The position numbers were made by a program, and so were the translations under genes. The notes below the pieces were generated by a model that saw only the letters and a program-made list of their open reading frames with translations, searched no databases and was not told the origin of the DNA. A stretch of DNA of 49,779 nucleotides from a virus, in IMG/VR virus record IMGVR_UViG_3300021387_001333, positions 1 to 49,779 of that record, one strand, 5' to 3'. Numbering within the stretch: position 1 is the first letter of the stretch; every line of letters starts with the position of its first letter. Of this stretch, positions 1 to 49,779 are shown piece by piece.

Positions 1-107
1 AGGACGGCCCGTCCGAACTGTCACGCAACCTGTCAGGACTACAAAGATTTCGTGATTGAGCGGCAAAAATATCACGATGAGCGGCGAAAACAGTCTGTCA
101 TTGCCGA
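1..107. repeat. Terminal direct repeat, copy A (identical to 49673-49779)
   Basis: Compared base by base and all 107 nt are identical. This implies a circular or terminally redundant genome with a 49,672-bp unit. Confidence 0.97.
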
Positions 108-159
108 ATATATCAAGTCAAGGCATGAAAGACTGGACAAGTACGATAACAGAAGGTGA
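1..159 (+). CDS. Small Cys-rich protein, C-terminal part (the ORF starts at 49640 and crosses the window junction)
   Basis: Frame 1 is open from base 1 to TGA 157-159. It continues the ORF that begins at ATG 49640 (MTNSPCKGCERRTARPNCHATCQDYKDF...), giving 63 aa in total with a CxxC plus CxxxC pattern. Function unknown. Confidence 0.55.
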   Translation, partial: RTARPNCHATCQDYKDFVIERQKYHDERRKQSVIAEYIKSRHERLDKYDNRR

Positions 160-169
160 GTGATGCAAA

Positions 170-487
170 TTGGACAAGATTACCCCTGATATGCTGATGA
201 CATTTCTGATTGTTGCGGCGGCGCTAATTGGTTTTATCCTGATATGCTGGAATTTGATAGACAAGATTAAAATAGCCCATCAGCCAAAGGACAGCATGGC
301 GCAGTGGCAACGCGAAACGGACGAGAAACTGAAACGTGACAAGGAACGGCTGGACATCCTGGAGGACGGAAACAAGGTCATCTGCCGTGGCATCCTCGCA
401 CTGCTCAGCCATGAGATTAACGGAAACTCAACGGACAAGCTAAAAGCAAGTCAAAGCGAAATAACAAACTATCTGATTGACAGATAA
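170..487 (+). CDS. Membrane-anchored coiled-coil protein, lysis-module associated (function unknown)
   Basis: ORF track, TTG start with AAGGTGA at 153-159. An N-terminal hydrophobic helix (LMTFLIVAAALIGFILICW) is followed by a charged helical tail. The role is inferred from context only. Confidence 0.5.
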   Translation: MDKITPDMLMTFLIVAAALIGFILICWNLIDKIKIAHQPKDSMAQWQRETDEKLKRDKERLDILEDGNKVICRGILALLSHEINGNSTDKLKASQSEITNYLIDR

Positions 488-503
488 TGAAAGGAGAATG
501 GTT

Positions 504-755
504 ATGACGAAGGAAGATTGGGTTCGTAAACTTACCAGCAGAAAATTTTGGGTTGCTATTGCCGGACTGGTCACTGGTATTGTCGGATTCCTGAAAAATC
601 CTACCACAGATGCGGAAGTCATCACATCCCTGATCATGGCGCTCGGGTCAATTGTTGCCTACCTTGTTGCCGAAGGTTTGGTGGACGCTGCCCGTGAAAG
701 TGGTGATCTTTACGTCACAGAGCCGGAAGAAAAACCGCCCGAAAAAGTTGAATGA
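504..755 (+). CDS. Putative holin (two TM segments)
   Basis: ATG 504 lies 7 nt after GGAG 493-496, in the frame of ORF 477..755. It has two hydrophobic helices (FWVAIAGLVTGIVGF and ITSLIMALGSIVAYLVA) and a charged C-terminus. The SRKFW-type N-terminus matches Firmicutes phage holins as I recall them. Confidence 0.55.
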   Translation: MTKEDWVRKLTSRKFWVAIAGLVTGIVGFLKNPTTDAEVITSLIMALGSIVAYLVAEGLVDAARESGDLYVTEPEEKPPEKVE

Positions 756-776
756 CAACACGAAAAATGCTATACT
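748..776 (+). promoter_or_regulatory. Sigma70-like promoter (TTGAAT, 17 nt, TATACT, with TG at -15/-14)
   Basis: -35 TTGAAT at 748-753, a 17-nt spacer, and TGcTATACT at 768-776, upstream of ORF 807. Confidence 0.45.
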
Positions 777-806
777 GTCTTTATAAAAGGCAGGAGGGCA
801 AGCGTT

Positions 807-1169
807 ATGACCAAGAAACCGTATTTAACTGAGCTGACGGATGAACAGAAGGCAGCGCAGATTCCCGTTTATCTCCACGACCGCGAAATGGCGCGGGCGG
901 AGCATGACAAACGAGGCTGGAAGACGGCGGCGTTCGTCGAGCTTGCTATCATTGTCATCATGATTGTTGCTTTCTTTATCTACGAAAGCCAGTTCGATAC
1001 TTATTCCTATGAGCAGGAAGCGCGTTATGATTCAGAGGTTCAAACCTCTATCCTGAACAACGGTACAGGGAGGGTAACGTATAATGGCAACGGTAGTGAA
1101 GCAGCGAGTGAAGGTACGTGTCAAGAAGACCAGCAGCCGGAACCCGATGAAGGAATGCCCGAAATGTAA
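807..1169 (+). CDS. Single-pass membrane protein (function unknown)
   Basis: ORF track; SD GGAGGG at 793-798. It has a central TM helix (AAFVELAIIVIMIVAFFIY) and a pattern common next to holins in Firmicutes phages (recollection). Confidence 0.55.
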   Translation: MTKKPYLTELTDEQKAAQIPVYLHDREMARAEHDKRGWKTAAFVELAIIVIMIVAFFIYESQFDTYSYEQEARYDSEVQTSILNNGTGRVTYNGNGSEAASEGTCQEDQQPEPDEGMPEM

Positions 1170-1190
1170 CGGTACAGGTCGTGTTCCAAG

Positions 1191-1403
1191 ATGACAGAAC
1201 TGAGCAAAACGGAGCTACAGACTGCCATCGACGAATGGACAATCGGCAGGAACGGCGAACGAGACCGCGCCATCCTGCGCCGACGTTTGATAGACGGCAT
1301 CCCTTTTGAAAGGCTGGCGGAAGAATTCGATCTTTCCGTCCGCCACACCAAGGAAATTGTTTACAAAAGAGTTGACTATATGTTCAAGCATATCCCCGGT
1401 TAA
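1191..1403 (+). CDS. Small sigma-70 region-4-like HTH transcription regulator
   Basis: ERDRAILRRRLIDGIPFERLAEEFDLSVRHTKEIVYKR resembles sigma70 region 4 / LuxR-type HTH. The protein is 70 aa. Confidence 0.6.
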   Translation: MTELSKTELQTAIDEWTIGRNGERDRAILRRRLIDGIPFERLAEEFDLSVRHTKEIVYKRVDYMFKHIPG

Positions 1404-1417
1404 TGCCGGGGATTTTT
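1392..1417 (+). terminator. Rho-independent terminator
   Basis: 8-bp stem ATCCCCGG/CCGGGGAT with loop TTAATG, followed by TTTT(T). Confidence 0.75.
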
Positions 1418-1456
1418 CATTTTGAAAATTTCTTCAAAAAGATTTTTAAAAAGGGC

Positions 1457-1485
1457 TTTACTTTTGGCTTATATTGGTGTATACT
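1457..1485 (+). promoter_or_regulatory. Sigma70-like promoter P-acc1 (TTTACT, 17 nt, TATACT)
   Basis: -35 at 1457-1462 and -10 at 1480-1485, with an AT-rich upstream tract. The blocks CTTTACTTTTGG and GGTGTATACTTATA are shared exactly with 3124-3152. Confidence 0.6.
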
Positions 1486-1531
1486 TATATCAGAGTTAAG
1501 GAAGACCTTAACCGAAGGAGGGCAACACAAA

Positions 1532-1690
1532 ATGACGAAACTGTACAACCGCAAGACACAGGAAGTTCAAATCATCGAAAGCAATGACGAAGCGTTTATC
1601 AACATGAGCATCAAGATTTGGGTTATGTACCACAACGAAAACAATCCCAACAACCGGATCACCAAGAAGGATATCATCGTAATCGACTAA
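1532..1690 (+). CDS. Hypothetical small protein
   Basis: ATG 1532 is preceded by GGAGGGCAACAC (1517-1528). 52 aa. Confidence 0.5.
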   Translation: MTKLYNRKTQEVQIIESNDEAFINMSIKIWVMYHNENNPNNRITKKDIIVID

Positions 1691-1740
1691 CAATCAACAA
1701 GCCGAGCCGGGGCGGCAAAACCCCGGCAGAAGGAGGAAAT

Positions 1741-2640
1741 ATGTATTACCAGATTAACGAAGCAACTGCCCGCAAAGCCAAGGAAATGAACAGCTTTTTC
1801 GATTACAAGGAAGGAAGCGCAACCGAAAGCTACCGCTCACAGGTTGATGAAGCAATGCGTCTTGCCGAAGAATGCAAAGAAAAGGTTGATCCCATGTACC
1901 ATGAAAAGATCGACTATTATGCTGATTTGTATGCCCGCAAGCTGGCGGAAAACATGAACAGGCGTTATGAAATTGATACCCGTTGCCCGTCTGTACTGAT
2001 TACTGGTGGAAGCAAATTTCCTGTTCATAAGAAGGAAAAGCAGAACGCTGCGCGGGATAAAAACTGGGCGGAATATGAGGACATCCAAGGCATTCTGCGC
2101 AAAATGCAGGGTGTTGGACACGGCGGCATTATGAGTGATGATACCCGGGCAATCGAAAAGCTGGAAATCAGGCTTGAAGCACTGGAACGGGAACAGGAAC
2201 ACATGAAAGCCGTCAATGCTTGGTGGAGAAAGCACGGGACGCTGGATGAATGCCCGGAACTAACGGAAAAGCAGCGCCAGGAAATCAAGGAAGATATGGC
2301 GCGTGGCTGGCGCTGTGATAGTAAACCCTTCCAAAGCTTGGCCCTGTCAAATAACAATGCCAATATTCGCCGCATCCGGGAACGCATTGAAGCCCTGAAA
2401 AAAGAGCAGGAGCGGGCGGAGAATCCTACAGAAGAAACGCATAACGGCTTTATCCTGCGGGAAAATGCGGAACTTTGCCGCATCCAATTTATTTTCGATG
2501 GAAGGCCGGATGAACAGACACGCACCATCCTGAAATCATATGGTTTCCGCTGGGCTCCGTCTTCTGGCGCATGGCAACGGATGCTGAATGATAACGGCCG
2601 GAGCGCCGCCCGGCAAGTGATGAAAGAAATGGAGGGCTGA
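1741..2640 (+). CDS. DUF3560-like protein (family typical of conjugative elements; recalled, unverified)
   Basis: ATG 1741 follows GAAGGAGG. 299 aa. The C-terminal ...FIFDGRPDEQTRTILKSYGFRWAPSSGAWQR pattern matches my recollection of DUF3560. Confidence 0.65.
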   Translation: MYYQINEATARKAKEMNSFFDYKEGSATESYRSQVDEAMRLAEECKEKVDPMYHEKIDYYADLYARKLAENMNRRYEIDTRCPSVLITGGSKFPVHKKEKQNAARDKNWAEYEDIQGILRKMQGVGHGGIMSDDTRAIEKLEIRLEALEREQEHMKAVNAWWRKHGTLDECPELTEKQRQEIKEDMARGWRCDSKPFQSLALSNNNANIRRIRERIEALKKEQERAENPTEETHNGFILRENAELCRIQFIFDGRPDEQTRTILKSYGFRWAPSSGAWQRMLNDNGRSAARQVMKEMEG

Positions 2641-2642
2641 AC

Positions 2643-2867
2643 ATGAAAACCACCGTATACCGCTATTACTGCCGTTTCCGTCCGCCTATGCCGGGAGCTA
2701 TCCCCCGGCAAGGGCTTGTCCGGGCTTACAGCTACGATTACAAGCAATGTATCGGGGGTGTAGGGGCTTGGGGCTTTGCTGAATATGACCGGGAGCTTAC
2801 AGCGGAGGAAATCTATCAGTATGAGCTTTCTCCTTCTCAAAATAACCCCCTTGAATATTCCGAATAG
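2643..2867 (+). CDS. Hypothetical protein
   Basis: ORF track. It is tightly packed after 1741..2640. 74 aa. Confidence 0.55.
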   Translation: MKTTVYRYYCRFRPPMPGAIPRQGLVRAYSYDYKQCIGGVGAWGFAEYDRELTAEEIYQYELSPSQNNPLEYSE

Positions 2868-2879
2868 TAGGTGTATACT
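2851..2879 (+). promoter_or_regulatory. Sigma70-like promoter P-acc2 (TTGAAT, 17 nt, TATACT)
   Basis: -35 at 2851-2856 and -10 at 2874-2879. It shares AGGTGTATACTT with the other accessory promoters. Confidence 0.5.
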
Positions 2880-2897
2880 TTTCCAGGAGGTGGGAAC

Positions 2898-3077
2898 ATG
2901 GCATCGGAAGCTCAAAAAAAAGCAACCTTGAAGTATGACGCGAAGAACACAAAGCAATACCATCTGAAACTGAACCTAAAAGAAGATAAGGAAATTATCG
3001 CAAAACTCGACAGCCTTGAAAATAAACAAGGGTATATAAAAGCCCTGATAAAAGCTGACCTTGGAATAGAGGATTGA
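2898..3077 (+). CDS. Small ribbon-helix-helix/Arc-like protein (tentative)
   Basis: ATG 2898 follows GGAGGTGGG. The 59-aa sequence KATLKYDAKNTKQYHLKLNLKEDKEIIAKL is consistent with a beta-strand-helix-helix fold. Confidence 0.55.
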   Translation: MASEAQKKATLKYDAKNTKQYHLKLNLKEDKEIIAKLDSLENKQGYIKALIKADLGIED

Positions 3078-3098
3078 CCGCTTCGGCGGTCTTTTTTT
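3076..3098 (+). terminator. Rho-independent terminator (UUCG tetraloop)
   Basis: GACCGC-TTCG-GCGGTC followed by T7. Confidence 0.8.
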
Positions 3099-3123
3099 AT
3101 GAAAAATTTTTTTCCAAAACCCC

Positions 3124-3152
3124 TTTACTTTTGGAAAGAATAGGTGTATACT
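3124..3152 (+). promoter_or_regulatory. Sigma70-like promoter P-acc3 (TTTACT, 17 nt, TATACT)
   Basis: -35 at 3124-3129 and -10 at 3147-3152. It is a near copy of 1457-1485. Confidence 0.6.
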
Positions 3153-3195
3153 TATAGCAAGGATCAGGAAATGATCCACCAAGGAGGGCAACACG

Positions 3196-3429
3196 ATGAA
3201 ATGGAGCAGAAAGACGCAAGAATTCCAGTATGCTGATTACATTAGCGAAAGCGGGAAATACAAAGTCAGAGACATGAGCATTAACGACAAAACGGGCTGG
3301 TGGAATGAAAACGGGAAGCGTGGATACTGGTGGGGATTGATCGAAAACATTAACGGAAACGAAAAGATTATTCAAGGGAATTTCAAAACAGCAAAAGCGG
3401 CAAAAGAATTTGCAGAAACACTCCAGTAA
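3196..3429 (+). CDS. Hypothetical protein
   Basis: ORF track; GGAGGGCAACAC at 3183-3194 precedes the ATG. Confidence 0.6.
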   Translation: MKWSRKTQEFQYADYISESGKYKVRDMSINDKTGWWNENGKRGYWWGLIENINGNEKIIQGNFKTAKAAKEFAETLQ

Positions 3430-3478
3430 AACAAAGGCCAGCCGGGAGCCTTCAATCCCGGCAGAAAGTGAGGACAGT

Positions 3479-3619
3479 ATGACCAGACAGCAGATGTACA
3501 GGGAGCTTGAACGGCTCTACGCGAACGTAGACTGGAGCGACAAAGACAGCATCAAGCAATATAACGAAAAAGCCCGCGAATATCGGAAAATGGTTGAGGA
3601 GGAAGAAGAAAATGACTAA
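3479..3619 (+). CDS. Hypothetical small acidic protein
   Basis: ATG 3479 follows GTGAGGA, within the frame of ORF 3410..3619. 46 aa. Confidence 0.45.
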   Translation: MTRQQMYRELERLYANVDWSDKDSIKQYNEKAREYRKMVEEEEEND

Positions 3620-3776
3620 ACTGATCCAAGCCCTGATTGCCCGGATTCTTACAGCCGAAACAGAAACCGAATGGAACACCCTTTGCAGTGACATTGACCA
3701 CCTTTACCAGCAGGAAAAGATCAAGTTCGCAGATCACGAAATGCTCTACCGCCTGATCAACAGACTTTATCAATAA
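3612..3776 (+). CDS. Hypothetical small protein
   Basis: ATG 3612 lies in the frame of ORF 3594..3776 and overlaps the preceding stop. Confidence 0.5.
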   Translation: MTKLIQALIARILTAETETEWNTLCSDIDHLYQQEKIKFADHEMLYRLINRLYQ

Positions 3777-3782
3777 TCCTGC

Positions 3783-3811
3783 TTGCAGCAAGATAATTTC
3801 TGATGTATTAT
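3783..3811 (+). promoter_or_regulatory. Sigma70-like promoter (TTGCAG, 17 nt, TATTAT)
   Basis: -35 at 3783-3788 sits inside the palindrome CTTGC-A-GCAAG. -10 is at 3806-3811. Confidence 0.5.
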
Positions 3812-3840
3812 AAGTCAAACAAAAACAGGAGGGCAACACA

Positions 3841-4116
3841 ATGAAGTACAAGCTCTACGCATCCTATGGCGTTCTCGCTCATGAAAAAACTCCGATTTTC
3901 TCAGACACCATCCCCGCATCCGATGCCTACAGTGTGATCACGGTCGAAATCCCGGACGAGTATCCGCTGTCGGAGAACGACCTCGGCGAAACCCTGATTG
4001 ATATCGAAGGGAAAACGTACCTCTTGCAGGAAGTCCTAAAGAACAAAGGTGACGATCCTGTACTAAGCTGGTATGACGGTCACTCCTACCATACCGTCCC
4101 GCTTATGGTTGTCTGA
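3841..4116 (+). CDS. Hypothetical protein
   Basis: ORF track; GGAGGGCAACAC at 3828-3839. Confidence 0.6.
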   Translation: MKYKLYASYGVLAHEKTPIFSDTIPASDAYSVITVEIPDEYPLSENDLGETLIDIEGKTYLLQEVLKNKGDDPVLSWYDGHSYHTVPLMVV

Positions 4117-4139
4117 TTCTTATGAATAACAAATTATAA

Positions 4140-4166
4140 GCCGCCCATAATCGGGCGGTTTTTTTA
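4140..4166 (+). terminator. Rho-independent terminator
   Basis: CCGCCC-ATAATC-GGGCGG followed by T7. Confidence 0.75.
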
Positions 4167-4210
4167 TTGCCCGTAAACAGCACTTTTTCCAGCTGAAACC
4201 AGCACCAAAG

Positions 4211-4247
4211 AAGCCCTTGGCGATCATCGTCAGGGGCTTATTTTTTT
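4211..4247 (+). terminator. Rho-independent terminator
   Basis: 9-bp stem AAGCCCTTG/CAGGGGCTT (one G.U pair), then A and T7. Confidence 0.7.
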
Positions 4248-4276
4248 GCGAAAATTTCAGCGAAGGAGGCGATCAG

Positions 4277-4435
4277 ATGAACGTTTTCATTGCCCGAATG
4301 ATTGACTGCGGACTGTCACGAGAAACCGCTCTCGCTGTCTGCCGTTACTATATGCGCTACAAAACCATTGCCGATCTTGCCGAATACGTCACCGCTCTGG
4401 AGGCTGAAACATATGGCCGTATGGAAGCTGTATAA
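4277..4435 (+). CDS. Hypothetical small protein
   Basis: ATG 4277 follows GAAGGAGG, in the frame of ORF 4217..4435. Confidence 0.55.
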   Translation: MNVFIARMIDCGLSRETALAVCRYYMRYKTIADLAEYVTALEAETYGRMEAV

Positions 4436-4799
4436 CCCTTCCCCGGTTGGTCGAAATGTCGGCGACTGTTCCGTCCGGGCTGTTGCAAAAGCACTTGATA
4501 CGGATTGGGAAACCGCTTACGCCCTGATTGCGATGAACGGCTTCCTGATGGGCGATATGCCGAGTTCGAACGCCGTCTGGGGCGCGGTTCTCCGGCAGAA
4601 CGGTTTTTCGCGTTACGCCGTTCCGAGTACCTGTCCCGATTGCTACACCATCGGAGACTTCGCCGATGAAAACCCACACGGCATTTACGTTGTCGGGACA
4701 GGAAATCATGTCTGCACAATCAAGGACGGCGTGGTTTTTGACAGTTGGGATTCCCGCTCCGAAATTCCTCAATACTACTGGACAAAAGACAACGGTTAA
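4413..4799 (+). CDS. Conserved phage protein with a GDCSVRA motif (possibly papain-like; function unknown)
   Basis: ATG 4413 is in the frame of ORF 4302..4799. The pattern NVGDCSVRAVAKAL...CPDCYT...GNHVCTIKDG recurs in Firmicutes prophages (recollection). Confidence 0.65.
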   Translation: MAVWKLYNPSPVGRNVGDCSVRAVAKALDTDWETAYALIAMNGFLMGDMPSSNAVWGAVLRQNGFSRYAVPSTCPDCYTIGDFADENPHGIYVVGTGNHVCTIKDGVVFDSWDSRSEIPQYYWTKDNG

Positions 4800-4811
4800 G
4801 GAGGCCTTACG

Positions 4812-5225
4812 ATGGCTTATAACAACGGTTTTCCCGTTACCTATCCTCAAATGTTCCCGCAGTACCAGCAACCATATCAAATGCCACAATACCAGCAAAT
4901 GCAGCAGCCAGCGCAACAGCAAATCCAGCAGCCATCCTCCCGGATGGCGGAAGTGTTCCCTGCGGCGAGCGAAAAGACCGTTCTCGAATTTCCCGTTCAG
5001 GCCGGTACGACCGTAATGTTTGTTGCGAATGACGATACCTTTACCGCGATCAAAGAGGCTTCTGTGACCGGGCAGATTACGACCGTTTTCTTTGACCGCA
5101 GACCTCCATCCGCCGCTGAAAAGCCTGTCGATATGGCTCTGTATGTGACCCGTGACGAGCTGGAAAAACGTCTTGCTGCTTTCGGCAAATCGTCCAGAAA
5201 AGAAACGGAGGTAGTTGAAGCATGA
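4812..5225 (+). CDS. Protein with a Q/P/Y-rich N-terminus (function unknown)
   Basis: ORF track; low-complexity N-terminal region of about 45 aa. Confidence 0.65.
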   Translation: MAYNNGFPVTYPQMFPQYQQPYQMPQYQQMQQPAQQQIQQPSSRMAEVFPAASEKTVLEFPVQAGTTVMFVANDDTFTAIKEASVTGQITTVFFDRRPPSAAEKPVDMALYVTRDELEKRLAAFGKSSRKETEVVEA

Positions 5226-5437
5226 GCTTCTTTAATCAGTTAGGAAAAGCCCCGCAGATGCCAGCGACCGGATTTCAGAACATGATGCAACGCTTCCAGC
5301 AGTTTCAGCGCATGTTTTCCGGAAACGCGGAACAACAGGTAAAACAGCTTCTCCAGTCCGGGCGTGTCACGCAGGATCAATACAATCAGGCCGTTCAGAT
5401 GGCGAAGCAGTTCCAGCAGATGATGGGCGGTAAATAA
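5222..5437 (+). CDS. Q/M-rich small protein (function unknown)
   Basis: ORF track; ATGA overlap with the preceding gene. Confidence 0.6.
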   Translation: MSFFNQLGKAPQMPATGFQNMMQRFQQFQRMFSGNAEQQVKQLLQSGRVTQDQYNQAVQMAKQFQQMMGGK

Positions 5438-5498
5438 AAAGCGCAATCCCGCTCAGTGCGCAGGGGCGGTTTGCTAATAAATGAAAGGACATAAAACA

Positions 5499-5961
5499 AT
5501 GGCTCTTACAGATGAAAATGGCGGCACGAACACTACTATGCTCGTCCAGCCCTCCGGCTTCGGCGGAAACGATGGTTTCATGGGCGGGAACGGTTGGTGG
5601 ATCATCCTTCTCTTCATCCTGCTTGGCGGCTGGGGCAACGGCTTCGGCGGTGGTTACGGCGGCTTTGGTGGTGGCATCAACGAACTGTACCCGTGGATGA
5701 ACAACAGTCAGAACATCAATTCCGGCTTCCGGGATCAGATGCTCAACGACAATATTACCTCCATCCGTGACGGCGTATACGGTATCAACAACCAGCTCTG
5801 TTCCGGCTTTGCTGGCGTGAACGCCTCTATCACCGGTGCTCAGAACGCTCTTGCCCAGCAGATGTACACTAACCAGATCGCTGACATGGAACGTTCCTTC
5901 GCCGCTCAGACTGCTTCTACCGCTGGCATGACCGCTCTCCAGTCTCAGCTCGCTCAGTGCT
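5499..5961 (+). CDS. Gly-rich/Cys-rich membrane protein, exon 1
   Basis: ATG 5499 lies 9 nt after AAAGGA. The N-terminal TM segment is embedded in G-rich repeats. The GC-rich coding composition stops abruptly at 5961, and the reading frame is restored at 7255. Confidence 0.7.
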
Positions 5962-6084
5962 TGAAGAAAGTAGTCCAGAAAGTCAAGGACGCTTTCACCT
6001 TCGCAAAATATGAAGCAGTAGGCACTTTAGCGGCGTAATCCGCTATGGCAATCGGGTGAATTGCTGGAAAACCTAAGTTTGCAC

Positions 6085-6113
6085 TTTACTTTCGCACTGT
6101 TTTGTTGTATAAT
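6085..6113 (+). promoter_or_regulatory. Sigma70-like promoter inside the intron (TTTACT, 17 nt, TATAAT)
   Basis: -35 at 6085-6090 and -10 at 6108-6113, just upstream of the endonuclease SD GGAGG (6129-6133). Confidence 0.5.
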
Positions 6114-6141
6114 TAAAATAGAATAAGCGGAGGTGAAGTAC

Positions 6142-7125
6142 ATGTATTATGTGTATGAATGGTTTGTTGTGGAAACTGGCGAGGTAATCTACGTCGGAAA
6201 AGGCACCGGGCGAAGATACAAAGTCAGGAAACACAACCGGCTCTTTAATGAAATGATACGTCGTTTTGAATGCGATAGTAGAATAGTTAAAGAGTTTGGA
6301 ACCGAACGCGAGGCTTTTGAGTTTGAGTTTGTCCGTATAAACGAAATGCACGAACGCGGTCAATGTGTGTGTAACATACATAATGGCGGATATGGTGGAA
6401 CCGTGGAATGGTGGACAGACGAATTGCGGGCGCATTATTCGGAAATAAATGTGATGAAATCAGAAGAGCAACGCAAACGCATGTCTGAAAACAATCCCAT
6501 GAAGGACAAGAAGATAGCTGAAAAGACAAACAGCCGGAAACGGAAAGCTGTAATTATAGGCGAACGTGAATATCCTTCAATTAAGGCGGTTTGTGAGGCT
6601 TACCATACTTCGTCTGAAGTGGTCTCAACGTGGTGCAAAAAAGGTGTCAATGCCCAAGGTGAAAAGTGCAGATACAAATGGCTTGACCAAGCTGAATTTA
6701 CAGACAAACGATATAACAAGGGCGGAAGCCGTGCAGTCGTTTATAAAGATGTTCGGTATGAGTGTATCAAAGATTTCGCCATTTCGATTGGAATCGGCGA
6801 AAGAACGGCATCCGAATGGTTAAAACGTGGATTCAATCCTGACGGAATACCATGCCGGTATGAGAATGATGCGCGCGAACTGGTTTTTATAAATAGACAT
6901 GTTGCGCGGAATAAAGCCAAATCAAAGCCAGTAATTGTAAATGGGGTTGAGTATAAGTCATGCGAAGAGGCAAGTAAAGCACTCGGAATCGCAAAGACAA
7001 CAATCTACTCCTATTTGCAAGGCATAAGGAAAAGCACAAAGTACATTTGCAAATATGGCAATCAGCAGCCAAGCCGGGGGAATACCGATGACAGTACCCC
7101 GGAAGGTTCAACGACTAACAGGTGA
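6142..7125 (+). CDS. GIY-YIG homing endonuclease with repeated NUMOD/IENR-like DNA-binding modules
   Basis: MYYVYEW...GEVIYVGKGTGRRY is a GIY-YIG motif. The protein also has a NPMKD (NUMOD3-like) motif and three repeats of Y-x-S/C-I/C-K/E-x-A/F...W/Y-x-K/Q-G helix modules. The gene is AT-rich relative to its flanks. Confidence 0.85.
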   Translation: MYYVYEWFVVETGEVIYVGKGTGRRYKVRKHNRLFNEMIRRFECDSRIVKEFGTEREAFEFEFVRINEMHERGQCVCNIHNGGYGGTVEWWTDELRAHYSEINVMKSEEQRKRMSENNPMKDKKIAEKTNSRKRKAVIIGEREYPSIKAVCEAYHTSSEVVSTWCKKGVNAQGEKCRYKWLDQAEFTDKRYNKGGSRAVVYKDVRYECIKDFAISIGIGERTASEWLKRGFNPDGIPCRYENDARELVFINRHVARNKAKSKPVIVNGVEYKSCEEASKALGIAKTTIYSYLQGIRKSTKYICKYGNQQPSRGNTDDSTPEGSTTNR

Positions 7126-7254
7126 GGACGGTAGACCAATAATCCTGACACGAGTGCCCGACCCCTACCCGCAAGGGAGGGTGAAGATATAGTCTGAACT
7201 CACGAGGAAACCGTGAGAAGTATAGGATAAAGAACCTATACGATAACATAATTG

Positions 7255-7670
7255 GCTGCGATAACCGCGCCGCGACCGCCGACCTCAAATATACCGTGGC
7301 GACAGAAAACTGCGCCGACCGTACCGCTGCCGCGCAGAACACCCGCGATATCATCGACGCTCAGACCCGTGGCACTCAGGCGATTCTCGACAAGCTCTGT
7401 GCTCTCGAATTGGACGGCGTGAAGGGTCAGCTTGCCCAGGCGCAGCGTGAGAACGTCGGCCTCCAGAACCAGCTCAACATGGCGACCATGCAGGCTTCTC
7501 AGACCGCGCAGAACGCTTTCATTTCTCAGGGCTTTGCAAATGAAGTGGACGCTCTGTACAACCGACTGAACTCCTGCCCCGTGCCCACTACGCCCGTCTA
7601 TGGCCGCACTCCGATTTTCACTTGCAATAACGGCGGATGCGGCTGTGGCGGCAATAGCTTCACTGCGTAA
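7255..7670 (+). CDS. Gly-rich/Cys-rich membrane protein, exon 2
   Basis: The frame is open from 7185 and GC-rich composition resumes at 7255. Joining 5961 to 7255 gives ...LAQCCCDNRAATADLKY... in frame. The C-terminus is CNNGGCGCGGNSFTA. Confidence 0.7.
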
Positions 7671-7676
7671 GGAGGG

Positions 7677-8156
7677 GTGACCGTGGCTGAGTATGTTTAC
7701 AACCCTGTGCAGACCGTTCTCCCGAACCAGAACGTGCTTTTGCAGAGCAGTATTCCTTGCAATCGGGGCTATGTGATTCACCGTAACGGCTCCGGCATCC
7801 TTACTCTGCGTGGTTGCGTCAATGGCACCGGCTGTTTTGCCCGGTATCAGGTTACGGCAAACATGAACATTGCGCTTCCGTCCGATGGGGCTGTCGGCCC
7901 TGTATCTGTTTCCCTCGCCATTGACGGCGAACCGATCCAGACGAGCAAGGCAATTTTCACTCCGGCGGCAGTTGCGGATAATCCGCCGACGGACAACAAC
8001 TTTGGCAATGTCACCAGCACGGCTATCATCACCGTTCCCCGTGGCTGTTGCTACACGATTGCCGTTGAAAATACGTCCGCTGGCTTGACGGCGGCTGATC
8101 CTTCACCCGCAATCCTTGTTAAAAATGCCAACCTTACCGTAACCCGTATAGCCTGA
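7677..8156 (+). CDS. Beta-rich Cys-containing protein (BclA-C-terminal/C1q-like pattern, tentative)
   Basis: ORF track (GTG start after GGAGGGGTGA). The alternating hydrophobic beta pattern ending ...NANLTVTRIA recalls exosporium BclA C-terminal domains (unverified). Confidence 0.6.
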   Translation: MTVAEYVYNPVQTVLPNQNVLLQSSIPCNRGYVIHRNGSGILTLRGCVNGTGCFARYQVTANMNIALPSDGAVGPVSVSLAIDGEPIQTSKAIFTPAAVADNPPTDNNFGNVTSTAIITVPRGCCYTIAVENTSAGLTAADPSPAILVKNANLTVTRIA

Positions 8157-8173
8157 CGGAAAGGAGGATAAAA

Positions 8174-8560
8174 ATGCACGATCTCCACGAACTCAAAGAA
8201 AAACTGCTGAAAGAACTCGAGGAATACGGCGGAAACGCCAAATTCTCCAAAGAAGATGTTGAAACCATCAAATACATGGCTTCCGCCATTGATCATATCT
8301 GCAATATTTCTGAGGATGAAGAAGGCTATTCAAACCACTACCCGTATTACATGGGCGGTTCTTACGATGACGGCATGAACCGTAACGGCTCCTACCGTGG
8401 GCGGAGCTACGCCGGACGGCGCAACGGCCGCCGCGACAGCATGGGACGCTATTCACGTGAGGGCCTTGCCGACAAGATGCGTGACCTGATGGACGAAGCC
8501 CCGGACGAACGTACACGTCAGGAAATCCAGCGCATGATTGAGAAGTTCGAAAACAACTGA
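8174..8560 (+). CDS. Hypothetical protein with an R/G/S/Y-rich centre
   Basis: ORF track; SD AAAGGAGG upstream. Confidence 0.65.
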   Translation: MHDLHELKEKLLKELEEYGGNAKFSKEDVETIKYMASAIDHICNISEDEEGYSNHYPYYMGGSYDDGMNRNGSYRGRSYAGRRNGRRDSMGRYSREGLADKMRDLMDEAPDERTRQEIQRMIEKFENN

Positions 8561-8568
8561 TAGGAGGA

Positions 8569-8919
8569 ATGGCCGTGATCACCGAACAAGACCTTCAAGC
8601 GGCCATTGCCGAATGTCAGGGCAAACGTAATCCCGATGCCAGCACTTGCATCAAGCTCGCGGCGTTTTACACGATCAGAAACGAGTTGTTTCCGCAGGAA
8701 CACTCCGCAGAACCTTCCGACCGTCTCCCGGCCTATTCCTTTTCTCCCGCTCCCGATGAACCCCAAGACGCTTTTGTCGCCATTAACAGCGACACAGAAT
8801 TTGCTCAACAGATCGATGGCAAGCGGCAGGAGGAAGTCTGGCCCGTGATTGACGAACTGATGACCATTATTAAAACGCTCCACCCGCGCTTGTATGCAGC
8901 CGTGCTTTCAAAATTCTAA
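8569..8919 (+). CDS. Hypothetical protein
   Basis: ORF track. GTG 8575 has better SD spacing than ATG 8569. Confidence 0.6.
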   Translation: MAVITEQDLQAAIAECQGKRNPDASTCIKLAAFYTIRNELFPQEHSAEPSDRLPAYSFSPAPDEPQDAFVAINSDTEFAQQIDGKRQEEVWPVIDELMTIIKTLHPRLYAAVLSKF

Positions 8920-8924
8920 CTTCG

Positions 8925-8949
8925 GCCCGTCCCTTCGGGGGCGGGCTTT
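8925..8949 (+). terminator. Stable UUCG-capped hairpin, probable terminator
   Basis: GCCCGTCCC-TTCG-GGGGCGGGC (9 bp, one G.U) followed by TTT. Confidence 0.5.
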
Positions 8950-8970
8950 GCATATCTTTCCGCATATTTA
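8947..8970 (+). repeat. attP arm repeat (TTTGCATATCTTTCCGCATATTTA), copy 1
   Basis: A 24-nt direct repeat, 23/24 identical to 9170-9193. The two copies flank the tRNA-like core, and further CATAT(C/A) motifs occur at 8985-9015. Confidence 0.5.
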
Positions 8971-9023
8971 CAAAACGATTTATTATATGCAAAACCGACA
9001 TATATCGACATATCATTTTTGCA

Positions 9024-9061
9024 CAAAAAAACACCGGAACAATGAAAGTTCCGGTGTTTTC
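9024..9061. terminator. Bidirectional rho-independent terminator
   Basis: 10-bp stem ACACCGGAAC/GTTCCGGTGT, flanked by A7 on the 5' side and T4 on the 3' side. Confidence 0.75.
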
Positions 9062-9063
9062 AC

Positions 9064-9108
9064 TGGCGCGCCCTGGGGGACTCGAACCCTCGGCCTTTTG
9101 ATTCGTAG
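9064..9108 (-). other. attP core: 3' portion of a tRNA-Arg(ACG)-like gene (anticodon loop to CCA)
   Basis: The minus strand reads CTACGAATCAAAAGGCCGAGGGTTCGAGTCCCCCAGGGCGCGCCA. This comprises an anticodon loop CUACGAA, a T arm with GGTTCGAGTCC, the acceptor 3' strand and CCA. No 5' half is present. It lies immediately downstream of int. Confidence 0.7.
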
Positions 9109-9134
9109 GCAACTAATACAATAGACGGATATTC

Positions 9135-10220
9135 TCATGTATCAGGATTATTCGCCGTTTCTGTTTTCTTTTGCATATCATTCCGCATATTTAACGCCTC
9201 GTTTAAGCGGTTTTTGGCCTCTTTTTCCCGCTCTGTGCCGGGGTGGTCATAGATGCGGAGGATCATCTTTTCATCGGCATGACCCATCCAAATAATAGCT
9301 TGGTGCATATCAACGCCAACGTCCCGGAGCATGGTACAATAGGAGTGCCGGAGATCGTGGGGCCGGATGCTGACGGGATGACCGGCGGCAGCGGAAAGGT
9401 CCTTCATGTATGATTCCCACGCCCACTGGAAAGAGGTTTCCGACATCATACCGCCGGATGCGCTTTTTGCAATGTAGCCGTCTATTTGCTCCAGATAGGG
9501 TTTTAAAACGTCCGGCACTGGGACCGCCCTCTTGCCCGCCTCTGTCTTTGGAACGTCCAAAACGGGGCGGTTTGAGTTAAAAGAGACGGCTTTATTGACG
9601 GTAACGGTTCCGTTGTGGATGTCGGAAGCTTCAAGGGCCAGCACTTCCCCGCGCCGGAGGCCACAGTAAAGCATGATCAGGGCGGGGAGCTGCATCCGGT
9701 GAGGCGTGGTCAGGATCAGCTCCCGCTCTTCCTCCGTGATGGCCCGGTGTGTGCCTTTTGTTCCCTTGGGAGGCTTGACGGATGAGGCATTGCAGGGGTT
9801 TTTCCTGATATAGTTAGCATCGACGGCGGACTGGAAAACGGCTCTGACCAGGATGCGGGTTTTGTGGATGTAGGAGGAAGAGCGGTTTTTGAGGGAAGCC
9901 AGCAGCTCAGAGATATGGTCGCTGGTCACGTCCCCAAGCTGCTTGTCGCCGATCTTGTCGAGGGCGGTGCTGAGGATGGACACATAGCAGTTATACGTCG
10001 TAGGCTTTACGTCTGCTTTGTAGACGGGGAGCCAGTAGGCGGTATATTCGGAGACGGTTTTGCTCTCCGTGTACAGTCCTTCGGCTTCCTGCCGCTTGAA
10101 CTCTTCACGCTTGGCGAGCGCTTCGTCCTCCGTGGCTCCCATGAACTGACGTCCTTTGTAGACGCAGCAGTATCTTCCGTCTTTGCGCCTTTTTAGGTGC
10201 TGTTTTTTCGGGCGTGACAT
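9135..10220 (-). CDS. int: Tyrosine integrase
   Basis: Start at the MSRPKKQ ATG (10220), inside ORF 9135..10289. The C-terminal catalytic pattern is ...GLRRGE...RPHDLRHSYCT...GHADEKMILRIYDH. Confidence 0.9.
   Translation of the reverse strand: MSRPKKQHLKRRKDGRYCCVYKGRQFMGATEDEALAKREEFKRQEAEGLYTESKTVSEYTAYWLPVYKADVKPTTYNCYVSILSTALDKIGDKQLGDVTSDHISELLASLKNRSSSYIHKTRILVRAVFQSAVDANYIRKNPCNASSVKPPKGTKGTHRAITEEERELILTTPHRMQLPALIMLYCGLRRGEVLALEASDIHNGTVTVNKAVSFNSNRPVLDVPKTEAGKRAVPVPDVLKPYLEQIDGYIAKSASGGMMSETSFQWAWESYMKDLSAAAGHPVSIRPHDLRHSYCTMLRDVGVDMHQAIIWMGHADEKMILRIYDHPGTEREKEAKNRLNEALNMRNDMQKKTETANNPDT
9170..9193 (+). repeat. attP arm repeat, copy 2 (inside the 3' end of int)
   Basis: TTTGCATATCATTCCGCATATTTA, with one mismatch to 8947-8970. 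Confidence 0.5.
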
Positions 10221-10221
10221 A

Positions 10222-10719
10222 TTATTTAAAAGAAAACGGGGCGATTGTAAAATCACGCATAAAAACAGCGGCATTAAAGCCGTTTTCAATCACAATGTAT
10301 TGCCCATCCTCTAAGTGAACCCTTGCTTCTGTAGGTGTTCCGCTTTCATATTCATCGTAATACTTATTTTCGTGGTTGGCAACTACAATTCTTCCAACCC
10401 TCTTTTTATATTCAAATGATTCGTCTTTTGGGTATCCTTCTCCCCATAGGAAAACACATATTCTCATACTGATATTCGTGCGCCCAACATCAGCGCATTT
10501 TATGATCCAGTCTCCGGCCGGTATATCTTTCCCGACCTGCCATATGCCTTGAGGCACTTGTACTTCCTTCCACTCTGGACGATTCATCATTTCAAACTGG
10601 CAGTTTCGGCGAAGCTCTGCAAGTTCATCAAAAGATAGTTTGGAAAGGTCTATATCTTCCGCAACGGCGGCAGGGATCAGCAGACAAAGAATCAGTGAAA
10701 CGGCAAACAGCTTCTTCAT
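10222..10719 (-). CDS. Secreted protein with a signal peptide (lysogeny-operon moron)
   Basis: MKKLFAVSLILCLLIPAAVAED is a Sec-type signal peptide. The gene is AT-rich and packed between the repressor and int with gaps of 0-1 nt. Confidence 0.75.
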   Translation of the reverse strand: MKKLFAVSLILCLLIPAAVAEDIDLSKLSFDELAELRRNCQFEMMNRPEWKEVQVPQGIWQVGKDIPAGDWIIKCADVGRTNISMRICVFLWGEGYPKDESFEYKKRVGRIVVANHENKYYDEYESGTPTEARVHLEDGQYIVIENGFNAAVFMRDFTIAPFSFK

Positions 10720-11097
10720 TTACTTCGCTTCCTTTCCCAAAGATAGATCACTTTGTCTATATATATTAGACGCAACGGCGGTGTCGAGCGTTTGGAGAAT
10801 GAACTGTTGCCCGGCTTCATTTAGGGAACGAAAGCCAGACAAAAGGCGGTATTCTTCTGGGGTGCTGGGTTCAAAGCACACGGATTTAGACTCAATATAT
10901 TCTTCGTCTGTTGAGATTCCCAATAAGTAATCTGTACTTACATGAAACAGAGCGGAAAGTTTTTGGAGATTTGCAGCAGTAGGTTTGTTCTTCCCGGTGA
11001 TCCAGTCGTGGACTGACGGTTGTCTTACGCCTAAAGTGAGTGCAAGCCATTTTTGTGTTTGTCCCATACGATCAAGGCATTCTTTGATCCTTGTCAT
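10720..11097 (-). CDS. cI-like XRE-family HTH repressor
   Basis: QKWLALTLGVRQPSVHDWITGKNKPTAANLQKLSALFHVSTDYLLG is an XRE HTH. The gene is divergent from the early promoter and operators, and no S24 peptidase domain is evident. Confidence 0.8.
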   Translation of the reverse strand: MTRIKECLDRMGQTQKWLALTLGVRQPSVHDWITGKNKPTAANLQKLSALFHVSTDYLLGISTDEEYIESKSVCFEPSTPEEYRLLSGFRSLNEAGQQFILQTLDTAVASNIYRQSDLSLGKEAK

Positions 11098-11119
11098 AGC
11101 TTTCCCTCCTTTTTCTATT

Positions 11120-11148
11120 ATTATATAGTTTATGGCTATAAAAGTAAA
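11120..11148 (-). promoter_or_regulatory. Repressor-maintenance promoter (minus strand: TTTACT, 17 nt, TATAAT)
   Basis: On the + strand, AGTAAA is at 11143-11148 and ATTATA at 11120-11125. Operator O3 lies in the spacer. Confidence 0.55.
11125..11139. promoter_or_regulatory. Operator O3 (ATAGTTTATGGCTAT, imperfect palindrome)
   Basis: It shares the ATAGTT...CTAT half sites with O1 and O2. Confidence 0.5.
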
Positions 11149-11158
11149 TTTAAAAAAT

Positions 11159-11173
11159 ATAGTTGAAAACTAT
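11159..11173. promoter_or_regulatory. Operator O1 (ATAGTTGAAAACTAT, perfect palindromic arms)
   Basis: ATAGTT and AACTAT are reverse complements. The site abuts the -35 of the early promoter. Confidence 0.65.
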
Positions 11174-11201
11174 TGACAATAGTTTGAAACTATATTATAA
11201 T
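11173..11201 (+). promoter_or_regulatory. Early rightward promoter, full consensus (TTGACA, 17 nt, TATAAT)
   Basis: TTGACA at 11173-11178 and TATAAT at 11196-11201. O2 occupies the spacer. Confidence 0.75.
11179..11193. promoter_or_regulatory. Operator O2 (ATAGTTTGAAACTAT)
   Basis: It has the same palindromic arms as O1 and lies between the -35 and -10. Confidence 0.65.
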
Positions 11202-11244
11202 AAGGGTGACCCCGAAAGGAAGGGGAAAAGAGGAGGGCAAAACG

Positions 11245-11682
11245 ATGGCATATATCAAGAATATCAGCTTCGCCAGCGTTGGGAAAATGGAAGGATGCAC
11301 CTGTGACAAGTGCGGTCAGTACATCCGCAACATCTGGACGGTTGATTATCAGGATGGCGTAAGGATGAACTTCGGAATTGACTGCTTTGAGAAACTGAGC
11401 AAGGGCAAGCTGAACGACTACGGTATGAAGCTGATGAAGAAAGCCCTGAAGAGCATCCAGTATTATCAGGAACAGCTTGAAGCGGAGAAAGCACTTACAG
11501 AAGAAACCGATGTACGGTATCAAGCGACTCAGAAACACTACGACTGGCAGAGTGATGATTACTGGATGGGCCATTCTTGGGAAGAGTATCACAAGTGGAT
11601 GATTGAAGAATGGTATCCAGCAAGGTTCAAAGAAGCGCAGAAACAGGTAGACCGCTTCAAGAAAGTGAACTTCAACAGGTAA
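11245..11682 (+). CDS. First early gene product, Cys-containing (CxCxxC), function unknown
   Basis: ATG 11245 follows GGAGGGCAAAAC, in the frame of ORF 11206..11682. Confidence 0.7.
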   Translation: MAYIKNISFASVGKMEGCTCDKCGQYIRNIWTVDYQDGVRMNFGIDCFEKLSKGKLNDYGMKLMKKALKSIQYYQEQLEAEKALTEETDVRYQATQKHYDWQSDDYWMGHSWEEYHKWMIEEWYPARFKEAQKQVDRFKKVNFNR

Positions 11683-11748
11683 TCATGCTATCCCGCCCCG
11701 GAGGTTACGAGGGCAAAAAATTTTTACCATAAAATAAGTTTAAAACTA

Positions 11749-11777
11749 TTTACAAATAGCAAAAAATACAGTATAAT
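11749..11777 (+). promoter_or_regulatory. Sigma70-like promoter (TTTACA, 17 nt, TATAAT) with an overlapping palindrome CTATTT-AC-AAATAG
   Basis: -35 at 11749-11754 and -10 at 11772-11777. An upstream half-site AACTAT resembles the operators. Confidence 0.65.
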
Positions 11778-11808
11778 TAGTTATAGCCTTATCAAAAGGA
11801 GGGATTGA

Positions 11809-12009
11809 ATGGACTGGTTAAAAAAATACCGCCTCCAAACCGGGATGACCATGAAGGATGTCGCAGACGTTGTCGGGATTACTCAGGTCTCATACTGGCA
11901 GATTGAGCATGGTATCTGCAAGCCGAAGGTCGGCAACGCAAAGAAGATCGCCAATCTTCTTGGGTTTGACTGGCGGCTTTTCTACCCGGATGAACAGAAG
12001 GCGGTGTGA
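11809..12009 (+). CDS. Cro-like XRE-family HTH regulator
   Basis: GMTMKDVADVVGITQVSYWQIEHG is an HTH. 66 aa. Confidence 0.75.
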   Translation: MDWLKKYRLQTGMTMKDVADVVGITQVSYWQIEHGICKPKVGNAKKIANLLGFDWRLFYPDEQKAV

Positions 12010-12013
12010 GCTG

Positions 12014-12241
12014 ATGCAGGACCTTCTCTCCACCGAGTACATCATGGAACGGTATTCCATGAAGCGCCAAGCGGCGGCGAAGCTGATGAACAACAATCTG
12101 CCCGTAGTGAAGATCGGAAAGCGAATCTTCGTCCGGGCGCGGGACCTGGAAAATTGGGAGCAGCAGAAAACCGTCTACCCCGTAACGCCGATCCGAACAC
12201 CGCGAAAGGTGATCAAGTTAGAAAGGAAGAGGGCAACATGA
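12014..12241 (+). CDS. Excisionase-like (MerR/HTH_17-type) DNA-binding protein
   Basis: ATG 12014. The sequence EYIMERYSMKRQAAAKLMNN..LPVVKIGKRIFVRARDLENW is typical of Xis-type HTH proteins. Confidence 0.6.
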   Translation: MQDLLSTEYIMERYSMKRQAAAKLMNNNLPVVKIGKRIFVRARDLENWEQQKTVYPVTPIRTPRKVIKLERKRAT

Positions 12242-12390
12242 AAGACAAGAAGCTGGAAATCATTTACCGGATGGTCAGGAATGGCTATCACCTGATGAAC
12301 CGCACAGCGGAAGAGCTGGCAAGCATCTTCACGCTCGAAGAACTTAAAGAATTCGAGCAGAAGTACAACGAAAGGAGGGAAAAGCAGTGA
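12238..12390 (+). CDS. Hypothetical small protein
   Basis: ATG 12238 follows AGAGGGCAAC, in the frame of ORF 12154..12390. Confidence 0.55.
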   Translation: MKDKKLEIIYRMVRNGYHLMNRTAEELASIFTLEELKEFEQKYNERREKQ

Positions 12391-12662
12391 GCGAGTACAC
12401 GAAGCTGGTGAGCGATACCAGGGAAATGACCCAGCGGATGGCCCTGAAATGGGATGTGATCTCCTGCATCCTGATCAGCCTTATGGCCCTGCTGGCAATC
12501 ATCGGCCTCCGCCTGATCTGGGAAGAACACCGGGAGCGGAAAGAGCGGAAGCTTCAGGAAACCTACACAGGGTATGAATACAAGCCCACCGTCACCGACA
12601 CTGTCCAGTATGTGAACGGCGTGGAATTCCACCGGATGGGCGTTCCGGGAAAGGGGGTGTAA
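12387..12662 (+). CDS. Small membrane protein
   Basis: GTG start after AAAGGAGGG. One TM helix (VISCILISLMALLAIIGLRLIW). Confidence 0.55.
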   Translation: MSEYTKLVSDTREMTQRMALKWDVISCILISLMALLAIIGLRLIWEEHRERKERKLQETYTGYEYKPTVTDTVQYVNGVEFHRMGVPGKGV

Positions 12663-12914
12663 ATGATGTGTAACAGCTATCAGGATTTGCCGGATGCCCC
12701 GTGGATCAGGGAAGCGGAAATCTTCGGGCCTCCGTGTGATGAGGAAATCACGTTTTCTTGCCCGGTATGCGGTGCAGATGAGCCGGAAGATTTTTACTTC
12801 GACAGGGGCGGGGATATCTGCGGATGCTCCGAATGCATGAAGCGTAAGGATGCTTACGAATACATGTATGACAAGTTGATGGATGAAAGAAGAGCTTATG
12901 CCGGGTACAGATAA
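12663..12914 (+). CDS. Zinc-ribbon-like small protein
   Basis: CPVCG...CGCSEC pattern. Confidence 0.6.
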   Translation: MMCNSYQDLPDAPWIREAEIFGPPCDEEITFSCPVCGADEPEDFYFDRGGDICGCSECMKRKDAYEYMYDKLMDERRAYAGYR

Positions 12915-13037
12915 GAAAAGGCCCTTACGTCAGCCGATAACGTAAGAGCCACGAAGGCAAGTGAAGCGAGGGCAACACGAAAAACCTTCATACATATTAT
13001 AACACAAGATCATAAATGAATACAAGGGGGAAATCAA

Positions 13038-13679
13038 ATGAGCGCTTATGAACTGTTGAGCAAGGTCAATGTGAACGAACACACCGAGAAGAAGAACGGC
13101 CTCACTTATCTCTCTTGGGCGTGGGCTTGGGGGGAGCTTCTGAAAGCTTTCCCGGACAGCACCTACACCATCTATGAGAATAAGGATGGCTGGAATTATC
13201 ACACAGACGGTCGGACGTGCTGGGTAAAAACTGGCGTAACCGTGGAGGACAAAGAGTACATCGAATATCTCCCGGTCATGGATTTCAAGAACCGTTCCAT
13301 CCCCGCCGATCAGGTGACAAGCTTTGATGTCAACAAGGCTATTCAGAGGTCGCTCACGAAAGCGGTAGCCCGTCACGGGCTGGGCCTCTACATCTACGCC
13401 GGAGAGGATTTGCCGGAGGGAGAAGAGCCGGAGCCCATCAAGGACAAGATCGAAACCAGCCCGGAAGACAAGGAAAAGGAAGATGTTCGCCGGGCGACCA
13501 TCGGGGTGCTGATGAGCGCAAACAACCTTGATAATCCGGGATTCAATAAGCTTTACAAGGAATACTGCCTGACCGTGCTGAAAGCCCCGGCGACCATCCC
13601 GATTTCCAAGCTGACCAATGAACAGTTTGATACCATGATCCTTGCGATCAATGAGCATCTGAAAAAGGGTGCAGCATAA
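13038..13679 (+). CDS. Rad52-like single-strand annealing protein (Sak/DUF1071-like)
   Basis: KKNGLTYLSWAWAWGELLKAFP...LPVMD...AIQRSLTKAVARHGLGLYIY matches my recollection of DUF1071. It lies directly upstream of ssb. Confidence 0.7.
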   Translation: MSAYELLSKVNVNEHTEKKNGLTYLSWAWAWGELLKAFPDSTYTIYENKDGWNYHTDGRTCWVKTGVTVEDKEYIEYLPVMDFKNRSIPADQVTSFDVNKAIQRSLTKAVARHGLGLYIYAGEDLPEGEEPEPIKDKIETSPEDKEKEDVRRATIGVLMSANNLDNPGFNKLYKEYCLTVLKAPATIPISKLTNEQFDTMILAINEHLKKGAA

Positions 13680-13694
13680 AAGGAGGAATGACCT

Positions 13695-14066
13695 ATCAAT
13701 AAGCTGATTATTATCGGAAATTTAACCAAGGACGCAGACAACCGTGTCACGCAGACTGGGCATGCGGTTACAACTTTCACGGTGGCGGTCAACCGCCGCC
13801 CCGTGAAGGAAGGTCAGCCGGAAGCAGACTTTTTCAGGGTTACTACTTGGGACAAACTGGCAGAGATTTGCAAAACGCTGACTAAGGGCAAAAAGGTGTG
13901 TGTGGTCGGCCCGGTCAGCGTCAGCCTTTACCGGGCGCAGGACGGCAGCACCAGAGCCAGCCTTGACGTGATGGCGAACGAAGTACAGTTTCTCAGCCCG
14001 AAAGAACCGAAGCCTGAACAGCCGGGTTATGTAGCGGTTGATTCTAATGATTTACCTTGGGGCTAA
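13695..14066 (+). CDS. ssb: Single-stranded DNA-binding protein (apparent ATC start)
   Basis: (I)NKLIIIGNLTKDADNR..TFTVAVNRR...FFRVTTWDKLAE is an SSB OB fold, and the acidic tip ends DSNDLPWG. The frame opens only at 13692 (TGA at 13689). SD GGAGG (13682-13686) is 8 nt before ATC 13695, and the first in-frame ATG/GTG is far inside the OB fold. Confidence 0.85.
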   Translation: MNKLIIIGNLTKDADNRVTQTGHAVTTFTVAVNRRPVKEGQPEADFFRVTTWDKLAEICKTLTKGKKVCVVGPVSVSLYRAQDGSTRASLDVMANEVQFLSPKEPKPEQPGYVAVDSNDLPWG

Positions 14067-14080
14067 AAGAGGGATAAGCC

Positions 14081-14839
14081 ATGATGGATTGGTTCAAAAT
14101 GCAGACGGTCTGGGGTGCGTCAGTTGAAAGGCTGTCCGATGCCGAAGCCGGTAGATTCATCAAAGCCCTGTACGCATTTGTGCGGGACGGAGTTGAATAT
14201 GAAGGTTCGAGCGGAAGAGAAGACCCGACAATCTGGTTAGCTTTGGAAGCGTTGCGGGGGGATATTGAATCCTTCAAACAGAAAGAAGACAATCAAAAGG
14301 AGCATGAAGAAGCCTTGAAAGAGAAGCGCAGAGAGGCGGCACAAGCAAGATGGGCAAAGCAAAACGATGCAAGTGCATGCAAAGAAATGCAAGTGCATGC
14401 AAGTGCATCAGATGCAGAAGTTTGCATTGCAAGTGCATCGGAGAATAAGAATAAGAATAGAGATGTTAATAATTCTATTAAACCCCCTATACCCCCTTTG
14501 TTCGTCGATTTCTGGAAAGCCTATCCAAAGCATCAGGACAAACAGAACGCACTCAAGGCTTTTAAAAAGCTGAACCCCGACCAAGCACTGGTTGACCAGA
14601 TGATCAAGTCCATCAATGCTTGGAAACAGTCTGAGCAATGGACGAAGGACGGCGGTCAGTATATCCCGATGCCGACTACCTGGCTGAATGGCCGCCGATG
14701 GGAGGACGAGGCCGCCGCTCCGAAACAGGTTCCCGTCAAACAGGTTTCCGCCCAGCGGTATACCCAGCGGGATTACGACGAGGACGATCTGGAAAAGCGG
14801 CTGGGTGTGAATGACCTGTTCCGGGGGGTGGCGGGATGA
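14081..14839 (+). CDS. Replication-module protein (replisome-organizer-like; contains iterons)
   Basis: Its position follows ssb. The C-terminal FVDFWKAYPKH..K..ALKAFKKL....WLNGRRWEDE pattern is common in phage replication proteins (recollection). Confidence 0.6.
   Translation: MMDWFKMQTVWGASVERLSDAEAGRFIKALYAFVRDGVEYEGSSGREDPTIWLALEALRGDIESFKQKEDNQKEHEEALKEKRREAAQARWAKQNDASACKEMQVHASASDAEVCIASASENKNKNRDVNNSIKPPIPPLFVDFWKAYPKHQDKQNALKAFKKLNPDQALVDQMIKSINAWKQSEQWTKDGGQYIPMPTTWLNGRRWEDEAAAPKQVPVKQVSAQRYTQRDYDEDDLEKRLGVNDLFRGVAG
14368..14438 (+). repeat. Putative origin iterons: 4 x TGCAAGTGCAT followed by an AT-rich tract
   Basis: Copies are at 14368, 14388, 14398 and 14428. An inverted ATGCA..TGCAT lies at 14411-14427, and AT-rich sequence follows at 14441-14480. 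Confidence 0.55.
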
Positions 14840-15657
14840 AGTGCGAGCTATACAACGACAGCTTCCAGAACTGGAAAAGCTACCCGATACAGAAAGCACA
14901 GTTGATCATCGCCGATATACCCTACAACCTGGGCGATGCCGCCTACGGCTCCAATCCCATGTGGTATATCGGCGGGGACAACAAGAACGGGGAGAGCGAG
15001 AAGGCGAAAAGCTCCTTCTTCACTTCCGACGGGTATTTCAGGATTGCCGAGTATTTCATGTTCTGTTCCCGCCTCATGAAGCCGGAACCGAAAAGAGGGG
15101 ACGGCGGAGCGCCCTGCATGATCGTCTTTTGCGCGTACCAGCAGCAATTCGACGTGATCCGCTGGGCGGCGGATGCAGGATTCGTGAAATATATCCCTCT
15201 GGTCTTCGTGAAGAACTACAGCCCGCAAGTGCTGAAAGCCAATATGAAGATCGTGGGCGCGACCGAATACGCCCTGGTCCTCTACCGCGACAGGCTCCCG
15301 AAATTCAACAACAACGGGCAGATGATCTTCAACTGGATGCCCTGGGAGCGTGACGGGAAGGACATCCCGAAGATTCACCCGACGCAAAAGCCCGTCTCCC
15401 TGCTGAAAAAGCTAATTGCCATCTTTACGGACGTTGGGGATGTCGTGATTGATCCCTGCGCCGGCAGCGGTTCCACTCTGCGGGCCGCCGCTGAAATGAG
15501 GCGCGATTCCTACGGCTTCGAGATCGACAAGAAGTTTTTCCAGCAGGCAAAAGAGCTGATGCTCGACCCGGATGCCCTGAACCAGCGGACGATTGCTGAC
15601 CTGTTCATTGAGGAACGGAGAAACGAGCAGATCAGGCTTGCAGGGGTGACAGCATGA
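14836..15657 (+). CDS. Beta-class N6-adenine/N4-cytosine DNA methyltransferase
   Basis: IIADIPYNLG is motif IV (DPPY-like), at the N-terminus. VIDPCAGSGSTLRAA is motif I, at the C-terminus. Confidence 0.85.
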   Translation: MKCELYNDSFQNWKSYPIQKAQLIIADIPYNLGDAAYGSNPMWYIGGDNKNGESEKAKSSFFTSDGYFRIAEYFMFCSRLMKPEPKRGDGGAPCMIVFCAYQQQFDVIRWAADAGFVKYIPLVFVKNYSPQVLKANMKIVGATEYALVLYRDRLPKFNNNGQMIFNWMPWERDGKDIPKIHPTQKPVSLLKKLIAIFTDVGDVVIDPCAGSGSTLRAAAEMRRDSYGFEIDKKFFQQAKELMLDPDALNQRTIADLFIEERRNEQIRLAGVTA

Positions 15658-16319
15658 CTACGACTTACGGCAGCTATTATGACACTCTCCCGGACGGTCG
15701 GGTGCTGATCGTCTCCCCCATGCCGGAGGGCGCGGATGGGTCAGATGTCCGGCTCTTGTGGCAGGATCAGGACGAGATCAGCAGTGAACAACGCAGGAAA
15801 ATATTTGCGATCTGCGGGGAAATCGCCCAATGGTCGGCGCATGATCCTGAGTACGTGCGGAAAAACCTGACGGCGGATTTCCTGCGGGCAAATATCGAAC
15901 AGCTCCAGCTTTCGGCCCTGTCCCTGGCAATCTCCGGGAACTGCGACAAAGGAACCGCAAGCCTGTTCATCGACTTTTTGATAAACTTCTGCTTGGAAAA
16001 CGAGGTTCCGACCAGCAGACCCTTGCAGGAATACGCCGACGATCTGGAGCGGTACACCTACGGAGCGCTCCTGCACAAACGGTGCGTGGTCTGCGGGAAA
16101 AAGGCTGATCTCCACCATGTGGATCAGGTGGGCATGGGCTACAACAGGAACACAAAACCGCAGTTAGGTGCATTAGTGATGCCGCTGTGCCTGGTGCATC
16201 ATGGGGAGTATCACACATTAGGAAAAACAGAATTTGAAAGCCGATATCATGTGGTTCCCGTCCCGATGGATCGGAGAATCGCAGGAAAATACAACATCAG
16301 CGGCAAAGCCGCATCATGA
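15654..16319 (+). CDS. Zn-binding HNH/DUF968-like protein
   Basis: CVVCGKKADLHHV....PLCLVHHGEYH pattern. Confidence 0.6.
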   Translation: MTTTYGSYYDTLPDGRVLIVSPMPEGADGSDVRLLWQDQDEISSEQRRKIFAICGEIAQWSAHDPEYVRKNLTADFLRANIEQLQLSALSLAISGNCDKGTASLFIDFLINFCLENEVPTSRPLQEYADDLERYTYGALLHKRCVVCGKKADLHHVDQVGMGYNRNTKPQLGALVMPLCLVHHGEYHTLGKTEFESRYHVVPVPMDRRIAGKYNISGKAAS

Positions 16320-16334
16320 GAAAGGATTCAGAAA

Positions 16335-16574
16335 ATGTCAAAAAATATTGATCGTAGGCTTGAAAAGTTAGAAACAATGGCTAAACAGAACGGCCTCAAA
16401 GAATACCGCTTCAACCTCAGTTTATCATACCAAAATACCGATTATATCCGGGTTATGTCCGGTATTAAAGGTGAAACAATGACCCAGTTTATTAACGATG
16501 CTCTTGATGCTGACAGGGCGAGAAACATGAAAGTTTACCACATGGCAAAGGAATTAGCAAAAGAGATTGATTAA
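16335..16574 (+). CDS. Hypothetical protein (possible RHH)
   Basis: ORF track. Confidence 0.55.
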   Translation: MSKNIDRRLEKLETMAKQNGLKEYRFNLSLSYQNTDYIRVMSGIKGETMTQFINDALDADRARNMKVYHMAKELAKEID

Positions 16575-16592
16575 GAAAATAGGGGGCAACAC

Positions 16593-16883
16593 ATGACAAA
16601 CCGAGAAGCATTTAACCAACTGATTCGCAAAGAAATGCTCGAAAAAGTAGAAGCTGTCGAGAAGATGGATACCGGGTTGCTGGTTGCCGCGCCAAAGGAG
16701 TATCACATCAGCGTTCATATACACGATCTGCTCTGTGTTTACAAAATAAACAGCACAGGCAAGAGCATCGGCAAAGCGCAGGACGTTGTGGACTGGCTAA
16801 ACAACGAACGAACCGATGAAGAAGAAAAAGGCTGGCTTGACAGTGTCGCATGGAACCGGAAATGGGAGGCAAGAGCGCATTGA
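16593..16883 (+). CDS. Hypothetical protein
   Basis: ORF track; GGGGGCAACAC precedes the ATG. Confidence 0.6.
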   Translation: MTNREAFNQLIRKEMLEKVEAVEKMDTGLLVAAPKEYHISVHIHDLLCVYKINSTGKSIGKAQDVVDWLNNERTDEEEKGWLDSVAWNRKWEARAH

Positions 16884-17065
16884 AACAGTTAGGATTTTGT
16901 CCGCTCACCAAATCCGAATGCCGTGAGGACTGCATGTGGTATGTTGCATATACACAGAAAAGTAAAAAATACGACACATGCGCTATTACGGAAACGGCGG
17001 TGCAGTTGGAATTTGTAGCGGATTATCTTGAAGATATACAAGTAACGGAGGCGCGTAATGCCTGA
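16850..17065 (+). CDS. Small Cys-rich protein
   Basis: ORF track; GFCPLTKSECREDCMWY pattern. The start may be ATG 16862. Confidence 0.55.
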   Translation: MEPEMGGKSALKQLGFCPLTKSECREDCMWYVAYTQKSKKYDTCAITETAVQLEFVADYLEDIQVTEARNA

Positions 17066-17095
17066 ATACATTAAAGTAACACGATAGATCATTAG

Positions 17096-17357
17096 GAGCG
17101 TCAGCGGCTCAAGAGAGCAGATGTCAGACCTACGCAGCTTTTTCATGACGAGCCTTTTTTCATAAAAGGTTTCCTCCTTTCGATTAGGGATTGATACACT
17201 TCCTTTCCGCAGACGGAGGATTCTTGGAGGGCGGGCGGGTATGCAATCCGAAATCTGCAAATTCCCCGGCGCTGACCGCTCAGAAGCACGGGACTGCCCC
17301 CGGGAAGGGCGATGACCTTCAGAAAGTCTCAACCGCAATGCTTCTGCGCTGACGTTC
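17096..17357 (+). ncRNA. Candidate structured leader RNA (nested long-range helices)
   Basis: GAGCGTCAGCG (17096-17106) pairs with CGCTGACGTTC (17347-17357) over 11 bp with one G.U, so it is + strand specific. CAGAAGCA (17281-17288) pairs with TGCTTCTG (17339-17346) directly adjacent. No convincing ORF is present. Confidence 0.3.
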
Positions 17358-17428
17358 TGAAATATATTTTAAATCAATAATCCGCGCACGGCGGAAGATC
17401 GACAAAAATTATTGATTTGGAGGGCAAC

Positions 17429-17602
17429 ATGGAAGAACTGAATCACGAAGTAGAGCGTTTCGAGAACCTGATGTACAAAGGCTGCGAACCACACTGGCAT
17501 TGTATACACTGTGATAATTATTGGCCGTTTCACTGCTATGGGCGGCGTGATCTCGAACAGATGAAATGTCCGGCACGGAACAAGGAGGACACGGATGACT
17601 GA
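17429..17602 (+). CDS. Small Cys/His-rich protein
   Basis: ATG 17429 follows GGAGGGCAAC. Confidence 0.6.
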   Translation: MEELNHEVERFENLMYKGCEPHWHCIHCDNYWPFHCYGRRDLEQMKCPARNKEDTDD

Positions 17603-17873
17603 CCTGGAGAAGGTTATCAAAGGGCTTGAGCATTGTGACTTTGGTGTTTCCGGCACTTGTTACGAAAAGGAGTGTCCGTACTATCAAAGCCATGACTGCA
17701 CAGACGAATTAAAAAATGACATTCTTGTCTTGCTAAAAAAGCAGGAAGCGGTTGTTAGGTGCAAGGATTGTAAATATTGTGAATACCCAAAGTCAGAAAA
17801 GGAATGGTGTAAAAAAGGGCATTTGCACGGGAATGCGGAGAATTGGTTCTGCGCTGATTGGGAAAGGCAGTGA
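17595..17873 (+). CDS. Cys-rich protein
   Basis: ORF track; several CxxC pairs. Confidence 0.65.
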   Translation: MTDLEKVIKGLEHCDFGVSGTCYEKECPYYQSHDCTDELKNDILVLLKKQEAVVRCKDCKYCEYPKSEKEWCKKGHLHGNAENWFCADWERQ

Positions 17874-17879
17874 AATGGG

Positions 17880-18086
17880 ATGAAAATAGAAGAATGGGAA
17901 AATAAAACTGACGAATGGAAGAACGGTTATTTGGCGTATGTAAATAGTTACACTATTGCAAACCTAGGTGAAATGAGTAAAGATTGGTGGTTAGGATTTG
18001 ATTATGCTTTCAGATATGCAAAGTTAGATAAACAGAATGGCGAATACCCGTTTATATTTTTTGCAAAAGGCGGTGAAGTGGGATAA
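17880..18086 (+). CDS. Hypothetical protein (AT-rich insert)
   Basis: ORF track; visibly lower G+C than neighbouring genes. Confidence 0.55.
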   Translation: MKIEEWENKTDEWKNGYLAYVNSYTIANLGEMSKDWWLGFDYAFRYAKLDKQNGEYPFIFFAKGGEVG

Positions 18087-18257
18087 ATGATAGCGTATAT
18101 TGTAATCTTAATTGTAATCTTGATTATAATGCTGGTATATCTTGATTATTCGTTTTGGTATAGTGCTGAAATGCACAACATATGGCATCCAGAAAATCTC
18201 AAGAAGTTTAGAGGCGTTTTATATAAACTTTGGGATTTCATTGATAAGAGCACTTGA
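18087..18257 (+). CDS. Small membrane protein (56 aa, below the ORF-track cutoff)
   Basis: ATG 18087 follows TAA 18084-18086 directly. The sequence MIAYIVILIVILIIMLVYL is a TM helix. Stop TGA is at 18255-18257. Confidence 0.45.
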   Translation: MIAYIVILIVILIIMLVYLDYSFWYSAEMHNIWHPENLKKFRGVLYKLWDFIDKST

Positions 18258-18258
18258 A

Positions 18259-18321
18259 ATGACCATTGATGATGTCACCCACTGGATGCCGCTTCCTGAA
18301 CCGCCGGAAAAAGAAAAATGA
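18259..18321 (+). pseudogene. C-terminal remnant of a DUF551-like gene
   Basis: It encodes MTIDDVTHWMPLPEPPEKEK, and THWMPLPEPP is the characteristic DUF551 C-terminal end. It shares 24 of 25 nt with 22297-22321. Confidence 0.5.
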
Positions 18322-18379
18322 TAAACACCCCGGATTAAAGCCCGACAGAGATCGGCTATCCGGGATCGGAGGGAAACAC

Positions 18380-18625
18380 ATGGCAGAATGGCACAAATTC
18401 ACAAAGAAAACCATGCCGGAGGTAAACGGGAAAACCTTCTTGATCTGCCGAGGCTACAAAGACCCGGATGATCAAATCATGTGTACAGCAAAGCGGGTGC
18501 AGTATGACGGAAACGAGCCGTACATAAGATACATCGGCCATATAGGCTATGGTGAATTTGGATGGATGGAATTGCCGAAGGAAGAATACTTTGACACTGT
18601 TTGGCAGGAGATCGATTATCCATGA
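18380..18625 (+). CDS. Hypothetical protein
   Basis: ATG 18380 follows GGAGGGAAACAC, in the frame of ORF 18266..18625. Confidence 0.6.
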   Translation: MAEWHKFTKKTMPEVNGKTFLICRGYKDPDDQIMCTAKRVQYDGNEPYIRYIGHIGYGEFGWMELPKEEYFDTVWQEIDYP

Positions 18626-18954
18626 GATGGCTGAAAGAAAGCAAGTACCACAACAAGCGGGTCACGGTGGACGGGATAACCTTTGATTCTGTGAAGGAAG
18701 CCAGCAGGTATCAGGAACTTCGGATGCTGGAGAGTGCCGGGGAGATCACCGGGCTTGTCCGCCAGCAGAAGATCGAGCTGATCCCAAAAACCAAACTGTA
18801 CCGGGCCTGTTATTACGTTTGTGATTTTATCTACTTCGATAAGCGGGAAAACAAAACGATCTATGAGGATGTCAAGGGAGTACGTACAAAAGAATATCTT
18901 TTGAAACGTAAACTGTTGTACTGGAGACACGGCATCGAGATCAAAGAAACATAA
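18622..18954 (+). CDS. DUF1064-like protein (putative nuclease fold)
   Basis: SKYHNKRVTVDGITFDSVKEASRYQEL....CDFIYFD....YEDVKG..TKEYLLKRKLL matches my recollection of DUF1064. Confidence 0.65.
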   Translation: MRWLKESKYHNKRVTVDGITFDSVKEASRYQELRMLESAGEITGLVRQQKIELIPKTKLYRACYYVCDFIYFDKRENKTIYEDVKGVRTKEYLLKRKLLYWRHGIEIKET

Positions 18955-18970
18955 ACGGAGGGCAACACAT

Positions 18971-19219
18971 GTGCTTTACATGAACCAAAAGCCGGATGAA
19001 TGGTCAGAAACCGTCCTACGGCACATTGGAAAAAATCTCCGGCGGAAGCGGCAGGATGCCGGATGGACGATCAACCGGATGTACGCCGAAACAGGGATTG
19101 CGCGGATCACTATTATGCGTTGGGAAAGCGGGAAACGGTCTCCGAAGCTGGACGATCTGTTATGGGTCTGCAAGTGCACCGGGTGGAGACTGTCAGAAAT
19201 CATTGGAGGGGCAAAATGA
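18971..19219 (+). CDS. XRE-family HTH regulator
   Basis: The start is either GTG 18971 or ATG 18980. GWTINRMYAETGIARITIMRWESGKRSP is an HTH. Confidence 0.7.
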   Translation: MLYMNQKPDEWSETVLRHIGKNLRRKRQDAGWTINRMYAETGIARITIMRWESGKRSPKLDDLLWVCKCTGWRLSEIIGGAK

Positions 19220-19584
19220 TCTCGGAGGCGACGAATACCAATCCCCCATTTTGGCGGGAATGGCGGCAGTTAGGTCACGCCGTGGTGCTCCGGGCCGTCT
19301 ACGATTACGCAAAGGCGAAGAAAAAAGCCGTAAAGGATAAGGACGGTTTTTACTACGCCCATGAGGTCGGGTATTATGAAAAGTTCTTCCGTTCACAATA
19401 TTTCGCCCATATCTGCCCGGACTATGACGGACACAAACTGCTTGAAATCTTGGAGGCCGGGAAGTGGAGGAGCCTTCCGAAAATTCACCGGGTAACCCCG
19501 CCGCCGACCTATGTAGTGTGGGAGTATAAGCCAGTAGAAACGCCTGACCCGAAGGGCAGAGGGAGGAAACGTAAGTATGGCTGA
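19216..19584 (+). CDS. Hypothetical protein
   Basis: ATG 19216 (ATGA overlap), in the frame of ORF 19000..19584. Confidence 0.6.
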   Translation: MISEATNTNPPFWREWRQLGHAVVLRAVYDYAKAKKKAVKDKDGFYYAHEVGYYEKFFRSQYFAHICPDYDGHKLLEILEAGKWRSLPKIHRVTPPPTYVVWEYKPVETPDPKGRGRKRKYG

Positions 19585-19906
19585 GGTTTGGAACCGGAAA
19601 CAGCGGCGGAAAATGGCCCGGTACGGCATCGGACAGGAAGCGTTAAACAAGGGCATTGACGAGGCATACAAGCGGGGCGAGGAGAACGCCAGCCGATCAG
19701 CCTTCGCCGGGATGATCCTTGCATTGTATCAGGAATTTAATTTCCCTGCTGACCGCATACACGATTTGGCAGTTGAGACCATGAAAAGGATTAACGGGGC
19801 TTACTGCGCTACCGAGCTTGTGGAGAAGGTGCGGGAACTGACCGGGTTTGACGTAGACCAGCCGCTTGATGAGTTTGAGGCGGATATAACGTTGATGGAG
19901 GACTAA
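19577..19906 (+). CDS. Hypothetical protein
   Basis: ORF track. Confidence 0.6.
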   Translation: MAEVWNRKQRRKMARYGIGQEALNKGIDEAYKRGEENASRSAFAGMILALYQEFNFPADRIHDLAVETMKRINGAYCATELVEKVRELTGFDVDQPLDEFEADITLMED

Positions 19907-19943
19907 AAATCAGGTAGGAGTTAGGAGGTAGGAGGTAGGAAGT

Positions 19944-20396
19944 ATGAAAATCATGTTAGATGGGCCAGACGCGATTCTGCCGACCCGTGCCCACGATCAG
20001 GACGCTGGGCTGGATTTGTACAGCCGGGAAGAAAAGATCATTGGCGGCATTTCCCGTGAGTACATTGATAATTATGATCCGCTTGAAAATTACGCCGTCT
20101 TTGATACAGGCGTTCACATCGAATTGCCGCCGGGGACGTTTGGACAGCTTTTCAGCAAAAGCGGCCTGAACGTCAACTATAACATCGTTTCATGTGGAGG
20201 CACAATCGACGAGGGCTACACCGGAAGCATCCACGTCAAGTTATACAACCTTGGGAAGAAGCCATATATGATCCGCAAGGGGCAGAAAATTTGTCAGTTG
20301 GTGATCATGCCCTGTTTGAAACCTGATCTTGAAATCGTAGAAAAATTGGAGGACACCGAGCGTGGAACAGGTGGGTTTGGATCAACAGGCATGTAA
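19944..20396 (+). CDS. dut: dUTP diphosphatase
   Basis: AHDQDAGLDLYS, GGTIDEGYTGSIHVKLYN and RGTGGFGSTG are dUTPase motifs. Confidence 0.9.
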   Translation: MKIMLDGPDAILPTRAHDQDAGLDLYSREEKIIGGISREYIDNYDPLENYAVFDTGVHIELPPGTFGQLFSKSGLNVNYNIVSCGGTIDEGYTGSIHVKLYNLGKKPYMIRKGQKICQLVIMPCLKPDLEIVEKLEDTERGTGGFGSTGM

Positions 20397-20517
20397 GAAC
20401 TGCCGCTATCGCTCAGATGATTTTACCAGCGTTTGCGTAAACGCCGATTCTGACCGTGTAGCAGATTTCGTGATGCCGGATGACTGGTGCGAAGAATGGG
20501 GAGCAGAAGAGGTTTAA
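20371..20517 (+). CDS. Small Cys-rich protein (48 aa, below the ORF-track cutoff)
   Basis: GTG 20371 (or TTG 20377) ... ACKNCRYRSDDFTSVCVNADSDRVADFVMPDDWCEEWGAEEV, stop TAA 20515-20517. It overlaps the end of dut. Confidence 0.45.
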   Translation: MGLDQQACKNCRYRSDDFTSVCVNADSDRVADFVMPDDWCEEWGAEEV

Positions 20518-20521
20518 AACA

Positions 20522-20588
20522 CAGGCACGTTCCGCGCTTGCGTGGGGCGAGAAATCCGCTGATCATTCACGGTCGGTGCAGTGCCTGA
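20522..20588 (+). ncRNA. Stem-closed RNA module M1
   Basis: 7-bp closing helix CAGGCAC/GTGCCTG, with an internal CCGCG-CUUG-CGUGG hairpin at 20532-20545, followed by GAAATAGGAG. Confidence 0.3.
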
Positions 20589-20597
20589 AATAGGAGT

Positions 20598-20718
20598 TTA
20601 AGCGGTGGCGGAATAGGTAGACGCTTATCTGACTAAGGGAGATAGTACGAGGGCAGGGAGAACCGAGTCGGCGAACTATGAATGCTCCCATGTGAGGTGC
20701 AAATCCTCACCCGCTTAA
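20598..20718 (+). ncRNA. Aberrant tRNA-Leu-like cloverleaf (module M2)
   Basis: Acceptor-like helix TTAAGCGG/CCGCTTAA of 8 bp. D arm GCG-GAATAGGTAGA-CGC. Stem TATCT/AGATA with a 9-nt loop GACTAAGGG. A 47-nt insert. T arm GTGAGG-TGCAAAT-CCTCAC. No CCA is encoded. Confidence 0.45.
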
Positions 20719-20739
20719 CTTAAATAGGAGCATTAAAAC

Positions 20740-20800
20740 AGGTTGCGGTGGTTGCGAGAGATGGGGAATGGGCAACGTAATTGGTGGGTGTCCGCAACTT
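20740..20800 (+). ncRNA. Stem-closed RNA module M3 (internally shortened relative of M2)
   Basis: 9-bp helix AGGTTGCGG/CCGCAACTT and an inner GTTGC/GCAAC stem. It shares GCGGTGG at the 5' end and CCGC..AACTTAAATA at the 3' end with M2. Confidence 0.3.
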
Positions 20801-20823
20801 AAATAACACATAGGAGGCTGACG

Positions 20824-20964
20824 ATGGACAACGAAACAGTTATCAAGGCCCTTGAAAAAGGCATCCGCATTTCAGAAGCCGCCGAAAGCGGGTGGGTCTG
20901 GATCACGATTGAGCAGGCGCGGAAAGCATTGGAGCTATTGATGGAGGGCAACGATGAACGATGA
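20824..20964 (+). CDS. Hypothetical small protein (46 aa)
   Basis: ATG 20824 follows ATAGGAGG; stop TGA at 20962-20964. It overlaps the next start. Confidence 0.45.
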   Translation: MDNETVIKALEKGIRISEAAESGWVWITIEQARKALELLMEGNDER

Positions 20965-21253
20965 ATACTTCGGAACCATTTGCCTGTGCGCTCTGCGGTA
21001 CGCTCTGGGCCGTCAGACTTACATGCCCGGAATCGTGCAAGATTTTATCCGGGCGCATATCAACGAGATCGACCAGAGCAGTATAAAGGTCATGCTCCGG
21101 GACATTGACGAAGCAGACAGGATCAGAACCTATATTTCAAACAGCGGGGATTCCATCGTGATTGATGGGCTGGGAGACACGAAGATTGACCGCCCCGGCT
21201 GGGAACGTCTGAGGGAATTTTTGAAAGGGAAGGTGACGGATGATGAACTATGA
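20954..21253 (+). CDS. Conserved phage protein (CALRYALGRQTY motif), function unknown
   Basis: ORF track; GGAGGGCAAC precedes the ATG. Confidence 0.65.
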   Translation: MNDEYFGTICLCALRYALGRQTYMPGIVQDFIRAHINEIDQSSIKVMLRDIDEADRIRTYISNSGDSIVIDGLGDTKIDRPGWERLREFLKGKVTDDEL

Positions 21254-21560
21254 CGAAATCATCATGAGCCTGTCCGAGATTGCTAACAAGCCCACAGAGG
21301 GCGGTATGGTGGACGGAGTGAACCAGCAGACAATCAGGGACGCGCTGGAGCTGATCAACTACCAGAACGAACACATTGAGGCGTTTTTGAAAGATCAGGA
21401 AGAGAAAATAAAGCCTGTTCTCAACGACAGGCAATATGAAGATCGCCCTTTGCATTATGCGCGTTATAGTTTCTGCCCGAGTTGCCATCAAACCCTTTCT
21501 TGGCTATACAATCGAAAATACTGCGGAATATGCGGACAGGCGGTGAAGTGGGATGGATAA
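21240..21560 (+). CDS. Zinc-ribbon protein
   Basis: CPSCHQ...CGICGQ pattern. Confidence 0.6.
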   Translation: MMNYDEIIMSLSEIANKPTEGGMVDGVNQQTIRDALELINYQNEHIEAFLKDQEEKIKPVLNDRQYEDRPLHYARYSFCPSCHQTLSWLYNRKYCGICGQAVKWDG

Positions 21561-21957
21561 AACGGAGAGGATTATCAATGATTTGAACGTGGTAAAAATC
21601 ACATTATGCAATCCGCAAATGCTAATTACTCCAGAAATGCGCGTCAGAATCGGACAGGTTATCACAAGTGCCATTGATCTGCTGAAAGAGCAGGAGCCGA
21701 GGGTGATGACGCTGGAAGATGTGAAACAAGCAGAAGTTGGAACCGTGGTTTGGTTGGAGTGGCGTATAGAAAGTAAGATAAATTCTGGAATTTTTTTCAG
21801 GCTTATCAATAAAGGAATTGATGATTCATTGGAATTTCACGTATTGGATGGTTTTGTGGCAGCAAGATTGGCTTGCTACGGAACTGAGTGGCGCTGCTGG
21901 ACTTCCCGACCAACGGACGAACAGCGGAAGGCGGTGAAGTGGTATGAGGCTGATTGA
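21553..21957 (+). CDS. Conserved phage protein, function unknown
   Basis: ORF track. The sequence ...YGTEWRCWTSRPTDEQRKAVKW is a recurrent C-terminal pattern in Firmicutes phages (recollection). Confidence 0.65.
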   Translation: MDKTERIINDLNVVKITLCNPQMLITPEMRVRIGQVITSAIDLLKEQEPRVMTLEDVKQAEVGTVVWLEWRIESKINSGIFFRLINKGIDDSLEFHVLDGFVAARLACYGTEWRCWTSRPTDEQRKAVKWYEAD

Positions 21958-22339
21958 TGCGGATGCTTTAATTGCTGAAACAATGAAAAACCGATGCGCT
22001 GATTGCGATAAGCGCAAAGGCATAAAGCAAGGGAAAACAACCTTTGTGTATGACTTCGGTGAAGCGCCGTGCCGTGCTTGTGATGTCGGTGACATGATTG
22101 ACACGATTGATGAAGCTACGACCATCAGCGGCTGGATCAGCGTCAAGGACAGACTGCCGGAAAAGAACCAGATCGTGATTGCGTCTGACGGAGAGCATAC
22201 ATGGGACGTTGGAATGTACAAAAGATTTTGCGGCAAACCATTTGAGTGGAACTGGAAAAAGAACACCATTAAAACCGTACTATGGTGGATGCCAAAGGAT
22301 GCCGCTTCCAGAACCGCCGAAGGAGGACAAAGACGATGA
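21944..22339 (+). CDS. DUF551-like protein with an altered C-terminus (10-nt tandem duplication)
   Basis: The GWISVKDRLPEKNQ motif is present. GGATGCCAAA followed by GGATGCCGCT at 22288-22307 shifts the frame away from the expected WMPLPEPPKEDKDDD ending, which is still readable in another frame. Confidence 0.7.
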   Translation: MRLIDADALIAETMKNRCADCDKRKGIKQGKTTFVYDFGEAPCRACDVGDMIDTIDEATTISGWISVKDRLPEKNQIVIASDGEHTWDVGMYKRFCGKPFEWNWKKNTIKTVLWWMPKDAASRTAEGGQRR

Positions 22340-22743
22340 CTGACCGGGAAAGAATCATCACAGCTTTTGAAAAGTGTATCAGGATCACGGAAGACGGCGA
22401 AATGGTTTCCGATTGTGAGCACTGCCCTTATAAGTCAAAAGAATGGGAGAAAAAAGGATTCGCGGCCTGCGATGAATTTTCGGAACTGACCGTCGAAGTG
22501 CCGTGGCAGTTGGCGGACGATCTTCTGAAGCTTGCAAAGGACAATAATGTCCCTGACAAAAAGCCCGGAGGTCTGACCAGTATCGGATATAACTATATCA
22601 TTGATCAGGTGGTAAACAGAAAGGTTCAGCCGCCGAAAGAGATGTATACGATGGAACTCAGCGCATGGCTGACCGGTTATGCCAAATGTCAGAACGATAT
22701 TATCGACATCATCAACAAGCTAAAAGATCAGTACGGGAGGTAA
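22336..22743 (+). CDS. Hypothetical protein
   Basis: ATG 22336 is in the frame of ORF 22282..22743. Confidence 0.65.
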   Translation: MTDRERIITAFEKCIRITEDGEMVSDCEHCPYKSKEWEKKGFAACDEFSELTVEVPWQLADDLLKLAKDNNVPDKKPGGLTSIGYNYIIDQVVNRKVQPPKEMYTMELSAWLTGYAKCQNDIIDIINKLKDQYGR

Positions 22744-22747
22744 CAAA

Positions 22748-22927
22748 ATGCCTGAACAAATGGAATTCTGCCGGCACGTATGGCTCTACGATCACACGGA
22801 TCATGATACCGTCTACATGCGCTGCCCCTACTGCAATATGGTCCGGCTGGCAATGCCCGGGGAGACGTGCCATATCGTCAATCAGGAGCTACGCATCCGG
22901 CACGATGGAGAGGAGGGGGATGCCTGA
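22748..22927 (+). CDS. Small Cys-containing protein (59 aa, below the ORF-track cutoff)
   Basis: ATG 22748 ... CPYCN ... stop TGA 22925-22927. It is packed between its neighbours. Confidence 0.5.
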   Translation: MPEQMEFCRHVWLYDHTDHDTVYMRCPYCNMVRLAMPGETCHIVNQELRIRHDGEEGDA

Positions 22928-23106
22928 TGCCCTACACGGTTTACCGGACGGAAAACGGGATGCCGGATATGATCATCGGCGTTGTACAGACACCCGGCGA
23001 AGCCGCTAACATCATAGAGGAGGATCGGCAATGGCTGGGCCGGGAAGCGGATTACCGCTGGCACTATGAGGAGGGCAAAGATGACGCAAAAAGATATGAT
23101 CCTTGA
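22927..23106 (+). CDS. Small acidic protein
   Basis: ATG 22927 (TGATG overlap), in the frame of ORF 22867..23106. Confidence 0.5.
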   Translation: MPYTVYRTENGMPDMIIGVVQTPGEAANIIEEDRQWLGREADYRWHYEEGKDDAKRYDP

Positions 23107-23299
23107 TTATATAAAAAAATACGGCTCCATCACCCAATCTGAATCTATCGCCTATTTGGGCTGTTACCGCTTACCAGCCCGCATCTATGACCTCAAGCTC
23201 CGGGGTCACAAGTTTAACCGTGTCATGGAAACCGGCCTCAACCGCTTCGGCGCAAAAGAATCCCACGCCCGTTATTTTCTCGTAAAACAGCCCGGATGA
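23081..23299 (+). CDS. Winged-helix DNA-binding protein
   Basis: ATG 23081 follows GGAGGGCAAAG. The sequence ILDYIKKYGSITQSESIAYLGCYRLPARIYDLKLRGHKF has a wHTH-like pattern. Confidence 0.6.
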   Translation: MTQKDMILDYIKKYGSITQSESIAYLGCYRLPARIYDLKLRGHKFNRVMETGLNRFGAKESHARYFLVKQPG

Positions 23300-23306
23300 G
23301 CCATTA

Positions 23307-23326
23307 TTTACGTTTTTGTAGGTGAA
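23307..23326 (+). promoter_or_regulatory. Late-operon motif TTTACGTTTTTGTAGGTGAA, copy 1
   Basis: It is 20/20 identical to 29653-29672 and lies upstream of the packaging operon. No sigma70 -10 sits at the proper spacing. Confidence 0.45.
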
Positions 23327-23354
23327 TTTCAACGGAAAGGACGGTAAACTCAAC

Positions 23355-23588
23355 GTGAAACATCTCTCCTACTCCACCATCCATACCGCGAGAGATGGAG
23401 TAGACGAACTGGACAGGATCAGGCGGGAAAAAAAGATTTCACAGATGAGCATTTCAGAACTCGCAGATATGCCTGATGAAGGGACGCAATATTACCGCAT
23501 GTACAAATCCGGGGACATCACGATCAGCAAATTCCTGCGCTTCTTAAAGGCCCTAGGCTATCAGTTAGTGATCATGAAGGAGGAATGA
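23355..23588 (+). CDS. HTH protein at the head of the packaging operon
   Basis: GTG 23355 is in the frame of ORF 23322..23588. ISQMSISELADM is HTH-like. The start is uncertain. Confidence 0.5.
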   Translation: MKHLSYSTIHTARDGVDELDRIRREKKISQMSISELADMPDEGTQYYRMYKSGDITISKFLRFLKALGYQLVIMKEE

Positions 23589-23589
23589 G

Positions 23590-24360
23590 ATGGCTGTCAA
23601 TAAAGCGTTCGACCACAGTAAATATAAAGATTGGATTGACCCGAACACCGTGGTTCCGTATGAAAAGAACGCCAAGATTCACACGGACAAACAGGTGAAG
23701 AATATCTGTACCAGCATCCGGCGGTTCGGATGGCAACAGGATACCGTGCTTACTTCCGACAACGTGTTAGTCATCGGTCACGGCAGACGGCTTGCCGCGC
23801 TGGAACTTGGGTGTGAAATGCCGTACCACAGGATCGACAAGGAAGCAGACGAGCTGACGGAAAAGGACATCCGGGAACTCAGGATCGCGGACAACCAGAC
23901 CAACTCAGAGACTGGATATGATTTTGAAATCCTCAGCAATGATATATCTGATCTGAGCTTTGAAGGGTTTGATTTTTCCTTTCAGGAAGACATTGAGGAA
24001 GCTGAAAAGGAAGACAACAAATATTCAACAGAAACAAAGATTCCGCAGTATGAGCCAAGTGGAGAGCCGTCCGTTGTTGAACTGATATCGACTGGAAAAG
24101 TTGATGGAATGATTGAGGAAATTGAAGCATCAAGTGTATCCGAGGAAGAGAAGGAATTTCTTCGGATTGCCGCATACAGGCATGCGGTGATCAATTTCGA
24201 CAAGGTTGCGGACTACTATGCAAATGCTTCTGCTGAAATGCAACGCCTGATGGAGAGGAGCGCATTGGTGCTGATTGGTCTTGATGATGCAATTGCCAAT
24301 GGATACACAACACTTACGGCGGCTCTTGATGACCTGATGGAGGAAGACTTGGATGAGTGA
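23590..24360 (+). CDS. ParB N-terminal (ParB-like nuclease) domain protein
   Basis: VPYEKNAKIHTDKQVKNICTSIRRFGWQQD..LTSDNVLVIGHGRRLAALELG is a ParB/Srx-fold signature. Confidence 0.8.
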   Translation: MAVNKAFDHSKYKDWIDPNTVVPYEKNAKIHTDKQVKNICTSIRRFGWQQDTVLTSDNVLVIGHGRRLAALELGCEMPYHRIDKEADELTEKDIRELRIADNQTNSETGYDFEILSNDISDLSFEGFDFSFQEDIEEAEKEDNKYSTETKIPQYEPSGEPSVVELISTGKVDGMIEEIEASSVSEEEKEFLRIAAYRHAVINFDKVADYYANASAEMQRLMERSALVLIGLDDAIANGYTTLTAALDDLMEEDLDE

Positions 24361-25207
24361 ACGCAACATGGCTGTGTTTATTCTCACGCATGGAAGGGCT
24401 GACAATGTGCATACCTACAAAGCCCTCAGGTCGCATGGGTATACTGGGAAAATCTATCTTGTGATTGATGATGAGGATGATCAGGAAGAGCTTTATCGGA
24501 ACACATACGGAGATGAGGTTGTCCAATTCTGCAAAGAGGAATATATAAAGAAAAGCATGTGCATCAATCCTGACAAGCCAAGGAAAGTGATTCTGTATGC
24601 GAGAAACGCTTGCTTTGATATAGCAAAAAAGTTGGGTATAACTCATTTCGTTGAAATGGATGATGATTATTCAGCTTTTCAATGGAGATATGATGACGGC
24701 GAGAGGCTGAGAGCAAAAGAGTGCGGCAATCTGGACAGAATATTTTCTGCCTTTTTTGATTTTATGGAAGCAAGCAAAGCCTCTTCGATTGCGTTTGGTC
24801 AGGGTGGTGATCTTCTGGGCGGCAGGAATGGAGGATGGAAGAAAAACCCATTGAAGCGGAAAGCCATGAACTCCTTTTTCTGCATCACAGAAAAGCCAAT
24901 AGGGTTTATCGGCAGTATCAACGAGGATGTTAATACCTATGTGACAAAAGGCAATCGTGGAGAGTTGTTTTTCAGCGTTATGCGGCTGATTCTGGTGCAG
25001 GGTGAAACCCAGAGCAACAAGGGTGGCATGACAGAAACCTATATTGAAAACGGAACGTATGTGAAGACTTTCCCGTCCGTGATGCTCAATCCCTCATGTG
25101 TAAAGGTTGGAATGATGGGACAGTCAGGAAAGAGAATACACCACAAGATTGCATGGAAGAATGCAGTACCAAAAATACTGAGTGAGAGGTGGAGAAAGTA
25201 TGAATGA
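24353..25207 (+). CDS. GT-A-like nucleotide-sugar transferase-like protein (tentative)
   Basis: The N-terminus AVFILTHGRADN looks like a beta-strand and loop, and VEMDDDYS is a DxD-like motif. I found no motif of a typical virion protein. The fold assignment is by eye only. Confidence 0.5.
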   Translation: MSERNMAVFILTHGRADNVHTYKALRSHGYTGKIYLVIDDEDDQEELYRNTYGDEVVQFCKEEYIKKSMCINPDKPRKVILYARNACFDIAKKLGITHFVEMDDDYSAFQWRYDDGERLRAKECGNLDRIFSAFFDFMEASKASSIAFGQGGDLLGGRNGGWKKNPLKRKAMNSFFCITEKPIGFIGSINEDVNTYVTKGNRGELFFSVMRLILVQGETQSNKGGMTETYIENGTYVKTFPSVMLNPSCVKVGMMGQSGKRIHHKIAWKNAVPKILSERWRKYE

Positions 25208-25583
25208 CGATAGACCGAAATCGCCAATAAATGGCGTTCCGCTCCCAAGAGGAAAGCCTTTTGAACGGGGGGAGGAACAGAGGGAAAAAGCAAGGAAAGC
25301 CGGATTGATTTCCGGGGAGGTCAGAAGGGCAAGGAAAACACTTCGGGAAGAATTGCTTGAGTTGCTGACCGTTGAAGTTGTTGACAGCAAAGGCAACAAA
25401 AACAGCACTCAGGCGGCTCTGTCGAGTGCACTTATCAAGCAAGCCCTGAGGGGCAATACAAAGGCTTTTGAGATCATCCGTGATACGATCGGCGAAAAAC
25501 CCGCAGAAAACGTGAATCTTATTTCATCTGATTTTTCAGCCCTTGACGAAGCATTTGAAAAAATGGAAGGTAAGGGAAAATGA
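25200..25583 (+). CDS. terS: Terminase small subunit
   Basis: Its position is directly upstream of terL. The basic N-terminus contains ...REKARKAGLISGEVRRARKTLREELLELL. Confidence 0.7.
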   Translation: MNDDRPKSPINGVPLPRGKPFERGEEQREKARKAGLISGEVRRARKTLREELLELLTVEVVDSKGNKNSTQAALSSALIKQALRGNTKAFEIIRDTIGEKPAENVNLISSDFSALDEAFEKMEGKGK

Positions 25584-26854
25584 CAGCGCAGGAAAAGGCG
25601 GCAAAACTGATTGAACATCCTGCCGTCTTGGGTTGGGCGTTGGGATATACAGGATTCACGGAAGAACTGCATGGGGAATGGATCAGGAAGATGGTCACCG
25701 CCAAGGATGACATGACCTTGCAGGCCCACCGTGGCAGTTATAAAACAACATGTCTGTGCGTGGCGATTGCCCTGTTGATGATCAAGGATCGAAATAAAAA
25801 CATCATTTTCCTCCGCAAAACAGATTCAGATGTCGCCGAGGTCGTGCAGAACGTGGAACGCATTCTGCTTTCCCCCGTCTTCCAGAATATTTACAAAGCC
25901 CTGTCCGGCGATGACTTGAAGATTCTGAAAAGCACAAATACGGAAATCACCACCAGTGCATACTCAGCCCCAAGGGGATCAGCACAGCTACAGGGCATGG
26001 GCATCGGTGGGAGCCTGACCGGGAAACACGCCGATATTATCATCACAGACGATATTGTCAACCTAAAAGACCGCCAATCCAGAGCGGAGCGTGAACACAC
26101 CAAGGCGGTCGTGCAGGAACTACGGAACATCTGCAACCGTTCAGGCCGCTTCATCAACACCGGCACACCATGGCACAAGGAAGATGCTTTCACCTTGATG
26201 CCGGAGCCGGACAGATATGATTGCTACGAGACCGGCCTATTATCCAAAGAACAGATCGAAACGCTCCGGCGATCCATGTCTCCGTCCCTTTTCGCCGCCA
26301 ACTACGAACTGCGCCACATCGCCAGCGAAAACGCTCTCTTCACAACGCCGCCGCAGTTCACCTCCGACCCCGCACTGCTCCGAGACGGCAAAGCCCACGT
26401 TGATGCCGCTTACGGCGGTGAGGACTACACCGCATTCACCTGCGGCAAGCGCATCGGCGACAAACTTTACCTATACGGGCGGATGTGGCATTTACACGTT
26501 GATTCCGTCCTTGCCCCCATCGTCGAAGAGGCGAACCGCCTTATGTGCGGCCCTATCTTGTGTGAAGACAACGGCGATAAGGGCTTCTTAGCTCGGGAAA
26601 TTCAAAAAAACGGCGGCAAGGCAACTACCTACCACGAGCGGGAAAACAAATACATCAAAATAAGTACCTATCTCCGCAAGTGGTGGCCCAACATCGTCTG
26701 GCTCGAAGGAACCGACCGCGATTACATCGCTCAGATTCTCGACTATACTGAGGACGCTGAACACGATGACGCTCCCGACAGCGCGTCCGTTCTCTGCCGC
26801 TATTACGACCGCAAATCCGGCGTATCCTACCAATCTCCCCTGTTTAAACGATAA
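25580..26854 (+). CDS. terL: Terminase large subunit
   Basis: 424 aa. It has an ATPase region (HRGSYKTT ... IIITDD) and a nuclease-type C-terminal half. Position also supports the call. Confidence 0.9.
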   Translation: MTAQEKAAKLIEHPAVLGWALGYTGFTEELHGEWIRKMVTAKDDMTLQAHRGSYKTTCLCVAIALLMIKDRNKNIIFLRKTDSDVAEVVQNVERILLSPVFQNIYKALSGDDLKILKSTNTEITTSAYSAPRGSAQLQGMGIGGSLTGKHADIIITDDIVNLKDRQSRAEREHTKAVVQELRNICNRSGRFINTGTPWHKEDAFTLMPEPDRYDCYETGLLSKEQIETLRRSMSPSLFAANYELRHIASENALFTTPPQFTSDPALLRDGKAHVDAAYGGEDYTAFTCGKRIGDKLYLYGRMWHLHVDSVLAPIVEEANRLMCGPILCEDNGDKGFLAREIQKNGGKATTYHERENKYIKISTYLRKWWPNIVWLEGTDRDYIAQILDYTEDAEHDDAPDSASVLCRYYDRKSGVSYQSPLFKR

Positions 26855-26863
26855 CGAAAGAAG

Positions 26864-28231
26864 GTGAGCCCGTTGATTACCTATCAGGACTACTTAGCCG
26901 CCCCGGACAAAAACAAATTTATCGTTTCTTCCATCGCTGCCTATAAGCGCAGCAAAGCCTACCAAATCGCGCTCGATGCTAACGAGTATGATGCCCAGCG
27001 GAACGTGTCTATCAATTCCTTTGTCAAAAAGGTCTACGACATTACCGGCGTTGCCGCGCCTGATCCCGTTTCCGCCAACAACAAAATCGCTTCGAATTTC
27101 TTCCACCGCCTGAACACTGACCGTTGCTCGTACTCCTTGGGCAACGGCATTACCTTTCCCAAATCGGCTGTGGACAACAAAAAATTCATGGGCGATGACA
27201 TCGACACCAAGATATCTGATGCCGCCTATCACGCCCTGATTCATGGCGCGAGCTACCTTTACTGCAACGGAACGGACTATACGGTATTCCAGATGACGGA
27301 GTTCCTGCCGCTGTTTGACGAGGAAACGGGGATCGTGCGCGCCGGGATTCGCTTCTGGTCTCTTGACTGGCGGCGCAGACCCGGTTACTGTGTTTTGTAT
27401 GAAGATGACGGGCTTACGAAATACCGCAGCAAAGACGGCAAGCCCGGCCTTTCCCAGATCGAACTCATGCAAGAAAAGCAATCCTATAAAGTCACCGTCC
27501 GCTACAGCGAAGCAGACGGGGAGGAAGTGATCGCGGAGGACAATTACAGTGCCCTCCCAATCGTCCCCTTCTACGCCGGTCGTTCCCGGCAAAGCACCCT
27601 CGTCGGGATGCGGGCAAATATCGACGCCTTTGACCTCATTCATAGCGGTTTTGCAAACGACCTACAGGACTGCGCACAAGTTTACTGGCTGATCAGCAAC
27701 GCTATGGGCATGGACGATGACGATGTGGCAAAGCTGCGTGACCGTATGCTCTACCAGCACTACGCCGTCGTAGATAAGGACAACAGCGATATTCACGCCT
27801 ACACCCAAGACATCCCCTATGAGGCCCGAATGAACTGCCTCAAATCCATCCGCTCCCAGCTCTACGAGGACTTTGCGGTGCTGGACGTGCATACCGTTGC
27901 CGCCGGGGCGACCAACGACCATATCGATGCCGCCTACCAGCCGATGGACGAAGAAGCGGACCTGTTTGAGTACGAGATCATCAAGGCCGTCAAACAGATC
28001 GAGCGGATTTTAGGCCTTGAGCCCTTAGTCCCGCAGTTCAAACGCAACCGTATCAGCAACCAGCTGGAGCAGACGGAAATGGTGATGTCGGCCCTCGAGA
28101 TCATCGACCCCGAAACTGCCCGTACCAAGCTCCCGTGGATCACGGTAGACGAGCTGGAGCAGATCAAAAATAACATGGCCCGTAACGAAGGCCGGAGGCT
28201 TACTACAGACGATGAAGTGAGGACAGAGTAA
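26864..28231 (+). CDS. Portal protein (SPP1 gp6-like)
   Basis: 455 aa, directly after terL and before the MuF-like gene. GTG 26864 or TTG 26873 is the start. Confidence 0.85.
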   Translation: MSPLITYQDYLAAPDKNKFIVSSIAAYKRSKAYQIALDANEYDAQRNVSINSFVKKVYDITGVAAPDPVSANNKIASNFFHRLNTDRCSYSLGNGITFPKSAVDNKKFMGDDIDTKISDAAYHALIHGASYLYCNGTDYTVFQMTEFLPLFDEETGIVRAGIRFWSLDWRRRPGYCVLYEDDGLTKYRSKDGKPGLSQIELMQEKQSYKVTVRYSEADGEEVIAEDNYSALPIVPFYAGRSRQSTLVGMRANIDAFDLIHSGFANDLQDCAQVYWLISNAMGMDDDDVAKLRDRMLYQHYAVVDKDNSDIHAYTQDIPYEARMNCLKSIRSQLYEDFAVLDVHTVAAGATNDHIDAAYQPMDEEADLFEYEIIKAVKQIERILGLEPLVPQFKRNRISNQLEQTEMVMSALEIIDPETARTKLPWITVDELEQIKNNMARNEGRRLTTDDEVRTE

Positions 28232-29202
28232 TGGCCGATCCCGGAACCAGGTACGCGGACGAACGGCAGAAGGAAATCGAACGCCGCATCCGCTCCATCT
28301 ACGTGGCAGCGGCGCGGGAGATCATCGAACGCCTGAACCGACACTCCTCCGCCATGTACAAAAAAGACAGGCAGAAGCGGGCTGAACGGGATGCCGGGGT
28401 CATCACCAACAAGCAGTACAAGGACTGGCTGCGCGGACAGATGTTTATCGAAAATATCTGGAAGGATCAGATTCAGTCCGCCGCTTCCGTTCTCTTGACC
28501 GCTAACCAGCAAGCGAACGCCATCGTCGAGGGCGAGCGTCGGGCTGTTTTTACAGAGAACGCCAACTATCAGGCCTACCGGATTGAAAAGGACAGCCGGG
28601 GAGCTGTTTCATTCAGCCTGTACGATTCCGCCACCGTCACCCGCCTTTTGCGCGATCAGCCGGAGCTAATACCGCCCAAGCACGTTGACGGCAAACGGGA
28701 TCAGGCTTGGAACCGGGAAAAGATTTCCGCCATCATCGCCCGTGGGGTCATCACCGGCTCCCCCATTCAGGAAATCGCTAAGCACATCGGGAACGAGTGC
28801 GGCTCAAGCAACGAAAAAGCCATGCTCCGCTATGCCCGTACCGCCATGACCGCCGCCCAGAACGCCGGACGCATCGAAGTCATGCGCGAATCACAGGATA
28901 TGGGCATCAAGGTCAAAAAGCTCTGGATTTCCACCCTGGACGAGCGCACCCGCCCCGCTCACCAAATGCTGGACGGGGACGTGGTAAACGTGGATGAACC
29001 TTTTTCCTCTATCTTGGGCCCCATCATGTACCCCGGCGACCCGGCGGCGGATGAAGCGAATACCTGGAATTGTCGTTGCGTTCTGGGCTACGAATACCCG
29101 GAATATCAAAGCCTGGATGTGATGCGCTACGATCAGGAAGCCGAGGAGGATATTGATGATATCACCTATTCCGAATGGAAGCGAAGAAAAGGAAGCGATT
29201 AA
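28231..29202 (+). CDS. Minor head protein (Mu F / SPP1 gp7 family)
   Basis: ...STLDERTRPAHQMLDG...NCRC motif. Confidence 0.85.
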   Translation: MADPGTRYADERQKEIERRIRSIYVAAAREIIERLNRHSSAMYKKDRQKRAERDAGVITNKQYKDWLRGQMFIENIWKDQIQSAASVLLTANQQANAIVEGERRAVFTENANYQAYRIEKDSRGAVSFSLYDSATVTRLLRDQPELIPPKHVDGKRDQAWNREKISAIIARGVITGSPIQEIAKHIGNECGSSNEKAMLRYARTAMTAAQNAGRIEVMRESQDMGIKVKKLWISTLDERTRPAHQMLDGDVVNVDEPFSSILGPIMYPGDPAADEANTWNCRCVLGYEYPEYQSLDVMRYDQEAEEDIDDITYSEWKRRKGSD

Positions 29203-29592
29203 ATGGCTCAAAAAACCTTTGCCCTCTCCGTGACCTCACACCGCCACACCGTCGAATCTGACGTTACCAAGGCCATTTACCGGGCCTTGGAAATCTGCGG
29301 CGGGAAAGCGGAAACCTACGCAAAAAAGCTCTGTCCCGTCGATACCGGCAACCTCCGCAACAGCATCACCCACCAGCGCGAGGGAGATGATACAGAGCTG
29401 ATCGCAACGGCGGTGACGTATGCCCCGTATGTGGAGATCGGCCATCATCAGGAACCCGGTCGATACGTTCCCGCTATCGGCAAACGGCTCGTCGCTTCCT
29501 ACGTTCCCGGAAAGCCGTACATGGCCCCAGCCTTACAAAACCATGTTTCGGAATATAAAGAAGTATTTGAAACCGAACTAAGCAAAATATAA
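29203..29592 (+). CDS. HK97 gp10-like protein
   Basis: ...AKKLCPVDTGNLRNSI...YAPYVEIG pattern. Confidence 0.6.
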   Translation: MAQKTFALSVTSHRHTVESDVTKAIYRALEICGGKAETYAKKLCPVDTGNLRNSITHQREGDDTELIATAVTYAPYVEIGHHQEPGRYVPAIGKRLVASYVPGKPYMAPALQNHVSEYKEVFETELSKI

Positions 29593-29611
29593 CCCGCTTC
29601 CCTATCCTATT

Positions 29612-29640
29612 ACCCGCCTTTTCCGGCGGGTTTTTCTTTT
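29612..29640 (+). terminator. Rho-independent terminator
   Basis: ACCCGCC-TTTTCC-GGCGGGT followed by a T-rich tail. Confidence 0.75.
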
Positions 29641-29652
29641 GTGGTCGCAGAT

Positions 29653-29672
29653 TTTACGTTTTTGTAGGTGAA
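29653..29672 (+). promoter_or_regulatory. Late-operon motif TTTACGTTTTTGTAGGTGAA, copy 2
   Basis: It is identical to 23307-23326 and lies upstream of the scaffold and capsid genes, just after a terminator. Confidence 0.45.
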
Positions 29673-29706
29673 ATCATATTTCTTATACTTTAGAATCATA
29701 AAAGAA

Positions 29707-29766
29707 GCCCGAAGGACTGGGCTATCAAACTCCGCAGGGGCGAAGGACTGCCCCCGAAGGACTGGG
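29707..29766 (+). promoter_or_regulatory. Three hairpins with the identical 8-nt loop GAAGGACT in the scaffold-gene leader
   Basis: GCCC[GAAGGACT]GGGC at 29707-29722, GGGGC[GAAGGACT]GCCCC at 29737-29754, and CCC[GAAGGACT]GGG at 29753-29766. The last shares C29753-54 with hairpin 2, and its GGG is part of the SD GGGAGG. Confidence 0.5.
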
Positions 29767-29774
29767 AGGAAAAT

Positions 29775-30353
29775 ATGTCATTTACGCGGGCATTTTTAAA
29801 AGCAAACGGCCTCAACGACGACCAAATCACTTCCGTAATGGAAGAGCACACCGCCATCGTCGACAGGATCAGGAATGAACTGAACGGCTATAAAGCGGAT
29901 GCCGAAAAGCTGCCTCAAGTCCAAAAAGAACTGGACGATTTGAAGAACGGCGAGGATTTTAAGGCGAAGTTTGAAAAAGAACACGCCGACTTTGAGCAGT
30001 ACAAAGCTGACATCGCCAAGGCAGAACAGACCAAAGCCGTCAAACAGGCCTACCGGAAACTGCTGCTGGATGAACGCATCAACGAGAAGCACATCGACAG
30101 CATCCTCGGAATCACGAATTTTGACGGGCTCAAGCTGGACAAGGACGGTGCTCTGGAGAACGTGGACGCTCTCAAGAAAACCATTTCCGAAAAGTACAGC
30201 GATTTTCAGGTGAAACAGAAAACGAAAATTCACCAGCCCGAAACCCCGCCCGAAATTGATGTTGGCGGCGGAGCAAGTGATATCCGTCAGCTTGCCGCGA
30301 AATGGCATGACCAACGTTACGGGAAGGTACAGACTTCCCAACCCAAAACCTAA
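29775..30353 (+). CDS. Scaffolding protein
   Basis: Helical, charged 192-aa protein directly upstream of the capsid genes. Confidence 0.7.
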   Translation: MSFTRAFLKANGLNDDQITSVMEEHTAIVDRIRNELNGYKADAEKLPQVQKELDDLKNGEDFKAKFEKEHADFEQYKADIAKAEQTKAVKQAYRKLLLDERINEKHIDSILGITNFDGLKLDKDGALENVDALKKTISEKYSDFQVKQKTKIHQPETPPEIDVGGGASDIRQLAAKWHDQRYGKVQTSQPKT

Positions 30354-30370
30354 AGAAAGGATGATGTGAG

Positions 30371-30724
30371 ATGTCTTTTAACGCCGCTACTACTGGCGTT
30401 AGCTATGCTCCGGGCTGGTTCCTCGCGGACAATGAACATTGCACCCGCGAAACCCGCACCATTCCCGCGAACCATGCCGAAGTAAAGACCGCCGCCAACG
30501 GTGGCAAGTACGTCCCTATGGGTGCTTATATCACCGGCGCTGGCATCCTCTACGAGGACGTGGACGTGACTACCGGCGATATGCCCGGCTCTGTCGTGAC
30601 CGCCGGAACGGTCTATCAGGATCGTGTAGGCGCTGCCGCCGTCACCGCCAAGACCACCTTGGAGGGCCTCGGAATCAAATTTATCACCGCTACCCCTGCC
30701 GTAACCCGGCCTGATGACACCTGA
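30371..30724 (+). CDS. Capsid accessory/decoration-like protein
   Basis: Its position is between the scaffold and major capsid genes. 117 aa. Confidence 0.5.
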   Translation: MSFNAATTGVSYAPGWFLADNEHCTRETRTIPANHAEVKTAANGGKYVPMGAYITGAGILYEDVDVTTGDMPGSVVTAGTVYQDRVGAAAVTAKTTLEGLGIKFITATPAVTRPDDT

Positions 30725-30741
30725 GAAGGAGGCGAATAGAA

Positions 30742-31821
30742 ATGGCTGATCGCTTTGAAAACGGCATCTTCGGCATGATTCGCCCCGAAGATTGGCTCCA
30801 GATCGGTTACGATGTCGAACGCCCCAACGATCCCACATCCGAACTGTGGGGGGACGTGAAGACCGATAACCTTGTCGCTTACTGGGAATCCATCGCCGCC
30901 GAATACAACGTGCCCGTGATGGCCCAGTTCCACGCCTTTGACACCGAGGCGCAGAAAGCCCTCCGTGTCCCCGTCGATACCCACAACATCGAAAAAGGTC
31001 TGATCAAGGAAAAGATCGACCAGTCCGAACGGCTCCGCGCCCTGATCAACCGTGGCGTAACCAACCAGTCTGCCCTTTACGAAAAAGTCCTCCGCGATGG
31101 CTATAACCTCGCCGATCACGTGTTCACCCGCGCCATCGTCGCAAAAAACGAGGTGCTGTACACCGGCAAAATGACCATCAAGGAAAACAACCTCAACGTT
31201 ACCGTTGATTACGGCGTTCCGAATGCGAACCTGAACAAGACCCTGGACTTCGGCGCTGGCGCGACCGCCCCGCTGGATGAACAGCTTCTCTCCATCGTCG
31301 GTGATTCTCAGGACAAGGGCGTACCCATCGACACCCTGTACACTACCAGCACCGACTTCAACCGCTTCCGTAAGGACACGAACATCCAGAAGGCCATCAA
31401 CGGCGTTTACATGCAGGGCCAGCTCGTCCGCAACGCCGACCTCCGCCAGTACCTCGGAGAGGAATTCGGCATCACCCGTATCATCCTTCAGGACGGCGTG
31501 TACTCCAAGCCCTACACAATGGGTCAGAACGGTCGGCCCGTGACCACCAGCAACCACCTTTACCCCGTCGGCAAGTTCACCTTTGCTCATACCGGCGGCG
31601 GCAAGGTCGGCGATGGCCTGTGGGGCGATCCGCCCGAAGTCAGCGCGTCCCGGTTCATGGACGTTTCCGCTTCCGAGGTCAGCCCGTATGTTTACGTCAG
31701 CCAGTATGCTGAGAACGACCCGGCTGTGACATGGACGAAGGCTTCCGCCCTGTTCATGCCCGTTCTCTACAATCCCAACGGCCTGTACATCGCCGCCTAT
31801 ACCAATACGACCGGTGGCTGA
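30742..31821 (+). CDS. Major capsid protein
   Basis: 359 aa, with position and composition typical of a major capsid protein. The resemblance to the E-like family is recalled, not verified. Confidence 0.85.
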   Translation: MADRFENGIFGMIRPEDWLQIGYDVERPNDPTSELWGDVKTDNLVAYWESIAAEYNVPVMAQFHAFDTEAQKALRVPVDTHNIEKGLIKEKIDQSERLRALINRGVTNQSALYEKVLRDGYNLADHVFTRAIVAKNEVLYTGKMTIKENNLNVTVDYGVPNANLNKTLDFGAGATAPLDEQLLSIVGDSQDKGVPIDTLYTTSTDFNRFRKDTNIQKAINGVYMQGQLVRNADLRQYLGEEFGITRIILQDGVYSKPYTMGQNGRPVTTSNHLYPVGKFTFAHTGGGKVGDGLWGDPPEVSASRFMDVSASEVSPYVYVSQYAENDPAVTWTKASALFMPVLYNPNGLYIAAYTNTTGG

Positions 31822-32051
31822 TGATGTATAAAGCACTTTGTGTTTTCCGTGACTTGCAGGACGGCCATCTGTATAACGCAGATGAGCCGTTCCCGCATGA
31901 CGGGCGGGAGATTCCCCCGGACAGGTTGGAAGCTCTTTTAACCGGCAAAAACGCCGCAAAAAGGCCCCTCATTGTCAGGGCCGGGGAATTTACCGAGCCG
32001 GACGTGAAAACGCCGCAGAAGCCAAAAAAACGCACTAAAACGAAGGAATAA
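31821..32051 (+). CDS. Hypothetical head-module protein with a basic C-terminus
   Basis: ATG 31821 (ATGA overlap), in the frame of ORF 31731..32051. Confidence 0.5.
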   Translation: MMYKALCVFRDLQDGHLYNADEPFPHDGREIPPDRLEALLTGKNAAKRPLIVRAGEFTEPDVKTPQKPKKRTKTKE

Positions 32052-32066
32052 AGGCGGTGAGAGACG

Positions 32067-32534
32067 ATGCTCCAGCAGGTATGCGAACAAATCCATAATT
32101 TCTTCATCCAGAAGCCGAATCCCGGCACGTATACCATCTCCGGCGGCGTCCTCTCTCCCCTCCCGGCTCTTTGGGAGGGCCAACGCTTTTGGATCGTCGG
32201 CAGTGCGCTCAACGACGGCGTTTACACCTACCATGCCGCCGGTATCACGGATGATGATGAAGAATCGTCTGCTTCGCTGATGGACGAAACCTTTTCCGGC
32301 TCCGTGTGCGCTCTGGCTGTCCCCCGCGCCGTCATCGATCTCGCAAAAGATATCAAGGACTGGAACGAAAAATACGCCGATGCCCTGAACAGTCCTTACC
32401 AGTCCGAGGACGTGATCGGCGTTTATTCCTACGAAAAAATGACCGCCAGCAAAGTAAACGGCGGCAATAGCATCATCAGCTGGCAGGATCAATTTGCCAA
32501 CCGGCTGAAACCATGGAGGAAGGTGAGCCTGTGA
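32067..32534 (+). CDS. Head-tail connector (gp6-like)
   Basis: Position, plus a pattern common to Firmicutes siphovirus connector proteins (recollection). Confidence 0.6.
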   Translation: MLQQVCEQIHNFFIQKPNPGTYTISGGVLSPLPALWEGQRFWIVGSALNDGVYTYHAAGITDDDEESSASLMDETFSGSVCALAVPRAVIDLAKDIKDWNEKYADALNSPYQSEDVIGVYSYEKMTASKVNGGNSIISWQDQFANRLKPWRKVSL

Positions 32535-32884
32535 ATCTGCTGGAAAGTATGATGGACAATTGCACGATCTTGGATCGTGTCACTTCCTCCGATGGGGTTT
32601 TGGGTCTTGTCAGCGCATGGCAGGACGGCGCGACCTTCAAAGCGACCATCATCAAGGATAACACCACCGAGGCCCATATCGCCGAACAGCAGGGGATCAA
32701 GCAGATTTATACCGTTGTCACCCAAAAGGGCTTCGGTCTGTGGTATCACGCCGTATTCCGCCGGGACAGCGACGGACAGATCTTCCGCGTCACCAGCGAA
32801 CAGCGTGACAGTGAGGCCCCGGAAGCCAGCACCATAAAAATCGGCAAAGTGACCGCCGAAAGGTGGGTGCTGCCGGATGCTTAA
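32513..32884 (+). CDS. Head-tail adaptor/head closure protein
   Basis: ORF track. GTG 32531 is an alternative start. Called from position. Confidence 0.55.
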   Translation: MEEGEPVNLLESMMDNCTILDRVTSSDGVLGLVSAWQDGATFKATIIKDNTTEAHIAEQQGIKQIYTVVTQKGFGLWYHAVFRRDSDGQIFRVTSEQRDSEAPEASTIKIGKVTAERWVLPDA

Positions 32885-33245
32885 AGCCGCGCAGACGCTC
32901 GCTGAGTTTTTCGGCGGTTTCGGCCTTCCCGTATATCAGGAAGAGGACGTGCCCGACACCGCGACCCCGCCTTATATCACGATCCCGCTGAAAGAACCGG
33001 ACTGGCGGTCTCAGGCTTCCTACCAGTTCTCTATCTGGTATCGCACTACCACGAATCTGCCGCCTATCAGGAAAGCGGACGAAATCCTCGCCGCCGTACA
33101 CGAGGGCGTGCGTCTGTACTTTGACGGCGGGCTGTTGGTTCTCAGGATCGACAGCGACACGCCCACGCAAATCATGGTCGACGGAGATTACCGCTGCGCC
33201 CGTGTCTCCCTCGTCCTCAACGCTTACAATCTTCCGGGCGAATAA
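32877..33245 (+). CDS. Tail completion/neck protein
   Basis: Called from position. Confidence 0.5.
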   Translation: MLKAAQTLAEFFGGFGLPVYQEEDVPDTATPPYITIPLKEPDWRSQASYQFSIWYRTTTNLPPIRKADEILAAVHEGVRLYFDGGLLVLRIDSDTPTQIMVDGDYRCARVSLVLNAYNLPGE

Positions 33246-33265
33246 CCCGGAGAAAGGAGAAAACA

Positions 33266-33880
33266 ATGCCCGCAGGAATGACTACCAACCTGACCGCCGC
33301 CGGTTTTAAGAAGCTGATTCTTAACGCCGGTGCTTTTGTGGCCGGTTTTGATCCTTCCACCTATGCCACCGTTGCCGATCTTAAAACGGCCCTCGCTACC
33401 GCTCTTGCCGATAACACGAAGAATCTCGGCATGACGCGGGGCGACAGTTCTTTTAACGTCACCCGCGAAATGCGTCAGGTGGAAGCGAACGGCGTTCGTT
33501 ACCGCTTTGTCGGCGACACTTTTGTCGACAGCTCCGATGCCTACCTGTCCACCACTTTAATTCAAGTTGGCGAGCCGGAGGTGCTGAAAAACGCCCTCGG
33601 AACCGTTACCGTTACCACTTCCGGCGACAAGACTACCTTGAAGATGAAGACCCGCATCGAGGAGGGCGATTACATCAGCCATCTTTGCTGGGTCGGCGAT
33701 GTGGCGGACGGCGGTCTGACGCTGATCCATCTGCTCAACGCCTTTAATACATCTGACATCAATATGTCCATCACCGACAAGGGCGAAGTCACCCTCCCCG
33801 TCGAATTCCACGCTTTCCAAGGCGACGTGGAGGACTACGATTACGCCCCCTTCGAGATTCTGTTCCTCGATACCCCTTGA
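33266..33880 (+). CDS. Major tail protein
   Basis: 204 aa, immediately upstream of the chaperone and tape measure genes. Confidence 0.75.
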   Translation: MPAGMTTNLTAAGFKKLILNAGAFVAGFDPSTYATVADLKTALATALADNTKNLGMTRGDSSFNVTREMRQVEANGVRYRFVGDTFVDSSDAYLSTTLIQVGEPEVLKNALGTVTVTTSGDKTTLKMKTRIEEGDYISHLCWVGDVADGGLTLIHLLNAFNTSDINMSITDKGEVTLPVEFHAFQGDVEDYDYAPFEILFLDTP

Positions 33881-34281
33881 CCCTGACCCTATCGGGGATC
33901 ACGTTAGGGTCGGGACTAACGCTTTCACCGGCGTTTGATCCAAAAACCTTGGAATATACCGTGGACGTGCCGCAATCTTTAGCATCTTTGTCTGTTGCGC
34001 TGGCATTTAACGAGGGATCAACTCTTGGAAAACCTCGATATGTTGGGCAAACGGTAAGCTATGATTATGCACAGCTTGGTTATTTCAACGAAAACGATGA
34101 AATGACTAAGATGGCGATAAAACAAGCCACCGTCACTACGACTTCCGCGGAAACCTTTGAAGCGAATCCTCAAATGCTGGATATTTCTCTTGAAGGCAGC
34201 TATATCAATGCAAGGATTGAGGTTTACAGCCCGCTTCTCGATCAGTCCAACTATTATAAAATCAGGTTCAACAGAGTATAA
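33877..34281 (+). CDS. Cadherin-like/Ig-like beta-sandwich domain ORF (probably expressed as a -1 frameshift extension of the major tail protein)
   Basis: LSGITLGSGLTLSPAFDPKTLEYTVDVP matches the cadherin-like beta-sandwich repeat pattern. There is no SD and only a TTG start overlapping the stop. The -1 frame is open far upstream. Confidence 0.6.
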   Translation: MTLTLSGITLGSGLTLSPAFDPKTLEYTVDVPQSLASLSVALAFNEGSTLGKPRYVGQTVSYDYAQLGYFNENDEMTKMAIKQATVTTTSAETFEANPQMLDISLEGSYINARIEVYSPLLDQSNYYKIRFNRV

Positions 34282-34289
34282 CCACCACA

Positions 34290-34322
34290 GCGGGGCGGGG
34301 ATTCCCGCTCCGCCATCTTTTT
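34290..34322 (+). terminator. Rho-independent terminator/attenuator
   Basis: 10-bp stem GCGGGGCGGG/CCCGCTCCGC (one G.U), then CATCTTTTT. Confidence 0.6.
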
Positions 34323-34333
34323 AGGAGGGCAAA

Positions 34334-34744
34334 TTGAAACTATCCGAAATGACCAATGATCAGGCCGCAGAGGTCATGATCCGCCTCGCCGAACCCATCG
34401 GCGCGATCTGCGATGATGAAGAAGCCGTGAAGATGATCGACGAGTACAAGCACCGCTATAAAATGCCCCTCTTTTACGCCGTCGGCAAGATGATCCCGAC
34501 CCTCGTCGGGTATTTATTGAAAAAGCGGAAGACGGAGCTTTATGAGATCATCTCCATCCTCTCCGGCAAAAAGAAATCCGAGATCGGGAAGATGAACTTC
34601 GCCGAGACTGTTTCCATCATCCGGGATTCCTACGATGACACCCTCTCCGTTTTTTTTCGCTCATCCGGCAGTGCACTCCTGAGCGCCGTCAAAAAGTCGT
34701 CTGCCATCTCCTCCGCCACGGCTGGCACGGCTGGTACGCCCTGA
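34334..34744 (+). CDS. Tail assembly chaperone (G-like)
   Basis: TTG start after GGAGGGCAAA. It lies directly upstream of the tape measure gene. Confidence 0.8.
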   Translation: MKLSEMTNDQAAEVMIRLAEPIGAICDDEEAVKMIDEYKHRYKMPLFYAVGKMIPTLVGYLLKKRKTELYEIISILSGKKKSEIGKMNFAETVSIIRDSYDDTLSVFFRSSGSALLSAVKKSSAISSATAGTAGTP

Positions 34745-34956
34745 GATGCCTGCTGGATGAAGACGAGAAGCAGCGGAAGTATAACGATTATGTCGCCATC
34801 GTCCAGTCCCTTATAGGCCAAGTTCTCTGCGCCTACATGGGCGGGGAATGGCCCTTGCCGAACTACGGCGAATTCATGTACCCCGAACGCTACAAAGAAG
34901 ACACGCAATCCTATGAGGAAATCCGCCAATCCCTCATCGCACGTCTTACCCAATAA
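34334..34956 (+). CDS. Tail assembly chaperone, -1 frameshift product (GT-like)
   Basis: A -1 slip at T TTT TTT (34651-34657) continues ...SVFF/SLIRQ... to TAA 34954-34956. The -1 frame encodes the plausible protein ...WYALRCLLDEDEKQRKYNDYVAIVQSLIG... Confidence 0.75.
34651..34657 (+). promoter_or_regulatory. Slippery heptamer T_TTT_TTT for the chaperone -1 frameshift
   Basis: A T8 run at 34650-34657. The zero-frame codons are GTT TTT TTT CGC. Confidence 0.75.
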
Positions 34957-34977
34957 ACAAGGAAAGGAGGCGGATCA

Positions 34978-37404
34978 ATGGACGCATTTACGCTGGTTGC
35001 GCGGCTGACGCTGAACAAGCAAGAATTTGAAACCGGCATGGCGCAGATCGAAGGGGATCTGAAAACCGATAAATTTACCAGTCCCTTCGGCGCATGGGGT
35101 GTCACGGTCGGCAATCTTGCGTCTCAGGCTTTTACAAGGGTTTTCCGTACTGGTGTCAATTTTGCCAAATCCATGCTCACTACCGGCATGAATTTTGAAG
35201 AAATGATGAGCTACGTCGAATCCGTCGCCCACCCTACCGAAAAGCAATTCCAGGCCCTCAACGAACGCGCCCAGGAACTCGGCGCTTCCACAAAATTCAC
35301 TGCCACCGAAGTTGGCGAAGCCTTTTACTACATGGGTATCGCTGGCTGGAAAACTGAAGAAATGCTCGCCGGTATCGAGGGCGTTCTAAACCTCGCCGCT
35401 GCCTCTGGGGAAAACCTCGGAACAGTTTCCGATATCGTCACTGATGCCATTACCGCCATGGGCTTGACCGCTGATGATACCGCCCACTTTGTCAATGTTC
35501 TCACTGCCGCCTCTACAAACTCCAACACCACCGTCGCCCAGATGGGTGAGGCCTTCAAATATCTTGCTACTACAGGCGGCGTTCTGGAGTACAGTATTGA
35601 GGACGTTGCTTCCGTTCTTGGTTTGCTGGCAAACAACGGTATCAAAGCCGGACAAGCCGGTACATCCATGCGTCAGATTTTAAATACCCTTATTGCGCCT
35701 TCAGACGCAGCCCGTAAAGCAATGGATGCGCTCGGCGTTTCTTTGTTTGAAGCGGGCACAGACAAAAGGAAGCCGCTTTTACAGGTGGTAGAAGAATTAC
35801 GTACTATATTCAAAGACGCTAACTTTAATCTTGAAGGCTTTTCTGCAGAGGATATGCAGGAAGGCTTGGAAAAACTTGATGAATGGTACGACAAAGAAGA
35901 GAAAAAAATTCAGCAAGAGTATGACAGCGGGGCTATTGGAAAAAAAGTATTCGATTACCAAATGAAACAACTCGATAAGGCGTATAAAGATAAGTTCGCA
36001 CAAACTTATGGGCCGAACGAGTGGTTTCTTGGCCAATTAAGCGATATTGGCGGTCTGCGCGGCATTTCATCCCTGTTCGCCCTGATGAACTCCACGGACG
36101 ATGACGTGAACCAGCTCGTGGATGCCGTCAACAAAAGTTCCGAAGGTCGCGGCTCTGCTGCCGAAACGGCCCTTATCATGCTCGACAACCTTAAGGGCGA
36201 TGTTACTATCCTTAACTCTGCTATTGACGGCCTCAAGCTTGCGATGTTCGATGAAGTCAACCCCGCTGCTCGTGATTTCGTCCAAATCCTGACAAAAGGC
36301 GTGACGAAGGTCACTAACTTCATCAAGCACGGCCAGCTCGAATGGACTGCCGAGGATGAGAAGAATGAATCCATTGGCAACGCCGAGGCCGCTGCCGCCG
36401 AGGGCCAGGGCATCGTTTCCTACATGGATACGCTGATCCAGAAGTACGGCGAGGCCGCCACGAACTCCGGCGAATGGGCCGACGCGATGGCCCGCCTGCA
36501 GGAGCTTTTCCCCGACATCAACGGGGCTATCAAAGCCGAAGGCGATAACTTAAAAGAAACCACCGAGAGCATGCGCCAGCACATCGAGATGAGCAAGCAG
36601 AAGGCCATCGAAGACGCAAAGCGCACCTACCTCGCTGATCTCCAAAAGCAGTACAACGACAACCAGGTGGCCCTCGGAAAGCTGGAAGTCGGCCAGGACT
36701 ACGCCATCCAAACCCAGCTCCAGGATGCCCGCCGCATGGCCGAGATTTATCTGAGCAACCGCCAGTCCGCAGAAGCCATGTTCGGCCAGGGCTACCGCGC
36801 TACAACGGATGAATTTGCCGCCTATAACACCGTCGAGGAAATCGTCTCCGCCCTCCAGTCTGGAAAGGTCGGCCTTGACAGCTTCATGGCCTACCTCGAA
36901 GCCTCCCAGGATGAGCTCGACCTTCCCACCCTCCAGGCCCTCCGCAAGCAATACGAGGAATCCCAGACCACCTACGAAAGCAACGAGCAGCAGATCAAGG
37001 CCCTCACCGATGAGGCCATCAACCTGCAGACCCAGCTCTCCGTTGCCGAGGCCGCCATCGCCCGCCTCGCCGAAGCTGCTGAAAGTTCCGCCGCTGCCCT
37101 CGCCGCCACCCCCGACATCCCCGCCGATTCCGCCGAGCACGCCGCTGGTAACTGGTTCGTTCCCTATAATGATTACCCCGCCATTTTGCATCGCGGCGAG
37201 GCCGTCCTCACCGCCTCCCAGGCCCGCCAGTTCCGCGAGAACGCCTCCGCCGCGAACATCGATATTTCCGCCCTGACCTCCGCCATCGTCGGGGCCGTTC
37301 AGGAGGGCCTACGCGACGCACAGGTCAACGCCTATCTCGATGGAAACCGCGTGACAAGGGAAGTGAGCCGGATCATGAACGATCAGATGATGTTAGCGAG
37401 GTGA
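34978..37404 (+). CDS. Tape measure protein
   Basis: 808 aa, helical and Ala/Gln-rich, positioned after the G/GT genes. Confidence 0.9.
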   Translation: MDAFTLVARLTLNKQEFETGMAQIEGDLKTDKFTSPFGAWGVTVGNLASQAFTRVFRTGVNFAKSMLTTGMNFEEMMSYVESVAHPTEKQFQALNERAQELGASTKFTATEVGEAFYYMGIAGWKTEEMLAGIEGVLNLAAASGENLGTVSDIVTDAITAMGLTADDTAHFVNVLTAASTNSNTTVAQMGEAFKYLATTGGVLEYSIEDVASVLGLLANNGIKAGQAGTSMRQILNTLIAPSDAARKAMDALGVSLFEAGTDKRKPLLQVVEELRTIFKDANFNLEGFSAEDMQEGLEKLDEWYDKEEKKIQQEYDSGAIGKKVFDYQMKQLDKAYKDKFAQTYGPNEWFLGQLSDIGGLRGISSLFALMNSTDDDVNQLVDAVNKSSEGRGSAAETALIMLDNLKGDVTILNSAIDGLKLAMFDEVNPAARDFVQILTKGVTKVTNFIKHGQLEWTAEDEKNESIGNAEAAAAEGQGIVSYMDTLIQKYGEAATNSGEWADAMARLQELFPDINGAIKAEGDNLKETTESMRQHIEMSKQKAIEDAKRTYLADLQKQYNDNQVALGKLEVGQDYAIQTQLQDARRMAEIYLSNRQSAEAMFGQGYRATTDEFAAYNTVEEIVSALQSGKVGLDSFMAYLEASQDELDLPTLQALRKQYEESQTTYESNEQQIKALTDEAINLQTQLSVAEAAIARLAEAAESSAAALAATPDIPADSAEHAAGNWFVPYNDYPAILHRGEAVLTASQARQFRENASAANIDISALTSAIVGAVQEGLRDAQVNAYLDGNRVTREVSRIMNDQMMLAR

Positions 37405-37408
37405 TGGC

Positions 37409-38173
37409 ATGAAAACCCGTTATGAAGTATTCCTGAATGATATTTCCCTTTCCAGCCTCAACGAAAATCTCGCCATCACCGATATTTCCTACCCAGCCCC
37501 GTCCATTGAACACAGTGTTTCACAATACGCCGGACGGGACGGCGGTTACGTTTCCGGCAGCAGGAAATCGGAAGCTGTCGTGGTCGTTTCCTTCGAGCTT
37601 CACATTTATAACACGCAGGAACGCCAAGCCGCCTGTCAGGAGGTCATTTCGTGGGCAAAAAACGGCGGAAAACTGCAAACCTCCGACCGCGTAGACCAGT
37701 ATTTCCAATGCGTCTGCCGCAAGCCCCCTTCCATTGAAAGCGCACTCAAATGGACGGACACGCTGACCGTGGAATTTGCCGCCTACGCCATCCCTTACTG
37801 GCAGTCCGAATTTGCGTCAGAAGCGGCTTTATCCGGGGCTGATGCTTCCGGGGCAGTATTTGTACCGGGCAACGGTAAAACCCGCGCAGACGTTAAAATA
37901 ACCGCCTCTGCGGCCATTTCCAGCATCACCGTCGGTTTTGGTTCTGCTTCCATCACTCTTTCCGGCCTCACCGTCTCCGCCGGGGATGTGATCACCTTTT
38001 CCCATGACGAGAACGGAACCCTCTATATCAAGCAGGGAACCGTCTCCCTCCTGCTCCACCGCACCCCGGCTTCTTCCGATGACCTTGAAGCCGACTGCGG
38101 AACTATCCCTATCTCTATCACCGCTTCTTCCTCCGTCGAAGCCGTTTTCAGCGCAAAGGGGGTGTGGAATTGA
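37409..38173 (+). CDS. Distal tail protein (Dit-like)
   Basis: 254 aa, directly after the tape measure gene. Confidence 0.7.
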   Translation: MKTRYEVFLNDISLSSLNENLAITDISYPAPSIEHSVSQYAGRDGGYVSGSRKSEAVVVVSFELHIYNTQERQAACQEVISWAKNGGKLQTSDRVDQYFQCVCRKPPSIESALKWTDTLTVEFAAYAIPYWQSEFASEAALSGADASGAVFVPGNGKTRADVKITASAAISSITVGFGSASITLSGLTVSAGDVITFSHDENGTLYIKQGTVSLLLHRTPASSDDLEADCGTIPISITASSSVEAVFSAKGVWN

Positions 38174-41100
38174 ATGTAATTTCCCCGATCATCCTTGATT
38201 CTTCCGGCAGCGTCCTCCGCCGGATCGCCCCTGTGGACGTGTCCCTTGATCTCCAGCTGGAGCCGCTTTCCAGCGCGGAGATCGAGCTGAAACCCGGCGA
38301 TACCATCCCGGAGCGTTCCTGGGTCTCCGTGTACACAGAACATGGCCTCGCCGGAATCTTCCGTTCCCGCCCCCAGCGGGACAGATACGGCGAGCGATCC
38401 TCCCGCGTCTCCCTCGTTCACGGGGCCTGTGAATTAAACGACTACCTGACCACGAAGGGCGGAGATCAGGAACAAGACCCCGCCAACATCGCCATCGCCT
38501 ATATCATGCAGTTTTATTTAGGCACCCACTGGCGGCTCGGAACCGTTTCCGCTACCTCCTCCGTCGTCTACCAGCTCAACGGCTCCGGGGTTTTGGATGC
38601 TATCACCGAGATCATGGAGCAGTTGCCCGGCTATATGCTGGTCTTTGATCAGTCCGTCACCCCGTGGACTTTGAACGTTCTCCCCCGCCCGGAGACCGTT
38701 TCCGCCGAGGGCCGTCTTTCCCGCAACATCTCCTCCGTCGAGATCAGCCGGGATGATTCCTCCCTCTGCACCCGCGTTTACTACGGCGAAAATGATCTCT
38801 TTGTCGAGGATGCGGCAGCGATCCAAAAGTACGGCGTGATCGAGTACCGCATCACAGAATCCGGCCTGGAGACTTCCCAGCTCGCTGCCATCGCGCAAGC
38901 TTATCTGGACAACCACAAGACATCGAAGCTCTCCGTCTCCATCTCCGCCATCGACTTTTATAACGCTACCGGCGAACCCCTCGACCGCATCACCCTTGGT
39001 TCCAAGTACCGCCTCGCCATCCCTGACGCTGAAACTGAAGAAAACCGGGTGATCGAGGCCATCATCTGTTCCATCCATTACGACAGCGTTTTCAGTAACA
39101 ACCCGCAAATCACCCTCGCCTCTGACCCGGATACCATCATCACCTTCCTAAAAAAGCAACGCCGCTCCGGCGGTTCCGCCCGGCAGATCGCAAAGGAGGA
39201 AGCGGATAAGCAGTACCAGCATTGGGTGACGGAGAACGACGTGTACAAGCGCTCGGTTTATAAAATTATGGGTGTGATGTACGACGAAAACGGAAACGTT
39301 ATCTATCAGACCGATCCCGTGACAGGGGAAGTGATCGTCGACGATGCCGGAAATCCCGTCCCTGTCTATAACCCGGAAAGCGACGGCAGCATTGCCGGAC
39401 AAGTCACCGAAAGCGCGACCAGCCTTGAAACCCTGTACACCAAAACCGGGGTCAGAACCCTTCCGTCCGGCGAAACCAGCATCGTCTCATACACAAGCAA
39501 AGTGAAGCAGACTGCCGACAGCATCAAATCAGAAGTCGAAGCCGCCCGGGACGGAAAGACATCCCTCAAAAGTAGGATCGATCAGGAGGCGGATAAAATC
39601 GGCCTTTTCGTTGAATTGAAGAACGGCCAGTATGTCATCAAAAGGGCCGGGATTATCGCCGCCATCAATGAGGATGGAACCAGCACAACAACCATCAGCG
39701 CGGACAAGATTGATCTTGAAGGATATGTGACGGCTGATCAAATCTTCGCTACCGATACCACTATCGGGCAGTATTTAACAGCAAACAACGCGATTTTCCA
39801 AACCAAAGTAAAAACTGCCGCCTTGGAAGCGACAAACGGTGCAATTATTGAAAGTGGCTTGGAAGTCTCCGACGGTAGCACCCTGACAGGCGGTGTAACG
39901 GTTGATAGTTTGACTGTTGGCTATCCTGCTTCCTCCGGTTATAACCTGACAAAAACCATTCTCGGCGGAATGGTAAAGGACATTACGCTCAACTCAACCA
40001 CAAACGTTCTGACCATCACTAAGTTTAACGGCGACATTATAAATTTTAGTAAAGCCGCTTCACCCGGAAACCTGACAGGCTCGTGGAGCGGCGCGGTATA
40101 CACCGTCACGAACGGTTCTCAGAATTGGACGATTGACTTTGATCCTACTGCCGCTTCCGATGCGACGTGGGCTACGGAAATCGGCACGGGAACCGTAAGC
40201 CAAACCAACAGTAAATGGCTTGACTTCCCGCTTTATATCGGTTCCTATAATCAGGGTGGGCAGATGACCCATAACGTGACGATCAGCAAGAGCATCAACG
40301 CAACCGCAGTATATACAGCAGGGCAAGATTCCGTTGTTTCCACATTCAGCACAGCTACATCAATTCCGCCCGGCGTAACTGCAACAGATTTGTTAAAAGG
40401 CACAATCCGCCGCTATCATGTTACAAAAGACGGGACAGATGTAGTGGACAGTTACTTCCGGGTTCCCAACTACAGCGCAACCCTGACCCCGGCCTCCACC
40501 AGCGGAGCAAAAACAACGCTTTCCGATGGCGTGTACGGCCTTTACGTGACGAAGGACGGTACTGCGGAACAAACCCCGATTGCCTATTATGAAGTTCAGT
40601 CATCGTCCGTTATTACTTCCCTCGACATCACGGAAGTCGGTGAAACACCCTATAACGCTTCCACAGCGCCGGAAGTATCTGTAGCACACGGCAGATATTA
40701 CATTGCCTCCGCCGGAAGCGAACAGAAAAAATTCCACATTCCGGCTGGATCTGATGTAGACGTTGTCAAAGGAACGTGGACAAGGCAAAGCAACGGAGAC
40801 TATAAATGCAAGTTCTCCCCTGCTTCCGGCAACGGTGCTTCCAAGTACGCTCAGATCAACATTACACCCTATATCCCACTTTCTGTATCTGACAACATTA
40901 CAAATCAGGGTATCTACTCCGTCCACGACACATACGGCGGAACCGCTGTCGGTGCTGTTTCCTTCTACGTTCAGCAGCATAATAATTACGCATACGTTAC
41001 CACGAACAGCAGTACGCCGAGCGTCACTACAAACGCCCTTGCCCGTGTCCGGCTACAGGGTAGCGACATCGCAGAGCCAAGAAACGTTAAAACAATTTCC

Positions 41101-41988
41101 CCCGTTTCACTGACCAGCGATCAGACAACCACGTCTGATCATACCGTGACCGTGACCTATGACGATAACGATACCAGTTCAGCTACAGTGACCGTGGACG
41201 CTTCCGCTATTACAGGCGTGACACAAAGGATAGCGACAAACCTTGAAAATACAATTGTACTGTCCGCATCCGATACAAGCACGGTTACAAAGCAAAACCT
41301 GATCGTCAACTATGATGATGATTCGAGTACCAACACGTTTACCGCTGTTATCAACGCCTCCGCTGTTTATCAGCAAGGCAGAACGGACGGGGCTGGGCAA
41401 GTTGTAACAGGCCATATCACAACCCTTGGAACGCGAGTAGTAGACGGCTCCACACAATCCTATGATCCGAACACACACAAATATACAATTCATGCTTATG
41501 CTTCAGGAACAAACATCGATAACGAACCATACTATCAGGATATTATACTTCCTGCAACCAGAGCATATAATCAAGGCGCACAGGAATCAGTAACAGGGTT
41601 CAGCTACCAAGGCACAGCAATCGGAAATGTTCAAGACAACCACGAAGACGGAACTATAACAGTCTCCGCATTGAACGGGTCTACAACGCTGAGAAGTGAT
41701 ACGCTGGGTGTATATCTGGTTCAGGGGTCTTGGAACTCATCCAACAGAAAAGCCGTCAACATAAGAATGAGCGACGGATCAAACACACTAATTGCAAGAA
41801 CGTGGGTTGATGCACCATCCGTCAGCCATAATATCACAGCAGGATCGCCCGTAGCCCGTGTAGGTTCTACTGGTAGCCGTGTGTATATGGGAAGTATAAC
41901 TTTGTCACACCTTTCAACAAATTCATGGATTTCTGTACCGATTTCATGCGGTGGAGAAAGCAAAACATTTTATATCGATATCAATTAA
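38164..41988 (+). CDS. Tail-associated protein (Tal / prophage-tail N-terminal domain) with a long S/T-rich C-terminal extension
   Basis: 1274 aa. The N-terminal ~330 aa resemble the siphovirus Tal/minor structural N-terminal domain (recollection). GTG 38164 or TTG 38170 is the start. Confidence 0.8.
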   Translation: MELNVISPIILDSSGSVLRRIAPVDVSLDLQLEPLSSAEIELKPGDTIPERSWVSVYTEHGLAGIFRSRPQRDRYGERSSRVSLVHGACELNDYLTTKGGDQEQDPANIAIAYIMQFYLGTHWRLGTVSATSSVVYQLNGSGVLDAITEIMEQLPGYMLVFDQSVTPWTLNVLPRPETVSAEGRLSRNISSVEISRDDSSLCTRVYYGENDLFVEDAAAIQKYGVIEYRITESGLETSQLAAIAQAYLDNHKTSKLSVSISAIDFYNATGEPLDRITLGSKYRLAIPDAETEENRVIEAIICSIHYDSVFSNNPQITLASDPDTIITFLKKQRRSGGSARQIAKEEADKQYQHWVTENDVYKRSVYKIMGVMYDENGNVIYQTDPVTGEVIVDDAGNPVPVYNPESDGSIAGQVTESATSLETLYTKTGVRTLPSGETSIVSYTSKVKQTADSIKSEVEAARDGKTSLKSRIDQEADKIGLFVELKNGQYVIKRAGIIAAINEDGTSTTTISADKIDLEGYVTADQIFATDTTIGQYLTANNAIFQTKVKTAALEATNGAIIESGLEVSDGSTLTGGVTVDSLTVGYPASSGYNLTKTILGGMVKDITLNSTTNVLTITKFNGDIINFSKAASPGNLTGSWSGAVYTVTNGSQNWTIDFDPTAASDATWATEIGTGTVSQTNSKWLDFPLYIGSYNQGGQMTHNVTISKSINATAVYTAGQDSVVSTFSTATSIPPGVTATDLLKGTIRRYHVTKDGTDVVDSYFRVPNYSATLTPASTSGAKTTLSDGVYGLYVTKDGTAEQTPIAYYEVQSSSVITSLDITEVGETPYNASTAPEVSVAHGRYYIASAGSEQKKFHIPAGSDVDVVKGTWTRQSNGDYKCKFSPASGNGASKYAQINITPYIPLSVSDNITNQGIYSVHDTYGGTAVGAVSFYVQQHNNYAYVTTNSSTPSVTTNALARVRLQGSDIAEPRNVKTISPVSLTSDQTTTSDHTVTVTYDDNDTSSATVTVDASAITGVTQRIATNLENTIVLSASDTSTVTKQNLIVNYDDDSSTNTFTAVINASAVYQQGRTDGAGQVVTGHITTLGTRVVDGSTQSYDPNTHKYTIHAYASGTNIDNEPYYQDIILPATRAYNQGAQESVTGFSYQGTAIGNVQDNHEDGTITVSALNGSTTLRSDTLGVYLVQGSWNSSNRKAVNIRMSDGSNTLIARTWVDAPSVSHNITAGSPVARVGSTGSRVYMGSITLSHLSTNSWISVPISCGGESKTFYIDIN

Positions 41989-42001
41989 CAAGGAGGCTAC
42001 T

Positions 42002-42199
42002 ATGAACACTGAACTTCACGTCACCGACCGCATCGACAATGTCCTGAACATCCTGAACGCCATGAAGCTTTCCGGCTTCGACCAGTGGAACCCGGTCTGC
42101 GAGGCCATGAAACAGCTCGCGGCTTTGTCTCAGGATGTACAGAAGTACGAAAAAGACCACGAAAAGGATCAGGAACAGCCCGAAGAAGCGGAAGCGTAA
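42002..42199 (+). CDS. Small acidic protein
   Basis: ATG 42002 follows AAGGAGG, in the frame of ORF 41951..42199. Confidence 0.5.
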   Translation: MNTELHVTDRIDNVLNILNAMKLSGFDQWNPVCEAMKQLAALSQDVQKYEKDHEKDQEQPEEAEA

Positions 42200-42227
42200 C
42201 CCTTCCGCCAGAAAGGAAGTGAGATGA

Positions 42228-42911
42228 TTGGCAGACGTTTACTGCATCGTCCGAAGGACGGTGAAGATCACCGAAGAAGCGCCGGTCGTGACGCTCAAAC
42301 GTCCGCTTGCCTACGACAACGCCTACGCCCACGCCGTAGAGGTCACCCTGATCAACGATGACGATACACCGGCTGACCTGACCGGAGCTGGTGTAGTCGC
42401 TACCATGCTCAGAGCGGACGGCAGAGGTGTTTCCCCCATCAGCGGCACGATCACCGGGAACATCGCACAGGTCATCTTTCCCCCGGCCTGTTACGTTGTC
42501 CCAGGCAGGATCAAGCTGACCGTCAACCTTGCCAAGCCCACTTCCCCCGCCGGAGTGGATGCATTCAGCACAAGCACCGCTTATTCCAAGGGCGATCTCG
42601 TTGTCGTAAACGGTGTCGTGTACCGCTTCACGGACGATCACCCGCAGGGAGAATGGACAGGCACAGACGCAACCCCGGATTCGACCGTCAGGACGATCCT
42701 CTGGGTGGAAGGACGGGCGGAGCGGAACACCAGCGATGTAATAGTCGATCCCGGCTCTTCCTATGGAATCACTGCCGCCATCGGGGAAGCGAACGCCGCC
42801 GCCGCTTCTGCGACACAGGCGGCAACCAGAGCCAATGCAGCCGCAGAAAGAGCGGAGCAATATGGGGATTTCATAGAGGAAGACACAGACGGAATTGTCT
42901 TTATCACCTGA
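42228..42911 (+). CDS. Baseplate upper protein-like (BppU N-terminal-like)
   Basis: TTG start. The pattern ...AHAVEVTLINDDDTPADLTGAGVVATMLRADG...GNIAQVIFP recalls BppU_N. Confidence 0.55.
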   Translation: MADVYCIVRRTVKITEEAPVVTLKRPLAYDNAYAHAVEVTLINDDDTPADLTGAGVVATMLRADGRGVSPISGTITGNIAQVIFPPACYVVPGRIKLTVNLAKPTSPAGVDAFSTSTAYSKGDLVVVNGVVYRFTDDHPQGEWTGTDATPDSTVRTILWVEGRAERNTSDVIVDPGSSYGITAAIGEANAAAASATQAATRANAAAERAEQYGDFIEEDTDGIVFIT

Positions 42912-42926
42912 AAGGAGGCGTAAAAA

Positions 42927-43277
42927 TTGGAAATCAGTTTACCTCGCGGCGATATCCGACCTGTTCGGTTTATTATCCGTAGCCCTGACGGCGGTGAACA
43001 CAACACGGTCAGTGATTTCGACGAAATCTATTTCACTGTCAAACAAAATTTTCGCATGAAGACCTTTTTGTTTCAAAAGCGACTGACCACAAACGAAATC
43101 GTCTTGCAGGAAGACGGAAGCTTCCAATTTACAATCCAGCCTCAAGATACAGATAATTTGATGTTCGGCACGTATTGTTTCGATATTGAGGTCGTAAAGG
43201 AAGGAGAAATCAAGCAGACATTTGTCGGCAATCTGATTCTGACTGAAGAAGCGACCTATTCCGAAAACGAGGGATAA
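42927..43277 (+). CDS. Baseplate/fibre-associated protein
   Basis: TTG start after AAAGGAGG. Called from position. Confidence 0.5.
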   Translation: MEISLPRGDIRPVRFIIRSPDGGEHNTVSDFDEIYFTVKQNFRMKTFLFQKRLTTNEIVLQEDGSFQFTIQPQDTDNLMFGTYCFDIEVVKEGEIKQTFVGNLILTEEATYSENEG

Positions 43278-43285
43278 TGTAGCGT

Positions 43286-43765
43286 ATGAAAAACTTATCC
43301 TTAGAACTGAAAGCGGCATCAAACCTTGACTGCAAGTTGAATCCGAGCACTACTTTGGAACTGACATCGGCGACACCAATTATGGCTGGCACTTCCAACT
43401 ACGAACGCCTGAAAAACCTCCCCCAGATCAACGGTGTTACGCTGATTGGAAACAAGACCCCGGCAGACCTGCACATTGTCAGTGAAAATACATCGGCTGG
43501 GTGGGACGAGGACAGGCTGTACATTCCAAAGGCCGGAGAAATTTGTATGTTTTCCGACACCGGAAAGATCAAAATCGGGGACGGAGTTGTGCCAGTTGTC
43601 GATCTCCCGTACATCGCTCAGTCGGATTATGATGCCGTGATGGACGAATTGCACGAGCACACACAGAACCATCAGATACATGTTTCCCCGGAAGACCGGG
43701 AACGCTGGAACAATAAATTAAACTATGAAATCGTTGACGGTGAGTTGATTTTCAACCGTCTATGA
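43286..43765 (+). CDS. Tail fibre protein (Mtd_N/HylP-like motif)
   Basis: NYERLKNLPQINGVTLIGN and ...GEICMFSDTGKIKIGDGVVPVVDLPY patterns. Confidence 0.6.
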   Translation: MKNLSLELKAASNLDCKLNPSTTLELTSATPIMAGTSNYERLKNLPQINGVTLIGNKTPADLHIVSENTSAGWDEDRLYIPKAGEICMFSDTGKIKIGDGVVPVVDLPYIAQSDYDAVMDELHEHTQNHQIHVSPEDRERWNNKLNYEIVDGELIFNRL

Positions 43766-43780
43766 AAGGAGTAAACAACT

Positions 43781-44734
43781 ATGCCAGATATCAGCAAAAT
43801 TACTCTTCCCTCTGGTGTAACTTACAACATAAAAGACGAAGTTGCACGTCAGACCGCCGCCGGTGGTATTCAGCTCAAAGGCGTGACTACGACCGCCCTG
43901 ACGGATGAAGCCACGACCAACCCCATCAAAATCGGCGGGAGCGATTATACAGCCGTCAATCAGGATGCTGTATTCTACGGCAAGAAGGAGTTCATCTTTG
44001 ACGGCACAAAGTGGCACGAGTTTGGTGACATGTCCGGCCTTGGTGCTTTAGCGACCAAGGATACGGCCTCGGCGTCCTATAAGCCTGCCGGTACGGTTAG
44101 TCAGCCGACCTTCACTGGCAACAACATGACCAGTACCGGAAGCTTCACCCCGGAAGGCACAGTCTCCAAGCCAACATTCAGCGGAACGGAAGGAAACCTG
44201 TCCGTCAGCGGTACTCCTGCCGGAACTATCAGCAAAGGAACTGGAACCGCTAACTATACACCGGAAGGCTCCGTTTCCACGCCTACCATCACCGTCACCC
44301 CGAATACCGTCAGCAAGTATGTGGCGGGAAGTGCTACCGGCGGCGGTGCGGTGACTGCCGGAACAGCGGCATCCTGCACTTTACCTGTGATGACTACATC
44401 CGTTGCCAATGAGGTGCTGACCATCGGCTGGACTGCCGGGTCGTTTACGGCAAACACCCCGACCGCTGTGACCATGCCAACTTTCGCCGCACAGACCATT
44501 GCTACGGGCATTAAGAGCGCCACTTCTACCCAGCCATCGTTCACCGGTACGGGGGCGGAACTGAAGTTCACTGGTTCTGCCATGACCAGCACTGGCAAGT
44601 TTACTCCGGCCGGGAGCGTCAGCCAGCCCACGTTCACTGGTGAAAGTGGAAGCGTGTCCGTCACCGGGAAACCCACTGGAACTGTCAGTAAGCCGACCTT
44701 TGACGGCACTCAGGCGACCATTACTGTCTCCTGA
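43781..44734 (+). CDS. Tail fibre protein with PxGTVSxPTFxG repeats
   Basis: The N-terminus MPDISKITLPSGVTYNIKD is shared with the next gene. It contains at least 6 in-frame repeats. Confidence 0.7.
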   Translation: MPDISKITLPSGVTYNIKDEVARQTAAGGIQLKGVTTTALTDEATTNPIKIGGSDYTAVNQDAVFYGKKEFIFDGTKWHEFGDMSGLGALATKDTASASYKPAGTVSQPTFTGNNMTSTGSFTPEGTVSKPTFSGTEGNLSVSGTPAGTISKGTGTANYTPEGSVSTPTITVTPNTVSKYVAGSATGGGAVTAGTAASCTLPVMTTSVANEVLTIGWTAGSFTANTPTAVTMPTFAAQTIATGIKSATSTQPSFTGTGAELKFTGSAMTSTGKFTPAGSVSQPTFTGESGSVSVTGKPTGTVSKPTFDGTQATITVS

Positions 44735-44770
44735 TAAATTGAGCATAATGCTCAAAGAAAGGAGACTGCG

Positions 44771-45976
44771 ATGGCTGATATTTCAAAAATAAAACTGCCG
44801 AATGGAACGGAATATAATATTAAAGACAGCACAGCATTACATACTCCGTTAGTAATCATGTCAACAAATCCGTTTACAGAAAGTACAGAGCATGGCGCGT
44901 CTGGATTATACATTCCAAAGATTGACAATGCTTTATATTGTGCGGATAAACGTTTTAACGTAACCGTTTCTGGAGATTATATAAATTTCGATGGAAATCA
45001 TTATTTGTTCGACGGAGATTATGATAATGGTGGAACAGTATTTCGAGTAGGAAACGATAAAACCGTTGTCATTACAATTGACTTCTCAGAATTGCCATCA
45101 CAAAAATTTCCGGGCTATCCATACGGTTACATTTATGTCTCTTTCTATTATATCTGTAGACCAAAGTCTATAACAGGAAGAGTATACAACAATTTTACAC
45201 AGCAAGGCATTGGCTGGAAAGAAATAAGTTTTAACAGATGCTTCGGAAGCGTGTATCGGGCCATAAATAATTACTATGGATTGCAGACGATCGAAATAAC
45301 AGTTACTGGTGATGGGTCAAATAGCTATGGTTACACATCAATCGTAGAAATTGATATGCACCTGAACAGACCAAATTCATCTGGTATGCCTTTTTTGAGC
45401 AAATACAATGCGGAAACGTTATATTATGATCTGACTGCACCAAAGTTCATAGGCTCCGGTGAATCGCTCACAAATCTAAATGGTTCCAGCATCACCTCAG
45501 GAACGGTTGCCGAGTCTCGAATCGCCACTTTGCCAGCGACTAAAATTACATCCGGAACTTTTGATGCCGCCAGAATTCCAAACCTTGATGCCGGAAAAAT
45601 AACGTCTGGAACACTAAGTGCTGATCGCATCCCGTCATTAAACGCCTCCAAGATTACCGATGGAACCCTGTCCGCAGATCGTCTGCCCACATCCGGTGTA
45701 ACTGCCGGTTCCTATGGCCCAAACGGGAACCAGTCTCCTACACAGGGTGGAACCTTCAGTGTACCAAGCATCACAGCGGATGCAAAGGGCCGGGTGACAA
45801 GCGCGTCAACCAAAACTGTTACGCTTCCGACCTACTCTACCGCTACGTCCTCTGCGAATGGCCTGATGAGCGCCACGGACAAAAGTAAACTGGACAGTAT
45901 GACAACAGTTCCTATAGCAAGCGGTCTGAATATGACTGAGGGAACGGACGGACTAATATTCACTTACGTCAGTTAA
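44771..45976 (+). CDS. Second tail fibre protein (paralogous N-terminus, KITSGT repeats)
   Basis: MADISKIKLPNGTEYNIKD at the N-terminus, and a repeated (K)ITSGT(L/F/V)xxxRIP unit. Visibly AT-richer than upstream genes. Confidence 0.7.
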   Translation: MADISKIKLPNGTEYNIKDSTALHTPLVIMSTNPFTESTEHGASGLYIPKIDNALYCADKRFNVTVSGDYINFDGNHYLFDGDYDNGGTVFRVGNDKTVVITIDFSELPSQKFPGYPYGYIYVSFYYICRPKSITGRVYNNFTQQGIGWKEISFNRCFGSVYRAINNYYGLQTIEITVTGDGSNSYGYTSIVEIDMHLNRPNSSGMPFLSKYNAETLYYDLTAPKFIGSGESLTNLNGSSITSGTVAESRIATLPATKITSGTFDAARIPNLDAGKITSGTLSADRIPSLNASKITDGTLSADRLPTSGVTAGSYGPNGNQSPTQGGTFSVPSITADAKGRVTSASTKTVTLPTYSTATSSANGLMSATDKSKLDSMTTVPIASGLNMTEGTDGLIFTYVS

Positions 45977-45991
45977 AAAGGAGATGAATAT

Positions 45992-47467
45992 ATGGCAATC
46001 GTAACGAGCAACGAATATGATCACATTGACGTTGTGAACGGATCGAATACAAACCGGCATTATATTAAGGATATGACAGCAAGAAATAGTATAGAAGATT
46101 TAAAGGGCGCTTTGGTAAATGCAACACAATACACAGCCAATTATATTGATGGGTATTATGTTGCCCGTGACGGTTCACTTGTCGCTGACCCAGATTGCTG
46201 TGTATCTGAGATGATACCGATTGCGGCTATGTCTCCGAGATCATGCGCGTTTTACTTTGGTGAAAGCAACGGAACAAAAATGAACATCGTCATTTATGGT
46301 GAGGATGGAGCTTTTTTGGACTATTGGGGCGGGACAAGCGGAGCATCAAGAAGTATCTCCAATATACCTACTACTGCCAAATATGCCAGAATGAGTTTTA
46401 AACGTGGTTATAAAGGAAAACTTACATCAAGCAATGGGTTTGTTTACTGGGAAGCAAAAGAATTTAATACTCTTTCAACAGCCACAGTAGGATATGCAAC
46501 GAAGAACCGGAACAATACTAATAACGGCGCTATGGGTTCTACTTCGGTAGTGTTGGAACAAAATTCAATCAAGAATCCGTCCATTGTGTTTTATGGCAAA
46601 ATCGGAACATTCGATAGCCTGAAAATCGGTGTTGGTGCTGATGCTACATATACTGAATACCTCGAAATCGATAGCAATAACATAACGCTCCACGTTGGCA
46701 CATCAGCAGGGAGTTCAATTCCGCACGGGCTGACGATTTCTGAGTATTTATCTGTAATTATCAATATAAAACCGAATTGCGATTATACGATTATACTGAA
46801 TACGTTGGGTGGCATATATACACGGGATATGGTTTATCCGAATCCTTGGATAGGGAATAAAGGTTCAATTTTTGCACAGGCCGGAAGCAAAGACACTTTC
46901 ACAACGTACAGATTCACATATAGCGCCGATTTCAATAAAACCAAATGGTTGTTCGGTGACAGTTACATCACTAATTATTCTGATGCGCGATGGCCGTATT
47001 ACGTTCGCGTGTGGGGGTACGACAACACCCTTCTTAATGGGTATCCAGGCGAAAATTCAAATGATGCGTTTCAAGATTTCCTTGCGTTGATACAACACGG
47101 CTCACCCAAATATGTTGTGTGGTGCGTTGGAATGAACGACCCCGATTCAAGCACAATAAATGCGGATTGGTTGAGGTGTGTTCAGAATGTTATTTCTATC
47201 TGTCAGCGCAGAGGAATTGAGCCGATTCTTTCAACGATTCCGAATGTGCCGAACATCCTGCACACATATAAAAATGCATGGATAAAAAACGATAGTGGAT
47301 GCCGTTATATTGATTTTGCCGAAGCTGTCGGGGCTGAAAGCGCAAATTCCACATGGTACACAGGATGCCTTGAAGAGGGGACTTCCCGAATTCATCCAAC
47401 TGTAGACGGTGCAAGGCTATTGGCTGTAAGGGCATTAACAGATTTTCCTGAATTTATGCAGAAATAA
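45992..47467 (+). CDS. Tail-associated SGNH/GDSL hydrolase (putative polysaccharide esterase)
   Basis: The C-terminal domain has LFGDSYI (block I), GMND (block III) and RIHPT (block V). AT-rich. Confidence 0.7.
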   Translation: MAIVTSNEYDHIDVVNGSNTNRHYIKDMTARNSIEDLKGALVNATQYTANYIDGYYVARDGSLVADPDCCVSEMIPIAAMSPRSCAFYFGESNGTKMNIVIYGEDGAFLDYWGGTSGASRSISNIPTTAKYARMSFKRGYKGKLTSSNGFVYWEAKEFNTLSTATVGYATKNRNNTNNGAMGSTSVVLEQNSIKNPSIVFYGKIGTFDSLKIGVGADATYTEYLEIDSNNITLHVGTSAGSSIPHGLTISEYLSVIINIKPNCDYTIILNTLGGIYTRDMVYPNPWIGNKGSIFAQAGSKDTFTTYRFTYSADFNKTKWLFGDSYITNYSDARWPYYVRVWGYDNTLLNGYPGENSNDAFQDFLALIQHGSPKYVVWCVGMNDPDSSTINADWLRCVQNVISICQRRGIEPILSTIPNVPNILHTYKNAWIKNDSGCRYIDFAEAVGAESANSTWYTGCLEEGTSRIHPTVDGARLLAVRALTDFPEFMQK

Positions 47468-47513
47468 AGGATAATTTAAATAACACAATAAATCAATATG
47501 AGGAGGTGGTCTG

Positions 47514-48230
47514 ATGTACATATCTGTCCGCATCACACGGGACGAAAACGCCGAGTATTTCGGTGTGGAAGTCGGGGACGTGGTGAAAGTCCCCTTTGAG
47601 CAGTACGTTGCCGGGGTGGTCGCTTCCGAGGTCGGTAACAGCGCATTGGAAGTCTGCAAGGCGCAGGCAATCGCCAGTAGGACTTTTGCCGTCAGCAAGG
47701 GCGTACTGGACGGGAAAACGATCAGTGACGCTTCCTCTACCGATCAGGCGTATCGGGCAAGCCGGATTCCTTCCGGCCTCTACCCGAACGCTGAGAACGG
47801 CACGAAGCAGACCACCGGACAGATTCTTACTTATAACGGAAAGCCAATCAATGCCGTTTATTACGCCAGCAACGGCGGAAGAACGGTCAGCAGTCAGGAA
47901 CGCTGGGGCGGTGTCAGACCGTATCTCATCGCACAGGATGACCCGTGGGACGACAGTACTAAGCGAACAGGACACGGCGTGGGGATGTCTCAGCGTGGGG
48001 CGAAGGCAATGGCAAAGGCTGGGAAAACGTATAAGGAGATACTGGCGTTTTACTATCCGGGAACGAAAATCGAAACCATCAAACAAGAAGATGAAAACGC
48101 TGGCATTCATCCTAAAACAAACGGATTGACCATAGAAGATGTTATCAAAGAACTGGTTTGTCCGCTTTTAGGCACATGTTCAAAACTTGTTTCTGTTATT
48201 GACAAACTTCTCAAAATGGAAGGAAGGTGA
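47514..48230 (+). CDS. SpoIID/LytB-domain peptidoglycan hydrolase
   Basis: ALEVCKAQAIASRTFA, AVYYASNGGRT and GHGVGMSQRGAKAMA are SpoIID-family signatures. Confidence 0.85.
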   Translation: MYISVRITRDENAEYFGVEVGDVVKVPFEQYVAGVVASEVGNSALEVCKAQAIASRTFAVSKGVLDGKTISDASSTDQAYRASRIPSGLYPNAENGTKQTTGQILTYNGKPINAVYYASNGGRTVSSQERWGGVRPYLIAQDDPWDDSTKRTGHGVGMSQRGAKAMAKAGKTYKEILAFYYPGTKIETIKQEDENAGIHPKTNGLTIEDVIKELVCPLLGTCSKLVSVIDKLLKMEGR

Positions 48231-48234
48231 TTGA

Positions 48235-48645
48235 TTGCACAGGTCGGATTACGACAGGCTTTACAGAATATGGAAAGCCATGAGGTCACGGTGCAATAAC
48301 CCAAACACCAGCGAGTATCACAGGTACGGTGGAAGGGGAATAAAAGTCTGCCATGAATGGGACGGCTACTTTTCCTTCCGAGATTGGGCTTATCAAAATG
48401 GATATAACGATACGTTGACGATTGATAGAATTGACAACAATGGGAACTACTGCCCGGAAAACTGTAAATGGTCAACGATTGTAGAACAACAGCAGAACAG
48501 ATGCACGAGCCACATGATTACATATAATGGGAAAACGCAGAATTTGACGCTTTGGGCAAAAGAGTGCGGTGTAGCAAGAAAAACCATAAGAGAAAGGCTA
48601 AAAAAAGGATGGCCTGTGGAACAGGCATTAAAGGGGGTGATATAA
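48235..48645 (+). CDS. HNH-like homing-endonuclease-type protein with a C-terminal HTH
   Basis: RLYRIWKAMRSRCNNPN...YGGRGIKVC and IDRIDNNGNYCPENCKW (HNH-like N-N core). TTG start. It is inserted between the two lysin genes with no spacer. Confidence 0.6.
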   Translation: MHRSDYDRLYRIWKAMRSRCNNPNTSEYHRYGGRGIKVCHEWDGYFSFRDWAYQNGYNDTLTIDRIDNNGNYCPENCKWSTIVEQQQNRCTSHMITYNGKTQNLTLWAKECGVARKTIRERLKKGWPVEQALKGVI

Positions 48646-49552
48646 TGGTAGCTGCCGCAAAGTTTATTGACAAGGTCTGGATTCCGCTCAATGACGGATG
48701 GGGCTACATTCTATCTATGGCACTTGGGGAAGCCTATGGACGGAAGCCAAACAACAGGCCGCGACCCGTGAGCAGACAAAGAAATATGGCGCAAAGTGGA
48801 TTGGTCACATGGTCACAGACTGTTCCGGTCTTGTCCGCTGGGCATTAAACGAACTTGGCGAAAAAATCGTTCACCATGCCACCTACCAGTACACGGACTG
48901 GTGTAAAAACAAAGGTAAACTGGTAGACGGTCAGCGGACGGACGGCAATCCTATCCTGCCCGGAACGCTGGTGTTTCTGCAAGGCAATCAGGAGAAAATT
49001 CATCACGTCGGCGTGTATGTCGGTGATGGAATTGTTATCGAGGCGAAGGGAACACAAGCCGGGGTCATTACGTCCGGCCTGGAAAAATGGGATCATTGGG
49101 GAGAGTGCAAATTGATTGACTATACGAACGCCGCCGAATTGGACGGCTATGTCCCGGAGCAAAAGCAGAATGACGTGCTGTTCAAGGGAGAAGTGGACAA
49201 CCCGAATACCTGGCTCAACGTCCGCTCTGGCCCCGGAAAGCATTATCCCGTCCAGTTCCAGGTGCAGAAGGGTACTATTGTAGACGTGCTGGCTGAATCC
49301 GGCGAATGGTATCAGATTCGTTCCGGCAGTCGTATTGGCTGGGCATCTGCTGAATATATCCTTCCACTTCCTGCGGAAGAGCCGGAAGCACCTATCCTGC
49401 CCGATGATGATACAGACGGAGACTACGACGATGACAAGAACAAGAACGATGACATTGTAATTAAATCGTCTATCATTACGGATTTAGAAAGCGTCCTGTC
49501 CGGTCTGTCTGACCTTGAAAACAGGGTAGCCGATATACTGAGGAGGTTGTGA
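48645..49552 (+). CDS. NlpC/P60 endopeptidase + SH3 endolysin, reading frame broken near 48711-48715
   Basis: ATG 48645 has a strong SD (AAGGGGGTGA) and encodes MVAAAKFIDKVWIPLNDGWGYI. The remainder (YGTWGSLWTEAKQ...DCSGLV...HHVGVYVG... SH3-like WYQIRSG) lies in the -1 frame as ORF 48698..49552. Confidence 0.8.
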
Positions 49553-49553
49553 T

Positions 49554-49643
49554 ATGCCGGTATGGGTCATCGTTGTGATATGCGCTGTCTGCATTGCCGT
49601 CGTAGAGTGGCTGATTCTGTTAGGCAAAAACAAAAGGCTATGA
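49554..49643 (+). CDS. 29-aa hydrophobic peptide (below the ORF-track cutoff)
   Basis: ATG 49554 follows GAGGAGG. The sequence is MPVWVIVVICAVCIAVVEWLILLGKNKRL. The stop overlaps the next ATG (ATGA). Confidence 0.45.
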   Translation: MPVWVIVVICAVCIAVVEWLILLGKNKRL

Positions 49644-49779
49644 CTAACTCTCCATGTAAAGGCTGTGAGCGAAGGACGGCCCGTCCGAACTGTCACGCAA
49701 CCTGTCAGGACTACAAAGATTTCGTGATTGAGCGGCAAAAATATCACGATGAGCGGCGAAAACAGTCTGTCATTGCCGA
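49640..49779 (+). CDS. Small Cys-rich protein, N-terminal part (continues at 108-159 of the circular unit)
   Basis: ATG 49640; the frame stays open to the window end. Confidence 0.55.
   Translation, partial: MTNSPCKGCERRTARPNCHATCQDYKDFVIERQKYHDERRKQSVIA
49673..49779. repeat. Terminal direct repeat, copy B (identical to 1-107)
   Basis: See copy A. Confidence 0.97.

Follow-up and report, generated by a model that had tools for sequence, protein, structure and literature searches.

The insert at positions 5962–7254 of the window (the whole 49,779-nt stretch of viral DNA analysed here) is very probably a mobile group I intron of IA-like architecture, lying in a conserved gene of a temperate phage. 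The element itself is an ordinary, textbook mobile group I intron, of importance chiefly to annotation; its odd part is a conserved open frame at the 5′ end. A literature search for this intron or its host gene family found nothing specific. All features described below are on the plus strand.

Exon junction and host gene

The limits of the intron (5962–7254, 1293 nt) were set by the breakpoint against an intron-less contig, by covariation and by Rfam. Exon 1 (5499–5961) holds codons 1–154 of the host gene and the first base of codon 155, and exon 2 (7255–7670) runs from the second base of codon 155 to the stop codon. With blastn the alignment to the intron-less contig (L004) breaks exactly at 5961|7255; segments 4003–5961 (93.7% identity) and 7255–7625 (94.6%) are joined in that contig at the adjacent bases 6463|6464. 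GC content is 0.50–0.59 in the flanks vs. 0.38–0.45 within the insert. Joining 5961 to 7255 keeps the frame (463 + 416 = 879 nt), and the ligated gene would read ...LAQC-C-CDNR... across the predicted junction ...CAGTGCT|GCTGCGAT... The nucleotide preceding the intron is U5961; its final nucleotide is G7254, and G is kept at this place in every one of the 24 copies with a checked 3′ boundary.

The host gene product has 292 aa and starts at ATG 5499 (MALTDEN...), matching its homologues. The homology search that the earlier note proposed for the joined protein yielded more than 8000 uninterrupted proteins of ~290 aa, at up to 98% identity and 100% coverage; exon ligation would produce a continuous conserved coding sequence. 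Butyrivibrio phage Ceridwen carries an uninterrupted homologue that is 65% identical (QHJ73768). C154-C155-C156 is invariant among the homologues and no gap falls at the exon junction, which together with the L004 breakpoint bears out the splice sites 5961|7255 and the in-frame join claimed earlier. An alternative junction at 5958|7255 (reading CC) had also been entertained; it is ruled out by the invariant CCC and the unambiguous DNA breakpoint, as are 5961|7252, 5960|7254 and 5959|7253, since only 5961|7255 yields both the invariant QCCCD and the breakpoint.

The three separate ORFs that gene callers give at such loci could be taken to mean that there is no intron, only two independent neighbour genes separated by a free-standing homing endonuclease gene, and free-standing GIY-YIG genes are common in phages. 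We consider this hardly conceivable. Thousands of uninterrupted homologues match the two flanking ORFs as a single protein; the insert boundaries are base-exact against L004; the non-coding sequence on either side of the endonuclease gene makes up a group I core that covaries, with P1 and P10 pairing to both exons; and an ORF-less copy of the intron scores above the Rfam threshold (see below). The two-gene reading is refuted by these results. The signature of the insert is far beyond chance, because the L004 break is exact at 5961|7255 and the helices covary in 18 copies.

The host protein has a Gly-rich N-terminal hydrophobic segment, long helices, the invariant CCC and a Cys-rich C-terminus. 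Searches of Pfam, NCBIfam and PHROGs gave no functional annotation, and the AlphaFold model of a 98% identical homologue (P0002) has a pLDDT of 36.5. The gene is sited between the lysis module and the integrase. Its description as a moron-like envelope gene found no support; the gene belongs to a very large family conserved in phages (>8000 matches, PHROG 16490). The intron is inserted in the most conserved codons of the gene, which is typical homing-endonuclease behaviour.

Ribozyme structure

We aligned 18 intron copies with MAFFT after deleting the ORF, using the window copy as structure reference. Pairing holds in 95.0% of cells, vs. 34.8–40.7% with slid partners, and 46 of the 82 pairs are changed on both sides; these values were reached in 0 of 500 shuffles. 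Compensatory changes occur in P1, P10, P2, P3, P4, P5, P6/6a, P7.1, P8, P9 and P9.1. P7 is invariant in all 18 copies and thus gives no covariation signal, and it agrees with the Rfam consensus. All core helices P3–P9 are present, including the P3/P7 pseudoknot.

P1 pairs exon-1 AGUGCU (5956–5961) with the internal guide sequence GGCACU (6021–6026), placing U5961·G6021 at the splice site; pairing is 100%, with a compensatory GC↔CG switch in 6 of the 18 copies, and the MFE fold extends the helix by U5962-A6020 and G5963·U6019. P10, between GCAGU (6015–6019) and exon-2 GCUGC (7255–7259), is likewise 100% paired, its outer pair being AU in eight copies, GC in eight and GU in two. The P1 loop had been flagged as unusually long, but it is really an insert in L1 (5966–6015) of two covarying hairpins, A (5966–5996) and B (5999–6015), that make P1 a three-way junction in the folded model; 5/6 and 1/3 of their counted pairs are changed on both sides, and the MFE z-score is −2.9. 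The P2 hairpin AGCGG-CGUAAU-CCGCU (6029–6044) follows, with all five pairs compensatory.

In the core, P3 pairs UCGGGU (6052–6057) with GCCCGA (7156–7161), forming the pseudoknot with P7; two of its pairs are compensatory and 99% of its cells are paired. After J3/4 (AAU, 6059–6061), P4 pairs UGCUGG (6062–6067) with UCAGCA (7062–7067). Both P3 and P4 are supported by the Rfam alignment of L133 as well as by covariation. The 5′ strands of P5 and P5a (6072–6083) pair CC (6072–6073) with GG (7057–7058) and UUUGCA (6078–6083) with UGCAAA (7048–7053), and compensatory changes were seen there both by eye and in the counts; by column only 63% of P5a cells are paired, MAFFT slipping by 1 nt in some rows, although inspection by eye shows complementary strands in all copies. 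P6 (7069–7070/7105–7106) and P6a (7074–7079/7097–7102) lie inside the end of the endonuclease ORF. The P7 5′ strand GACUA (7113–7117) pairs with UAGUC (7190–7194), and P7.1 (7119–7147; CAGG 7119–7122/CCUG 7144–7147), between P7 and P3′, has all four pairs compensatory. P8, capped by a GCAA tetraloop (7163–7181), has 6/7 compensatory pairs; J8/7 (UGAAGAUA) and the P7 3′ strand UAGUC occupy 7182–7194 and are supported by the covariation set and by Rfam, the J8/7-P7 core motif GAAGATATAGTC being at 7183–7194. P9 (7199–7217) and P9.1 (7220–7241) are 100% paired, with 5/6 and 3/7 compensatory pairs.

The AT-richer insert, core motif, hairpins, guide, P10 complementarity and ORF are thus all present where the earlier note had placed them, and the guide/P1, P10, terminal G and P8/P9 hairpins are substantiated by the comparison of copies. 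The core had been recognised in part: J8/7-P7, P8 and P9 were found, whereas P3–P6, with 5′ strands upstream of the ORF (6052–6083), had been missed.

Extra helices P7.1/P7.2 between P7 and P3′ reportedly define subgroup IA in the scheme of Michel and Westhof from 1990. One such helix, P7.1, is seen between P7 and P3′ here, folding gave no clear second helix (P7.2 or P7.1a) within it, and the intron appears IA-like. The P7.1/P7.2 helices of subgroup IA are also mentioned elsewhere (PMC3984707).

At the gathering score of Rfam Intron_gpI (RF00028), which is 50 bits and is an operational threshold, not a structural definition, the whole window has no match. In a permissive scan the sole match was the intron, which scored 36.5 bits (E 2.6e-7, local scan). 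The score is low because the endonuclease ORF in the P5a loop splits the core: the model cannot span the ~960-nt ORF insert in L5a, and its P3–P5 half is mis-aligned into the ORF. An ORF-less copy at the same site of the same host gene (L133) reaches 71.0 bits (E 1.6e-16) across the whole model (1–253), with a core 82–89% identical to that of the window and P3/P4/P5/P6/P7/P8/P9 on the same blocks. The covariance-model search suggested earlier is therefore under the threshold for the window copy itself and well above it for the ORF-less copy; the reading as a group I intron is carried by the comparative evidence as a whole (covariation, ORF-less copy, exact breakpoint).

In the proposed mechanism the transcript would fold into the P1–P10 structure, and an exogenous G would attack after U5961, held in P1 by the guide GGCACU (6021–6026). 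The freed 3′-OH of exon 1 would then attack the 3′ splice site behind the terminal G7254, while P10 (6015–6019/7255–7259) aligns exon 2, and ligation would restore ...LAQC-C-CDNR...

Splicing is predicted here from sequence, and it could be that the ribozyme of the window copy has decayed, leaving a non-splicing selfish insert that splits the host gene into a pseudogene. Decay is part of intron life cycles, as in the endonuclease-less copy L133, and between lysis module and integrase the loss of a gene might be tolerated. We hold this to be very unlikely nonetheless, as every helix is intact in the window copy, the reference for the 95% paired family structure; both exons keep full-length ORFs that are 97–98% identical to uninterrupted homologues; the endonuclease ORF has its full length and shares 96% identity with a homologue (P0121); and the compensatory changes kept in many diverged copies imply that folding is still under selection.

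Homing endonuclease

The functional intron that we favour carries a homing endonuclease gene (6142–7125) in its P5a loop. The 327-aa product has an N-terminal GIY-YIG domain (residues ~1–80) followed by three NUMOD/HTH-like DNA-binding modules. It matches phrog_314 (‘homing endonuclease’) with E 3.7e-18 and Pfam NUMOD1 with 26.8 bits (cut-off 22.8), but has no match to Pfam GIY-YIG (PF01541) at E ≤ 1. Three homologues (P0128, P0163, P0210), gaplessly 72–75% identical to its residues 1–100, do pass that family's cut-off of 22.6 with 25.3–25.9 bits over residues 1–72 (profile positions 1–75 of 78); the window copy is a GIY-YIG member by close homology, since only the homologues pass. In the family of 34, GIY-YIG was matched at E ≤ 0.01 in seven, NUMOD1 in 28 and I-TevI_DNA-bd in 11. 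Y3-V4-Y5, Y17-V18-G19, R25, E62 and N78 are invariant in the 34 homologues, and we take them to be the equivalents of the GIY-YIG motif residues of I-TevI; in this motif GIY and YIG are spaced by about 10 residues and followed by a conserved Arg, Glu and Asn. The earlier identification of a 327-aa GIY-YIG endonuclease is upheld by these homologues, by NUMOD1 and by phrog_314.

The predicted structure has a beta-beta-alpha-beta-alpha fold at residues 2–71 (pLDDT ~52–80) and three repeated bb-aa modules. Foldseek aligned it with the I-TevI catalytic domain (1ln0_B; TM 0.61, prob 0.96, but a weak E of 0.22) and with UvrC (1yd6_C; TM 0.50). The family profile matched no PDB sequence, phmmer and an NCBIfam search gave nothing useful, and hhalign of the family found no match to an approximate I-TevI sequence.

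The last 78 nt of the ORF (7048–7125) coincide with P5a′, P5′, P4′ (7062–7067), P6, P6a, the P7 5′ strand and the start of P7.1, and the C-terminal ~25 residues are nearly invariant in the homologues. One stretch thus doubles as the endonuclease C-terminus and as P5a′-P4′-P6-P7.

A promoter-like site, TTTACT-17-TATAAT (6085–6113), lies in the P5a loop; it is a consensus match and is kept in most copies. GGAGGTG precedes the ORF, and both sequences proposed earlier as promoter and SD are in place. A predicted hairpin (6083–6138) would sequester the RBS: its 13-bp stem joins 6083–6095, including the −35 box, to 6126–6138, including the SD GGAGG (6129–6133), with dG −22.7 and z = −4.8, and 11 of the 14 distinct copies have at least 4/5 of the SD in pairs. 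Since the 13-bp stem would lock the SD in the read-through precursor RNA, expression of the endonuclease is probably driven by its own promoter. In T4 td the RBS of I-TevI is in a hairpin, and translation occurs only from the internal promoter transcript (PMC3073962). Intron-less alleles are presumably the target of the enzyme, with cleavage near the conserved TG(C/T)T|GCTG(C/T)GA site, and repair would copy the intron in.

Distribution and related introns

The comparison set comprises ~100 intron copies, which for a phage intron is an unusually full record of natural covariation. The same intron occurs at the same codon in host genes only 30–90% identical to that of the window, diverged genes being polymorphic for its presence at one exact site. 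Its frequency is roughly 2% (a rough ~7 in 376 host-gene loci, from a sample whose top 80 loci were biased towards contiguous matches). Gene callers split such loci into three ORFs, two truncated ‘hypotheticals’ and an unnamed protein, and the default Rfam threshold misses the intron. The same element is unannotated in the isolate genomes of phages CPQ4 and phiCP13O and in the ~2% of the rumen/gut phage gene family that carries it.

The intron resembles T4 td/I-TevI (IA2) in being a group I intron in a phage protein gene with a modular GIY-YIG endonuclease (catalytic plus DNA-binding modules), in the ORF 3′ end that reaches into the P6/P7 core, and in the endonuclease RBS hidden in a hairpin (here predicted). 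It differs in that its ORF is in the P5a loop, not P6a, with a core overlap of 78 nt vs. 20 nt, and that its host is a phage gene of structural or unknown function, that of td being in nucleotide metabolism. Neither the PDB profile search nor hhalign with the approximate I-TevI sequence revealed any direct similarity to that protein. The frame upstream of the td intron ends right where the 5′ splice site lies, whereas the one here runs 75–77 nt into the intron before it stops.

The 3′ core is similar to stretches of Clostridium, Streptococcus and Bacillus phages. Among Firmicutes phages and prophages (tape-measure, terminase and tail-tube introns of B. cereus-group prophages, SPO1-like Bacillus phages, Streptococcus phages, Staphylococcus Twort/K), the J8/7-P7-P9-P9.1 module is 84–86% identical over ~70 nt to Bacillus and Streptococcus phages. 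Shared features are a conserved phage gene, an intron in phase and an upstream frame that ends in P1/P2 before the core (PMC2504315); the host gene and site are different, L1 is enlarged with two hairpins, and the read-through is 25 codons vs. ≤9.

The closest core relatives in isolate genomes are from Clostridium perfringens phages CPQ4 (MZ401006) and phiCP13O/phiCP34O (NC_019506/NC_019508), with cores 71–75% identical over 150–210 nt and compensatory stem differences; the matches examined, CPQ4 and phiCP13O, carry the related core. In CPQ4 the same gene family is split at the same CC|C site and the endonuclease ORF is placed alike, whereas the phiCP13O intron is in the tape-measure gene. L1 is short in both, and their frame ends early at an in-frame stop (LVA*), so that unlike the window intron they have no long read-through.

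Embedding of the endonuclease ORF end in essential ribozyme helices has precedents in the ‘core creep’ of the B. thuringiensis nrdF intron (GIY-YIG, 56-nt overlap) and the Synechococcus lividus LSU intron (81-nt overlap) (PMC3073962, Table 1). The overlapped helices here, P5a′/P5′/P4′/P6/P6a/P7, differ from those of both precedents; the 78-nt overlap is at the upper end of the range in that table, and it is conserved family-wide.

Open frame at the 5′ end of the intron

The exon-1 ORF continues into the intron (5962–6038), adding a 25-aa tail, L(5961–5963) KKVVQKVKDAFTFAKYEAVGTLAA, before the stop TAA (6036–6038) in the P2 loop. In 62 of 63 distinct copies this frame is open for 9–30 codons and stops in the P2 loop. 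L1 falls into nine length classes (5 to 74 nt), all of them 2 mod 3, and stops summed over the 63 copies number 2 in frame 0 vs. 173 and 126 in the other frames. Variability by codon position in the tail is 0.67/0.61/1.04, a ratio equal to that of the real exon. The in-frame dN/dS of 0.37 compares with 0.78 and 0.61 for the wrong frames and with 0.47 for the exon. Upstream-frame stops normally follow the 5′ splice site directly or lie no more than 27 nt beyond it (PMC3073962, PMC2504315). Long read-through appears to be a derived and maintained state, because the related introns in CPQ4, phiCP13O and L128 have the usual early stop.

We suggest tentatively, and with more doubt than conviction, that this intron sub-family may have evolved a translated 5′ segment, the exon-1 ORF being kept open across the P1 loop, the P10 strand and the guide. 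The 5′ part would then have a second selected role, additional to the group I intron and no replacement for it: either the 154 aa plus 25-aa tail serve as a functional or detoxified isoform, or the termination position steers P1 folding and hence splicing. Such a role would account for in-phase L1 lengths, scarce frame-0 stops, exon-like codon-position variability, the lowest dN/dS being in frame, and a read-through maintained beyond the limits usual for reviewed introns. Other observations make it rather unlikely. The stop codon, being in P2, still precedes the catalytic core and so fits the general rule (PMC2504315); P1, P10 and stem constraints account for much of the amino-acid conservation, and the pairing of third with third positions in hairpin A is enough by itself to lower apparent dN/dS. 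Between close pairs, synonymous codon changes number 13 vs. 40 non-synonymous ones, the copies are phylogenetically related and their counts non-independent, and most alleles are intron-less (roughly 2% have the intron), so that the isoform would be dispensable to the phage.

If the second role is real, each unspliced transcript would give a defined product of 179 aa whose conserved amphipathic tail has small non-polar residues at its end. The selected tail or termination site could be a detoxifying or degradation tag, a functional short isoform or a ribosome-timed P1 switch; a short isoform would be a bacterial-virus analogue of intron retention. The family offers a testable case of how translation into an intron is tolerated or exploited. 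Exon-1 alignments that extended to residues 165–181 gave the appearance of a duplicated exon-2 segment; this was a spurious tblastn extension into the read-through tail.

The split host gene and the borders of the insert

The sequence features described for this region in the earlier note are as stated. It holds three ORFs (5481-6038, 6133/6142-7125 and 7296-7670), with a GC content of 0.50-0.59 in the flanks and 0.38-0.45 over about 6000-7100. Joining 5961 to 7255 from the ATG at 5499 gives, as proposed, an 879-nt ORF reading ...LAQCCCDNRAATADLKY.... In protein searches the joined 292-aa product has more than 8000 matches of about 290 aa each, with up to 98% identity at 100% coverage. The junction is gap-free in an alignment of 17 homologues, among which C154-C155-C156 is invariant. 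Butyrivibrio virus Ceridwen, an isolate phage, has an unsplit 275-aa homologue with 65% identity spanning the junction, and a protein (P0004) encoded on the bovine-rumen contig L004 is 98% identical to the joined protein. Judged from these homologues, ORFs 5481-6038 and 7296-7670 are halves of one gene. The L004 DNA aligns with window positions 4003-5961 (93.7% identity) and 7255-7625 (94.6%), in blocks that meet at adjacent bases 6463|6464, so the insert is exactly 5962-7254, 1293 nt. Uninterrupted homologues thus fix the junction at 5961|7255; the alternative at 5958|7255, giving 'CC', was rejected because no neighboring junction reproduces the ligated sequence.

Intron structure

The Rfam Intron_gpI model, to which the earlier note had pointed, does match the window copy in a permissive scan (36.5 bits, E 2.6e-7), although below its gathering threshold (GA 50); at that threshold Rfam yielded no match in the whole window. 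The 3′ half of the alignment is convincing (P6, J6/7, P7, J8/7, P9), and the 5′ half was forced into the ORF. Relatives were therefore gathered through the endonuclease protein, giving 656 protein matches and these loci: 5 on encoding contigs, 36 on viral contigs, 8 in genomes and 80 in metagenomes. With few exceptions, the endonuclease gene in the 41 loci on encoding and viral contigs lies between halves of a host-gene homologue, and the split site is constant, TG(C/T)T|GCTG(C/T), also where host-protein identity falls to ~30%. One copy in the same gene (L133) contains only a ~160-nt remnant of the endonuclease in its P5a loop (L5a), and its core shares 82-89% identity with that of the window. 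It matches the full-length Intron_gpI model at 71.0 bits (E 1.6e-16), with every helix on the blocks already assigned; the window copy scores below threshold because its ORF splits the core.

From the non-coding flanks, P3-J3/4-P4-J4/5-P5 (CAAUCGGGUGAAUUGCUGGAAAACC, 6049-6073) was located 5′ of the ORF, with the partner strands within the ORF 3′ end. For pair counting, 18 distinct copies had their 5′ and 3′ segments joined across the P5a loop and were aligned, and the window structure was projected onto the alignment columns. Standard pairs fill 95.0% of 1448 cells; shifting the partners by 1-3 columns lowers this to 34.8-40.7%. Both sides change in 46 of 82 pairs (shuffle mean 27.6; the observed value was reached in 0 of 500 shuffles), and the covariation score is 0.388, compared with 0.147 in shuffles. 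P1, formed by the end of exon 1 and the guide at 6021-6026, has a compensatory GC<->CG exchange in 6 copies; the outer pair of P10, between 6015-6019 and exon 2, is AU in 8, GC in 8 and GU in 2. Compensatory changes affect 5/5 of the pairs counted in P2, 5/6 in P6/P6a, 4/4 in P7.1, 6/7 in P8 and 5/6 in P9, and also occur in P3, P4, P5, P9.1 and both hairpins of the P1 loop, L1. P7 does not vary among the 18 copies, so that covariation is uninformative for it. Counted by column, P5a reaches just 63% pairing, a low value that comes from MAFFT slips in some rows; on inspection by eye its strands are complementary in all copies. In the minimum free energy fold of 5950-6046, P1 has 8 bp and closes a three-way junction whose other arms are the L1 hairpins A (5966-5996) and B (5999-6015); P2 follows. 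Covariation, this fold and the Rfam match of L133 agree on a group I intron, and the interpretation in the earlier note is supported after the corrections made here: sequence comparison identifies the insert as a mobile group I intron of canonical type that carries a GIY-YIG endonuclease gene and is predicted to splice at 5961|7255.

The endonuclease ORF

The ATG at 6142 is preceded by GGAGGTG, and homologues of the 327-aa product begin MYYVYEW or MFYVYEW. PHROGs places the ORF in phrog_314, 'homing endonuclease' (E 3.7e-18). Pfam finds NUMOD1 above cut-off and also HTH modules; it gives no GIY-YIG match for the window's own ORF. Three homologues, 72-75% identical without gaps to its first 100 residues, do exceed the Pfam GIY-YIG cut-off across residues 1-72. 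Among 34 family members, GIY-YIG is found at E<=0.01 in seven and the I-TevI DNA-binding domain in 11; YVY(3-5), YVG(17-19), R25, E62 and N78 are invariant. The AlphaFold model (pLDDT 72) has an N-terminal beta-beta-alpha-beta-alpha domain and three repeated bb-aa modules. Foldseek returns the I-TevI catalytic domain (TM 0.61, prob 0.96, but a weak E of 0.22), and lists UvrC GIY-YIG and the DNA-binding domains of I-TevI and I-HmuI; direct sequence searches gave no match linking the product to I-TevI. Through its close homologues we accept the product of 6142-7125 as a GIY-YIG homing endonuclease, presumably an active one.

The final 78 nt of the ORF (7048-7125) form P5a′, P5′, P4′, P6, P6a, the P7 5′ strand and the start of P7.1, and because of this double role as ribozyme core the endonuclease C-terminus is nearly invariant (KY.NQQPS.GN.D.ST.EGSTTN). 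Such 'core creep' has precedent, with overlaps of 9-81 nt among listed examples (PMC3073962). A promoter-like TTTACT-17-TATAAT in L5a matches consensus and is conserved among copies. Its -35 region pairs with the Shine-Dalgarno sequence in a 13-bp stem (dG -22.7, z = -4.8) seen in most copies. A transcript begun past the -10 box would leave the Shine-Dalgarno sequence unpaired, from which we infer use of the promoter and control of the ribosome-binding site. The same logic has been described for I-TevI, whose Shine-Dalgarno sequence is hidden in the long RNA and free in the internal-promoter transcript (PMC3073962).

An open frame at the intron 5′ end

In the window the exon-1 frame runs 25 codons into the intron (LKKVVQKVKDAFTFAKYEAVGTLAA), stopping at TAA 6036-6038 in the P2 loop. 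In the literature (PMC3073962, PMC2504315) the stop is usually found right at the splice site or no more than 27 nt past it, in P1 or P2 and ahead of the core; the window stop is likewise in P2, yet 75-77 nt into the intron. Among 63 distinct 5′ segments L1 falls into nine length classes (5, 20, 44, 47, 50, 53, 62, 65 and 74 nt), all 2 mod 3, and summed stops number 2 in frame 0, compared with 173 and 126 in the two alternative frames. The sole exception (L128) has an early stop (…LVA*), like the Clostridium phages CPQ4 and phiCP13O. We regard maintenance of the frame into the intron as real; it may serve to position ribosomes so that P1 can fold, or the tail itself may be under selection. Variability by codon position in the 53-nt class is 0.67/0.61/1.04, a position-3 bias in the proportion seen for the adjoining exon, and the correct frame gives a dN/dS of 0.37 for the read-through tail, the two wrong frames 0.78 and 0.61. 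These signals lose weight because P1, P10 and stem constraints explain much of the conservation, third codon positions pair with each other in hairpin A, close pairs of copies differ by 13 synonymous versus 40 non-synonymous codon changes, and the intron copies are not independent. The translated 5′ segment is possibly an interesting feature of an otherwise canonical intron. The 74-nt L1 of a rumen-metagenome locus (L203) arises from a 21-nt tandem duplication of hairpin A, a multiple of three (tail ...KKIFNNLKKIFNNAKKIF...).

Related introns

Parts of Clostridium perfringens, Streptococcus and Bacillus phage genomes are similar in DNA sequence to the intron 3′ core. CPQ4 (MZ401006, ~1672-2706) has a related intron in the same gene family and at the same CC|C site as the window; its endonuclease is annotated just 'hypothetical protein' (QYC53110). 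In phiCP13O (NC_019506, ~1583-2650) a related core lies between gp23 and gp24, both annotated 'tail length tape measure protein'. Neither intron is annotated as such, and in both the upstream frame ends 3-5 codons in. Carriers are rumen and human-gut metagenomes, together with MAGs assigned to Selenomonadaceae, Lachnospiraceae, Oscillospiraceae, Ruminococcus and others. In L133 (1290-1760 in a Ruminococcus MAG, CADBUP010000171) the intron occupies the same site and its endonuclease gene has decayed, leaving a still readable MYYVYEWY... remnant: a snapshot of endonuclease loss in the intron life cycle. Its exon-1 frame is still open up to the P2 loop. The insertion site reads TGTT|GCTGT in about half of the intron-less loci (L046-L125), while nearly all intron-containing alleles examined have TGCT (CPQ4 has TGTT), which retains a G-C pair in P1; the bias could stem from co-conversion or from selection for a strong P1.

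Phage context

By gene content the window is a temperate siphophage: an integrase (9135-10289, minus strand) is followed by terminase, portal, major head protein, tape measure and tail proteins, and the far end encodes an amidase-like protein. Between the lysis end and the integrase is a conserved cluster of small, functionally unannotated genes, one of which is the split gene; its protein has no Pfam or NCBIfam match, belongs to PHROG 16490 ('unknown function') and is modeled by AlphaFold at pLDDT 36.5. The family is large and conserved, leaving the 'moron' label of the earlier note unsupported. The intron occupies the most conserved DNA of the gene, and homing endonucleases typically target conserved positions (PMC3984707). 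As a rough figure, the intron is carried by ~7/376 close host-gene loci in IMG/VR.

The cluster (4302-8560; PHROGs 3754, 21718, 22984, 16490 and 20016) keeps its order in Ceridwen and many metagenomic phages. A 71-aa protein in it (5222-5437) has a weak, below-cut-off match to a tape-measure segment (PF06791, 27.4 bits). Directly after the split gene is a mosaic junction: similarity to L004, elsewhere 87-95%, breaks off shortly before exon 2 ends and returns at 8315 (window 7626-8314, L004 6835-8242), so that the very end of the host protein C-terminus and the gene that follows (7677-8156, PHROG 20016) are replaced. ORF 1618-2640 matches PHROG 19458, 'primase' (E 2.9e-109); the L004 gene in the matching place upstream of the split gene has Pfam ArdcN and MPTase-PolyVal domains, which suggests, by position correspondence only, an ArdC-like antirestriction protein rather than a primase.

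What the first reader, a model, noticed from the sequence alone, without database searches (positions are those of the whole stretch)
20518..20823. ORF-free segment with an aberrant tRNA-Leu-like cloverleaf flanked by two related stem-closed RNA modules
This 306 nt has no credible ORF and resolves into three consecutive helix-closed modules. Each is followed by a similar tail, (G/T)AAATAGGAG or TAAATAACACATAGGAGG. M1 (20522-20588) is closed by CAGGCAC/GTGCCTG and contains a CCGCG-CUUG-CGUGG hairpin. M2 (20598-20718) is closed by 8 bp TTAAGCGG/CCGCTTAA. M3 (20740-20800) is closed by 9 bp AGGTTGCGG/CCGCAACTT. M2 reads like a tRNA. It has T-G at positions 8-9 and a D arm GCG-GAATAGGTAGA-CGC, one base different from the class II E. 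coli tRNA-Leu D arm as I remember it (GCGGAAUUGGUAGACGC). It also has a TATCT/AGATA stem, a T arm GTGAGG-TGCAAAT-CCTCAC and A at the discriminator position. Several features are non-canonical, however. The anticodon loop has 9 nt (GACTAAGGG). The T loop has G where U55 is expected. The T stem is 6 bp, giving an acceptor plus T stack of 13-14 bp. A 47-nt insert (20645-20691, with an internal GGGAG/CTCCC stem) sits where a variable arm of about 20 nt or less would be. The first pair is U-A and no CCA is encoded. ATAGT (20642-20646) can alternatively pair with ACTAT (20675-20679), which competes with the anticodon stem. M3 shares both ends with M2 (GCGGTGG... and ...CCGC(TT)AACTTAAATA) but lacks the middle, so it looks like a deleted duplicate. 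Possible roles, all speculative, include a decayed tRNA gene, a tRNA-mimic decoy for host tRNA-targeting enzymes, or RNase P/Z-type processing signals that punctuate the polycistronic early/middle transcript.
Basis: partly seen in the sequence, partly recalled or inferred. Interest (0 to 1): 0.72.

Follow-up and report, generated by a model that had tools for sequence, protein, structure and literature searches.

The report
Phage anticodon-less tRNA-Leu-like RNA gene
The middle module of this gene-free stretch belongs to a large, apparently undescribed family of phage RNAs that keep the upper half of a leucine tRNA but have no anticodon arm; the two flanking modules are unrelated conserved elements.

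Summary
The 306-nt ORF-free segment is real and holds three separate things, not three related modules.

**M2 (20599-20717)** is a clear member of a widespread family of tRNA-Leu-derived RNAs.
- Family features: a 7-bp acceptor stem, U8-G9, an almost invariant class-II D arm (GCGGAAUAGGUAGACGC), "AU" plus a 6-bp T stem, and a UGCAAAU T loop with G at position 55.
- One hypervariable long arm replaces the anticodon and variable arms.
- A covariance model built without M2 scores it at 85.7 bits (E 5e-22). On 102 distinct members, 14 of 16 core pairs show changes on both sides.
- ARAGORN, Rfam 15 and GenBank annotation all miss it. Members occur in SPP1, SPbeta-like, Grass/SBSphiJ, Listeria PSA/A511/P100, Enterococcus phiFL2B and many Bacillota prophages.

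**The repeated "tails"** are ribosome-binding-site (RBS) and cassette-junction motifs of this phage lineage.

**M1** is a near-invariant structured element in five relatives. **M3** is conserved in one relative that lacks M2. Neither belongs to the family.

**Most likely reading:** a non-decoding tRNA mimic, excised like a tRNA and acting in trans. Its target is unknown.

The parts
20599..20605 (+). M2 acceptor stem, 5' strand (TAAGCGG). It pairs with 20711-20717. T20598-A20718 can add an 8th pair.
   Evidence: Sequence. The family has a 7-bp acceptor stem with changes on both sides in 6 of 7 pairs. Pairing does not usually extend beyond 7 bp.
20606..20607 (+). U8-G9 connector
   Evidence: Invariant in 102 members.
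20608..20624 (+). D arm GCGGAATAGGTAGACGC: a 3-bp stem G10-C25, C11-G24, G12-C23, with loop nucleotides A14, A15, G18 and G19
   Evidence: The exact 21-mer occurs in at least 120 IMG/VR contigs. It remains the dominant partner when members are selected by the T arm alone. The D stem shows compensatory variants, e.g. ACGG..CGT and GTGG..CAC.
20625..20636 (+). Linker TTATCTGACTAA. It matches the subfamily pattern gC-TTA-(loop)-TAA-G seen in many members.
   Evidence: L005, L007, L013, L040, L063, L115, L127, L169 share TTA...TAAG[A/G] before the long arm.
20637..20689 (+). Long arm replacing the anticodon and variable arms. GGGAGATAG (20637-45) pairs with CTAT (20676-79) and CTCCC (20685-89). 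The inner hairpin is CG/GGC/GG...CC/GTC/CG.
   Evidence: Pair probabilities of 0.95-1.0 with the core constrained. The consensus fold with L229 shows one compensatory G-C to A-U pair in the apical helix, read here as about 20656/20664. In other members the arm likewise closes just before AU plus the T stem.
20690..20691 (+). A-U before the T stem. The U is in the position of U48, the Levitt partner of A15.
   Evidence: YAT precedes the T stem in 74 of 83 members. These columns are at least 90% conserved.
20692..20710 (+). T arm: 6-bp stem GTGAGG/CCTCAC and loop TGCAAAT (U54 G55 C56 A57 A58 A59 U60)
   Evidence: Loop TGCAAAT occurs in 129 of 139 distinct members. All 6 stem pairs show changes on both sides.
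20711..20717 (+). M2 acceptor stem, 3' strand (CCGCTTA). A20718 sits at the discriminator position. No CCA is encoded.
   Evidence: The discriminator is not conserved in the family (A30 T28 C13 G12).
20522..20587 (+). M1: a conserved structured element (closing helix GGCAC/GTGCC plus two hairpins) following the Cys-rich small ORF. It is not part of the tRNA-like family.
   Evidence: Near-invariant in L001/L222, L218, L219 and L224. Fold z-score -2.69. No + strand hit with R1; only a -0.6-bit match on the - strand at E 6.9.
20728..20802 (+). M3 with its leader (…GCATTAAAACAGG + GGTTGCGG…CCGCAACT): a separate conserved module of unknown function
   Evidence: Present with 2 substitutions in L223 (2285-2352), which has no M2. 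R1 score 10.4 bits only. Fold z-score -2.04.
20588..20598 (+). Junction/RBS motif (G)AAATAGGAGTTT upstream of M2
   Evidence: The same TTAAATAGGAGTTTA precedes protein cassettes in L219 and L222 and, as TTAAATAGGAGG, in L224. It also precedes the M2 homologue in L229.
20719..20729 (+). Junction/RBS motif CTTAAATAGGA downstream of M2. It is repeated at 20799-20819 (TTAAATAACACATAGGAGG), the RBS of the ORF at 20824.
   Evidence: ACTTAAATAACAC.AGGAGG follows protein cassettes in L001, L219, L220, L222, L223 and L224.

Best explanation
**What is shown**
- M2 (window 20599-20717, + strand) is a gene for a non-decoding tRNA mimic. It belongs to a large phage-borne RNA family derived from class-II tRNA-Leu.
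- The RNA keeps what builds the upper half and elbow of a tRNA: a 7-bp acceptor stem, U8, A14, A15, G18-G19, the D stem, U48, U54, C56, A58 and the T stem.
- It has three fixed departures from real tRNAs: G at position 55, a 6-bp T stem, and one variable long arm in place of the anticodon and variable arms.
- It has no anticodon loop, no conserved discriminator and no conserved protein partner.

**What is inferred**
- M2 is transcribed within the + strand polycistronic early/middle transcript.
- It folds into an L shape and is cut out by RNase P (5') and RNase Z plus the CCA-adding enzyme (3'), like the tRNA genes it often sits among.
- It accumulates as a stable RNA of about 120 nt that cannot decode. 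G55 and the extra T-stem pair probably keep it out of aminoacylation and translation.

**What is only a best guess**
- It acts in trans on a host factor that recognises the tRNA top half, as a decoy or sponge.
- Alternatively the tRNA-like core acts as a processing and stability scaffold that presents the lineage-specific long arm.

M1 and M3 are independent conserved elements. The repeated tails are cassette-junction/RBS motifs.
For: **Membership**
- Model R1, built from 49 other members, scores M2 at 85.7 bits, E 5e-22. It is the only significant hit in the window.

**The family is real**
The T-arm pattern also hit that limit in species genomes.
- Selecting members by one arm recovers the other arm.
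- On 102 distinct members, 98.7% of cells are paired and 14 of 16 pairs change on both sides. Covariation is 0.642 against 0.163 in shuffles (0 of 500 reach it) and 0.05-0.13 for slid partners.
- SPP1 and Grass share the element almost unchanged, while their acceptor stems differ by fully compensated changes.

**It is not a decoding tRNA**
- ARAGORN finds 0 genes. With introns allowed it still finds none in M2, and none in 134 of 139 members.
- Rfam 15 gives no hit even at E<10.
- The middle ranges from 8 to more than 200 nt with no shared motif.
- M2's middle folds as one arm.

**Processing like a tRNA is plausible**
- Members sit inside tRNA arrays with tRNA-like spacing. L350's R1 hit abuts tRNA-Asn with 0-nt spacing. 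L036 lies 7 nt after tRNA-Gln. In L107, L099 and L120 the sequence just downstream of the element reads like a tRNA gene.
- The acceptor stem is strictly 7 bp.

**It is autonomous and mobile**
- There is no shared neighbouring gene.
- The M2 homologue in L229 lies between tail-fibre and endolysin genes of an unrelated phage.
- M2 is absent from the same slot in the closest relatives.

**Distribution**
- Mostly Bacillota phages and prophages.
Against: - No expression, processing or binding data exist for M2 or any member, so every mechanistic step is inference.
- No promoter or terminator is detectable near M2.
- The discriminator is not conserved and CCA is not encoded. A role needing aminoacylation is therefore unlikely, and the 3' end is unknown.
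- Some members carry hairpin insertions inside the T loop between positions 55 and 56. This fits poorly with a strictly tRNA-like elbow.
- The 13-bp stack could shift or impair RNase P cleavage.
- A purely cis role as an mRNA processing site would also explain the conserved top half.
- The long arm is conserved in sequence between unrelated phages of one host. The arm, rather than the tRNA-like core, may be the active part.
- The literature search covered open-access text only, so an earlier description cannot be excluded.
Confidence: 0.6

Rival explanations
1. M2 is purely a cis-acting processing signal. The tRNA-like fold recruits RNase P and RNase Z to cut the polycistronic transcript (tRNA punctuation), and the excised RNA has no function of its own.
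For: - Only the tRNA top half is conserved.
- Members lie between genes in the same orientation. They often sit in late-operon leaders between an ArpU/RinA-type regulator and terS or in tRNA arrays.
Against: - An ordinary tRNA would serve as a cutting signal. That does not explain the near-invariant Leu-type D arm, the fixed G55 or the extra T-stem pair.
- It does not explain sequence conservation of the long arm between unrelated phages of one host.
- It does not explain spread of the same RNA into unrelated genomic contexts.
Confidence: 0.2
2. M2 is a decayed, non-functional tRNA-Leu pseudogene.
For: - The D arm is identical to that of genuine phage tRNA-Leu(UAA) genes (L009, L030, L090).
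- The loop-like GACTAAG resembles the tRNA-Leu(UAA) anticodon-loop sequence CTTAAAA.
Against: - The same departures from tRNA recur in over 200 distinct copies, with compensatory changes in all three stems.
- There are 70 or more full-length hits in species-level genomes.
- All 40 P100/A511-like Listeria phages that match carry it at 98% identity or more.
Confidence: 0.03
3. M2 is a functional decoding tRNA: an aberrant tRNA-Leu, a frameshift or nonsense suppressor with an enlarged anticodon loop, or an intron-containing tRNA.
For: - A 5-6 bp TATCT/AGATA(G) helix with loop GACUAAGGG can be drawn.
- ARAGORN at relaxed thresholds proposes a tRNA-Thr(agt) with a 36-nt intron.
Against: - That helix has probability about 0 once the core is fixed, and the cloverleaf is about 14-22 kcal/mol worse.
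- The family has no conserved anticodon arm, and L042 has none at all.
- ARAGORN calls are absent at default thresholds and inconsistent when relaxed.
- The discriminator is not conserved.
Confidence: 0.03
4. M2 is a tmRNA-like RNA or a non-ribosomal aminoacyl donor. It would be charged (for example by LeuRS, which ignores the anticodon) and used outside normal decoding.
For: - The topology matches the tRNA-like domain of tmRNA: ends in the acceptor stem, T arm, and a long helix replacing the anticodon arm.
- The Leu-type D arm and the A15/U48 positions are conserved.
- M2 itself has A at the discriminator position.
- From memory: staphylococcal non-proteinogenic tRNA-Gly also has UGC in place of T-psi-C.
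Against: - The discriminator varies (A30 T28 C13 G12) and G3-U70 is rare.
- ARAGORN called no tmRNA in the window, and no tag ORF or pseudoknots were noted.
- The extra T-stem pair changes the distance from elbow to acceptor end.
Confidence: 0.06
5. M1, M2 and M3 form one composite structured RNA or three diverged copies of one module.
For: - The three are adjacent and on the same strand.
- M2 and M3 share GCGGTGG...CCGC.
- R1 gives M3 10.4 bits with filters off.
Against: - Each module occurs without the others: M1 alone in L218, L219, L222 and L224; M3 without M2 in L223; M2 alone in L229.
- The shared tails are junction motifs that also flank protein cassettes.
- M3 lacks the D and T arms.
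Confidence: 0.04

Closest known systems
Canonical class-II tRNA-Leu (phage-encoded tRNA-Leu(UAA), Rfam RF00005)
   Same: - The D arm is identical (GGUGGCGGAAUAGGUAGACGC in L009, L030, L090).
- It has a 7-bp acceptor stem, U8, A14, A15/U48, G18G19, U54, C56 and A58.
- It is located in phage tRNA arrays.
- A genuine tRNA-Leu scores about 30 bits with the family model.
   Different: - No anticodon arm, G55 instead of U55, and a 6-bp T stem (7/6 rather than 7/5).
- The discriminator is not conserved.
- It is not detected by ARAGORN or RF00005.
Bacterial and phage Y RNAs of the YrlA type (Chen et al. 2014, PMC4201824)
   Same: A non-coding RNA with a tRNA-like D arm, T arm and acceptor-like stem, also found in phages. 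It is a tRNA mimic of unclear purpose and a substrate for tRNA enzymes.
   Different: - In YrlA the 5' and 3' ends form the Ro60-binding stem where the anticodon arm would be, and the acceptor-like stem is a closed hairpin. Here the ends form the acceptor stem.
- In YrlA, and not here, the T arm carries pseudouridine.
- YrlA is linked to rsr/Ro60 genes. Most members here have no such neighbour.
T4 stable RNAs species 1 and 2 (rnaC, rnaD)
   Same: Small stable RNAs of unknown function encoded at the end of a phage tRNA cluster. rnaC ends in a T arm plus an acceptor-like 3' strand.
   Different: - The T loop is canonical (GGTTCGAATCC) and the sequence differs.
- There is no Leu-type D arm.
- Model R1 finds nothing in the T4 region.
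tmRNA tRNA-like domain
   Same: The 5' and 3' ends pair as an acceptor stem, a T arm is present, and a long helix replaces the anticodon arm. It has no anticodon.
   Different: - tmRNA has a reduced D loop, G3-U70 alanine identity, an encoded or added CCA, pseudoknots and a tag ORF.
- Here ARAGORN called no tmRNA, G3-U70 is rare and no CCA is encoded. Pseudoknots and a tag ORF were not searched for specifically.
ROOL and GOLLD RNAs
   Same: Phage or prophage-associated structured RNAs of unknown function, often next to tRNA genes, mostly in Bacillota (PMC5737381).
   Different: They are 500-800 nt and not tRNA-like. No Rfam hit to them was found in the window or in the 16 related loci scanned.

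Membership tests
Phage anticodon-less tRNA-Leu-like RNA family (defined here; model R1) | Significant score with a covariance model built from other members | tested here: met
   85.7 bits, E 5e-22, full length 1-119, window 20596-20720. Other members score 40-91 bits.
Phage anticodon-less tRNA-Leu-like RNA family (defined here; model R1) | 7-bp acceptor stem with G7-C66, then U8-G9 and the D arm GCGGAAUAGGUAGACGC | tested here: met
   Window 20599-20624 matches exactly.
Phage anticodon-less tRNA-Leu-like RNA family (defined here; model R1) | YAU + 6-bp T stem + UGCAAAU loop, followed directly by the acceptor 3' strand | tested here: met
   CAT GTGAGG TGCAAAT CCTCAC CCGCTTA at 20689-20717.
Phage anticodon-less tRNA-Leu-like RNA family (defined here; model R1) | A variable structured arm between the D and T arms that closes just before AU, with no conserved anticodon loop | tested here: met
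   Long arm 20637-20689, pair probabilities 0.95-1.0. The pattern is shared with other members.
Phage anticodon-less tRNA-Leu-like RNA family, applied to M3 | D arm, T arm and a significant model score | tested here: not met
   10.4 bits with filters off. The reverse strand scores 3.9. There is no D or T arm.
Phage anticodon-less tRNA-Leu-like RNA family, applied to M1 | D arm, T arm and a significant model score | tested here: not met
   No + strand hit. Only a -0.6-bit match on the - strand, E 6.9.
Canonical tRNA (RF00005 / ARAGORN) | Detected by tRNA covariance model or ARAGORN | tested here: not met
   ARAGORN finds 0 genes, also with introns allowed. Rfam gives no tRNA hit at the gathering score or at E<10.
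Canonical tRNA (RF00005 / ARAGORN) | Anticodon arm: 5-bp stem and 7-nt loop with U33 | tested here: not met
   The only candidate has a 9-nt loop and probability about 0. It is absent from the family.
Canonical tRNA (RF00005 / ARAGORN) | T loop U54-U55-C56 and a 12-bp (7/5) acceptor/T stack | tested here: not met
   G55 and a 6-bp T stem, in M2 and in about 95% of members.
Canonical tRNA (RF00005 / ARAGORN) | Elbow-forming tertiary nucleotides (U8, A14, G18, G19, C56, A58, pair 15-48) | tested here: met
   Invariant or at least 90% conserved in alignment A1. Whether the elbow forms in three dimensions was not testable.
YrlA / bacterial Y RNA | 5' and 3' ends form the Ro60-binding stem, the acceptor-like stem is closed by a loop, and the gene lies next to rsr | tested here: not met
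   The topology is the opposite: the ends lie in the acceptor stem. No Y-RNA family is among the Rfam matches. No shared or Ro60-like neighbour appears in the neighbour surveys.
tmRNA | tRNA-Ala-like domain with G3-U70, tag reading frame, pseudoknots | tested here: not met
   ARAGORN's tmRNA search found none. Rfam found none. Position 3-70 is A-U in M2, and G-U is rare in the family.
tRNA-Sec | 13-bp acceptor/T stack as 8/5, 6-bp D stem, UCA anticodon | tested here: not met
   The stack would be 13 bp but arranged 7/6. The D stem is 3 bp and there is no anticodon.
RNase P / RNase Z substrate (works like a pre-tRNA) | Cleavage at the ends of the acceptor stem; CCA addition | not testable with these tools
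   Only indirect support: strict 7-bp acceptor stem, conserved elbow nucleotides, and tRNA-like spacing in tRNA arrays.

The most novel reading that the evidence does not exclude
Phages of Bacillota, including model phages SPP1, A511/P100, PSA, SPbeta-like and SBSphiJ-like, carry a previously unrecognised, horizontally mobile class of anticodon-less tRNA-Leu mimics. The RNAs would be matured by the host tRNA-processing machinery. They would then act in trans on a host tRNA-binding factor, for example as a sponge for tRNA-directed immunity or toxins, or as a natural tRNA scaffold presenting a host-specific RNA arm.
Probability: 0.3. Interest if true: 0.88.

Novelty: new variant of a known kind. 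Interest (0 to 1): 0.76.

Why it matters
**If the family is truly undescribed**
- It is one of the most widespread unannotated structured RNAs of Bacillota phages.
- It sits unannotated in decades-old model phages such as SPP1 (between genes 9 and 11), A511/P100 and PSA, so it can be tested genetically at once.

**What it would add**
- A third architecture of bacterial tRNA mimicry beside tmRNA and YrlA.
- A concrete question: which host factor reads a tRNA top half with G55 and a 13-bp stack?

**Practical consequences**
- tRNA finders and Rfam 15 miss it, and gene callers sometimes place "hypothetical proteins" over it.
- Adding a model would improve phage annotation.

Tried and rejected
- **tRNA and Rfam detection.** ARAGORN at default and with introns found nothing. 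At relaxed thresholds it gave only inconsistent calls. Rfam 15 at gathering score and at E<10 returned only chance hits, SNORA36 and Ms_IGR-8.
- **Direct BLAST.** blastn of the whole region against GenBank phages found nothing at E 1e-5. A short T-arm query at E<10 was needed.
- **Antisense role.** M1, the M2 arm and M3 have no complementarity in the window beyond chance.
- **Transcription signals.** No promoter or terminator excess around the region.
- **Partner gene.** Neighbour clustering and a Pfam survey of 133 upstream ORFs found no conserved partner. Only a minority show an ArpU/RinA-type regulator upstream and terS downstream.
- **Shared motif in the variable arm.** None found, only subfamily motifs.
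- **Y RNA.** Rejected on topology.
- **T4 rnaC/rnaD.** Not homologous.
- **Small ORF through M3.** The TTG-start reading frame is broken by a TAG in L223. A 13-codon ATG frame cannot be judged.
- **Hits outside Bacillota.** T-arm hits in Proteobacteria, Terriglobales, Fibrobacteres, an uncultured Bacteroidia MAG and Dysgonomonas have no full R1 hit and are chance. Rhodobacter, Caulobacter and E. coli phage hits lie in coding genes at E>1.
- **Literature.** Nine full-text searches, including the motif strings themselves, found no description. The SPP1 re-annotation paper does not mention it.
- **Defence systems.** Schlafen and Septu tRNA-cleaving defences were read as possible targets. No specific link was found.
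Full report
**1. Setting**

The window is a phage or prophage of about 50% GC. The region lies in a run of small + strand genes.
- Upstream are a dUTPase (19944-20396; Pfam E 2e-28) and a 51-codon Cys-rich ORF ending at 20517.
- Downstream are the ORFs at 20824 and 20954. The large terminase lies at 25580.
- 20518-20823 has no credible ORF, no promoter or terminator signal above background, no ARAGORN tRNA and no Rfam 15 match.
- The whole stretch folds only marginally better than shuffles (z -1.74). The three modules taken separately do better: M1 z -2.69, M2 z -3.79, M3 z -2.04.

**2. M2 belongs to a large family**

- Only a few of these hits are genuine tRNA-Leu(UAA) genes. At most of the others ARAGORN calls nothing.
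- Reading the flanks shows a common plan:
  - N5GG-UG-GCGGAAUAGGUAGACGC,
  - then a middle of 8 to more than 200 nt,
  - then YAU, a 6-bp stem with loop UGCAAAU,
  - then the complement of the first seven bases.
- The reverse experiment scanned with the T-arm pattern alone. It recovered the same D arm as the dominant 5' partner. Variants include compensatory D-stem changes such as ACGG..CGT and GTGG..CAC.
- On a composite alignment of 102 distinct members (A1), counts for the acceptor, D and T stems were as follows:
  - 98.7% of cells are paired.
  - 14 of 16 pairs change on both sides.
  - The covariation score is 0.642, against 0.163 in shuffles (0 of 500 reach it) and 0.05-0.13 when partners are slid.
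- Members were selected for at least 6 of 7 acceptor pairs, so the percentage paired is partly built in. The two strands sit at fixed offsets from the D and T motifs, about 90% of D-arm hits pass, and my own estimate of chance at a fixed position is about 2%. The variety of pair types is not built in.
- A covariance model from 49 members, excluding the window and L229 (A3, R1), finds M2 at 85.7 bits, E 5e-22. Nothing else in the window is significant.

**3. What M2 looks like**

- With the covarying core fixed, the middle of M2 folds as one long arm. GGGAGAUAG (20637-45) pairs with CUAU (20676-79) and CUCCC (20685-89), with pair probabilities of 0.95-1.0.
The long-arm drawing gives -32.2 and the constrained optimum -39.7.
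- L229 is the only close homologue of M2's arm. There GGGAG(20656-60) is mutated while CUCCC is unchanged. One apical pair changes G-C to A-U, and the acceptor gains a G-U.
- The stretch gC-UUA-(loop)-UAA-G(R) followed by the 5' strand of the arm recurs in many members.
- The family as a whole has no conserved anticodon arm. L042 joins the D and T arms by 8 nt, and k-mer analysis finds no shared motif in the middles.
- Canonical tertiary nucleotides are invariant or nearly so: U8, A14, A15, G18, G19, U48, U54, C56 and A58.
- The fixed departures from real tRNAs are G55 (134 of 139 members have G at loop position 2) and a sixth T-stem pair, giving a 7/6 arrangement.
- The base after the acceptor stem is not conserved (A30 T28 C13 G12). 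CCA is not encoded, and the stem rarely extends beyond 7 bp.

**4. Where the family lives**

*Cultured phages.* A 30-nt T-arm query finds 218 GenBank phage records. For nearly all listed records nothing is annotated under the match. The members I read directly are these:

| Phage | Location |
|---|---|
| Bacillus SPP1 | Between genes 9 and 11 |
| Bacillus Grass (Goe- and SBSphiJ-type phages also matched the T-arm query) | Inside the tRNA array |
| SPbeta-like phages | After two hypothetical genes; nothing annotated downstream |
| Listeria PSA | After the ArpU-like activator gp53; Rfam rli62 just upstream and the mcrA RNA motif downstream |
| Listeria A511/P100 group (40 phages at 98% identity or more) | Abutting tRNA-Asn |
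| Enterococcus phiFL2B | Between the ArpU regulator and terS |
| Brochothrix BtpYZU01 | Regulator, element, tRNA-Asn, terS |
| Leuconostoc phiLNTR3 | Near the left genome end |

- R1 confirms about 70 of the 80 loci searched.
- Nearly all are Bacillota: Clostridia, Bacillus, Paenibacillus, Weissella, Leuconostoc, Enterococcus, Pediococcus and lactobacilli.
- A few lie elsewhere: Fusobacterium, a Tenericutes MAG, Saccharibacteria, Muribaculaceae and Thermodesulfobacteriota.
- The proteobacterial, Terriglobales, Fibrobacteres, Bacteroidia-MAG and Dysgonomonas pattern hits are chance.

*Neighbours.* No neighbouring protein is shared. The recurrent settings are tRNA arrays and the leader between an ArpU/RinA-type regulator and terS.

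*Mobility.*
- M2's homologue in L229 sits between tail-fibre and endolysin genes of an unrelated phage.
- SPP1 (a siphovirus) and Grass (a myovirus) share the element and a 25-nt 5' hairpin almost unchanged. Their acceptor stems differ by fully compensated changes.
- This points to an autonomous, horizontally moving RNA gene tuned to the host rather than to the phage.

**5. M1, M3 and the tails**

*The slot.* Syntenic relatives were found through the 99-aa ORF downstream. They show a cassette slot.
- L219, L222 (the same contig as L001) and L224 have M1, then TTAAATAGGAG, then a small protein gene, then ACTTAAATAACAC..AGGAGG.
- L218 has M1 and then the next gene directly.
- L223 has protein cassettes separated by the same motif, followed by M3.
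- None has M2.

*The tails.* They are therefore junction/RBS motifs of this phage lineage. They also flank the M2 homologue in L229.

*M1.*
- Its core is GGCAC...GTGCC, 20524-20585.
- It is almost invariant in five phages while its flanks vary.
- The only changes are a C-to-U that keeps a G-U pair and AUUCAC to GUUCGC in a loop.
- It is probably functional, but there is too little variation to test a structure.

*M3.*
- It differs by two substitutions in L223. Both are compatible with its closing helix. One creates a TAG in the TTG-start reading frame.
- R1 gives M3 10.4 bits and its reverse strand 3.9. It shares only the stem and GGUGG with the family.

*Relationship.* The three modules are independent.

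**6. Mechanism**

*Shown.*
- A conserved, covarying, tRNA-derived fold without an anticodon.
- No partner gene.
- Mobility between phages.
- Frequent placement among tRNA genes with tRNA-like spacing (0-7 nt in L350 and L036).

*Inferred from established tRNA biology (my own knowledge).*
- RNase P, RNase Z and the CCA-adding enzyme recognise the acceptor/T minihelix and the elbow.
- The RNA is therefore probably excised and matured like a tRNA.
- G55 would block pseudouridine-55 formation by TruB.
- An extra T-stem pair changes the distance from elbow to acceptor end that synthetases, EF-Tu and the ribosome use.
- Together with the variable discriminator, this argues for exclusion from translation.

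*Guess.*
- The RNA acts in trans on a host factor that reads the tRNA top half.
- Or the core is a natural tRNA scaffold for a lineage-specific arm.
- A purely cis punctuation role is the main rival.

tRNA-directed defences do exist. [quoted passage not shown] Bacterial Schlafen-like nucleases cleave tRNA in the anticodon loop (PMC13434031). Nothing here links them to this RNA.

**7. Comparison with known families, and novelty**

- The closest known kinds are class-II tRNA-Leu (its evident ancestor), YrlA Y RNAs, the tmRNA tRNA-like domain and the T4 stable RNAs rnaC and rnaD.
- Membership tests fail for each of them (see the table).
- Rfam 15, ARAGORN and GenBank annotation do not recognise the family. 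Nine full-text searches, including the motif strings, found no description.
- A catalogue of 10,006 candidate viral structured RNAs (PMC10690425) mentions tRNA-like candidates only where ARAGORN overlaps them, so this family may lie unrecognised in it.
- I rate it a new variant of a known kind (tRNA mimics). Subscription literature could not be searched.

**8. Verdict**

- The valuable core of the finding is M2. It is not a decayed or aberrant tRNA.
- It is a bona fide member of a widespread, conserved, unannotated family of phage anticodon-less tRNA-Leu mimics.

Noticed in passing
window 23590-25207: The ORF at 24353-25207 is a TET-associated glycosyltransferase (Pfam TAGT, E 2e-36). It lies next to a GDPD-like ORF (23590-24360). 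This suggests a DNA hypermodification module just upstream of the terminase.
   Followed up: no
window 20522-20587 (M1); L222 1950-2015, L218 10190-10250 (-), L219 287-350, L224 44-107: A structured element of about 62 nt (GGCAC...GTGCC enclosing two hairpins) is almost invariant in five related phages. It always lies directly after a small Cys-rich ORF. There is no Rfam match and its function is unknown.
   Followed up: partly
window 20728-20802 (M3); L223 2285-2352: M3 plus its CATTAAAACAGG leader is conserved with 2 substitutions in a relative lacking M2. In L223 it follows a further ORF-free stretch of about 130 nt (about 2190-2285) that may hold another RNA.
   Followed up: partly
window 20588-20598, 20719-20729, 20799-20819; L219, L222, L223, L224, L229: A short junction motif, (A)CTTAAATA followed by GGAG or ACAC.AGGAGG, separates small cassettes (proteins or RNAs) in this phage lineage. 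It also flanks the M2 homologue in an unrelated phage. It looks like a recombination linker combined with an RBS.
   Followed up: partly
L087, L088, L100, L043, L091, L050, L051, L077 (IMG/VR loci): Some family members carry a hairpin of 10-70 nt inserted inside the T loop, between G55 and C56 (GGUG-AC...insert...-CAAAUCC).
   Followed up: no
L008, L018, L022, L044, L060, L072, L080, L111: In some members the long arm contains a second, canonical T-arm-like hairpin (GGTTCGATTCC). In L060, Rfam's tRNA model scores an internal segment at 31.7 bits. These look like nested tRNA-like modules.
   Followed up: no
L092, L113, L148, L244, L288, L307, L260: Two family copies lie in tandem or within a few kb in the same phage or prophage.
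   Followed up: no
L213 (Listeria phage PSA) 1253-1698: The late-operon leader after the ArpU-like activator holds three structured RNAs in a row: Rfam rli62 (100 bits), the tRNA-like element (1438-1525), and the mcrA RNA motif (73 bits).
   Followed up: no
L212 (SPP1) 1895-1920 and 2040-2090; L209 (Grass) 2385-2410: SPP1 and Grass share a conserved 25-nt hairpin (AGGGTTCGGGGWTAGCCCGGACGA) immediately 5' of the element. In SPP1 a mini tRNA-like hairpin (ACGGAC...GCGGGTTCAATTCCCGGAGTCCGT) follows it.
   Followed up: partly
L350 (Listeria phage LMTA-148) 5840-6913 and 7841-9021: P100-like Listeria phages have an ORF-free region of about 1 kb. It holds an unannotated tRNA (6180-6254) and lies upstream of a gene annotated 'RNA-binding protein'. 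From its position I take that gene to correspond to the Ro60-like CKA15_055 of PMC12282133, but I did not test this. That paper reports extremely abundant unannotated RNAs near there. Their relation to the tRNA-like element at 4384-4530 is unknown.
   Followed up: partly
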